Below, piece after piece: positions 1-64,000 of a DNA stretch of 64,000 nt. The notes below the pieces were generated by a model. That model worked only from the letters and a program-made list of their open reading frames with translations. It was not told the DNA's origin and made no database searches. The DNA is from Antedon mediterranea. Taxonomy: Eukaryota > Animalia > Echinodermata. The DNA lies in the NCBI RefSeq assembly GCF_964355755.1, contig NC_092671.1, positions 40,682,304 through 40,746,303 on the forward strand, read 5' to 3'. Within the stretch, counting starts at the first letter, position 1. The number at the start of each line of letters is the position of its first letter. The translations under genes and the position numbers were made by a program.

Positions 1-227
1 GTAATCAGTGTATGTGCTTGTAGGCAGACGGATTTAAGTATGTACTCTTATACTGTATATTATATAACAGATCAAATTTGTACAAGAAAAAAAATAGATT
101 GTGAAGTTTAAGTTGCTACATCTCATCTATTATATTCTATGAATGGACTTGTAGAAAACATTGATATTAAATTGTACCACAAATCCAAACATGGTCTTCG
201 TATATTTTGTGTCTTAATTTGTAGTCA

Positions 228-2068
228 CTAGAGGGTGAGCTCGCTTCGCTCGCTCCCCCTCTAGGAAGTGTAGACGATGGTTCTCGGAATGATAATGTTC
301 TCCTTATACGTTTTCTGTCGGTTACCATTATTGAAAATGCTTGACATTCGTAAAACTAAACTACTTTGTATCACAGTGTTTAAGATGATTAATAACATTT
401 TAAAGTATAGTTTTTATTGTTTGGTAGGGCCCTTTGGAGAGGCGGAGGTCATTTGAGGGAGGTGCTTATTCGAGGGATATATGTTAAATTTTTTAGTTTT
501 AATAATATGGTAACATTTATAATCAAATGAAATCCTCTAATAGATATGAAAAGTGCTAAAGAAGAATAACAAATGCTTGGTAAATTGTAGATAACAGTGC
601 GGTGAATTCTACTACAAATAGTATAATTGTGTTATTATAAATATGTGGATGGACGTTTATTAGATAGTTGGGTTGGGGGGGGGGGGGTTATTATTCAAAG
701 TGATGTTTTATTGGAGAGGCATTTATTCAAATGAATACCATCCTAACAATTATTAATACATTATTTAATTTAATCATCTTTTGAAACTAACTGCCGTGAC
801 AGAGTGGGCCCAAGAAAGAAGACATTACGGCTTGCAACATGGGCAGACATCTTGGTCCTAATGGGACACAGGAAGATAGCCTACAGTTATTCCTGCAAGC
901 TTACTCAATAAAACTCAGCTATCGGGATTTCACTCGAAAAATGTCTTATCATCAAATCTCCCTATGTAATTTTATAATACTATTCCCCACAATATATTCT
1001 GATTCTTTATGGCGTATATTTAATTTGATCTTTATTAATTTGCAGTATAATTCCTATTATTTAACTACTGTACCTTCACACACGCGCGGTATCTATATAT
1101 AAATTATGGTTAATTCTGACATATTTTTCGTCTTCCAAAGGGACACTGTATTGATTGATGGAAAGTGCCTGTTTCCAGTCACCTTTAGGGTCAAATCTAT
1201 TATTTTAACTGCTCCCTTGTGTATAAAAGAGAGAAAATATTTGAAACCAGGTTGTTGCAAGGTGAACTTATCTTAAACCCGGAAATTACTTTGACCGGGA
1301 AGAATTGAAATTGAAATGAAAAACAAATGTTGAAATCATAAATTTTGATAAAAAACTCTTTATAATATCTTCCTAAGATAGAAATATGGAACAATAGCGT
1401 CGGCGTGAACACTAATGTTATCAAATCTACGTTTCGCGGTACATCTCAGATAGATAAGGTAGGTATCCAAGGCGGAGATTTGTACCAAAGTTTTTGCATT
1501 GTGCTCGCCTATGTCAGAATTAACCATAATTTATATATAGATGAGTATACAGTACTTTCCTTTACGACGCCTGAGGGAATAGACACTTGTGGAACGACAC
1601 AGAGATTGGAATGTTCCATTCATCGCAAATCAATACATTTGTATAAACGTATATTAAATCTATCAAAATAGTATTTTTTAAAGAAAATCGGCCTGTCTTC
1701 AACATTATGATACTGTACTCGAGCTGTTCAACCGGTTTTCAGCTATTAAAAACAATTATCCTAGGAGAAGATAGGAAAATGCGAAGTATCCTCGTATTAT
1801 TGTGTGCAGGTATTTTTCATGAGGACATCCATTAGACAGTGTATACCACGATCGAAAAAAACCCCTATTTGGGAAAAATCGTTGAACCTAAATTCGTTTT
1901 AATTGTCAATAAGTAATTATCTAACTAAATTTAATTAGTACACAGGGTTACATCAGGTGGTTAAAATCAGTACCGAGATTCTAACCAACTTTATATACCA
2001 TCGAGTAAACATTCTAGAAATAACGCGCGATTTACCGAATTTTGCCCTTACGTAAATTTATATATAGA
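228..2068 (-). mobile_element. Non-autonomous Helitron
   Basis: The minus strand starts TCTATATATA (2068) and ends CCCTCTAG (228), with a terminal hairpin ctagagggtgagc...gctccccctctag (228-264). It sits between A and T with no TSD. The empty site tagtca|tcacagg is at 7696/7697. Confidence 0.85.
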
Positions 2069-2545
2069 TCACAGGACTTTGAGTTTGAAATTTGGAACTG
2101 AACAGCGGCGGTTGAATAATTTCTATTTGTTTTTTGAAACATAAACATTTACAAAAAATAATTAACAATAAAATAAATGTGTAAACACATTAAATTTTAC
2201 TATGATGATGCATTTTATTTCGTAACTAAATTCAATTCGAAATATAAACAACGTCAATGGTAAAATCAACGCCCATGATGTCTTTCAACGTTTTTACAAC
2301 GTCATAATGATTAACATAATCTTTAGCATTGATGGATGAACACACTTCATATTGTTCAAAATATATCATGCACAATGTCTTCCAGATGTTATAATTCACA
2401 ACAACGATTTACATAACATTTCTTTCAACGAATTGCAGATAGTTATTTATCCTGTTAAGAGGTGAGTTTGTTGCAATAGGGATTTCACACAGGTAAGACG
2501 TATTTTCCTCTTTTGTAATTCAATTCAAATTACAATTTACCATTG

Positions 2546-2655
2546 TTTTTAGTCGCGTGGACGCGACTCTATAGTTCACTATGTCGGCGGTCTGTCTGTC
2601 GGTCCGGTATCACTATGCGTTTTAGCACGCGACTTATGGATGTTGGCCTTGTTTT
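2546..2655 (+). mobile_element. Short Helentron/DINE-1-like (HINE) element
   Basis: T-rich flanks, 5' palindrome agtcgcgt-gg-acgcgact, GTCY/GTCG microsatellite and 3' subterminal inverted copy acgcgact. Related copies at 39908-40640 and 45161-45273. Confidence 0.65.
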
Positions 2656-3639
2656 ACAACAACACCCAACAATACACCAAAAAGGTAGGGGGTAATTGTC
2701 AGAGATGATATTGAGTGATAAAATATATTGCCTGTAACTTAACCTAGGTTAAATTGTTTAAATAAATAAGGGACGTGAATCTAGCATATCTCTCGAGTTC
2801 GTTATTATTCTAACTCTTAATTTTGGTAACTTATGTAGTTTTATGTGTTGGGTGTTCATTTCCCCATTCAATGTTTCCTTATTGAAGATGTGGCAAGATA
2901 ACTGCGTTATATAGAATTATTAGTATGTGCACAGGAAAAATATTTTAACTTTGCAGATGATACCAATGCCCTTATCAATCTTATTACATACATATTTGAT
3001 GTGGAGTTTCCAGCTTAAATTTTCGTTTATAGGCCTAATAATACCGTAAGAAAGTAATTTTTTATAATATTTTTAGGTTTGTACCATTAATTTTTGTGGG
3101 AATATTTTGTCTCGGTATTACGATTTTTTGTGTTGTGAAAATAACATAATTATAGTTTTATTTACATTTAGGACAAGTTTGTTTGCTTTGAACCATTCAT
3201 TAAATTTAGAGTTACGAACAAGCCATTCCTTGCTGGTCAGCAGAAGGCAGAGTTTTTTATTTCTCCATCATGGGGATATGAAGATACTGTACTTTCAGTT
3301 TTCTTGGCCATGGTTTCTTTTATAAAAAAAAAGTGCATCATTGCCATGTTGTTGAATATTCTTATTGAATGTATTAGTTATACAATCAATTAAATACTAA
3401 CTGTAGCTGTAGCGTGACTATTTCGCAATGTGTGTTTATTGTATAGATCTTATTGATTTGTTTTATTATACATCAGGTGAATATTTACATCCATTGAAAA
3501 TCAATTGGATTATTCCATTTAGGTTGCAGAAGTTGATTGGAAATTCTAATTAGCAATCTTTCTTTAATGAGATTTTTTCATCTTTAATTGACGATAGAAT
3601 GACTCATATTTTAATGAACCAATATAATAGTTTTAACTA

Positions 3640-4216
3640 GACTAGACACTCTTAATATCTCATCCACAATCGCCATTAGAGATTGTTATACTGTTCTATT
3701 TGTTTGCAATGTTTTACTTTATCATCAAAGATCTATTATTTATAATTTATTCATAGTTAATAATCGTCATGATACCCTCACTTTCAAGCATCTTTGCTTC
3801 AGTAATGATATGTCAAAATTTTTCATCCCGACCAGCTTCACTAGAACTTGGAATTCCATACCCAATGAGATTCGCGATATTTTTGTTAATGGTTCATTTA
3901 TTAATTTTAAATTATCTCTAAAGCAATATTTTAAATGTCGGAGAGAAACTTTTAACTTTTTCAATCATTTTTTTAATCTTGTGAAATGTCTATGTTATTA
4001 TAGTATATATATTCTTGTTTTTTTATAATTTTTGTGTTGGAGAGACATACCTTACCGGTGACAGCGTTTTGTTTAATGCTATTGTCTCTCATCGGCTTCG
4101 TGTCTTGTAGGCTACTTCAGATATATATATATATATATATTTCTTTCTTTGTTTTGTAATTATTATTTCATGTTTATTGCCGAAATTAATAAAATAAAAT
4201 AAAATAAATAAAATAA
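3640..4216 (+). mobile_element. 5'-truncated LINE 3' end (CR1/L2-like)
   Basis: Absent from the parent locus (~21760). Encodes an ORF2 C-terminal-like peptide FTRTWNSIPNEIR...FKLSLKQYF and ends in an (AAAAT)n tail. Confidence 0.6.
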
Positions 4217-4268
4217 CTTTTGTTTTTTTTTACATAATTTTGATTTTTTTTTCGAGATATCTGTTACA

Positions 4269-4843
4269 ATGACATCCAAAACAGGAGCTAGCGTTGATGT
4301 CGAAATAGCGGGCAACTCCGGAGACGCCGCCATACCTACCACAGCATCTAATCCAAGTGAACTTGCAAACCTCTCAAATGAGGCTCTCAATTCTCTCAGT
4401 GAAAAATTTGGAAGTAAGTCATATAATAATATTTGAAAAAGTTTGGGTTGATGGGTGCCTTTAAAAAAAATATTTCCTATGCTCACAATATTTTGATTTT
4501 TATAAGATGTTTGTGTAAATAAAATTGTGTACAAAGTTTAATGTTAATATGTTTATGATAAAAAGTACTGATCCCCTTTCCACTATGAATATATAACTTA
4601 AATTCTCATGGCTTATGTTTTCTCACTTTAAATTCCTTTTTTAATTAAAGTTCTTTTATATTTGGTTTTGTTCCGCTAGTACCTGTGTTTGCAGTAGTAG
4701 CTTCCATAGCTGCCCTATTATTAGGCCTAAAACTGTTATGTTGCTGCATATGTATTTTTAAGATGTGCTGCAAGAAAAAAAAAGGTCTGAAGGGCGTTGA
4801 CTTGACGAGTGTTTCCATGTTAGAAAACAGCTTAATGGAACAG
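4269..4843 (+). pseudogene. Duplicated synaptotagmin coding exons 1-2 (4269-4413, 4680-4843): lumenal, TM and polybasic region, open frame, no C2 domains
   Basis: Translates MTSKTGASVDVEIAGNSG...EKFG / [57 protein letters not shown] donors and the tag acceptor are retained. Functional status unknown. Confidence 0.8.
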
Positions 4844-5167
4844 GTATGTTATTTATTGTTCCGTCTTCATAGTATCTTGTGATGATGATATATTCATTTT
4901 TTACAATATGTAATAATACTAATAATAATAAAAATGTTAAATTGTGACTTTTAGAGCGCATGCTGATGCGCTTCACATAAAATAAAAGTAATCCCTGAAA
5001 AAATAAAATAAAAAAGAACAACTAAAAATTGGAGTGACAGGCCATAACATATAGACCTACTAGGTGACATAAAATATTATACAAATAATGAATGTGTAAG
5101 AGTGCAATGGTACAAATAATTGCATTATTTACCTATACATAACGTCTGTATTTTTATACATGTATAG

Positions 5168-5597
5168 GAAGCTCAAGCATATGCAGATGACAATAGCTTA
5201 CTGTTGATTGGAAACATCAGCTAAAACAGCAATGAATGTCAATGATATTTTCTTGGCAAGAGGTAACATTATAACTTTTTACAATCTTTTAATTTAAAAT
5301 ACAAAAAGTGTTTTGCTAAAGTTATTTACACTAAGCATTTCATGCTAAATTTCAAATTGAGGAAAATAAATATTCTTCCCTGGTGATCAAAGGTGTGTTT
5401 GTTGAAACTGTTTTACTTGCTTCAATATTATCAACACTATGTAGGTACTATTGTGTGTTATTATACTAAAATCTACTTCTTTTTTTTATTTAGCAAAAAA
5501 GAATCCGAAGAACGAACCAGCCCAACTGTTTCATTCACAATTTATTAATAATTAAGCTAGTCCGCAGGCACTCCAAACGGGAAATAATGTGTTATAA
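5168..5597 (+). pseudogene. RAB5: Last two exons of a Rab5 copy (5168-5262, 5494-~5597), frameshifted and degenerate
   Basis: Reads [12 protein letters not shown], then a 1-nt insertion, then [16 protein letters not shown], then next exon AKKNPKNEPAQ. This matches the Rab5 C-terminal sequence [40 protein letters not shown]. Splice sites are canonical; no intact CC prenylation motif is seen. Confidence 0.88.
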
Positions 5598-7153
5598 AAC
5601 AAAGCTAACATTTGTATCCACAAAGTAGTATATTATCTAGTTTACCCTTTCCCCTCCCCAACCCACCCCAATCCAACTTTTATTTTTATACCCCTATGTT
5701 TTTCTTTCTCTTTTTCATCTTTCCTACAATGTGTTTTTATGTCACCTTATGTCTGGTATCTTTCCTCCTTTTTTGTGTATTTCAATATGATACATATTTG
5801 ATTCTTGTTTTTAAAGCACTTCAATATCGCAGTGTTAATTGATGGTGTAGTAATCCTGGTTATCACAACATAACTACTGTATTTGTACTATAAGTTTATA
5901 TAGGTAGGTGGGAGTAGTTAAAAGACAATAATCAACTCATCAGACATAATCAAATATTATTATTTCTGTATTAATCCTTATGTTAAATTGTAAAAGAATG
6001 TTTGTAGTGATACTATAAATAGAACATTATCAATGGTAGGTAGGCATGTTGTACATTATTGAGTGTAAGTGGGTGGTTTTTGTCATTTAATGTTCAGTTG
6101 ACAATCACAATGTGATGATATTTTTGCACAGGCAAATTACTATTTAATTTTTTATTTTAAAAATCAGCGGACAATTGGTGTTTTTTTGTAATTTCTTATT
6201 TAAACTCTGAAGCATATTATATAAATATTTCTTATTAATAATACAAAATAAATTGGTGGGATAAAGTGGTGTGTAATAATATTGATTTGCTTAATTGAGA
6301 TTTCCTTTGTATTCTTGTGACCATACATTGATGTTTGCTCCTTTTTGAAAAACTCAAAGTATGTACGTAAAAAGTTTGTTAAGGCTACCGTATACTACTG
6401 CAGTAATATTTATATATACTCTTAAGTCTTTTTTTTTTTCATAAGCTTTTAGATGTTGCCGATTAAATATATTTTAAGTAAGTCATGGATAATTATGTAA
6501 ATGTCATCTAATGATTTTGTAAGGAAACATTAAATGCTAAATAAGTTGAGCAAACAATAAATGAAATGTGATTTGTTTTGGACTTGCAGATTAAACAATT
6601 TTCTCGTTTATGCAGATTTTTGGAAGGTGGTTTAATAATCAATGATGTAATAAAGAACAGTATATATGCTAGTACAGGTATATAAATATATATAAATATA
6701 AAATGTATTTGTTAATTTTTATCACAGTTAGCCTAGCATTTAATTAAGTTTTTGTATGAGGGAACTGGTTATAGTTTTAGATTTTGGTCTCACAAAAATA
6801 ATTAGTTAAAAATAACAAAATAAAAAATTGCAAAATATTTAAATCAAAATATGACAGACTATTTGAAATGTATTCACTAATTACTCAAAACTTGTGGATT
6901 AATCAAAAGTTAAGAACAGTTATGAGTATGTTTTAGTGGATGATATTTGTAAAGTATAACATTTTCAAGAATGCATGTTGCATGTGCTGTTGTAACAGAA
7001 ATTATGTCTGCTTTTGAACCAATGTTGTACACCCCAGTAACTGCAGTAATGAGGTTTTTTACAAGTTAACTGCAACATAATATTTACTATTTGCTGTTAA
7101 TATCAGTTAATAATGTTCGTTATCTCTGTAAAGAAATAGACGTTTTTAACTTA

Positions 7154-7290
7154 TGCTTGGTTCCCACTAGAGACGCAACACAACGATGTAACGCAACAGG
7201 GATGGATTTATCCGACTGTCGCTTGTCATTGGTCAACTCGTTTGCGTTGCGTCTACGTCGTTGCGTTGCGTCTCTAGTGGGAACCAAGCT
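7154..7290. mobile_element. PIF/Harbinger (Tourist-like) MITE
   Basis: TIRs gcttggttcccactagagacgcaac / gttgcgtctctagtgggaaccaagc, with TTA on both sides (7151-7153, 7291-7293). Confidence 0.85.
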
Positions 7291-8099
7291 TTAGAGGTAA
7301 ACCAACATCATAAGATTCAAAAGCAGTTCAATAATTGCGTGACAAAGCTTCATATTATTATTGCACATGAAGTGCTGTTTACTAACCTTGTACATACTCC
7401 ATGGGTAGCTCATGTATATGTTTATTTCCAATTTGTTGTGGCCATGTTGATAATACCAATAACGTAATCAGTATATGTGCTTGTAGGCAGACGAATTTAA
7501 GTATGTACTCTTATACTGTATATTATATCAAACAGATCAAATTTGTACAAGAAAAAAAAATAGATTGTGAAGTTTAAGTTGCTACATCTCATCTATTATA
7601 TTCTATGAATGGACTTTATGTAGAAAACATTGATATTAGATTGTACCACAAATCCTAACATGGTCTTCGTATATTTTGTGTCTTAATTTGTAGTCATCAC
7701 AGGCCTTTGAGTTTGAAATTTGGAACTGAACACCGGCAGTTGAATCACTTTTATTTGTTTTTTTAAACAAAAACATTTACAAAAAATATTTACGAGGCAA
7801 CCCATTCCTTGTTGGTGTGTCATCATTCAAAAGAAGTCAGAGTTTGAATTCTCCAACATGAGGATATTAAGATACTGTACTTTTACACTTCTTATTACTA
7901 TTCTAGATAAAAAGAAAATAAACCATTATTATTATGGATTGTAGAACTGATAAAATGCCAAACAAACATGGGCGTTTCCAAATATTTCATTTTTGCCTTT
8001 CTGGCGTTCCGTACCTCTGCTGCTGATTACAACACTAATCATAGGTGGCGCCCCGTGAGATTTTAGCTTTCATCATTATACTGTATTTCTTCATCATTC

Positions 8100-8268
8100 A
8101 TCAACAATTAAAAAAATATGTGTGGGATCGATCGGATGAGGTCTATGGACTAGAGAGCGCGACACAAAACAGCGGGCGGCACACACAAAACAGTAGGCCA
8201 GTTATTTAGAAAGACAGGCCTGATGTGGTAGACGCTTTTTCTAGGTTATATTCTTGTTGTTTAGAAAG
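8100..8268 (+). promoter_or_regulatory. Candidate promoter / non-coding first exon of synaptotagmin
   Basis: CpG-richer patch ending in donor-like aag|gtaaag (~8268), followed by TAGGCCTA/GCTAG clusters like those after exon 1 of NUP205 and ALDH16A1. Inference only. Confidence 0.35.
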
Positions 8269-8486
8269 GTAAAGTTTTAGTTTGCATGTCAATAATCATT
8301 TTTGCATTTGTCATATATCGTATGTTAATGATCTTGCCTGATCTTTTGAAGTGTATAAACAATGATGCCTTTTTTTATTCAGAAAAAATTCCTGCTTACC
8401 TAGCCTAGCTAGGCCTAGGCCTAGGCCTACCTAGGCTAGCTAGCTAGTAGGCCTTGGCCTAATAGGCCTAGCCTAGTCCTAATCCG

Positions 8487-9084
8487 GGATGCTAGTCAAG
8501 TTGCCCCATCGCAAAGTCGCCCCATACAAAGTCGCCCCTTACACAGTCGCCCCATCGCAAAGTCGCCCCAACGCAAAGTCGCCCCATCGCAAAGTCGCCC
8601 CATCACAAAGTCGCCCTATCGCAAAGTCGCCCCTCTAGTCTAGATCGTAACATCATTTCCCAATCTTCAGATGGTGCGTTAGTGCGACAACGGCGGAGTA
8701 ATTACGGGGGTTTCCTTCTTGTGAGGTAGCACGTTAGTGCAACCGCGGATTGATTGTCGTCCTCTCTGATGATGGGGGAGCGTGTCGATCGTGTGACCTG
8801 AGACTATATGGCGACCGGGGCTTCCCCTTTTATGCCTATACGTTCCGTGTTATTTTGTGTATCATTGCGACATTTTACGCACTTGTTAAAACTATTTTAA
8901 CGTTTTGGGGCGACTTTGCGATGGGGCGACTTTGTGTTGGGGCGACTTTGCGATGGGGCGACTTTGAGTTGGGGCGACTTTGCGATGGGGCGACTTTGCG
9001 ATGGGGCGACTGTGTCGGGGCGACTTTGCGATGGGGCGACTGTGTAAGGGGCGACTTTGCGATGGGGCGACTTGACTAGCATCC
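8487..9084. mobile_element. Foldback/Mutator-like non-autonomous element with tandem-repeat TIRs (family of 37427-39652)
   Basis: Both ends read ggatgctagtcaag. Arrays of 15-17 bp (aagtcgccccatcgca) are in inverted orientation. The interior is the reverse complement of ~37636-37980. No TSD seen. Confidence 0.8.
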
Positions 9085-9151
9085 CTAGATAGAGGCCTAG
9101 GCCTATTGGATATCCCGGCCTATGCATAGGATGCCTAGGCTAATGTTATTA

Positions 9152-9839
9152 TGCACTTGTCAATTGTATGACGCACTATACGACCCCCGGAGAGGTGCGT
9201 CATTTGTCCGATGTGAGTCATACCTTTGTATACCATGACGCACCCCTGCGTCAAAAAAGTGACTTACCTTTACTAGACAATGACGCACCTATTTTAAAAT
9301 TAGCGACGGACCTTTTAGTGAATTATGACGCACCACGACTGTCTTTTTGACGTACCTTCACTGACGATTGTTGACCCCGACTACTGCAGTGCATGCAGTG
9401 TGATATAAAAAATCTCAAACTAATACGCGTGTCTGGTGCTATGGAGGCGCGCCAGGGTCGTCGATCGATGTTAATCAGGCCGGCTAGGAACGTTCTCACG
9501 TGATCACACAATCACACAAAGATTGGAACGGCTATTCATAATACAAATATTATGTCATTTTCCAGTTTGGCCGATAGAGGGCGCGAGTGATGACGCTCTC
9601 AAGCGTGACAATGTACAACCTGGCCGCCCCTCCGCGATCGTCAAGGCCTTGTTTTCAGGCTTTTTGGGTGGCGCGGGTTGGTGGTAAAGTGACGGACATT
9701 GACGCACCATTGAACATTGAGGCGACGCACCATTTGGGTTCTTTGACGCACCCCTGTGTCATTAATTATTTGTAAATGACGCACCCATGACGCACCACTC
9801 CCGGGGGTCGTATAGTGCGTCATACAATTGACAAGTGCA
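9152..9839. mobile_element. MITE, probably PIF/Harbinger
   Basis: About 40-bp TIRs tgcacttgtcaattgtatgacgcactatacgacccccgg, TTA on both sides and many internal TGACGCAC motifs. Confidence 0.8.
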
Positions 9840-11757
9840 TTACTTTCTGGTTTTTTGCCTCTTAATTATTTATATTTAAATTGTTATTTATTTTGTTTAC
9901 TTTGAAAGATAAAAATTAAGAAAATAAATGTTATTATGATGGATGAATGAATGAACTAACTAGGCCTAGGCCCTCTAGGCCTATCCAACTTGGCTAGGCT
10001 ACTAGGACCGACCCAATTATTGCTCTTTGCCAACGGTACTGTATCTTAAAATAATATATTAATGCTACTATAGGCCTAGGCCTAAATTGATCATAATTAT
10101 GCTCACAATCACTTATTTATTTCTTGTTTTTTGATGGGCCACACATGATAGCATAGACTATAAATATATATATATATATTATATATAAAGACAAAAAAAT
10201 AACAGTAATTTGATGTCTCAGCGGCATGCTTCGAGAGTTGTTACGTCGCGTATATTCACCACATATCTATCTTAGTCCTGGCAGCCGGCAACTGATCGCA
10301 TCGTTGGAGTTTTAATTAATTTCACATATCCCTGGAAAATAATGTATTTCATAATTCACGGGTTAGCTCATATCAGTGCTCAGTACAGTCGAGTTTGAAT
10401 CCTCAAAACTGTTTGAAACGGTATTTTTACTTCATTGAAAATGTGTGATGTTTTTTTAAAATAATGATTTAGATTGTGTTTCATATTGTACGGTATTCTT
10501 ATTGTACAGAGTTTGTCAATGATTTCAATCATCTTCTGGCCTGGTGATGTAGTACACAATGTTTAACCAAATGTAATTTAAACAAAAAGAAAATCAATCA
10601 ACTAACCTTCATAACTGATGAATTCAGTTAATAATTTCACAAATGTTTGTTACCGACATCTAAGTACTGTAATTACTGTGTACATACCTAATTGTGAGCA
10701 TTGGTAAAATCATTCCACATTTTGTTTTAGACATGACCATGATACTAGTACTGTATTATTGTTAATGTAAAGTGTTTTTTAAAAAGTTCAAGGATAACAT
10801 TTTTTTATTTCTGCCATGTGTATTTGATTGATTGTTACCTGGTTGAATATAAATGGGGTCCCCCTCCTAAATACCAGGGTCTACTACTAATTACTGTAGT
10901 CCAGCCAAGTGTATACAAAATATGATATTTAGTTAGTGCTATTACTAAGTGAATTTTCATTAATAAAAAATGTTGATATAAAGTTTGCGGACTTTCTCTA
11001 TTTTTCGCGTATGGAAAGGGTACAGAAAACATTTTTCAAAACAATTACTTTACTGTATTTCTGAATATTTAATATAAATAACCAAATTTCTCTATATTAA
11101 AATTGTTTTTCAATGTCTGATTACAAAAAAACAAATTAATTTTACTGTTTCAGTTTGAATCAAATGCAGGCCTTTACTGCAGTACCTACAGTATTATTCA
11201 ATCTGATTCAAATTGACAGGAACAGATGTTATATAAAATATAAATATTTTATATTTGTGGGATGGTACAAATACTGTACTTTAATATACAGATATTGACT
11301 GCTTAGAGGTTAAATATAAGATTTGACATCCCCGAGGGAATGATATTAAGTTCGAGTGTCATATTATAAATGTTGTGATTCTCTGTGTTTAGAGAAGGAT
11401 GCTTTAGACCAGGTCCGCCTTAATTAGCCAATCAAAATCGCATAAATTTTGGAGGGAAAATGTTATCCTCCTCTGAAGCCTAAAATTTGCATATCCAGTA
11501 TAAAAGTGGAATGTAATAGATATTAGGGGAGAAGAGAGAATAAGATCAGAGTAGATAAACGGAAAGATGATAAAGAAAATAAGGCTTAACTGGTACAGTG
11601 GTAGAAAGATGTATTATTAATCGAATTACAAGGAATAAATGTTCTAGTTGAGTTAAATATACTTTTTGTATGAGTTATCATTCAGTGACAGCTGTGTACG
11701 TCGCGTAGAAATATACGCCTGAGAAAGCTCGGAACCAACTAAGATAAATTCACTACA

Positions 11758-11771
11758 TGGTGGCAGCGGTG
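11758..11771 (+). other. Primer-binding site complementary to the tRNA-Leu 3' end
   Basis: TGGTGGCAGCGGTG directly follows the 5' LTR. It is the reverse complement of the ...CACCGCTGCCA-CCA end of metazoan tRNA-Leu(AAG/TAG). Confidence 0.8.
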
Positions 11772-12295
11772 AAAATTTTTGTTTACATGATTTAAGTATC
11801 AAGAAGAAGAAGAAGAAGAAGTGACAGTGCCTACTCTACGGGCCTGTTAAATCAGTAACCAAAAAGTTAAATGGTTACGAAGATCTGGATTCCTGACAGT
11901 TTTTATACCGTGCGTTGTTTGGATAATATTACAACGAAGAAGAAGTACAGTACTGTTGAGCTCAAGACTGCTGGATATTCATCGGAGATATATTCACCGA
12001 GATCTGAAAGAAGAAGACTGAAGTAACAGAAGGAAGCCCAGTAAATTTTGAGAAGATTTGCAAAGCTGACTTTGTAAACTATTTTTATTTCGAAAGTAAA
12101 TTTTTGTACGGAGCGAACTTGGAACGTTGTTTGTGACTTTGAAGTAAATTAATGTCTTATATTGTATTGCATTTAAAAATTTATGTGGATTTCATATTTT
12201 TACATATCTGAATGGAATCAAGGTAATACAAATACTTTTATAACATATTTTGTATACATAAGTTTACATATTTCATTAGTAAAATTGTTATTAGC

Positions 12296-13428
12296 ATGAC
12301 AACTTTAAGATCGGGTAAAAATATAGATAAGACTATGTCAGACAAAGATACTAGGAAAGATATGGTTGACCAAGAAGAGGTTGACCAAGTCAATGAAATA
12401 TATGATAAAATGGCTAGGGATATTGATGTGCCCGAAATACCCGGCGGTATGCCTAAAGATATGATGCTCGAATATTTTCGAATGAAGTTCGAGGCCGAAA
12501 ACAAAAAGTTAGAATTACAATACCAACAAGACCAATTAAGATTAGAAGCAGATATAGAGCAAAAGAAAATAGATATAGAGCAAAGAAAAATTGAATCACA
12601 AGAAAGAGTGAAAATGATGGAATTAGAAAATAGGTCTAGCTACAGTAATGCTAGGAATATAGTAGATGAAATGAAGGTAAAGGTTCCTACTTTGAAGGAA
12701 TCAGATGATATTGATATATATTTTAGAACATTTGAACACTTGGCAGAAGCCACAGGTTGGGATAAGAATACGTGGTCCGCTAGGTTAGCACCTGAACTGT
12801 CTGGTAAAGCTAGGACAGCATATGCATCCTTAACCGTAAAAGAATGTGTAGATTATGATACCTTAAAGAAGGCAATCTTAGAAAAGTATGATGTGTCCGC
12901 AGAGACCTACAGATTTAAATTTAGAAATTCAAACAGAGTTAAAGATATGTCCATCAGGGAATGGCTGAATGAGCTCTTCCATTATTTAAAATGTTGGATG
13001 AAATGTGCTAATGTACTGTAAAAGAAGATGATGCTGCAGGCATTATTGAAATGATTATAATGGAACAGGCACTTGATAAAATGCCTGAAGATCTGAGGCT
13101 TTATCTTAGAGATAAACAAGTAAATAAGAGCTATGATAGCCGATGATTATATAGCTAATAGAGGTGGCCGTGGCTATTGGAATGCCGTAAATTCTGAAAA
13201 TAAGCCTACGTATAAGGGCCAAGAAAATAGTAAACCTAAGAATGGTACGACTCAGAATAACCCTGGAGCTAGGCAGCAAGGATACAATAGGTATCGCGGA
13301 AGGGGAGGCAAATTCCATAACTACTGTATGGTAGAAATTTCCAACAGAGAGAACCTTCAAATGAATGGATTAATGGCCTATGCTTCAATTGTAAGGAGAA
13401 GGGACATAAAATAGGGGATTGTCCTAAG
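12296..13428 (+). pseudogene. gag: gag (frameshifted), ending in a CCHC zinc knuckle
   Basis: Coiled-coil region, then DIDIYFRTFEHLA...W...LSGKA. Frame breaks near 13015, 13125 and 13320. CFNCKEKGHKIGDC at 13381 is in the pol frame. Confidence 0.85.
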
Positions 13429-16400
13429 ATGGTAGCAAAAGGAAAGACTAGTGACACTAAGAAGGGCCCGAATGTGAAAGATAGCTTAAGATGTGAAGGA
13501 CTAAAATCAGATAGACCCCAAGTAGTTATAGATAGTGTAGAAAATAAAATGGAGAAATGTACAATACCAGGAAAATTAGAAGGACAGGATATAACTATGC
13601 TTAGAGACTCGGGATGTACCCAGTCAGCTGTTAAGGAAAGTCTAGTGCCTAACAAATGTTACTTGCCAGAAAAATGGGTTACGTTAAGAGGTATAGGAGG
13701 CGATATTACCGTCCCCTTAGCTGAGGTAGCTATAGAAAGTAAGATAGTGACAGGAAAAGTGATTGTAGCCGTAATCGAAGGATTACAGAGGGACATGTTA
13801 TTGGGTCATGATTTGGACCAGAATTGTGGGGAAACAATGGCTAAAGAAATGTTCGTCCTAACTAGGGAGCAAGCCAGAATAGAAAATGATGTTAGAATAC
13901 AAGACGAAATGATATTGTTAGGGAAAGATAGTAACTTTAAGCCGATAGAAGAGCCGCCTAAAGAAACTAATGTACAATTGTGGAAAACAGTAGTAAATGA
14001 CAACAAAATAAATAAAACTAAGTGTTTAGATGATATGAATGGAACAGAAATGAATAATTTGTTTGACGAAAATGAGGATAGAGCTAAAGATAAAACAGTC
14101 AAACATAAAACTTATGAACAACAGCACAAGCTGAACCTAACTAAACAAGAACTGATCAAATTGCAAACTAAGGATGACTCACTCAAAGGAGTGTTTGACA
14201 GGGTAGTCCCTATAGAAGAAATAGGTCAGCATAGGGTATGTTTCTTTATGAGACAAGGTATATTGATGAGAAATTGGAGTAGTATTAAAGATAAGAATAA
14301 CCAAGTGGAACAGATTGTATTACCCACTCAGTGTAGACAGGGTGTATTACACTTAGGTCATAATGTGCCATTTGCAGGTCACATGGGTGTTGAGAAAACT
14401 AAAAGTAGGGTCCTGAACCAATTCTATTGGCCAGGTATATTTAAAGATGTGGTAGTCTATTGTAAAGTCTGTAAGGAATGCCAAAAGGTAGATAAGGGTA
14501 AAAGTAAAAGGAAACATACTTTGATACCATTACCGATTATAAGTACACCATTTAAACGTATAGCGATAGATATTGTTGGACCCTTATCTAGAACAAGCCG
14601 TAATAACAAATATATGCTTACTATAATTGACTATGCTACAAGATATCCGGATGCTATCCCGTTACCCAATGTTAGAGCTGAAACAGTAGCCAGGGCTCTA
14701 ATAGAAGTCTTTACTAGAGTAGGATTACCCGAAGAGATTGTACATGATCAAGGAACTAATTTCATGTCTTCAATTATGCAATCTATAGGTAGTATGTTGG
14801 GGATTAATCAATTAAAGACTACAGTGTACCACCCCCAAAGCAATGGGCTTGTTGAAAGATTTCACGGTTGATTGAAAAATATGATAAGGACACTTACAGT
14901 TAAGCAAAGAAAAAATTGGGATAACTACATACCCCCCTTTCTGTTTGCATACAGAGAAGTTCCTAGTAAAGCGACGGGCCATTCACCTTTTAAATTGCTT
15001 TATGGTAGAGAGGTGAGGGGACCCTTGAGTTTACTCAAAAGTAATTGGGTAGAAGATGAAGAAACATCTACTGATGTTATCAAATACATGTTAGACATAA
15101 GAGAAAAAATGGAGGAATTAATGAAAGATGCTAATGTAAACAAACTTGAACAACAAGAAATTATGTCCCAAAATTATAACAAGAATGCTATTGATAGAGA
15201 ATTTGTAGAAGGGGACAAAGTGTTGATATTCCTTCCAGTAGGAAATAGTAAGTTAGACAGTAAATGGCAAGGCCCCTTCACTGTTACAAAAAAGGTCAAT
15301 GATGTAAATTATGAAATATACATAGGAGGTAGAAGAAAAGAAAAACAAATTCTACATGTTAATATGTTAAAGAGATTGTATGATAAAGTAGAAATAAGTA
15401 AAGATGGTTATTATGTAGTAACAAATGTTCAGTCGATAGAAGAAGTAGACTTAAATGAAACAGTCCATGACAATGAGTTAGATAGTGAAATAGACATAGG
15501 ATTGTCTTATCATCAATCACAAACATGGAGAGATGTTAACGTTAGTAGTAATTTAAATGATACACAAACTAAACAATTAACAGAATTGTTAAAGTACCAA
15601 CAGAATGTATTCTCGGATGTACCAGGTAGAACTCACTTAGTGACACATGAAATTAAGACTAATGGTGAAATGCCTATAAGGCATAGGGCATATAGAACGC
15701 CCCAAGCATTAAAGGGTAAATTGAAAGAAGAATTAGATAGTATGTTGGCTATGGGTATAATAGAACCTACAGTTAGTGCCTATGCTGCACCTATTATTGC
15801 CCTGAAGAAAGGCCATAATCAAATTAGAATGGTGACAGATTTTAGATCACTAAATAAGACTACACAATTTGACCCTTATGTTATGCCTTGCATAGACGAA
15901 ATGTTGGATGAGGTATCATCCGCAATATACATAACTACGTTAGATCTAACTAAAGGATTTTACCAGGTGCCTCTGGATCCTAAGACCAAAGACAAATCAG
16001 CATTTATTACACAATTTGGACAGTATTGTTACAATGTACTTCCATTTGGTATGCAAAATAGCTCTAGTACTTTTCAAAGATTAATGGATAAGGTATTACA
16101 AGGTACTGAAGGATATGCTAAGGCATATATAGATGACATATGTATTTATAGTCAAACTTGGAAAGATCATATTTTTCATTTGAATGATGTATTAGAAAGA
16201 TTAAGTAGTGCTGGATTGACAGCAAAGCCTTTGAAATGTAAAATTGCCTATGCACAGGTAGAATTTCTGGGGCATAAGATTGGTAATGGAGAAATTAGAC
16301 CCATGATTGATAAGGTTGAGGCTGTGGAAAAGTTCCCCAGACCTTTGTCTAAGAAACAAGTCCGATCATTTCTCGGATTAACGGGCTATTACAGAAAATT

Positions 16401-16926
16401 TGTACAGAACTATGCCGATATTGCTAAGCCATTGATTGATTTAACTTTAAAGAGTAAAAGTACCGTTAAGTGGAATGAACAATGTGAAAATGCCTTTGTA
16501 ACTTTAAAGAAACGACTTACTGATGATAATGTATTAAAAGCCCCAAATTTTGATAAGATGTTTATATTGCAAACCGATGCCTCAAATTATGGCATAGGTG
16601 CAGTGCTGAGCCAAATAGATGGTGAGGGTAATGATTATCCCATTGTGTACTTAAGTAGAAAGTTATCCGTACATGAGCAGAGATATTCTGTGCCAGAAAA
16701 AGAGTGCCTCTCTATTGTTTGGGCTATCAATAAACTTAAGTATTATCTGTATGGTTGTGAATTTCAAGTTCATACTGACCACCAGGCATTGAGATGGATG
16801 GACTCAATGAAGGGTGCCAATGTTAGACTTATGAGATGGGCTCTGTTTTTACAAGGATATAAATTTAAAGTTATTTACAAGAAAGGATCATTAAATGGAA
16901 ATGCAGATGGATTAAGCCGTGCATAA
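13429..16926 (+). pseudogene. pol: pol: protease, integrase, reverse transcriptase, RNase H; in-frame TGA at 14869-14871
   Basis: LRDSGC (PR); H..H..C..C plus AIDIVGP/VHDQGTNF/LVERF (IN); LDLTKGFYQV, PFG and YIDD (RT); QTDAS, EKE and TDH (RH). The two ORFs are in the same frame, separated only by a stop. Confidence 0.95.
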
Positions 16927-18849
16927 ATAATATTATAGAGGTGTTATTAGTAGATAGTTTAAAGTAAAATGGTTTTAAATGTTAAATTTTTGGAAAGATT
17001 GACACAATCTTTTTCCCAAAAAGGGGAATGTCATATTATAAATGTTGTGATTCTCTGTGTTTAGAGAAGGATGCTTTAGACCAGGTCCGCCTTAATTAGC
17101 CAATCAAAATCGCATAAATTTTGGAGGGAAAATGTTATCCTCCTCTGAAGCCTAAAATTTGCATATCCAGTATAAAAGTGGAATGTAATAGATATTAGGG
17201 GAGAAGAGAGAATAAGATCAGAGTAGATAAACGGAAAGATGATAAAGAAAATAAGGCTTGACTGGTACAGTGGTAGAAAGAAGTATTATTAATCGAATTA
17301 CAAGGACTAAATGTTCTAGTTGAGTTAAATATACTTTTTGTATGAGTTATCATTCAGTGACAGCTGTGTACGTCGCGTAGAAATATATACGCCTGAGAAA
17401 GCTCGGAACCAACTAAGATAAATTCACTACATCGAGGGAATATATATTTCCCGAAGCGCCAGCTGAGGGAAATATATATTCCCCTCGAACTTAATATCAT
17501 TCCCTCGGGGATGTCAAATCTTATATTTAACCGATATAAAAGGCAATATCTGTTATATTATATAGCCAAGAACAAGTCTGCTGGGTTGGGTGAAGCTAGG
17601 CTAGGCCTCCTATATTTGTATTGTATTAAAACAAGCCTGCCTAGACACCTTACCTTGCGAAGAATAATATACAGATAATTACTAATTAATGATTCCTTGG
17701 CAATAAAATATTCACTTAGGCCTAGGTCGTTTAAATTAACAGAAGAATTTCCATCAATAAGCCTATTAATAATAATATTATAATCAGGTAGGCCGAATAA
17801 AAATTTGTCTTCTTAACTTCTCTTCGAGGAGCCGAATCACCGGATTTTCAGCGCGTACTAGTTACTAGGTTACTACACAGTGAGTATTGACCAATCACAA
17901 ACGGTGTTTCATGACATTTAGGGTGGACTAATAACAAATGAGGGCGCTATGTATGCATAGCTTAAATAGTTTAGAAGATTAATTTCTTCAAGCAAGTTCA
18001 GTGGCGCAGCGGTTGAAGCATTGTCTTGCGATGGAGTGACAATTCCACCCGAGTTCAAGATCGAGTTGATGACTTTTGTTTATTTATCGGCAACGCGAGT
18101 GTTGGCACACGAAAATTACACAGTCAATATCATCGAACTCGAGAATCTATATGTTTAATGACAGGGGACACGATAATTACGCGAAAATTACACAGTCAAT
18201 ATCATCGTTCTCGAGGATATATACGATTTACGATCCTCGCAGCGGTAGTCATGTGATGCAGTTTCAACCAATCACGTTCGCGTATTTACATAGGCTATGT
18301 AATGTTGTCAATTAGTGAATGATGAAAGGTTATATTCATCATCCATGCAATTATTTGTACCATTCTACTCATAAACATTCATTATTTGTATCTTATTGAA
18401 GCATGGAGCTAATAAATTAACTCTATGGTAGAAGCAGTGTATTACAGTAGCAAATTCTTTACATTGGTACATGATTCACAATTTTTTTACACCAAAATTT
18501 GTAAAAAAAGCAGAATTTCATCGAATAAAATGCAATTTGACAAGACTGGATACTGTATAAATAAATGACATTTAGTTTTGTACAACATTGGTACAGCCAA
18601 TTTGAGTTATTAACATTATCAAACATTTTGTATAGATTATACACTTATTAACAAATAGTAATGTTTTTAAATTTCATTAATAAATTGTTAATGCATTCTA
18701 GTATGTACGGCCCCTCCTTTTCATAATGGAATCTTCCAATATTGATTATAATAATGAGGGTTCAGTTTGCTCTAATACTACAAAGATTATAGCATAGTTG
18801 GTGCTTTGAATTTTGCTTGGAAATATTCAACATATTTCTATATTTACAG

Positions 18850-18953
18850 GGGAGAGAAAACAAAAAACAAGCCATATGAAGATACCTAAACTACTTTAAC
18901 GTGAACTGTGTATTTTGGACGACAACCTAGGACAGGATTTGGCATTTATTTTG
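18850..18953 (+). other. Candidate 5'UTR exon of synaptotagmin with a 7-codon uORF
   Basis: tttacag acceptor and strong GTGAGT donor; contains atg aag ata cct aaa cta ctt taa. Confidence 0.4.
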
Positions 18954-20526
18954 GTGAGTTTAAGCCGATAATATTACCTTTTGTATCAAGTAGTATTTAT
19001 TGATTTTAGTGTGGTTGACGACATGTTTCCTCTGAGTAATTCTACATACACAGTGAAACAATATTGAACACGGTTACATATTCTTATTATTTCAAAAATG
19101 TATTAAAGGTTTAATATTTCTTATTTATATATCATCTTATTACTACAATTTTTTTTATCATTCAATGGATAAAATGTTCTTTGTTATTATTGTTATACAG
19201 ATAAATATAATTCATGAATTTAGAACAGAGATATTATTATAGTTCAGAAATAATATCTCTATGGTTAGAATTGTTAGTATTCTGCATCTTCTTTTTTTTT
19301 ACTATTTAAAAATTTAAATAAAAATTTGTGTTTCTGATTAATGTTTCTGTACAAATATTTTAATTAAAACCATTTGTTTACATTTGATGGATAAAACCAG
19401 GGAATTTCTGTGTGACCTGACCATAAACAATGTCAATAATGTTGACTTACAAATCAGGGAGGTATTTTTAATTTAAATTTATTTTAATTTATTTCTAGAC
19501 TATTTATTTTATTTTACAGGCACCAATGAAAGCTGTAATTTTTAATTCAATCCACTGACTCAATATCAAGATACTGTAGTGTAAATCAATTAATAATTAT
19601 TATGCCTTACTTACAGCATTTTCATTGATAAAACCACAATAGTAGTGCAATTCTTTTGTTAGTTTGATACTGAAATGAAATTTCAAGAAATGTCAGTGTA
19701 TTCCACAAAACCTGTACTGTAGAATATGGTTCTTTTCTTTTTCTAATAGCAATCTGCATATTCTTAAACAATATGTTTATTTGCAGCATATGGTTTAAGC
19801 TAACTTATATTTTACATTATCATATATTATATTTATGTTTTGGTATTCTTCTGCTAGGATATCCTTATTAATAATAGGCATACACTTACAATATTATGCC
19901 AACTACGGATAGAATTAGTTGTGGTTGGCCAATGCACATTGACCTTTTGTTTTGTAGTTAACACAAACTTGCATAATCTACCATATGTCCCTATATGTGT
20001 AATCTAAATGTTAGAACAAAAAGGATGTCAATAAATTTGTAATAATTATCTCTTTTATCCTTACAAAATGTGGTTGACTTTATTTATCCCATCAAGTTGT
20101 TTTGTTATAGGAATGTAACCTACTTTATCTATTGGATGATCTATATCCACATCACTCTGTTTAAAATCAGGTTTTGGTCAAAAAATATAATAACATACAA
20201 TGAATTATTTTATTAAAAATATGGGCATGATTAAACGGTACTTAAAAAACTGTCAATCCAATAAATTCATAAAACATATTGGTGTTTTTCAAACAAATCT
20301 GTGACCTTTGAAGCATAAGAATAATTTGCTGGCTCCTTTACTTACAATACGTTTTGATTTAGCTTATTCACCCTATTTTTTAAAAATCTCCGTTATTTTA
20401 TTCACCATTTTTGCCTTTTCCGAAGCTGCTAATAGTAAAGAAAAAGCTGCTAATAGTAAAGACAAATCAATATTAAGATAAATTGGTCATGAATTTAGTT
20501 TACATTTTCTGGAAGAATAAAGTCTA

Positions 20527-20994
20527 CATAACAGACAAAATATGAACACAAACTCTTTCATTCTTCATAACAGACAAAATATGAACACAAACTGTTTCAT
20601 TCTTCATAACAGACAAAATATGAACACAAACTGTTTCATTCTTCATAACAGACAAAATATGAACACAAACTGTTTCATTCTTCATAACAGACAAACTATG
20701 AACACAAACTCTTTCATTCTTCATAACAGACAAAATATGAACACAAACTCTTTCATTCTTCATAACAGACAAAATATGAACACAAACTCTTTCATTCTTC
20801 ATAACAGACAAAATATGAACACAAACTGTTTCATTCTTCATAACAGACAAAATATGAACACAAACTCTTTCATTCTTCATAACAGACAAAATATGAACAC
20901 AAACTGTTTCATTCTTCATAACAGACAAAATATGAACACAAACTCTTTCATTCTTCATAACAGACAAAATATGAACACAAACTCTTTCATTCTT
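20527..20994. repeat. 39-bp minisatellite x12
   Basis: Unit cataacagacaaaatatgaacacaaact(c/g)tttcattctt. Confidence 0.95.
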
Positions 20995-21808
20995 CTCTTC
21001 TTTCGATGTGAAACCGTCTATTTGCATTAAATTTGATGTAATACTAGACCACTAACCGGATTTTCAGCAATATACAGTACTATACAGCAATATACAGTAC
21101 TTGTATCCTCTTAAATGGCTTACTACGTAATGTTATCAAGTTGAACAAAATTCAATAAGATTCTGTGTTAGTAGTAAAGCCTTGCATTCAATTCTGATAA
21201 GTTTACTACCAGTGTTGACATAGGAGGTCAGTGTTTGTAGAGTACAAGTATCCATAATTGAATTGAATGAAAAAATACTGTGGAAAGTACTTTTCATACA
21301 ACTGAAAAATAACAGATAATTTCTTAAGAAGTTTTATGGTTCTTCAGAAATTACAATTGTATAATTTTAATTTAGTTTTCTTGCCCATCGCATGTCATGG
21401 CATCATTGCCATGTTATTGAATATTCAGACTGCTAATGTACTACTAACTTGCACAAGTAAGTAAGTAATTAGATAGTTAAGGTTTTTAAGATTTTTACAA
21501 TCAATTAAATACTAACTGTAGCTGTAGCGTGACTATTTCGCAATGTGTGTTTATTGTATAGATCTTATTGATTTGTTTTATTATACATCAGGTGAATATT
21601 TACGTCCATTGAAAATCAATTGGATTATTCCATTTAGGTTGCAAAAGTTGATTGGAAATTCTGATTAGCAATCTTTCTTTAATGAGATTTTTTCATCTTT
21701 AATTGACGACAGTAGAAATAATGAATCATTTTAATGAACCAATATAATAAGTTTAACTAACTGTTTTTTTACAGATTTTAATTTTTTTTTGACAAGATAT
21801 CTGTTACA

Positions 21809-29848
<8,040 letters not shown>

Positions 29849-32800
29849 TAAAAACATAGCAGGAAACAAAAACTGGTTACATCTAGTTAATTCCTATTCT
29901 TCTCTTTAAAATAATAGATTTCGTTGAGAACAATTCTTTCAGTCTATGTATCGTTACAATAATGTATTGTCTACTTGCCACTTGCCCGAAAAAAATGGGT
30001 TTTTGTCATTTGGGCAATCACAAGTTGGCCGGTGTTGCCAAATCCTATAGTGAGTTTCTAATTGAAAATATCAGATAGAAAAAATATAGTTTGGAAATGT
30101 CCAAAATGTTGTCGATTGGTGAGCAATTCTCATGAAAGTCACCTGTAGGAGCAGCATAATAATCCGGTTAAATTGAAATAAAAAATATTGTAGGACAAGT
30201 TTATTTCATTAAGTTCAGGCAAGTGGTTCAATGGCTATTTGGCCACATTCAAAGTTAATATATTCCTATCCCATCTAGCCTACTATGCCTTCGCCCCCTG
30301 AAACTATTTCTACCCTCAAGAATGCACGCGACGCATCTCCTTAAGCCCCCGTTTAACCCTATTGCTAAATATGCTTGTTTTCAAGTTGATTTTGTTGCCT
30401 CCATAAAGACAATTCCAATATTCTCCTATAGAGCCTTGATACACGAATCCTCTTTCCAGATATAAATCTAAATATATACAATAGATGTATACATTATAAG
30501 TGTAAAACATTGCTCTTGTATTGCCTATATTGCACTGGTAACAAATATTATCTCAAAGTAAAATTGGTATTAAAAGTAAAGCATTTGTTTGTTTATGTAA
30601 TGTAATATTTCGTTTTTTAACAAATGTTGAAATTGTCTTTGAGATCTAAAGAATATATACAATGTAAACAAAATAACTATCAATATACCGTTATTTTATT
30701 TCCTGGCACAAGTTATGTTTTGCTTCTGCGTGAAAACAAACATTTTTCCATTGAATTTGGACCAATTTCTGTGCAATCTAATGTGAATTTTAACAATTTT
30801 ATTCTTGCGTAATTTTAATCAATATATTTTACTAAAAATCATTCCTACCAAATTCAGGGTAAAGTATGTTTAGTTATAAAAACAGTAGATAATGAAAGAT
30901 AATGAAATGTAAGTTAAAATATTATGAAAGTATTCCAATGTTTAATAGATGAACTATTTATAGAATTCATGATATTTAAAAAAAAGCAATATGTACAAAC
31001 AATTTGATGGGCTTTCCAATGTTTTTTTTTAAAACATAAAAGATACCTGTTGAGAAAATATTTAAGTTTGTTGGCGCAAACTTTGCACTTGATAAACACA
31101 CATATAAGGTCACTTATTTATTATCATTCCATGTTCATTATCTAATATTTTAACACTTAATCTATGTTAGAATTAATATCTAAGGTTAAACAATATTCAT
31201 TCCTAGTGATGTATTCCAATGTAACTGAAAGTCCGTTTACAACTCAAAATTAAATGTAAATTGTATTCATAAATAGATTTTGTTGATGAATTTCAACCTA
31301 TTGAATTCTGTAACCTTTGTTTATGATATTTTAGAATGCATAAATAACTACATGATAGTTGTTTTACCTAGATCAGTAAAATGAATATGCTTTCCTGTTG
31401 ATTCTATGAAAAAGAATTGACAATGTTAAACTTTTAACAATTATACTAATAATTTATTTTTAAAGTTACTCAACACACTGTTTAATTTAAGACTAGGTAC
31501 TTAAATTCAGCAAATGTTACTTAATTTCTGTATTTATTGTTTATGTTTAAACCCTTTTAAATGTTAAGTAGTATTGAATTTATTGGTAAACTTTGTTGAT
31601 TTGCTTTCAACTTGAATTAAGTATCAATATTCAGTGCAAAAAAATAGTATATTTATGTTTATCTGTGTTGTAGATATGATATTATACAGTATATTATACA
31701 GTATATTTAATCAGTTATGGACAAGTAGTATTGTAAATGTTAATGATTGAAAATGTAAACTTAGAATATGTAGATATGGCTTGTGTGTATGTGTATATAT
31801 TATATAGGCGTATGCGCTATTTATCCCATTTGTGGGTGATGATTCCATGTGGTATTTTGGTGATTAAAGTAACCTTAAACTCCTCATTCAATTACATTAC
31901 TTCTGCTGCCATTTGTTGATTTACGCTAGTTCCTAATAAAAACTTAATTTATCCGCAATTGTTGAGTTAGTAAAAATTGCAACAATTTGTAATTTATTGG
32001 CAGTTAAATGGTACCCATGCTTCATAACATATTAATAATTAATTCTTTCTGAATTAAACTCAAAGGTACATGTCCTAAACATAGATTGCTACAAAAAACA
32101 AACTGATTATTTTGTCAAATGGGCATTCAATATTTCTTGACAATTATTGTCATGTTTTAAATTGCCCTGCAAACTTATCAATACTGCTTGCAATCTTCTA
32201 CCTGGACTGACCTTAGTGTCATTATTATGTTGATGTATCGTTAGTGTTGTATATAGCGTGTACTGAATAAAGGCGTTATGCCATATAGTCTTCAGAAAAT
32301 TATTTGATTATTTTGTTATTTTAATTGCATAAAAATCGAGTGAATTTTACAGTATATGAAAGACTGGTTGAAGTAGGGCCTGCAACTATATGGAAATCAC
32401 AAGTTTGATGCTCTTTGTTGTGTTCACATCTTTTAAAATTATAACAATTAAGTCGGTAGGCAGATAAAATATTAATTTTTATTTCAACTTTATTCCAGCT
32501 GGACAAATTAATGCCAGTTGATATCCAGGGCCCTCTTAAATTCCAGTAAAATACATAACAATTATAAATAGCATGATAACATACATTATTTACAAATATA
32601 TTATATACAGTACTAAATAATAAACAGAAATATGTTTTTTTTTGTTGAATACAGTATCTCACACACTTTCACCCAAGAACGACAATAAAAATAAAAAGGC
32701 ACTAAGCGCCTTCCATACAATTGAATTCGAAAATTCAAGTCGCATGTTTCCACAATAAAAAGAGCGTCATTTCGACGATCGAGCATTCTCTACTTCTACG

Positions 32801-33491
32801 GAGCGCCATTTATGCCTTTATTTATTTCCGAAATAGAAATAGTACTACGGTAACTGGTTCAGTGGACCAAATTTAGCACCAGTGGAGCACAGTGATATAA
32901 AATATAAAGAAGTCGCTAATTTTAATATCTTTTCGTATGTTAATACACTGTGCTCAAGTGGACCCAATTTGGAGCCAGTGGAGCACAGTGATATAAATAG
33001 AAACAAGTCATTGAATGTTAATATCTTTTCGTATGCTAATACACTGTGCTCAAGTGGACACAATTTGGAGCCAGTGGAGCACAGTTATATCAAATAGAAA
33101 TAAGTCACTAATTTTAATATAGTTTCGTATGTTATTACACTGTGCTTAAGTGGACCCAACTTGGAGCCAGTGGAGCACAGTGATATAAAATAGAAATAAG
33201 TCACTGAATTTTAATATCTTTTCTTATTAAGCATATTTAAATACCTACCGGTATGGGACCATACATGTTCGATAATACAGTGTCACATATCTCTATTTAT
33301 AAAAAAAAACAATATTAACAAAAAAAATATCCTTCGAGGTTCAAACCCCAGCCGATAGCACTCAAAACTGAGCATTACCCGTTCCGCCACCAAGTACATG
33401 ACTGAAAAGCTGATAATAGTCTATTTATACGTGTATGACATAATTGATCATTACGTCATAAATATCCTATTAACCTTGCTAAAACCAAAAT

Positions 33492-33740
33492 GATCAGTTA
33501 GCTCAGTCGTCTGAGCGTCGTGTTAACAACACGTATGTCGTGGGTTCGATTCCCACGCTGGTCGGTGGAATAGAGTTAAGGCTATGCGAGCCACTGTGTT
33601 TGGGGTTCACAGATCATACGTCCCCCTTTCCACCACACATCATGAGGCGACAACATCAATGCATCTGGTGATGTGGTGGAAACGACCCCAAAAGGCTGTG
33701 CTGAGGCAGGGAGAGCACATTTACCATCTTTTTATTTTTT
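33492..33740 (+). mobile_element. tRNA-derived SINE (cloverleaf-foldable head 33492-33564)
   Basis: A box TAGCTCAGTCG, B box GGTTCGATTCC, paired acceptor and T stems, followed by a ~170-bp body and a T-rich tail. Confidence 0.7.
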
Positions 33741-34597
33741 GCTCTCGCAAACTGCTTTGATGGTTTAAATTTTATGTTTAGCGCCCTCAATTTTTTTTAA
33801 TGTAAAAAAAAGGGAATTAATTCTCTTCGTTACGTGTTTAGAAGAGAATTAATTTTATCTCATCGTAGTTTGGTATGCCGTGCGTTTGTTATGCAAATGA
33901 GTGAGCACATGTGCTGTGGGAAAGATGGTATTGTTAGTCATTCGTGATCAACACACAACACTGTTCAATTTTTATTTAGTTAATCTTTTACATTATAATT
34001 ATAATTCTACCGTTACACATTATAGTGTATTTTTAAATATCCGTTTCATACAAGATATTGTATTGTAGGCCTACTGATATTAGGTTGTGAACAAAAGTTT
34101 ATGGTAGAATAAATAAATAAATGTGTTTTAAGCAGATCTTCGAAATTGAAGCATATGAAGTCAAGTTTTTTAAAACTCAACCTAAAATTTGCATATGGAT
34201 AGTTGAAATTTAACATTATAATTATCAAAGGTGATAATTGTAATTGTTTAAAATATTAAAATTAGTAAGTAGGCTTTTGTGTGCTAGCTCTGTTTGTATT
34301 TCATAATTTTGTTTTGTTGAATTACCGTCACGGCCGCGTGCATTGCATGTCTCATACTTGGGAAACGATCACCATTGTATGGCTGGTCCTGAAGACTTTT
34401 ATATTTCGTTTCATAATTTCCGGGGGATCGACATTCTTAGCTCTGCCCCAACCATGGTGAGCTTAACAGGAGACTTAATTTCATATTTCAATAAATACTT
34501 TTTTCAAAATTGTATTTGCTCAGCCCCAACCATGGTGGGTGGTAGTGAAGACTCTTATATATCATGTTTCAAAATACTATACGTGTCATTTCTGGGG

Positions 34598-36324
34598 GGT
34601 TCTAGGACACCTACCCCCTAGACAGTTACCCCCCGGATGTTTACCACCCGGACAACTACCCCCTTAGGACAACTACCCCCCGGACAACTACCCCCCGGAC
34701 AACTACCCCCTTAGGACAACTACCCCCTTAGGATAACAACCCCCCGGACAACTACCCCCCGGACAACCACCCCCTTAGGACAACTACCCCCTTAGGATAA
34801 CTACCCCGCGGGTAACTACCCCCCGGTCAACTACCCCCCCGGTCAACTACCCCCCGGTCAACTACCCCCCCCCCATCCAAAAGTAGACAAATATATAGGA
34901 CCGGTTTCTGTAAAAATGAAATCATCTGTTTTTAACGGGTGTTTCGAAACTAGAGACCCGAGACCAGAGACCTGAAACGAGACCCAATACGAAAAGGGAG
35001 ACCTATTGGGTCTCCCTTTTCGTATATTAGGGTCTCCCTTTTCGTATAGAGTGGTCTCTCTTTTCGTATAGTGGGGTCTCCCTTTTCTTATAGTGGGTCT
35101 CCCTTTTCTTATAATGGGTCTCCCTTTTCGTATATTTGGGTCTCCCATTTTGTATATTTGGGTCTCCCTTTCGTATAATTGGGTCTCCCTTTTCGTATAT
35201 TTAGGTCTCCCTTTTCGTATATTAGGGTCTCCCTTTTCGTATAGTGGGGTCTCCCTTTTCGTATAGTGGGGTCTCCCTTTTCGTACGTGGGTCTCCCTTT
35301 TCGTATATTTAGGTCTCCCTTTTCGTATTGGGTCTCGGGTCTCTGGTCTCTGGTCTCGGGTCTCTAGTTTCGAAACACCCGTTTTTAACCGATTATTCTG
35401 TTTAACAGCACGCTAGACCCTAGATGTGCTAGATTTAAAGTACCGTATTTATTGAAAAAACGGCCTGGGCTGTTTATTGTTTAGGTGGTTTTTAGGTGGA
35501 CATTTATTGGAAGAAAGTTGTTTATTCAATGGGAGAGGGTATAATCTAATGGAAATAGACGCCGATTATTTCATATGATGTTTCATGGGAGTGACATGGT
35601 CACCGTTTATTTGAGGGGAATTTATTTAAAGATCGACGTTTATTCGGTGAGTGAAAATTGAGGTCAAATATCAAAAGTGATATTATTCTTCAAGTGTACA
35701 AAAATACATATATGACAAATTTGAGACAAAAATTAATTCTTTTAAGACCAGTGGTTATCGAAGCATTGTCCTGACGCAAAAATTATTATTATTATTATTA
35801 GCGAACCCAGTATTTACAGTAAATACAGGGAGTACTATAATACGTTCGACTATCCTATGATCATGTGTGACAATCTTCAGTTTATACCAGGCTGTATTTA
35901 TGTTCAATCTTTTACTTTTGTTTACAATAATGAATAGTAATTCGTCAAAGTAACGAATTAAAATATAGTTATTAATTCCTATTATACACTGTTGCAGAGT
36001 CAGGTTGTTGAATGGTCTGGGTGGTTAGGGTGTTCTAAAGGGATAGTTTTCTGGGTGGTAATTGTCCGGGGGGTAATTGTCCGGGTGGTAATTGTCCGGG
36101 GGGTAATTGTTCCTAGGGGGTAATTGTCCGGGGGGTAGTTGTCCAGGGGGTAGTTGTCCTAAGGGGGTTGTTGTCCTAAGGGGGTAGTTGTCCGGGGGGT
36201 ATTTGTCCGGGGGGTAGTTGTCCTAAAGGGGTAGTTGTCCTAAGGGGGTAGTGGTCCAGGTGGTGGTTGTCCGGGGGGTAGTTGTCCGGGGGGTAAATGT
36301 CCAGGGGGTGAATATCCGGATACG
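34598..36324. mobile_element. Foldback/Mutator-like element with tandem-repeat TIRs
   Basis: ggacaactacccccc arrays at 34600-34875 are inverted at 36053-36320. 8-bp TSD TTCTGGGG at 34590-34597 and 36325-36332. Confidence 0.85.
34937..35380. mobile_element. Mutator-like MITE nested in the previous element
   Basis: TIR gggtgtttcgaaactagagacccgagaccagagacc, 9-bp TSD GTTTTTAAC and an internal ~22-bp array gggtctcccttttcgtata. Confidence 0.9.
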
Positions 36325-37192
36325 TTCTGGGGACCTTGTAGCTATTTTAAACAGTTTGGTAAGCCCTGCGTTGTTGTTATGCAAATGATCAGTTTGTGCG
36401 TGTATGGGGAAGATGGTATTGTTAGTCATACGCGCTCAAAACGCCACAAAATTAAATTTAAAAGTTAAATTTTGATTTTATTTTGTTAATCTTTATTAGA
36501 AATTCAAATCATGTAAAGATACAATTTTCCGGGCGGGAATCTAGAAACTCCCCTCCTTTAGTTTACAAAAGTAATCTTGAAAATTCCGGAGCAAGACCAT
36601 TTGCAGACTTGTAGATGCATGCGATCTTGGACTGTATGAAGATTTAAGGTGTTGTAAATGTTAGTTCGTGGTGTGAGAGGATGAGCTTTAAGGATATACA
36701 CTACACTACACTACATCAATAGTCAATGTGTGGAAGGATTATAGTGTTATAGAAGAAAATGGATGTGTTTTTATTAATGAAATAACCGAGCACGCGATAA
36801 GATGGAGATGGACAAGCCCAGTTTGGAACGGAGTTTATTTACATGAAAAGAAAAAGATAAATTTGAATCAATGTGAATGCCAAGATGTTTCTGTTTGTCA
36901 GTTTGTGATATGGGAATATACGAAACGATATTAAAAGTAGTGACTTTTATTTCTATTTTATATCACTGTGCTACCCTGATGCTAAATTGGGTCCACTTGA
37001 TAAGCTACCGTAGTACTATTTCTATTATTGAAGAAACTGGCAAAAGAGATTTACGGATCAGCCCAAGCGGAAATCGGCGGCAGACTGTTCAGCGGAAAGG
37101 CAGTAATCATCATCAAAGGCATAAATGGCGCTCCGTAGAGAAGTAATGCTCCACGAGTCGTCAGAATGACGCTCTGAATATACCTCCACAAA

Positions 37193-40100
37193 ATGGCAGC
37201 TAACAATAGTGTGGCGGTTAATTTGGGTGAGTATCGTCTTTATAACGCGATTATGCCTTATTTAACTGGATTATATATACACGATAGTTCAGAAAAATAA
37301 ACATTATAAAAGAGGCCTACTACAGTAGCTAGCCTAGACTAGGGCCAAGGAGTTAGCTTACAAAACTAGGCTAGCTAGGCCTACTAGGCTAGGCGGCTAG
37401 GCCTATTGTATTGGCCTAAACTGTGTGGATGCTAGTCAAGTCGCCCCATCGCAAAGTCGCCCCATACAAAGTCGCCCCTTACACAGTCGCCCCATCGCAA
37501 AGTCGCCCCAAAACAAAGTCGCCCCGACACAGTCGCCCCATTGCAAACTCGCCCCAACGCAAAGTCGCCCCAACGCAAAGTCGCCCCATCGCAAAGTCGC
37601 CCCATCACAAAGTCGCCCTATCGCAAAGTCGCCCCAAAACGTTAAAAATAGTTTACAAGTGCGTAAAATGTCGCAATGATACACAAAATAACACGGAACG
37701 TGTAGGCATAAAAGGTGAAGCCCCGCCATGTAGTCTCAGGTCACACGATCGGCACGCACCCCCATCATCAGAGAGGAAGCCCCCGACTAATCACTCCGCG
37801 GTCGCAATAACGTGCTAGCTTTACCAGAGGGAAACCCCCGTAATTACTCCGCCGTTGTCGCACTACAACGCACCATCTGAAGATGGGGAAACCCCGCCGG
37901 AGTTTTACGATGATATCAGTCGCGTTCGAAATCGGTCGCGTTTAATTTTGGTCGCGATAAAATGATGTTATACGATCTAGATTATTTTTACTTTGGTCGA
38001 TGAATATTTATTATTATTATTAGGCCTATATTAATAATTGATTTTTGTTTTTATTTTACAGGTCATGATGAGAAAGATGTTTACAAGATGATTACAATTT
38101 GTAAACATAGTTTAAGATTATAGTATTATCCAACATAATGTCATTTAACAGTACATAATTATTTAAATGTGAAATATTTTATAGGAAACGTAGGCTACGT
38201 CTGTGTCTTTTATTTTATACGTAAAACAATTTATTTATAAACATTCAGTTTACTATTATATACATAGTATTACAATGAACATTGATTGTAAGCCTGTAAG
38301 TAAGTAAGTAAGTAATATTTATTGCTTTCCAAATACAGTACAAATAAATAAAACAGGATAATGTAAATGAAATAAAAAGAGAAACATTAAATATAAAAAT
38401 ACAAGACAAGACAAGAAAATAAGCATGGAAAGCAGAGGATGGCCCTTTAAGCCCAGAGGCTTGTTTCCAAAGGGGTCCCCTGGAAAGGCAATCCCATCAT
38501 TATATCCATTATAAAATTGCATCATATCACCACTATGTCGTATATAAATGATGACGTGCGTGTGTGTATTCGTTGTACGTCCGTGTACGTATTATTCCGT
38601 GCCTCTTCACTGTCTTGTTTAAATTAAAATTAAATAAACACCCGATATGAGGATATTTATTAGGGATGATAATTAGAATGTTCTATAACCAAAAGGGTTG
38701 AAAAGAATGTCTTCAGTAAAATTATCATTGTGCTGTTGAATAAAAGGCGACTCGCCATCTGAAACATTCTCTGAAACCAATCGGAGCCGTGCCTTCTGGT
38801 ATCTGCAGTTTCCTCACAGCTGCTACGTCTTTCTGCTTACCGTCGGGGATTCCCCTTTTTAAAAAACACGCACACGATACTGTACGATGGTTTTTCCATG
38901 GTCAAAATGTAGCGTTTTAATTTTACTAAAATACCTGCATGTAAACGGCGATGAGATCCTTTTTTTTTTTATTTCTTTATTTTGAAAAGTCATTATAAAA
39001 TTAAGACACATATTTTGTCAATAAATGCAAAATGATCAATAAGTAGCCTATATAACACTCATTGTTTTAACTACTGTAAATCTATACGAAGGCCTACTAC
39101 ACATGTATACATTTATTATAATTATTATCCTAAAAAATGAGCTGGTATCCACGCGTAGGTTGAAGAAAGATTCGTAATTGTGGCTCTGGTAACTAATTTT
39201 AAAATCCTATTAAATTAACATTTTCGAAACTATAAATCAGGGATAATCTTTTTAGAACTTTCAAACAAGGGACTATTTTTTTAATGATTTTTAAAAAGCA
39301 CATCACTCCATTAAAACCTGTAAAATAAAAATTAAAACACAAATTATAATAGGATAAACATTATAATGCATACGACATTTAGCGCGACCAAAGTAACAAC
39401 GCAATCGATACGATATCAAACGCAACCGATATGATTAAAACCGCGGGCGACTTTGCGATGGGGCGACTTTGCGTTGGGGCGACTTTGCGATGGGGCGAAT
39501 TTGCGATGGGGCGACTTTGTAATAGGGCGACTTTGCGATGGGGCGACTGTGCCGGGGCGACTTTGCGATGGGGCGACTTTGCGATGGGGCGACTTTGTAT
39601 TGGGCGACTTTGTATGGGGCGACTTTGCGATGGGGCGACTTGACTGGATCCCAACTGTGTCATAATAGGCCTAACTACTGCGGCCTATCTAGGCCTAGGC
39701 GCACCCAAAACTGGACATAGCCTACTAAGTCTCCGCGATCACCGCCGCGCAGCGGGAATGTTTTTAAATTTGGTAAGCTCGATAGAGGTGCGAAATTGCA
39801 TTAGAGGCCTAGCACCTTTATAACTGTAATTTCGCACCTAAAAATTAAACATTAGATTTACTGAACAACGAAGTGGCCAATCATAAAATTATTATCGGAT
39901 TTAAATTAAACAAGGCCAACAGCCATTAAGTCGCGTGCTACAATGCATAGTGATACCGGACCGACAGATCGACCGACCGACATAGTGAACTATACTGACT
40001 GAAATTACTGAACATGTTTAAAAATATTTATATTTTTTTAATTTACACGTGCGTAGCTTGTCACTTTTGACGTGCTCGTATAACGTAATTTCGAGTTGAA

Positions 40101-43100
40101 AAGTAAGTCAAGAAAACAGAAATCGGGCAAAAAGAGTGTGCAACAACATTTAACGCGCAGTGCGCGCGCAAAAATATGCGCACTCATGGCAATTTTGTAA
40201 ACGCTTAAAATTGCCTGAAACGTACTCTTATTTCATCGAAAATAAATTTTGAAAATTTTAAGCGCGCGTACGCATGCGTTACATGCGCTACGCACGTAAT
40301 TGTATTGCCATATGATGATTTATGCCCTGAAATTTATGAGTACCAAATTTTATTTAATTGTGATTCATGGTTGTGAAGATATGATTACAAACGTGATTTC
40401 GTTAAATCGTGCGTAGACCGCGTAATTTTTTATTGCGCACCGTGAAGACATAACCACATTGATTCCTGGCCATAAGGAATATACTGTGAAAAATTGACCT
40501 AGCTAGATTAAACTGATATCAAGATAAGGTCAGAAAGCGATAAAACGCATAGTGATACCGGACCGACAGACCGACAGACAGACAGACCGACCAACCGACC
40601 GACATAGTGAACTATAGAGTCGCTTCCACGCGACTAATAATACCTGTTTTGTATTGTAGAAACTTTATCAGTTAATTATCGGTTAGGCCTATAGGGCCCA
40701 CCTAGGGCCTAGGCCTACTTTTTATCTGTTAATTATCGGTTAATTTTTGGCTGCGAAAACACAGCCATAGGCTAGGCCTAGTCTAGTTTTTTTAATTTTC
40801 ACTTTAACAAGATGGAACTATATTCTCAGACTATTGATACTAATTTTATATTTGTTGTCATGAAACATTTAGTTGCCCGCCAATGGAGTCCTTACAAGGA
40901 TCTGTACCATATAGTGGATGCAGCCATTACACAAAAAACACCAGATTCTTACTATGACTTGGAACTTGCTCTACGAAAATACAAGCCAGACCTCATTTCA
41001 TTGTTGAAAAATCCAGTAAGCATTTTTAATCCTTTTACAAGATTTAGGGTTAGGGTTCGTCTGAATAATTTAAACTTTCGATTTGAAAGATTAAGAAAGG
41101 TCAATCTCGTCCAAAATGGTCAATCGGTATTGCTTATAACATTTTCCCTTTTTGGTCAAAACCAAATTTCTGGAAATTCCTTTATTGAGAGAGTTTTGAA
41201 AAGAAAATTACTGTATAGTATTATGAATCAATATTTTAATGTGAATGTTTCCATTTTATTAATATGTTTTAAGAATTTCATCTTTGTTTTTCATGAACTA
41301 TTTTTAAAACATATCTTGTTTATTTTGAAGGCAAAAAATTCACAGCACAGAGAGAAAGTAAAAAAAGCAAAAGAAGATGGAATAGTAATAGAAGGTCAAC
41401 CAGGAACAAGAACACTTCCAGAAGAATTTATTAAAGAGTCTCTTATCATTAGTGATCTCTTTGATCTAAATGAGTACTCAGCAGTTGAGCTTCTTCTAGC
41501 AGGTACAGTACATTTTGAAAAACCTTTTTTCACCACCTGTATCATAAAACTAATTTTAATAGAGATCTTTCAATTTTATCACACATTACATTAAATAACA
41601 CAAGTTCAGATTTTGTTGTTGTCGTTTTTTTCTCCAAGTAAAAAAATAGTTTATAGTTTATCATAAACCTCAACCTAAATGTATAGGAAAGTAAAATTGC
41701 AATGTTTCACATTTTACTGTTGATAATATTACAATTATTATTATTATTATTTTAGTAATAGTCCTCTCATTTATTTCTTATACAATTATAATAAATGTTT
41801 CTGAAATCAATATATTGCAGGTGAACAGCAACAACCACACTATCCAGGACTCCCTCGGGGTCTAGTAGCTGTCTTGTTATACTATGATGGCCGTAGAAGC
41901 ATTGTGAATGCTCTTCACCTTCTCATTCAATCATGCAAAGGAAGAACATGGACTCTTGAACTCGATGAAGAGCTGATGTCACTTACCACTAACTTCACAA
42001 ATGAACTGGTTAACAATGGATTGGTTGACAAGATACTGTTTTTACTTCTTGAATTTTTACCTGATAAAGAGATTGAAAAGTTGGCAAAGCAACGAGCAAT
42101 TGGAGGATTTAAACATCGTCATCAGGTACACATCATTTATGCTTCTTGCAGTTAATTTACTGTATCAACGACTGGCGTTATTTTTAAGCCGATTCCACTA
42201 GGCGAATTTGTTCATGCAAATCAAAAGCGTCGGCTTATACACAAACATATTCATACATATACATATATATACACATACACATACATATTCATGTTTCTAT
42301 CTTCCAAATCCCTCTCTGCGGTGAATTCTATTCTATTGAATTTTTCTCTTCAGCAAAATTGGTAGAAATTGTTTCTACCTTTTGTAGAACCACTGCCTCT
42401 CCCAGCACATGCTCCCTTCCACTGCTAATATATAAGAGACAAACCTGAATTATGGACAATAATAATGACTAACTTGTGATTATTTCTTATAGGTGATGGA
42501 ATTACTGAAGGAGATTAGATCTTCACTTGCAGATTGCTTGTTCTCTCTAGCTTGCCAAAGTCCATTCAACAAGTCTAATTCTATGGCACTTATAAACTTC
42601 ATGAAAAAGAATGCATGTTTAAACGCTGAGGGTATTTTGGACGATGTAAGCATTACCCTGCTTACAACATTTATGTACTGTGCATATATAAATGTCTCGG
42701 ATTCAGCTGGTCAAAGTCAAAGTGGTAAACAATTTATATTTCTATTATGAAATTAGAATAATGGTAAATTTAAATTAATGCCAATGTAATGTGTACTATA
42801 GGAACTTGACTTACTGCAGAGTACTTTAGAAAGCACTTGTATTAGAACCATTTAACAGACGTGATTTTGAATCAATTCTTATTCATCATACATAATCAAA
42901 ATCATGTTAAACAACCACAATTTATATTAATTGAGTACTATCACCATTTTATTTTTTAAACAATTATAACACTGACAATTAACATGTTTATCTTTCACAA
43001 GCAGCAGTAACTGTACTACATCTATAATTGCATAACCCCTTAGGCCTACACAATTACCATGTACCAAACACAATGCTCTTGCCCTAGTACTGAATATAAT

Positions 43101-46100
43101 TTTTATTTTCATGCTTTTTCATAGATATGTTAAAAAGTTTACCTTGTATAGCGGACACAAGTTACATTGCAGATATCCAACAATTGCTGTTGTCAGATGA
43201 TGCTTGGGTTGTCTATGGTGTCAAGTCAGTATTTCAATTTGTGTGGGCAGTAATGCTTAGAAATATTGCCCAGCATTATGATTCACAAAGTAAGAAATAC
43301 TAAATGTATTACTTAATTAATTAATATTATTTAATAAATACACTAAATGACTTATCGTAACCAGCATGGGCAATTTAGGCATTTAGTTAATAATAACAGC
43401 CAACACTAAAAAAAAACTGTTTTTAAATTAATATTTGGCTATTTAAATAAATGCTTGTCTGATTTCTGAAGCTATGTTCATGTTGTTTACTTTTATCCAG
43501 ATTCCAGAATTGAAATCCTATTTCATAATATACTGTAATATATGTATTAGGGTTAGGCAGTAGTAACCAAAAATAATATACTGTAATATGTATTAGGGTT
43601 AGGGAGTAGTAACCAAAAATAATATACTGTAATAATATACTGTAATATGTATTAGGGTTAGGGAGTAGTAACCAAAAATAATATACTGTAATAATATACT
43701 GTAATATATGTATTAGGGTTAGGGAGTAGTAATCAAAAATTAGCAAACCTACTTGACAGTTCTGCTGTCAAAATGAACTAGATGAACATTTTTTTATCAT
43801 ATTAGGAAGAGGGCTTAACAAATGTATCTTTGAAAGAGTTGTATAATATAAAATTGTATTGACTTCATTTATTTTACTTCAGTGATTTGTATTTACAGGT
43901 TTGCAGGAACATATTGAAGCAGATGAAATGTTAATTGACCTAGCTTTGGAAGGAAATGTATTCAAATTCCTTTTAGAAACTATTAATAAAAAGAAGAATT
44001 TTCATGAAAGCGTAAGTTTATTTATTTTCAAATCAGTGATTCATTGAGTGAAAATACCCTGCAACCCCATTTAGGCTAGCTATCCAAATTATTTATTCTA
44101 CATCTATTATACTTCAAATCATTGCTTTAAATACAATTATGTACCTTCTGTGGTAAAACATGGCAAATGTGTATGTGTTCAAATATATTATTTCATAAGA
44201 AATTTTTCTTTACAATTGAATATATATAAAAAAATAAGGATGGATATTTTAATAGCAACTGTAATGTGTAAAAAAAAAATTGGAAATAGCTGTCTTTTAA
44301 AAGTGTTCTAATTGAGTAATATTTGTTTTTAAAGGAATTTCGAATTAGACGTTTTCACACCCTTGTTACAGACTTCATTGTCCAGATGCCACTAAAGGTA
44401 AGAATATAGTATTATACTTTACAAGATTATAGAGATTTTAAACCATTGTACACCATTTATGCATAAAAGTACACATTTACACAAGATTATAGAGATTTTA
44501 AACCATTGTACACCATTTATGCATAAAAGTACACATTTACACAAGATTATAGAGATTTTAAACCATTGTACACCATTTATGCATAAAAGTACACATTTAC
44601 ATTGACGCTAATGTTTTCTTTTTAGATAAAAGAACTTCGTAATCGTGGAGATGAAGCTGCTCGCATTTTGTTTGCTCATGCTCAAGAAGGATTAGAACCT
44701 CCAGTCAACCTTCCAAGACACTTTGAGCATTTTATGAGATTGGTAAGTGATTTCATTTTATGAGATTGTTAAGTGGTTTTATTCTACAGATTCCAACATC
44801 TCCTTTCACCATATCTGGTTCTGATCTATATTTTTGTTACTTATTGAACTCCCAGTAGATGATTTCTCTACATATTTCTATTTAAAATAGATTTCAGTAC
44901 TGTACAGTAAAGATGATTTGAACTTGGAACTGGCAGTAGAGTACTGGTGCCCATCTGAACAGTCACTGAGTCCATCAAGGTCCAGCTATGCTACCTCTTA
45001 CAGACACAGACCATCAAACAGACAGGTGACTCCTAATTAGCATAATACTTGTCTTTTTTTCACTATACTACTCTAAATTCATACATAAATAGTTCTATTA
45101 TACTAGTAAGAGATAACTGGTTACAATGCTCAATTCCATTGATAGAGCTAGATGTATATCAACAAGGTCAACAGCCATAAGTCGCGTGCTAAAACGCATA
45201 GTGATACCGGACCGACAGACAGACCGACCGACCGACATAGTGAACTATAGAGTCGCGTCCACGCGACTAAAAATAAAACTGTTTTGTATGCTAGCAGGGC
45301 TAACACACTCATCAGGTGAAAAATACAAACATCACACAAGATAAATTATGTATGTATGGACAAGACTTTGATTATGTAGTTAATATGCCTTTACTTTCTG
45401 TGTTTACGTTTGATCTAAATGTAATTATAATATATTTTTTTATTTTATAGGTCAGCCTTTTTAAGTTTATCCGAATGGCCGGTGATCTTTTACCACCTTC
45501 ACTGTATGTTCCATACATTGCTATGTTGAGCGGCCTGGCTACTGGACCTCTCTGTGCTCATCACTGTTTTAACCTTTTGAAAGTGAATGGCTTATCTGGC
45601 GGTAAGTTACAATTTTTTTCTTTTACTTATTACCTTGTGACACGAGAGAGTTTGAAGTAAGAGTGATTAAATATATTTATTCTTTCAAGGAGGAAGTGTG
45701 ACAAGTGTGTCATGGGATCATTTTTTCCAATCACTTAGCCGTTATTACTCAAACCTTCGTCAAGAAACTGGAGCCCACCATGTAGGAGGTCAACGTCAAA
45801 TACTTGGTAGAGGTATTACGCCTCAGGAACTTGATGGACTTGTTACAGTACTTAAGTTAATTCAAACGGTTGCTGAATGGGTAAGATACTATTGTACTGT
45901 ATGCATATCACTCGTACCTTTTGGTACTTGGTGGTTGTCTTCTTTAATACTTAATAGTTTGACAAGGAGACCTTGGTGAGTGGCTTATTAATTCTTCTCG
46001 TACCTTTTGACGTGGTACTTACTTGGTACTTGGTGGTTGTCTTCTTTAATACTCAATAGTTTGACAAGGAGACATTGGTGAGTGGCTTATTAATTGGACA

Positions 46101-49100
46101 ATATCTCTTTATTTATTGTTAGTGGCTTCAATAGATTCTTGGGGTCAGTTTATTCTTTTATTATTATCGAACTATTGCTTAGTAGGTAAATATTCAATGT
46201 TTTATTATAATAGCCCAGAAATAATTTTTCTTGATTATTTTTTAGGATGAAGAAGCACGAATTGGTTTGTGTGAGAACCAAGCCTGGTTACCAATTGTCT
46301 TACTGTTTGGTATTATTACATGCAGCGTACCTCCTTTGTTGAAAGCTGAATGTTTAAAAGCACTATCAACATTTGCCAAGACACCAGAACTAGCAGCAAA
46401 TCTCTGGCAAGCATTAGAGAATTCTCAGGTACTGATTGACTTATTGATTTGTGCATCAATTTATGCAGTAGTTACACTTCAATTCATTCATCCTCATATT
46501 CAAAGATCAAATTTATTTTTAATATTAAAAATGATAAAAAACATAATTACTCAAAGAATTCACTTTTCAGATACTACCAACTTTGGACATCGGTTCCTCT
46601 GGAAGATCTGGTATTCCATTGGATTTAGAAATAGTTGAGTCCCGAAATGAAGAGTTTCCTATGACCATAGGTTTCCTGGAGTTCATGTCTTGTCTGGTTC
46701 AAATACCAATTCCAAATACACTTGGTGCTGGTCTTAGAGCCCCAGGATTTGATCCTTATTTAGAATTTTTGCGTGATCAAGTGTTCTTAAAGTTTCATAC
46801 ACGTGCTTATCGTGATACAAAAGAAAAGGTGAGTTTAATTTACTAGTTACGATTTAAGTTGTTTAACTATCATCTGATATATTTTGTACCAGAGTTCTAT
46901 TTACACACACAAACACAAATTGATCAAAATGGTGCTATTGCAATTGATTGATCAAAATGGTGCTATTGCAATTGATTGATCAAAATGGTGCTATTGTTTG
47001 TAAATACTGTAAAGTAGCTTTGCATCAATTACTTGACACCCTCATCCAAAACAACTCCACAGTAGTTACAAATAATTACAATGCTGTTGGTGCAATTACT
47101 TGACACCCTCATCCAAAACAACTCCACAGTAGTTACAAATAATTACAATGCTGTTGGTGCAATTACTTGACACCCTCATCCAAAACAACTCCACAGTAGT
47201 TACAAATAATTACAATGCTGTTGGTGCAATTACTTGACACCCTCATCCAAAACAACTCCACAGTAGTTACAAATAATTACAATGCTGTTGGTGCAATTAC
47301 TTGACACCCTCATCCAAAACAACTCCACAGTAGTTACAAATAATTACAATGCTGTTGGTGCTTGGGCTCGAATATAACCCTAGTCATCAGCCCAAACTCG
47401 GTGGTCTAGAGGTATGAACACCAGGCTAGTGATCTGGAGGTCGTGGGTCCCACATGAGAAGTAGTTTATTGCAAATATTCTCAATGTACCTAGTATAAAG
47501 TGCAAAGTCAGAGTTGGACAAAACATCTGACAAAAATGATACTAAAAACTACTATTTGGGATTTTCTACTTCAGTGGGAGGTTGCATCAAGATGCCTACA
47601 GATCTTTCATAAATTACTGTTTGATCACAATGCAAGTATAGAAGATTTTATGGATCAGATACTAGATATACAAGGTGGAGGCCAGACAGTGGCAAATAAG
47701 CCTGCTGGACATCATCTTATTGTACAAATGTTTAAGGACACTCATCTACTAAAACTGGTCAGTAACCCTCAATTATAACTCCATTTTTATAGTAGCGCTT
47801 ATAAGCAAGCTTTCAATGCGTTATTACCCTGGTCATTCTTTGAAACAACAGTGTATACATACACATACTCCTATAATAATGCAGCTACTAATCAGCACAA
47901 AGTCTTGATCTAACTGGTACCCATTTTATACACCTGGGTGGGGAGAGGAAAATATGTAATTAAAGTGTCTTGCCTAAGGATACAAGCAATGCAGCGAGAG
48001 TTGGATTCAAACACACTGTGCCACACTCTTTGCACTATGGCAGTAGAGTTTGCATCATTCCATGTGATTGCTATAATCCATTGTCTATCCATTATTGGTA
48101 TATTTTTTAGTTTGAAATTTCTTATTTATTTTAGATCCTTTATATTATTCACGAAGCATGTGAGGTTTTTGATCAGTATAAAACCTTTCCAGGCAGTGTA
48201 CATTTAGAGTCTGCTGCCCTCTATTGTCTCAAGATGATTGACATCGCTATCGAAAAACAAGCAGAATTTTTTGGACTGGTCAGAAGTCAAAGCTTAGGAG
48301 CCATGGTTACCCCCATGGATCAGTTACTTATGTCTATCAACCCTAAGACCGGCAAAGCTGACCATTTGGTGGACATAGCAAAGTAAATTATTACATTATA
48401 TAATCGAGACATCAAGCTATTTTATGCAACATATTGCATATAAAATGTTAAATAAAATAGTTTTGATTATTTTAAGTTAATATTATCTTAAATTAAATAA
48501 TAAATATATTTTGTATGTAGGTTTGTGTCCCACGCCACAGCTTATCCTGAACACGCACTGATTGCTGTTAAAGTGTTATTCAGTGTTGTTAAGACATCAA
48601 ACATCCAATCTGAGATTGTTGGATTATTTTCAGTCAATGAGGTAAACAATTGGTTTGCTGTCAATGATTAAATTTGTTGACTTTTCATTTTAGTGCTTGA
48701 TTAATTGCAGTATTTTTTTGTTCTCTCTAAATGGAGAATAATTCTTTGTGTAATATGTTTTTCAACAAATCTGGTTACATAAAGCACAACATTATTCTGC
48801 AATGTCACTTATATTTTTAATAAACCAGAATTGAATTGAAAATAAGCATCAACACAGATTGGGTCCAAAAGATTTTGTTTTAAAAGGTTTTTCCATTTAC
48901 AGTAATATTGAATTCTGGTAGTTCTGTTTTTTCAGGAAGCATGTTATATGAACATCATTATTATTTCTTTATAAACTGTTACTGTAATATTTGTTCCTGA
49001 CAAAAAGGTTATTGATTATTATAGGTTGTTGGCAAAGAGCTGATCATAGGATTTGTAGATTGTCTTGAAACTGATGAGCCTGAAGAGGAAGAAGGCGAAC

Positions 49101-52100
49101 TAGCCCTTCAAGACATCGAAAACCAGGATATTGTAAACATTCGCAACGCAACGCGGCTTGTCATCTTGCGTCTGTTGCTGTTCTCATTAGGACAACCAGC
49201 TCCAAACTTAGCACACTTCTTCTTGGGTTTTGACGTAAGAAAACCAATTAGTAAAAGTAGCCTCCAAGATCCAGGTGAGAAAAATGAAAAGAGATTTTTT
49301 ATGAATTTCTGTTATGTTTAACTAACTCAAAATCATTGTAAATCTTCTATCATTGTACATACAGATTCTGTGACAATACTGTGAGTTCTTTCAACAGACT
49401 GCAAGCGATATGAAATATGAAATTAATTGTATTCATTACATTCACACAGGTGTTTTAGGGTCACCGAGAACCTGTCTGCATGCAATCCTAAGCATACTGG
49501 AGAAGGGTACTGGCAAAGGCTCAGGGTTAATCTCTATACATACAATGCCAAAACTAGCAGAACATTGTTATCAGATGGTGTACCAATTATGTTCCAATAG
49601 TGAGACATCAATTTCAATCATGCGCTATTTGGGAATGACGCATAATTTCTTTTACCGTCATCTTAAACATGTTCCTTTTGTGAACAGAATTGGACGTAAG
49701 TAATAATGTTTTTTTTTTGTGGAAAACTATAAATTTTGATTATTTTCAATTTAACTTTAATTGTTAGGTATATACAAATAATGAATATTTATGAGTAGAA
49801 TTATGAAAATATTTCATGTTTTGAAAGATTGTTCTATTAAACATGGTGGAGCTCAGTTAAATAAAGGTAAAGGTAAAGATCTACCAGACCAATCTTTATA
49901 TTTTTTACGATCACTTAATATTGTTTTAAACAGAAAACACAAATGAGAAATTGCTACTAAACCAGCAAGCATGGTTACTTAAATCTGTAGCTGTAGAAAT
50001 ACGTCTGACTTCAGTAAATAGACAACGCTCTTACACACAAAGACTTCTTAAGTTATTATTAGAAGATGTACCATCAACTGTAGTAGACCGAGGTAAGATT
50101 CAAAACTAATTTATATCTTGGTTTTATCAATGTTTGTACATTAAGCATGTGTTATGTAATATTTCTTAATTGTTTGCTCCAATATAGATGACAATGATGC
50201 CGAAGTATATGGTGAAACTAACCAATCAATTATGGAGACTACATCTGGACAGCAAGTTGGACCAAACATTTTAGGTATCTAGTAGCATCATTTAACTTTT
50301 TATCATATTTGTTGTATATTAAAATTTACCATTTTGATCAACAGAATGAAAAAAAATGAATAAATAAAACATTATCGGATATTTCTAAAGCAAAATAAAT
50401 TCCTTAAAATGATGGTAAAACATTTTAATTTCTAACTTTGTTTATTTCTAATTTTGTCACAGGTATACAAGTAAGACGAAGAATTTTGCAGATTTTAGAC
50501 AGTATTGATCTTACTCAGACTTACCCAGGAAATGTTCAGCTAGACTTACTTGAACCTTCCGTCACAGAGCAGTTGATTAAAGCGTGTGAACAACAGATGG
50601 ATAATGGTATGACACTCTGTAACATACATGCTTTACATAGGGAGTTGATCGGTAGGTTGAATGCACAACAAGGTCCAGCTATTGTGGGAAATAGACCTCG
50701 AATTTTACAGGTATGACAATTATTCTTAATTTTTCCATTTTATCATATTTTTAATGTTTTATATACGTGACAAGCAAGACAATTTTCAAGCCAGAGTGCT
50801 TGACTAAATAAAATAATTGAATTGGATATTCTGATTAGCCGTTTTGTTTGATCTGAAACTTGCCACATAAATAAAAAGAATTAAATTGTTTTAAAAACAT
50901 TTCTATATAAGTATTTTATATATATTATATTTTTTTAAGCAAAATCATATTGTGTATATTTATGCAAATTTTGGAAAAAAAACCCACATTCTTAGCCACT
51001 GTTTTTTTTTACAAATAGGAAATACAAGAAATATTGAAGAACGTAGTTGAATGCAATCAATCAAAGGAGATGGCTGGTGCTAAACGTCACGCTCTTGATG
51101 CTTGGCGACAAGTTGTAGAGATCTTGTTTGCTTCTTGTTCTCAAGACTTACTTCCTCTAGATATCAGAGAAACTATTCTGTTGGATTTGATTCAAGAACT
51201 ACTCACTAAGGTGAACATTATTTCTCAATTAATTTTTACAATTCTAAACGATTTTTTTAACAGTATTTGTAAAAGTATTTTAACATATAAATAGTATTTT
51301 AACATTGCCTTTTTGCAATTTGATGCCATGCAAAACAATTTTCCATTTTGAAGTGCACCAATAAAATTTCTTTGTGAAAATGGTAAAGGCATGTATAAAA
51401 TGAAATATATTTGGATTTCAGGTCACTGATGATGCTACAGTACCTGAACTTACAGCTCCAGTATCTGGCATCCTTATAACACTAATGACAAATTTACTGC
51501 AGTGTGTTGTAGTAGATCAGTCTAAAGCTATCCCAGAACAGCTATCTACACAATATGTTCACATGTTAGATGGGTCAGTTATTCATGGTAGTGGAACATC
51601 ATTTGGAGGATCTGGAGTCATATCTGCTGCTGTTCTCACAGAAATTCTAAGAAAATTCCTTACATTTTTAGTTCAGTCAAGTAAGCATCTTACTATTTGG
51701 CATTGTGGCACTGGAACTCATCAGTAGTCACAATATCAAGATTTCTCTTAAGCCCTGTCTACACTATTAAACTTTATGTGATGTGCCCATATATGGACAT
51801 GATGATGTCACATCACTACAATATTTGGGCATATTACCAGCATTTGGGCACATCACACAATTTTTGTCAAACTAGTTTGATAGTGTAGACAGAGATTTAT
51901 GGCCCCAAACCAGTGTCACAACCTGAACTCTATAGTACCCTTTTACACTATCGACTGAGAGAGGAACACGAGTTGAACTCGGAGGCAATTTCCATTTACA
52001 CTAGCCAAAAAAACTGCGAGATAAACTCGAGTTGCGCCCATTTACACTACATCGATCACCCCGGTGCTGTCAATCAAATCACTATTGCAAGCGCACACGT

Positions 52101-55100
52101 GGAACTTAACTGACTATTGTTTAAACGTTTAAACACTGGAACATATCGACAAATCTCATAAAAACATAATAATCTGAATTTACACACAATTTATTTAATT
52201 TTGAATGTATAGTCCAGTGTAATATTTTCTTTGTAGCTATTAAGATTATCATTTATTATTTTAAAAATTAGGGCCTAACAATTATTTTTCTTTTTAAAAT
52301 GACTGCATTTCCGCCTTGTAGACTGTACGTACATTAAATAGGCTTTAAATTGTTAGGTTGGCATAAAAATAGTGTAGGTATGGTAAGTATTTAAAATAAA
52401 AATGTATTTTTTAATTAGCATAACAATGTATCAATGAAGGAAAATTATTATATGGTACTTTTTTAGTTCCTAAAAAAGATATCATTTTCATCCATTGAGA
52501 CATCAGTATTATATATATTTTCCCCCTTTTCAATAATTAGGCCAACATAAAATCGGTCAGGGTAGAGTTACATCAATATTACATTATTTTAGGCTTTCTG
52601 GTAAGGTAGAATGCACACGAACAATTTCAATATTTTCAGCAGAAAAGAAAACTCACAAATTTGTTTGTGCCTTTAAAAGAAACTTAACGAACAGCACAAT
52701 ATATTGTACAATTATTATTGTAAGCAAAAAAATATATTGTTTGTATTTCTGTGACAACATGTTACATTTTCACGTCAATGACCTTTAACAGCTCGGTGTT
52801 GAACCACAAAAACCGTTTACACTTTGTGTATCCGGTGTAGATTCGACTACACCGGAGAAGGTACATCGGAAAACATTCAGCTTCGTTTCACCCCGGGGAG
52901 AGCACACCGGGGTGGTTGGATTTTCCCATTTACACCAGTCAATAAAAATCACAACACCGGTGTTTAACGGCCCGGTGTACTAACAACCGCGGGGTTACAC
53001 CGCTGTTACGGTGATAGTGTAAAAGGGGTATAGGAAACAATTCATTTTAGAGTTCCTTGTGAAAGTTATTGAGTAATGTATTTGTTTATAATTTGTATAC
53101 AGGTGCTGGTCATGTATTTGTTTATAATTTGTATACAGGTGCTGGTCAACTACGTGTCCGTAGCAACCTTTATGGTGCATTGATGAACTTTTTACAAATG
53201 CCAAAAAAAGTTAATGAGATTCCAACTTTAAAAGGCCGTAACGTGCTTGATTCGTGTATGTTGTCAGAGTATGAAAAGATGACAACAGCAAGTCTAGTAG
53301 TAATCAATGAATTTGGTGATAGTTTTATGGAGTTGGTGTGTAGAGACGCTTGTGATGGGCATGATGTTGGAAGGGTACAGTATTATAACATTGTTTTTAG
53401 ATAAATCCAATTTAATAGTCGATTATGTAATTTTGAAAATAACTAGCAGTAAAAATGTTTAAAACTTTTTCTTAGATGTTAGCATTGTCGCTGATGGATT
53501 GTATTCTATCAACTGACAAGCAGAATAGATGGCTTCACTTTCTTAACTCAAAGGGATATCTGAGACACATAATAGAAAGTCTGGTACAAGAAGACCAGTC
53601 ACTGCAGGATATGTTGAGACCAACGCCAGAACCACTGCGTGCACTCTACATTTATGAATCCAAAATGGTAAGTAAACCAAATTAATATTCAATCAATATC
53701 AAGTGATTTTTGCTCGTCCACATGTAAACCAATTATTTTGTTTCATCCAATATTTCTTTAGTCACTTCTGACACGTATTGGTGAAACTACAAATGGAGCT
53801 GAGGTGCTCCTGCAACAAGGAATTATGGGAAGGCTATCTGAGTGTCAGTTTCTCGAATTACGACCGGAAAGAGACATAACCAGGTTGGTTGGTTGACTTT
53901 TTGTTTTTTTTGTACTGAAACTGATCTTTAATATATTCCAGGAATCACTATTACATTTCTGTATATAGTTCTTTACATTAAACCATCCACATGTGCGACG
54001 TTTCGACTTGTTATACAGGTAGTTAATATAAAAACCAGTTGAAAACATTTTTCAAAGCTATTACCTCTGTTGAAATAGGTTTTTCTTCATTTTGCGTATT
54101 ATTGTCATGTACAGGAGAGGTGATGGTGCAGGAGACATTGTTAAGTCTGATGCCTTTATTCCTACTGTATTGCACCGGTACAGACAGCTTTTGTTTCCTG
54201 TTCTCAAACTGTGTATTGCTATCATGACCTCTCTTGGGGGTCAACATAAAGAAGCCACAAATCAGGTAAATAAAACAATAGTATTTGTACAGTTGTATTT
54301 TTGTGAGGGTCCCAAATGATCACCATCGGCTGGATGGACCCTAATGATCAGCTTCGGCTGGATGGACCCTAATGATCAGCTTCAGCTGGATGGACCCAAA
54401 TGATCAGCTTTAGCTGGATGGTCGCAAATGATCACCTTCGGCTGGATGGTCCGTAATGATCACCTTCGGCTGGATGGACCCTAATGATCAGTTTTAGCTG
54501 GATGGACCCTAATGATCAGTTTTAGCTGGATGGACCCTAATGATCAGCTTTAGCTGGATGGACACTAATGATCAGCTTCGGCTGGATGAACCACCCCTGT
54601 AAAATATTGTTGAAATAAAATAAATAAATAAAAAGAAAGAAGAAACATTTCAATTTAATTATGTGGACATTTAGAGAAACATTTGTTTTCACTCTCGGCT
54701 GCTTACTGGAGTTAGTTACATCAATTTTGTATTTTAAATGATTAGATTCTACGTTTTGTGTTCTCTCACTCTGAACTGTTTACCGCAATCCTCCGTGATC
54801 ATCCATCTCATATAAGTGTGGAAGCTTTTCAAGAATTATCATTAACTACTGCAGTAATCTGCAGAACAGCAGCAGATGGTAAGACCTCATAATAAGGATA
54901 TTTGATAGATTGTATTGGTTGTTTGTTCACAAAGTTTGCTACAGGTTAACGCTTTTGGAATGTGATTTTGCATATAATTACAGAATTTAAAAAGCATATA
55001 TTTGCAATAAATGATGCAAAATATAAATAATATTTATATATTAAAAATGGATTTTGAAAATGAGTTTTATTTGTTTACAAATATATTTTTGTGTGTGTAG

Positions 55101-57280
55101 TTGATTACTATGGTGGTTCACCTTATGATGCTATTGGCCAATCACAGCTTGTTATTCAAGGGCATTTAAGTAGAATACAGAGACAGATATTGGCATTAGT
55201 GCCGCGATATTGTATCCATGATCACTGGAATAAACGACTTAAATTAGCAAGTGAAAATGAAATTAAGGAAGAAGACAAAGAAAAGATACGCCTTTCACTA
55301 CTTGAGGTCAATTCAAATATCATTGCTTACTGTAGATCAGAGGTTTCTAGTACAGGTAGGTTTTATTTCTTTAAATGTTGCTGTTTTACTTATTGTTATT
55401 GTGCAACTGTTAAAACAATAATTGTTTTTAAATAAAAAGAATTCATTTTTTTATTAATTCATAAATGTAACTATTATTCAGGTTCAACTGGACAGTCCTG
55501 TAATGTTCTTTTTACACCTAGTTTATCTGAAGCATTGACAAGAAATTATCATCAAGTTACAGGTATCATTTTAGAACATTTTTTGTGAAAAATCATTAAT
55601 TTTAATTTAGTAATATAAATTATTGTTAATTATTATTTGTTAATTATTTTATTTGACTTAGAAATACCAATGGCATCCTTAAGTGCAACCAAACCTCCAA
55701 GTCTTGGTCTAATTGTACGACATTTGCAACAGGTGGCAAACACATTCTTACCATCATTTGACTCTCACCAACAATTAGTTCATAAGCTGTCAAACATTTC
55801 AGAATTATCTGCTGAAGAACTAAAAGAGGTAATATGTTTAAGGTTATTATACTATAACCAACTTCAATACCTATTATACTTTATTAAGGTACAGATATTG
55901 TATATTGAATTTTTTTTAACGCGCATTGAGCAGTGGTATGTGCGCTATATAAATCCATATTATTATTATTGTATTGTTAATACCTACAATGTAGATTTTT
56001 ATAACATAAAATGTGTATTTATTCTTCAAATTAGTTTATTAAACCAGTTTTGACAGACAGAATTGAGAAATTATCAACAAGTTATAGACAACAAGTAGCA
56101 TGTGAACAAATTGCTCAGATGATCTGTATGAAAGCCAAGGAACTTGCTCTTAAATACTGTATCCTTATCAAACTCAAACGTTATTCACTTTACTTTTTAT
56201 TCAAAATTCTCATAAAAACAAATACAAACATACGGAAACAAATACAAGACAACATCAACCACAAATGTCTGAGGTATTGATTGTATAAAAATTAGTTGGA
56301 ACTTTATTTTATGTTTTTCTATTCCTGAACACTCTAAAAAGATATTTTGGAGAATTGTCTTTTTCTGATTTGGCGCCATCTAGAGTTTTATTTCATTCAC
56401 TGCCAGCCAACTGACCTGAACAATTCCTTGTTACCACCGCTAATGTCAAGAACTCATCAAGCGAGGGATCTTGCTGGTAAGTTAACAAAATCTTTAGAAT
56501 TTATATCATTTTGCTACCTGTGACCACTCAGTTAATATCTGAACAATATTGTTTTTTAGACCCATTTAACTTGGATAGAAGTGGCATTGACGATGGAAGT
56601 GAGCCATTGACTGGAAATCAAACCAAGTCTATCTCTAAAGCCGATATTCAACAAGTAAGCTTTAATATACAGTATATATGATAAATTAATATTCACAAAC
56701 ACTAGACATTTCTTTCCAATCATTTCTCTAAACCTTATTACATTCTTATTCATTCATATTAATGGAAACTCACAACCACTATCATGTTTACCATTAGTTA
56801 AGCTCTGTCTACACTATCAAACTTTGTGTGAAAACAAAATTGATGTGCCCATATATGGCTATGATGATGTCATATCACTACCATATTTGGGCACATCACA
56901 CTTGACTTGTTTTGTCAAACTAGTTTGATAGTGTAGACAGAGCTTTAAACAAAAGCACAAAAAACATAGTAATATTTAAACAGCCTACATCTTCAGTGTT
57001 AATCTATTTCAATAATCATTTATTATTAATACCAGTATTACTACTGTATTACCACTTTAAATTTGTTTAGTATTGTATTTGAAAATGACAATTTCCTTTG
57101 TTTTTACAGCTAAAAGAAGAAGCGCTGAACTGCCTTACTGAGTCAGTTCTTCAGAAATTCCGAGACATTGAAACCCAATATGGCAAGACTGTGTCACGGT
57201 ACAGCTTTGTATCTGTCCTTGCCCGTCGAATCCGTAGACTTCTCACAATTGGAATTCAAACAGATATTCCTATTCGATAA
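37193..57280 (+). CDS. NUP205: Nuclear pore complex protein Nup205, ~36 exons
   Basis: Exon 1 37193-37226 (MAANNSVAVNL), then 40873-41015 (WSPYKDL...KPDLISLLKNP), 41331-41502 (SDLFDLNEYSAVELLLAG) and 41821-42125 (GLPRGLVAVLLYYDG...TWTLEL). Later exons include APNLAHFFLGFD and ALYIYESKM. Last exon 57110-57280. Matches recalled metazoan Nup205. Confidence 0.95.
37427..39652. mobile_element. Foldback/Mutator-like non-autonomous element in NUP205 intron 1
   Basis: Inverted aagtcgccccatcgca arrays (37438-37635 and 39445-39642) and 8-bp TSD AACTGTGT (37419-37426, 39653-39660). Confidence 0.88.
39908..40640 (-). mobile_element. Longer Helentron/DINE-like element
   Basis: Same termini and GACA/GACC microsatellite as 2546-2655, in reverse orientation, with ~550 bp of extra interior and a duplicated core. 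Confidence 0.65.
44419..44601. repeat. 60-bp tandem repeat x3
   Basis: acaagattatagagattttaaaccattgtacaccatttatgcataaaagtacacatttac. Confidence 0.9.
45161..45273 (-). mobile_element. Short Helentron/DINE-like element
   Basis: Near-identical reverse complement of 2546-2655. Confidence 0.7.
47026..47361. repeat. 67-bp tandem repeat x5
   Basis: caattacttgacaccctcatccaaaacaactcc...gttggtg. Confidence 0.95.
47785..48040 (-). mobile_element. Degenerate SINE
   Basis: The minus strand shows tccttaggcaagacactt and cacccaggtgtataaaatggggtacc, motifs recalled from conserved-core marine SINEs. Confidence 0.5.
51751..51896. mobile_element. Harbinger-like MITE (family of 56801)
   Basis: agccctgtctacacta...tagtgtagacagagat with TTA flanks. 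Confidence 0.8.
51936..53030. mobile_element. Non-autonomous DNA transposon, Harbinger-like
   Basis: TIRs tacccttttacactatc / gatagtgtaaaaggggta and 3-bp TSD TAG. Confidence 0.75.
54315..54640 (+). repeat. 29-bp hairpin minisatellite followed by an (AAAT)n tail, probably an amplified LINE/SINE 3' stem-loop
   Basis: Unit aatgatcagcttcggctggatggacccta repeated about 9-10 times. Confidence 0.75.
56159..56341 (+). other. U12-type (minor spliceosome) GT-AG intron of NUP205
   Basis: 5' splice site GTATCCTT; branch-site-like TTCCTGAAC (56322-56330) 11 nt before the 3' splice site; no polypyrimidine tract. Removal restores LKY-Y-ILENCLFLIWRHLE. Confidence 0.85.
56801..56944. mobile_element. PIF/Harbinger (Tourist-like) MITE
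   Basis: TIR agctctgtctacactatcaaact and TSD TTA. Confidence 0.88.
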
Positions 57281-57939
57281 AATGTTGCTACCCTTTTTGT
57301 ACAATTATTTTTTGCTTGTTTTTGGCCCTGACATTGTTAATGAAGTTGAAGTCAACTGAATGTTCACATTTTGTTCATACTCAATGAATATTTTAAAGCG
57401 GAAATTGTAGCTTTTGCCTGTACAGTAATTATACCAGTAGTGTATTGATATGGTTTTAATATATACCTATTACAAATATACATTTTACATATACATTTTT
57501 TTTCTACTTACATGTATTTAATACATTGAAATACAATATTTGTCAGTAAAGTTCCACATTCGAAATTTATAACTATAAACATTTTGTATGGCGAATAGGA
57601 ATACTGTAAGTTTAGTAGTTATCAATTTAAGTAAAATAGTAAAAATTGTCATTTGGTGTAGTATTGCATTCATGATTAAAACTGAATAATAATAATATCC
57701 AATACATTCTGCTATATAACAGTGATTAGCAGTTGAGTCATAAGTGACAATACTGTATTTTCACTGTTCACCAATATTACAAAACTTACAGGTTAACTTT
57801 TTGATCGTGATGTGCGACATGTCCGCCCTCCCGTCTTCATAATTGTTTTATACTTTTTACATCTGGTGTACTAATACTATTGCTGTATGTAGTCAATCTT
57901 TAATACACACTAAACTAAGTATCTTTATTCCTTTCATTG

Positions 57940-58953
57940 TCACATCGCCTGTCTTAATGTGCACCACTGCTGCAGTGTACTGCCTGGCTTTTTAAATATC
58001 AAGTCCAAATCTGTACTTAATGTATCGGATTGGCAACTATATAACGTTGTTTCCATCTGTGTTTTGCTAACGCTGAACAGGTTTTGTTTACGAACAGCCA
58101 CTACGATACTTATATTCTATGAAATGGAAGAAAATCAGTAGATAGTAATAGACTGAGCATTTTATATAAAACTCATTTTGTACATTAAAGAATGGAATTG
58201 TGATAAGGATGTCTAATTAAAAACGATTTACATAGATGATGTATAATGCAACGTTAATCGTCTTGTAAATAAAGAAAACGAAAATCAATAAGTGGAGAGG
58301 TAGAATCGTTGTATGTTATTCTATTACAGGTCTTTACACTCATTCTAGTGAACATTATTTCACATTTAGCTTACAGGTAGTAAAACTCGACTTCTTACCT
58401 TTGTCTTGTTAAGAGGAACATTAAAAATCAAAGTTTCGCCAAAAAATGCTGAAGATGTTACTTTTTTAACTGAAGTTTTTAGCTTTACAAAACATTCGTC
58501 ACCATCGAACAGTTGAACCGTTATGAATATTTCTATAAATAAAAATGTGATAAGTTTACTCTACTGTCCGTGTATATTGGTCGCACTGATAGACATTGCT
58601 ACTGCAGGAGAGACATTATTAAAACTTACTAGTGGCCTTCTCGAATAAAATGTTTCTTGCCTCGATCACATTCAATGTTAGTTTTTGCTTAGGTGGAACG
58701 TAGCGTAGACATAATAATATTTCCCCTCTTTTTATCTGTCATAGTAATATAAAAACATAGGATGAAAAAAATCAAACATTCACGGATTCTGCAGCTAATA
58801 TGCCTAACCCCAGTTAGAATAAATGTGTGTATGAACTGTATCAAGTCAAAACGGTGCCTAAGAGAAACAACATGGTGCCTTGGTTTTATATTTTCTTACC
58901 GGAGTGTTTTTCTTCATCCATGTAATTACTTTACTCTTAGATATATCAGCCAT
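57940..58953 (-). CDS. Solo C2-domain protein (synaptotagmin C2B-like, predicted Ca2+-independent), 156 aa, 4 coding exons
   Basis: Exons 58953-58900, 58735-58630, 58532-58399 and 58116-57940 all have AG acceptors; the first three end at GTAAG donors. They join without stops: MADISKSKVITWMKKNTP/IKRGEILLCLRYVPPKQKLTLNVIEARNILFEKATK/IFITVQLFDGDECFVKLKTSVKKVTSSAFFGETLIFNVPLNKTK/NISIVVAVRKQNLFSVSKTQMETTLYSCQSDTLSTDLDLIFKKPGSTLQQWCTLRQAM*. AATAAA lies ~10 nt after the stop. Confidence 0.85.
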
Positions 58954-60443
58954 CTGTAAAAAGAATACTAAACCGGTTCGTTTTCACTACACACTTACTT
59001 AATTGTGTAGGCCTAAGTAGCTAAATATGAAAACATACTGAATCAAATCAAATCAAACAAGTAATTATCTGAACAAATCAAACTGACGGGTAAACTTCTG
59101 AACATAGGTTCAGCTTTTAGGCGTAGGAATCTTCAGTAATATTAATAATTTGTAGCAAATCGTGATGCATTTCACCTTTAAACGTCTATGCCTATTATTC
59201 ATAATAATCTATAATTGTTGCTCGGATTAAAGTCTCGTGAGTTACCAATCAATAGATTTATTTTGCATTCAATGACTACTTCGGAGATTATAATAATGGA
59301 CACGCTGCTTGCATTCAATGACTACTTCGGAGATTATAATAATGGACACGCTGCTTAACCACGCCGAGGGTATATTCTATCCCTTTTTCTATTACAGATT
59401 CACTATTTTGGCCAAATACAGGTAAATACTACAATGGATTGCTTAAATTAGAAGCGATTTTTTTATTATGATTAACCTTAACAGTTTCAAATCACTTAAT
59501 TTTATTTCTGAACCTCAGTCTCTGTGTCGTCCTTGTTCATTGTCCACACTTCATAGAATCAGTATTACAAAAGCATTGACCAATTTATAGGTCCATGGTA
59601 TAAGTAGGCCTATACTACTAACACAATTCTTTAAAACAAATCATTCAAGTTTCAAAGTGAGAACCTCATGCAGCTCTATTGTTGTCTTTGCTCAGCCCCA
59701 AGCATGGTGGGGTACTGAAGATTCTGATACATAAAAAAAATAATAGATGTAGGCCTACATTTCCGGGGATATTGCAGCTCTATTAAACAGTTAGGTATGC
59801 CGTGTGTTCTTATTCAAATTCAAATTTATTTACCTCCCTCAGGAAAAACAAATAAAAACTGTACAATAAAAGACACCAAAATGAAGATTCACACGAATCA
59901 AAAGATTCAAATGGTTTAAAAAACAAGTTAAATAAAGTGTTGCTGATGTTGTTAGGGGACAATACATCTTTAAAGATGCAAAGAATATATTGTTTTGAAA
60001 ATGTTTACTCACCTTGACCAAAAATTGAAACACACAAACAAAGTATTTACCTGAAAAAAACTGTAATTTAAATTAAAATAGTCGGATAAAATCGAAGTCA
60101 AGTGAGGTTTTGGTAGCGAATTTAATCGTTTTTTTGTCATTTTACATAAAGTGTAACATTATTTTTTTTCTATAGAAATAGAAGAATATTAACTTTGTTA
60201 AAACTACAAAATGGCCTATTCAAAGTCTGATTTTATTAATCTTAATTTTTCATGTATTTGGGGGACAATACATCTTCTTACGGTCCTCCCCTCCGATCCG
60301 ATCTATGTTGTGTCTACTATATCGTGTTCATTCACGCATGACTGTGATCTGCGGCATGCGATATGTGAACTATTGCATGCTTTTTTGCAGACCGCATGCA
60401 GTGTGTACGTGTATTGTCGGGGTCGGATGTCATTCAATTTAAC

Positions 60444-63400
60444 ATGGCAGCAACTAGGCCTAACAATACATCGTCTTTATCGACAGAGTCAAATTCGGTG
60501 GCTGGAATTTTTGATACTATGAGTTATGGTCCAGCTCCAGAAACTGAAAATGCTGCGCAGGTAATGCACAATGCGGTGTATTTGTAAATATTATTTTGAT
60601 AAAGTCCTAGCCCTCCTACTAGGAGGCTAGCTAGGCTAGGCTTACTAAAATACCCGTCTGAGCTACGTACTACCCGCACAACAACAACGTGGTGACATGT
60701 CTGATGATCGATACCATATAATATTAATGCGAATAATGACCATTTCGGTCGTTGTTGGTTGAGAGCCTAGCTAGTAGTCCAAATTAGGTTTATAGAACAT
60801 GAAAAACCGACTAATTATATAATATTTAATAAAACAATTTCCTACTTTTACGTACTTTTTAATTAAGGCATGGATTGAAAAACACAAAAGAAGTTTTGGT
60901 CACTTTATTGACAATAAATGGGTGAAACCAGTTGGCCGTAAAACATATACATCAAAATCACCGGTGACGGGAGAAGTGCTAAGTGAAACAATTCAAGGAG
61001 AGGAGGAAGACATTGAACTTGCAGTTTCTGCTGCTCACAAAGCTTTTCAATCCTGGAGCAAATTGTCATGCGATGTACGAGCTCGATATCTCTACAGGTT
61101 TGTACTTTTTCTACAAAAAGTCATGTTTTTGTCACAGCAGTGATCTTCAATCAACCTTATTTTGTTATTATTTTAGTAAAATTAGTGATTAGTCAATTAC
61201 TGAATTATATATGTATGTGATCTCAAACCTGGATGATAATGACTTTCATAAACATGAATAGACTGATTTGTAATCATGATAATTATGTGTATTTTTTACA
61301 GTATTGCAAGACATGTACAAAAACACAGCAGGTTACTGAGTGTAGTTGAAGCTCTTGATAATGGCAAATCCATTAGAGAGACAAGAGACTGTGATATACC
61401 ACTAGTTGTACGCCATTTCTATCACCATGCAGGATGGGCGGAATTAATGGATTCTGAGATGAGCAACTGGAAACCTGTTGGTCAGTGAAGCATATCTTAT
61501 CTATCTATTTATAACAAATAATGAATGTTTATGAGTGGAATGGTGCAAATAATTTCATGAGGTGAAAAATGGAATTTTATATTTCAATTATTTGTATCCA
61601 TGAATATAAAACATCTAGCTCATGTGCACTTTAAAGAACCTAGTACATCTTTCAAGATGAGTAAGGTGGTTACCCCGGTGTACTAGTACATCACAGCGAC
61701 TGATCATAACTGGACCCTCTGGGACACCAGTCTTTGACTGAAGAGGTCACCCAGTATATATAAAATATTTCAATTTAATTAGGTTTATTCGTTATTTGTA
61801 GGTGTTGTTGGTGCTATTGTTCCATGGAATTTTCCCCTAATGTTGTTAACATGGAAAGTATGTCCAGCTCTTGCAATGGGTAATACAGTTGTTCTTAAAC
61901 CAGCTACATACACTCGTCTCAGTGCCTTACTCTTTGCTGAAATATGTGCAGAGGCTGGTTTACCTCCAGGTGTCTTCAATGTTGTGACTGGTAATGGGGC
62001 ATTTGGCAGTAAGCTTGCCATGCATCAACAAGTTGATAAAGTAGCTTTTACTGGCTCTACACAGGTATTCTTATTGTTCTAAAAAAGCTATTTTAATAAT
62101 GTGATAATAATGCAGTAGTAGAATAACATTAACGGATGTGTTTAGAATGGGATTTTAAGATAATGCAGTTCTTTCATAAGATGATAGTTTTGCAACAAAG
62201 CTTTTCTGCCGGCTGGGACGTCCCATCGAAAGCGTTTGAGTTCGCTGAGACCCCGGGCTCTAGCATGTGTGAATGTGTGTTATTGTTGTATTGTAAAATC
62301 AGGAATGAATTGAATTAAATTAAGCATCAAGTTTTTAGCTTTTTTGGTTTCGCCACTCTTATTTTAAATAATTTATTTACTTTGTACATAAAAAAGAAAA
62401 GATAAATAAATGTTCTGAAATGAAAAATGAAATACATTGCTGTAGACCTGATAATGATTACATTGCTGTAGACCTGATAATGATTACATTGCTGTAGACC
62501 TGATAATGATTACATTGCTGTAGACCTGATAATGATTACATTACATTGCTGTAGACCTGATAATGATTAAATTGCTGTAGACCTGATAATGATTAAATTG
62601 CTGTAGACCTGATAATGATTACATTGCTGTAGACCTGATAATGATTACATTGCTGTAGACCTGATAATGATTACATTGCTGTAGACCTGATAATGATTAC
62701 ATTGCTGTAGACCTGATTGATTACATTACATTGCTGTAGACCTGATAATGATTACATTGCTGTAGACCTGATAATGATTACATTGCTGTAGACCTGATAA
62801 TGATTACATTGCTGTAGACGTGATAATGATTACATTACATTGCTGTAGACCTGATAATGATTACATTGCTGTAGACCTGATAATGATTACATTGCTGTAG
62901 ACCTGATAATGATTACATTACATTGCTGTAGACCTGATAATGATTACATTACATTGCTGTAGACCTGATAATGATTACATTACATTGCTGTAGACCTGAT
63001 AATGATTACATTAAATTGCTTTAGACCTGATAATGATTACATTACATTGCTGTAGACCTGATAATGATTACATTACATTGCTGTAGACCTGATAATGATT
63101 ACATTACATTGCTGTAGACCTGATAATGATTACATTGCTGTAGACCTGATAATGATTACATTACATTGCTGTAGACCTGATAATGATTACATTACATTGC
63201 TGTAGACCTGATAATGATTACATTATTACATTGCTGTAGACCTGATAATGATTACATTACATTGCTGTAGACCTGATAATGATTACATTAAATTGCTGTA
63301 GACCTGATAATGATTATATTACGTTATAGGTTGGACAAATCTTAAGAAAGTTGACAGCTGGCTCTGGTAAGAAATTGTCTTTAGAGCTTGGCGGAAAGTC

Positions 63401-63914
63401 ACCAGTGGTAGTGTTTGAATCGGCTGATCTTGATAGCACTGTTGAAGGGATAGTTGATGCTATATGGTTCAACCAAGGCCAAGTAAGGAGGATATTGTCA
63501 ATTTATTTTGAAGCAGTGCATTTTAAAATGGCATTATATGCAAAATAAAAAAATTGATTGATTGATTATTCCTGTTTTTATCATTAAAGTTCAATTTTTT
63601 TATAGTAGTTTAATTAGTGTTTATCTGTTTGAAAGTGCTCCAGCATTATTAATAACTTTGTAGCCTAGACTCTTCTACTCATATGTAGAATCTATAACGG
63701 GTATTTTACATTTCAGGTTTGCAGTGCTGGGTCTCGTCTAATTGTGCAAGAGACTGTATTAGAGGAACTTGTTGATAAATTGAAAGAAAGAATGAAACAC
63801 CTTAGGCTAGGTCACTCTTTGGATAAAGCCATTGATATGGGTCCTATTGTGGACCCATCCCAAAAGAAATCTATTAGTGATTATGTTGAAAGAGCTAGAA
63901 AGGAAGGTGCTGAG
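60444..63914 (+). CDS. ALDH16A1: Aldehyde dehydrogenase family 16 member A1, 5' six exons (continues past the window)
   Basis: Exons 60444-60560, 60868-61097, 61302-61480, 61802-62064, 63330-63482 and 63717-63914. The N-terminus MAATR...[12 protein letters not shown]...AW is typical of ALDH16. Motifs [22 protein letters not shown] and [11 protein letters not shown]. Confidence 0.92.
61624..61762 (+). mobile_element. DeuSINE-like core fragment
   Basis: gcactttaaagaacc...gagtaaggtggttaccccggtgt resembles the recalled Deu-domain consensus. Confidence 0.5.
62433..63316. repeat. 26/31-bp minisatellite (~30+ copies) in ALDH16A1 intron 4
   Basis: tacattgctgtagacctgataatgat with an optional extra tacat. 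Confidence 0.95.
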
Positions 63915-64000
63915 GTAAGTGTATAATCAAATAAAGTGAATGAATTCATTATAGGTTCATTATTTTATTTATTTATTATCATTATTATTTATTTATTTGG

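What the first reader, a model, noticed from the sequence alone, without database searches (positions are those of the whole stretch)
57940..58953. Hidden intact gene for a solo, Ca2+-blind synaptotagmin C2B-like protein
Seen: four minus-strand exons, none in the ORF track, splice into a 156-aa ORF with a polyA signal. The last three align with exons 6-8 of the synaptotagmin in this window: GEILLCLRYVPPKQKLTLNVIEARNI vs [36 protein letters not shown] vs [15 protein letters not shown] vs QWHTL. Intron phases match (0/1/0) and the middle exon is 134 nt in both. By my alignment all five Ca2+-ligand Asp positions are lost: loop 1 ILFEKATK is shortened and loop 3 reads VRKQNLFSVSK. No TM or C2A is visible. 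Established: synaptotagmins normally have TM-C2A-C2B, and isolated C2B fragments can interfere with exocytosis. Inference: this is an old, diverged but maintained soluble C2B-only paralogue, possibly a Ca2+-independent membrane or SNARE modulator.
Basis: partly seen in the sequence, partly recalled or inferred. Interest (0 to 1): 0.85.

Follow-up and report, generated by a model that had tools for sequence, protein, structure and literature searches.

The report
Stand-alone calcium-blind synaptotagmin C2B gene
A feather star has a small gene, also found in a second feather-star genus, that encodes only the second C2 domain of a synaptotagmin, with lysines at three of the five calcium-binding positions, so it likely binds negatively charged membranes without calcium.

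Summary
The gene is real. Four GT-AG exons (58953-57940, minus strand) give 156 aa that match the Syt1 C2B domain end to end (53 bits; C2A 13.8; best of 1000 shuffles 10.7). One RNA assembly holds the exon 1-2 junction, and one short contig links an upstream exon with an in-frame stop, so no TM or C2A is added. Junctions 2 and 3 were not seen; those exons lie antisense in the NUP205 3' UTR. Anneissia japonica has a 193-aa single-C2 orthologue (56% identical; automatic RefSeq name) that folds like Syt1 C2B. Ligands D2, D3 and D5 are Lys in both species; D4 is N/Y; D1 is ambiguous. The SNARE-binding R398/R399 pair and most of the polybasic strand are lost, which weakens the 'SNARE modulator' idea. 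Best reading (about 0.5): a soluble, Ca2+-independent binder of anionic membranes through cationic top loops. A second apparently C2B-only gene lies 250 kb from Syt1, and trees place both beside Syt1 with moderate support. One-C2 and TM-less synaptotagmins are each known, so this is a new variant, not a new kind. Function is untested.

The parts
59195..59217 (-). 3' part of an upstream, apparently non-coding exon; in the RNA contig it carries an in-frame TAA just before the start codon
   Evidence: one 80-nt X1 contig, depth 3.3, joins 59195 to 58954 with 2 unplaced letters; only 23 nt lie on this side. The 23-mer is unique in the genome. X1 also has a contig at 59304-59464.
58900..58953 (-). 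Coding exon 1 (18 aa, starts at ATG, directly after an AG acceptor); conserved in the Anneissia orthologue
   Evidence: junction to exon 2 in an RNA contig
58630..58735 (-). Coding exon 2: C2B strands 1-2 and shortened Ca2+ loop 1; keeps the equivalents of Syt1 R281, K288, E295
   Evidence: RNA junction 58900/58735, ends CT..AC, depth 3.8, in 0 of 3 DNA runs
58399..58532 (-). Coding exon 3 (134 nt): strands 3-5; D2 position is Lys; polybasic strand eroded; Y338 equivalent is Phe
   Evidence: (Pfam C2 E=0.046 alone, below cut-off); its junctions were not seen in RNA
57940..58116 (-). Coding exon 4: strand 6, loop 3 (D3 Lys, D4 Asn, D5 Lys), strands 7-8, TGA; R398/R399 equivalents are Gly/Ser
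   Evidence: this exon alone found the orthologue at 58% identity, E=7.5e-7
57924..57929 (-). AATAAA 11 nt after the stop codon, likely polyadenylation signal
   Evidence: Sequence; use not shown
57281..58572 (+). Likely 3' UTR of the NUP205-family gene, overlapping exons 3-4 and intron 3 on the opposite strand; AATAAA at 58538
   Evidence: one X1 contig runs 56342-56475 spliced to 57110-58572; stop and AATAAA; Nup192/205 family in 3 of 5 exons tested. Contigs carry no strand or true end.
28483..29848 (+). C2B exons of the full-length synaptotagmin-1 in the window, the likely source of the duplicate
   Evidence: (P0001)

Best explanation
This is an intact, spliced gene for a stand-alone synaptotagmin C2B domain with no transmembrane anchor and no C2A, conserved in two feather-star genera, likely derived from the last exons of Syt1, whose protein is predicted not to bind Ca2+ and likely docks on anionic membranes through its lysine-filled top loops. 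Shown: the ORF, the C2B homology, one coding splice junction, the orthologue, and Lys at ligand positions D2, D3 and D5 in both species. Predicted: the C2B fold (modelled for the orthologue) and loss of Ca2+ binding. Inferred: in Syt1, bound Ca2+ neutralises the acidic loops so that they can engage the membrane; here fixed lysines would do that permanently. Net charge of loops 1+3 is +4 here and +6 in Anneissia, against -2 in Syt1, and an aromatic residue stays at the loop-3 tip. The side face that binds PIP2 and SNAREs in Syt1 has turned partly acidic (DGDE in both species), so the domain would bind loops-first and be a poor SNARE clamp. It would act as a soluble, always-on membrane adaptor or weak competitor in vesicle traffic. 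Odds: real protein-coding solo C2B about 0.9; this membrane mechanism about 0.5.
For: ORF and splice sites. C2B profile 53.0 bits against 13.8 for C2A and at most 10.7 for 1000 shuffles. RNA junction absent from 3 of 3 DNA runs, with zero X1 depth in bins 58738-58798 and 58982-59164. Orthologue XP_033102052.1: 193 aa, one Pfam C2 at 39.7 bits (cut-off 22), 98 of 174 columns identical including exon 1, on a contig of the same length (5,844,021) as Anneissia Syt1. AlphaFold model of the orthologue: pLDDT 70, pTM 0.68; the top 10 Foldseek hits are Syt1 C2B structures, E about 1e-12 to 1e-11. Ligand table; loop charges counted by hand from the alignment; pI 9.6. Syt1 origin: R281 together with an aromatic residue at 338 occurs only in Syt1, this gene, its orthologue and L001, and in 0 of 13 other paralogous C2B domains; the group with Syt1 has 90/89 support. 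Precedent: the non-Ca2+-binding, basic Syt11 C2B binds acidic liposomes and competes with Syt1 without Ca2+ (PMC12819558, passages); the loop aspartates repel membranes until Ca2+ neutralises them (PMC8164606, passages).
Against: No binding was measured. Junctions 2 and 3 were not seen in RNA. All RNA evidence comes from one run whose RNA label is the tool's guess and whose tissue is unknown, at contig depth 3-4. The 5' closure rests on one contig with 23 nt on its short side. Whole-domain pI (9.6) is no higher than that of Syt1 C2B (9.4), and the lysine cluster that usually binds PIP2 is partly lost (K313, K321, R322, K324, K326 changed; K325, K327 kept). Isolated Syt1 and Syt9 C2B domains bind PS weakly (PMC2172790 section 8). 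The conserved W390 of the C2B helix is Leu in both species, and model confidence is below 50 at residues 152-159. The protein evolves fast: 61% C2B identity between the two species, against 92% for Syt1 over 406 columns. Coding SNPs are 3 synonymous of 4, but all are transitions and P=0.12 on that basis. The place next to Syt1 is unstarred in both trees and unresolved under the mixture model.
Confidence: 0.5

Rival explanations
1. It is a soluble SNARE-binding modulator: it occupies the Syt1 primary-interface site on SNAP-25/syntaxin and, being Ca2+-blind, dampens or clamps release like a dominant-negative C2B.
For: R281, K288, E295 and an aromatic 338 are kept in both species at only 25-28% identity to Syt1; these belong to the primary interface (PMC11213007, PMC7498268, passages). 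Ca2+-pocket mutants of Syt1 C2B are dominant-negative (PMC5617632, passages). Isolated C2B inhibits secretion from cracked PC12 cells (PMC2172790).
Against: R398/R399 are G/S in both species, and R398Q/R399Q abolishes binding through this interface. The polybasic SNARE-binding mode is also eroded. In Drosophila the dominant-negative effect needs intact Ca2+ binding by C2A, which is absent here. Exon 2 is the best-conserved part overall (46% to Syt1), so keeping three residues there is only suggestive.
Confidence: 0.2
2. It is a protein-interaction module that has left exocytosis: the C2 fold is kept as a scaffold for another partner and the basic loops bind a protein, an inositol phosphate or a nucleic acid rather than a bilayer.
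For: Both canonical Syt1 surfaces are degraded, while new motifs (DGDE hairpin, the PLNKTK loop, the N-terminal WMKK segment) are identical in both species. Asp-less synaptotagmins are suggested to use C2 as a protein-interaction module (PMC8164606).
Against: The changes shared by both species put Lys exactly at the membrane-facing Ca2+ ligands, and the loop-3 aromatic tip is kept. No partner is indicated by any result.
Confidence: 0.18
3. It is a slowly decaying duplicate whose protein does little; any role lies in antisense overlap with the NUP205 3' UTR.
For: Low contig depth, an unspliced exon 1/intron 1 contig, and no junction seen for exons 3-4. Fast divergence. Apparently absent from the protein collection for this species. 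A 79-nt presence/absence allele sits at the upstream exon's 3' end.
Against: The reading frame and 56% identity are kept across two genera, with an in-frame length change in loop 1. No frameshift or nonsense variant lies in the CDS in 5 of 5 runs laid (at most 2 samples), while a 15-nt indel falls in the intron at 58971. The predicted fold of the orthologue is intact.
Confidence: 0.08
4. It is the 3' end of an ordinary divergent synaptotagmin whose TM and C2A exons lie further upstream.
For: The ATG follows an AG acceptor in phase 0, as an internal exon would. The 5' end is known from one short contig only.
Against: That contig has an in-frame TAA just before the ATG. A head-to-head aldehyde-dehydrogenase gene begins about 1.5 kb upstream. 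No C2A exon reached 7 bits upstream in the window or in the next 10 kb, while the three C2A exons of the window's Syt1 scored 26-104 bits. The Anneissia gene model also starts here.
Confidence: 0.04

Closest known systems
Synaptotagmin-1 C2B domain (PDB 6u4w, 1uov, 1k5w; window gene P0001)
   Same: Sequence homology over the whole domain, 0/1/0 introns with a 134-nt exon, predicted fold, and the R281/K288/E295/aromatic-338 signature.
   Different: No TM, linker or C2A; ligands D2, D3, D5 are Lys; R398/R399 and most of the polybasic strand lost; only 25-28% identical.
XP_033102052.1 'synaptotagmin-C-like', Anneissia japonica (automatic RefSeq name)
   Same: Orthologue: single C2, same N-terminal segment, same three Lys, G/S at 398/399; 100/100 support as a pair.
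   Different: 193 aa, with a 13-residue longer linker and longer ends; loop 3 more basic. No study of it turned up in the paper searches.
Syt18 group and one-C2 or TM-less Syts of Craxton 2010 (PMC2823689)
   Same: Single-C2B forms occur in Syt18 (Lottia, Xenopus, fish); some Nematostella Syts have one C2 and some lack a TM.
   Different: By eye, Syt18 sequences are about 400-500 aa, most have an N-terminal hydrophobic segment and a degenerate C2A region, and their C2B strand 1 reads LQYQ, not LRYV. Not tested in a tree.
C. elegans SNT-3 (snt-3 of Craxton 2010)
   Same: A separate Syt1-like gene without a TM domain.
   Different: It keeps tandem C2 domains and is described as a Ca2+ sensor (PMC7883739, listing only).
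Ca2+-independent C2 domains (Syt11 C2B; Slp-4/granuphilin C2A)
   Same: Works-like comparison: basic C2 domains that bind anionic lipids without Ca2+ (PMC12819558 passages; PMC7857503 abstract).
   Different: They are parts of larger proteins and keep a lysine cluster on the side; here that cluster is eroded and the charge sits in the former Ca2+ pocket.

Membership tests
C2 domain (PF00168) | Profile match above the curated cut-off | tested here: met
   Orthologue 39.7 bits against cut-off 22. The window's exons alone stay below cut-off (14.4 bits). The spliced protein was scored only against my own Syt1 C2B profile (53.0 bits), not against Pfam.
C2 domain (PF00168) | C2 beta-sandwich fold | tested here: met
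   Predicted for the orthologue only: Foldseek to Syt1 C2B, TM-score 0.8 by target length, rmsd about 3 A.
Synaptotagmin (canonical architecture) | N-terminal transmembrane helix | tested here: not met
   Best 19-residue hydropathy 1.11 (orthologue 0.92) against 3.32 for Syt1; upstream in-frame stop in one RNA contig.
Synaptotagmin (canonical architecture) | Tandem C2A-C2B | tested here: not met
   One C2 only; no C2A exon upstream in the window or the next 10 kb; orthologue has one C2.
Synaptotagmin gene family (by descent) | C2B homology and shared intron positions | tested here: met
   The intron pattern is shared with Syt1, L001 and L012.
Syt1 group | Groups with Syt1 in a C2B tree | tested here: inconclusive
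   LG+G4, 18 rows (3 long rows, 10 Syt1 rows and the C2A outgroup left out): 90/89, unstarred; union with L005 or L006 rejected at p-AU 0.036 and 0.032, with L004 not rejected (0.055). Mixture model, 34 rows: placement open.
Ca2+-sensing synaptotagmins | Five acidic ligands D1-D5 in C2B | tested here: not met
   D2, D3, D5 = Lys in both species; D4 = N/Y; D1 ambiguous.
Ca2+-sensing synaptotagmins | Measured Ca2+-dependent lipid binding | not testable with these tools
   Needs purified protein.
Syt1-type SNARE-binding C2B | Primary interface region I (E295, Y338) plus R281 | tested here: met
   E, F and R in both species; sequence only.
Syt1-type SNARE-binding C2B | R398/R399 and intact polybasic strand | tested here: not met
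   G/S at 398/399; 2 of the 7 polybasic residues listed in PMC7498268 (K325, K327) kept.
Syt18 group | Syt18-type C2B sequence and long N-terminal region | tested here: inconclusive
   Compared by eye with Additional file 37: motifs and length differ; no Syt18 sequence was available for a tree.

The most novel reading that the evidence does not exclude
Feather stars have a small family of stand-alone C2B genes (this one and L001) copied from Syt1, showing stepwise conversion of the Ca2+ pocket (ligands D,D,E,N,K in L001; Lys at three positions here). The end product is a natural, permanently 'Ca2+-loaded' C2B mimic that competes with Syt1 for membrane or SNARE sites and tunes exocytosis: a separate gene that acts as a soluble inhibitor or primer of synaptotagmin-1.
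Probability: 0.15. Interest if true: 0.75.

Novelty: new variant of a known kind. Interest (0 to 1): 0.45.

Why it matters
It is a natural charge-reversal version of the most studied Ca2+ sensor domain, kept by selection in two genera. It offers a direct test of whether fixed lysines can stand in for bound Ca2+ in C2B membrane docking, and of what C2B can do without its anchor, C2A and R398/R399. It also shows a conserved gene that the protein collection lacks for this species, lying antisense in a neighbour's 3' UTR. Its reach is limited: so far two crinoids, with no functional data.

Tried and rejected
Orthologue searches: exon 3 with flanks against proteins of 113-2000 aa gave 0 of 23 candidates at E<=1. 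A profile of the orthologue plus the four exons against proteins of 9-338 aa gave 1 of 798, the orthologue itself. Exon 4 against 1.84 billion representatives gave 3 hits; P0122 (3640 aa, 6 stretches) and P0123 (349 aa, 5 stretches, unnamed ENA cluster) were set aside as repeat-like chance hits without further test. These searches need shared words or use one short exon, so absence outside crinoids is weak. ESM Atlas: exon 4 gave nothing; the orthologue gave generic C2 clusters named Syt14-, Syt17- and Syt13-like, which I do not take as family assignment. No RNA holder was on record; X1 was treated as RNA because its contigs skip introns of three genes. Junctions 2 and 3 were not found: the exon-2 contig ends at 58660, inside the exon, and the NUP205 contig covers the rest, so this is no evidence either way. 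dN/dS could not be computed, since no Anneissia DNA was available. The window's own spliced protein was not folded or scanned with Pfam as a whole; the orthologue stood in. No complex prediction was run. The SNP argument is weak (P=0.03 over all changes, 0.12 for transitions). No N-terminal, TM or C2A exon was found for L001 in the 33 kb fetched upstream. No Antedon-Anneissia divergence date was found. Earlier scan notes: nothing. Paper searches listed no description of a crinoid C2B-only gene; I judged most listings by title and abstract start, the library lacks most subscription papers, and 35 of 50 Craxton supplements were not searched, so a TM-less single-C2B gene could be listed there.

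Full report
Observation. A profile of 115 Syt1 C2B domains aligns over positions 15-156 at 53.0 bits; the C2A profile (112 sequences) gives 13.8, and the best of 1000 shuffles 10.7. Exons 2 and 3 alone retrieve synaptotagmin chains first in the PDB. The window's full-length synaptotagmin matches P0001, labelled synaptotagmin-1-like of Antedon mediterranea, so this is a feather star.

Transcription. No run was on record as RNA, but run X1 behaves as one: its contigs skip the introns of both neighbours. It holds the exon 1-2 junction (58900/58735, ends CT..AC, depth 3.8), found in 0 of 3 DNA runs, and has zero depth in bins 58738-58798 and 58982-59164. A second contig (80 nt, depth 3.3) joins exon 1 to 59195-59217, a 23-mer unique in the genome; read in frame it places TAA directly before the start codon. 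Two letters at that joint fit neither side. DNA runs X4 and X5 hold an allele with 79 extra bases at exactly 59194/59195, so I infer that the donor lies in that insertion; I did not see its letters. On the window's haplotype the donor is unknown; the next GT at 59175 would add nine residues after an in-frame TAG (read). Junctions 2 and 3 were not seen: the exon-2 contig stops at 58660, and 57110-58572 is covered by one unspliced contig of depth 179 that is spliced to the previous NUP205 exon. So exons 3-4 lie antisense in the likely NUP205 3' UTR, whose AATAAA (58538) is the reverse complement of the exon-3 polypyrimidine tract. Contig depth does not measure expression, and this is one sample of unknown tissue.

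Conservation. Exon 4 searched against 1.84 billion representatives gave 3 hits, the best P0121: XP_033102052.1, 'synaptotagmin-C-like', Anneissia japonica, 193 aa. It has one Pfam C2 (39.7 bits), no TM, and 98 of 174 columns identical to the spliced protein, exon 1 included. Its contig has the same length as that of Anneissia Syt1, which suggests the same scaffold; the gene order there was not seen. Syt1 is 92% identical between the two species, so this gene evolves much faster but keeps its frame. Among the 5 runs laid (at most 2 samples) the CDS shows 4 substitutions, all at third positions, 3 silent and one I4M, and no indel; a 15-nt indel lies in the intron at 58971. This is weak support (P=0.12 for transitions). 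A profile search returned only the orthologue, 1 of 798 candidates, and an exon-3 search of longer proteins returned 0 of 23, so the gene appears to be missing from the collection for this species, and no relative outside crinoids was detected, although sea star, urchin, brittle star and sea cucumber Syt1 proteins are in the collection.

Is it really solo? No upstream C2A exon reached 7 bits in the window or the next 10 kb, whereas the window's Syt1 C2A exons scored 26-104. The dehydrogenase transcript starts head-to-head at about 60413. With the in-frame stop and the Anneissia model, three lines point the same way.

Origin. C2B domains of 14 other paralogues were pieced together from the genome; the searches score only the best candidates, so the set may be incomplete. 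One of them, L001 (G000:C2:40461064-40462349, about 250 kb from Syt1), has the same 134-nt exon, is 44-49% identical to Syt1 C2B, and shows no TM or C2A exon before the next upstream gene, an SH3-containing MAGUK-like gene about 12 kb away. It looks like a second C2B-only gene; no RNA or orthologue was checked for it. In a 34-row mixture-model tree (P0034 dropped for a long insert) the query pair is 100/100 on a long stem, sister to L001 at 83/58, with the backbone open. In an 18-row LG+G4 tree (three long paralogues, ten Syt1 rows and the outgroup left out) the three group at 94/94 and join Syt1 at 90/89; unions with L005 or L006 are rejected at p about 0.03, with L004 not rejected (0.055). 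R281 plus an aromatic residue at 338 is found in Syt1, L001 and the query pair, and in 0 of the 13 other paralogues. A Syt1 origin is likely, not proven. The shared 134-nt exon also occurs in L012, so it is not diagnostic.

Anatomy and mechanism. The orthologue's model (35-row alignment that includes 31 Syt1 proteins, so it leans toward that fold; pLDDT 70, pTM 0.68) matches Syt1 C2B structures best. Of the five ligands (D1-D5 as named in PMC5617632), D2, D3 and D5 are Lys in both species, D4 is Asn or Tyr, and an acidic residue stands one position before D1. One acid beside three lysines is very unlikely to hold Ca2+ (inference). Loops 1 and 3 together carry +4 here and +6 in Anneissia against -2 in Syt1 (counted by hand), and Phe stays at the loop-3 tip. 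In Syt1 the aspartates repel the membrane until Ca2+ neutralises them (PMC8164606, passages), so fixed lysines would give Ca2+-free docking. Basic, non-Ca2+-binding Syt11 C2B does bind acidic liposomes and competes with Syt1 in the absence of Ca2+ (PMC12819558, passages). Against this, overall pI is like that of Syt1 C2B, only K325 and K327 of the polybasic set remain, and isolated Syt1 C2B binds PS weakly. For SNARE binding the evidence is split: region I (E295, aromatic 338), R281 and K288 are kept, but R398/R399 are Gly/Ser in both species, and mutating that pair abolishes primary-interface binding in rodent Syt1 (PMC11213007 and PMC7498268, passages). Rodent residue numbers come from these papers where cited and otherwise from recall, mapped by motif onto P0001.

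Comparison with what is known. Craxton 2010 (PMC2823689: passages, section 7, supplements S37 and S38, first part of S42, and a term search that left 35 of 50 files unsearched) records single-C2B Syt18 forms, one-C2 and TM-less Syts in Nematostella and Capitella, and TM-less snt-3. Each loss is therefore known; I did not find both losses together with a Lys-filled pocket in a Syt1-derived gene in the searches run. It belongs to the synaptotagmin gene family by descent but fails the canonical architecture and the Ca2+-sensor test; it would work like a Ca2+-independent C2 domain.

Verdict. Observation confirmed, interpretation partly supported. A real, conserved, fast-evolving stand-alone C2B gene of feather stars (about 0.9), most likely a Ca2+-independent anionic-membrane binder (about 0.5), less likely a SNARE clamp (0.2). 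New variant of a known kind; interest 0.45.

Noticed in passing
L001 (G000:C2:40461064-40462349, minus strand): Second apparently C2B-only Syt1-like gene: same intron pattern and 134-nt exon, ligands D,D,E,N,K, polybasic strand largely kept, no TM or C2A exon found upstream; first exon unknown.
   Followed up: partly
window 3378-4857 (+): Partial duplicate of the Syt1 5' region (first coding exon 96% identical in protein; TM exon with in-frame indels; 79-94% DNA identity); no linker or C2 exons follow.
   Followed up: partly
window about 11280-17560: LTR retroelement between the Syt1 partial duplicate and Syt1, with gag- and pol-like frames broken by stops and LTRs 98.5% identical over 407 nt; family assignment (Gypsy-like) is from recall; observed only.
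   Followed up: no
window 57281-58572 (+) and 58538-58543: The likely NUP205 3' UTR overlaps exons 3-4 antisense, and its AATAAA doubles as the polypyrimidine tract of the exon-3 acceptor on the other strand.
   Followed up: partly
window 59194/59195: 79-nt presence/absence allele in DNA runs X4 and X5, exactly where the upstream exon is joined to exon 1 in the RNA contig; the window's haplotype lacks it and may use another donor.
   Followed up: partly
window 59460-60413: The gene and the aldehyde dehydrogenase are head-to-head within about 1 kb and may share a promoter; the interval holds high-copy repeats.
   Followed up: no
L001:2931-4052 (+) (G000:C2:40458930): Intronless 374-aa frame with several hydrophobic segments, GPCR-like by eye, just downstream of the L001 C2B gene.
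   Followed up: no
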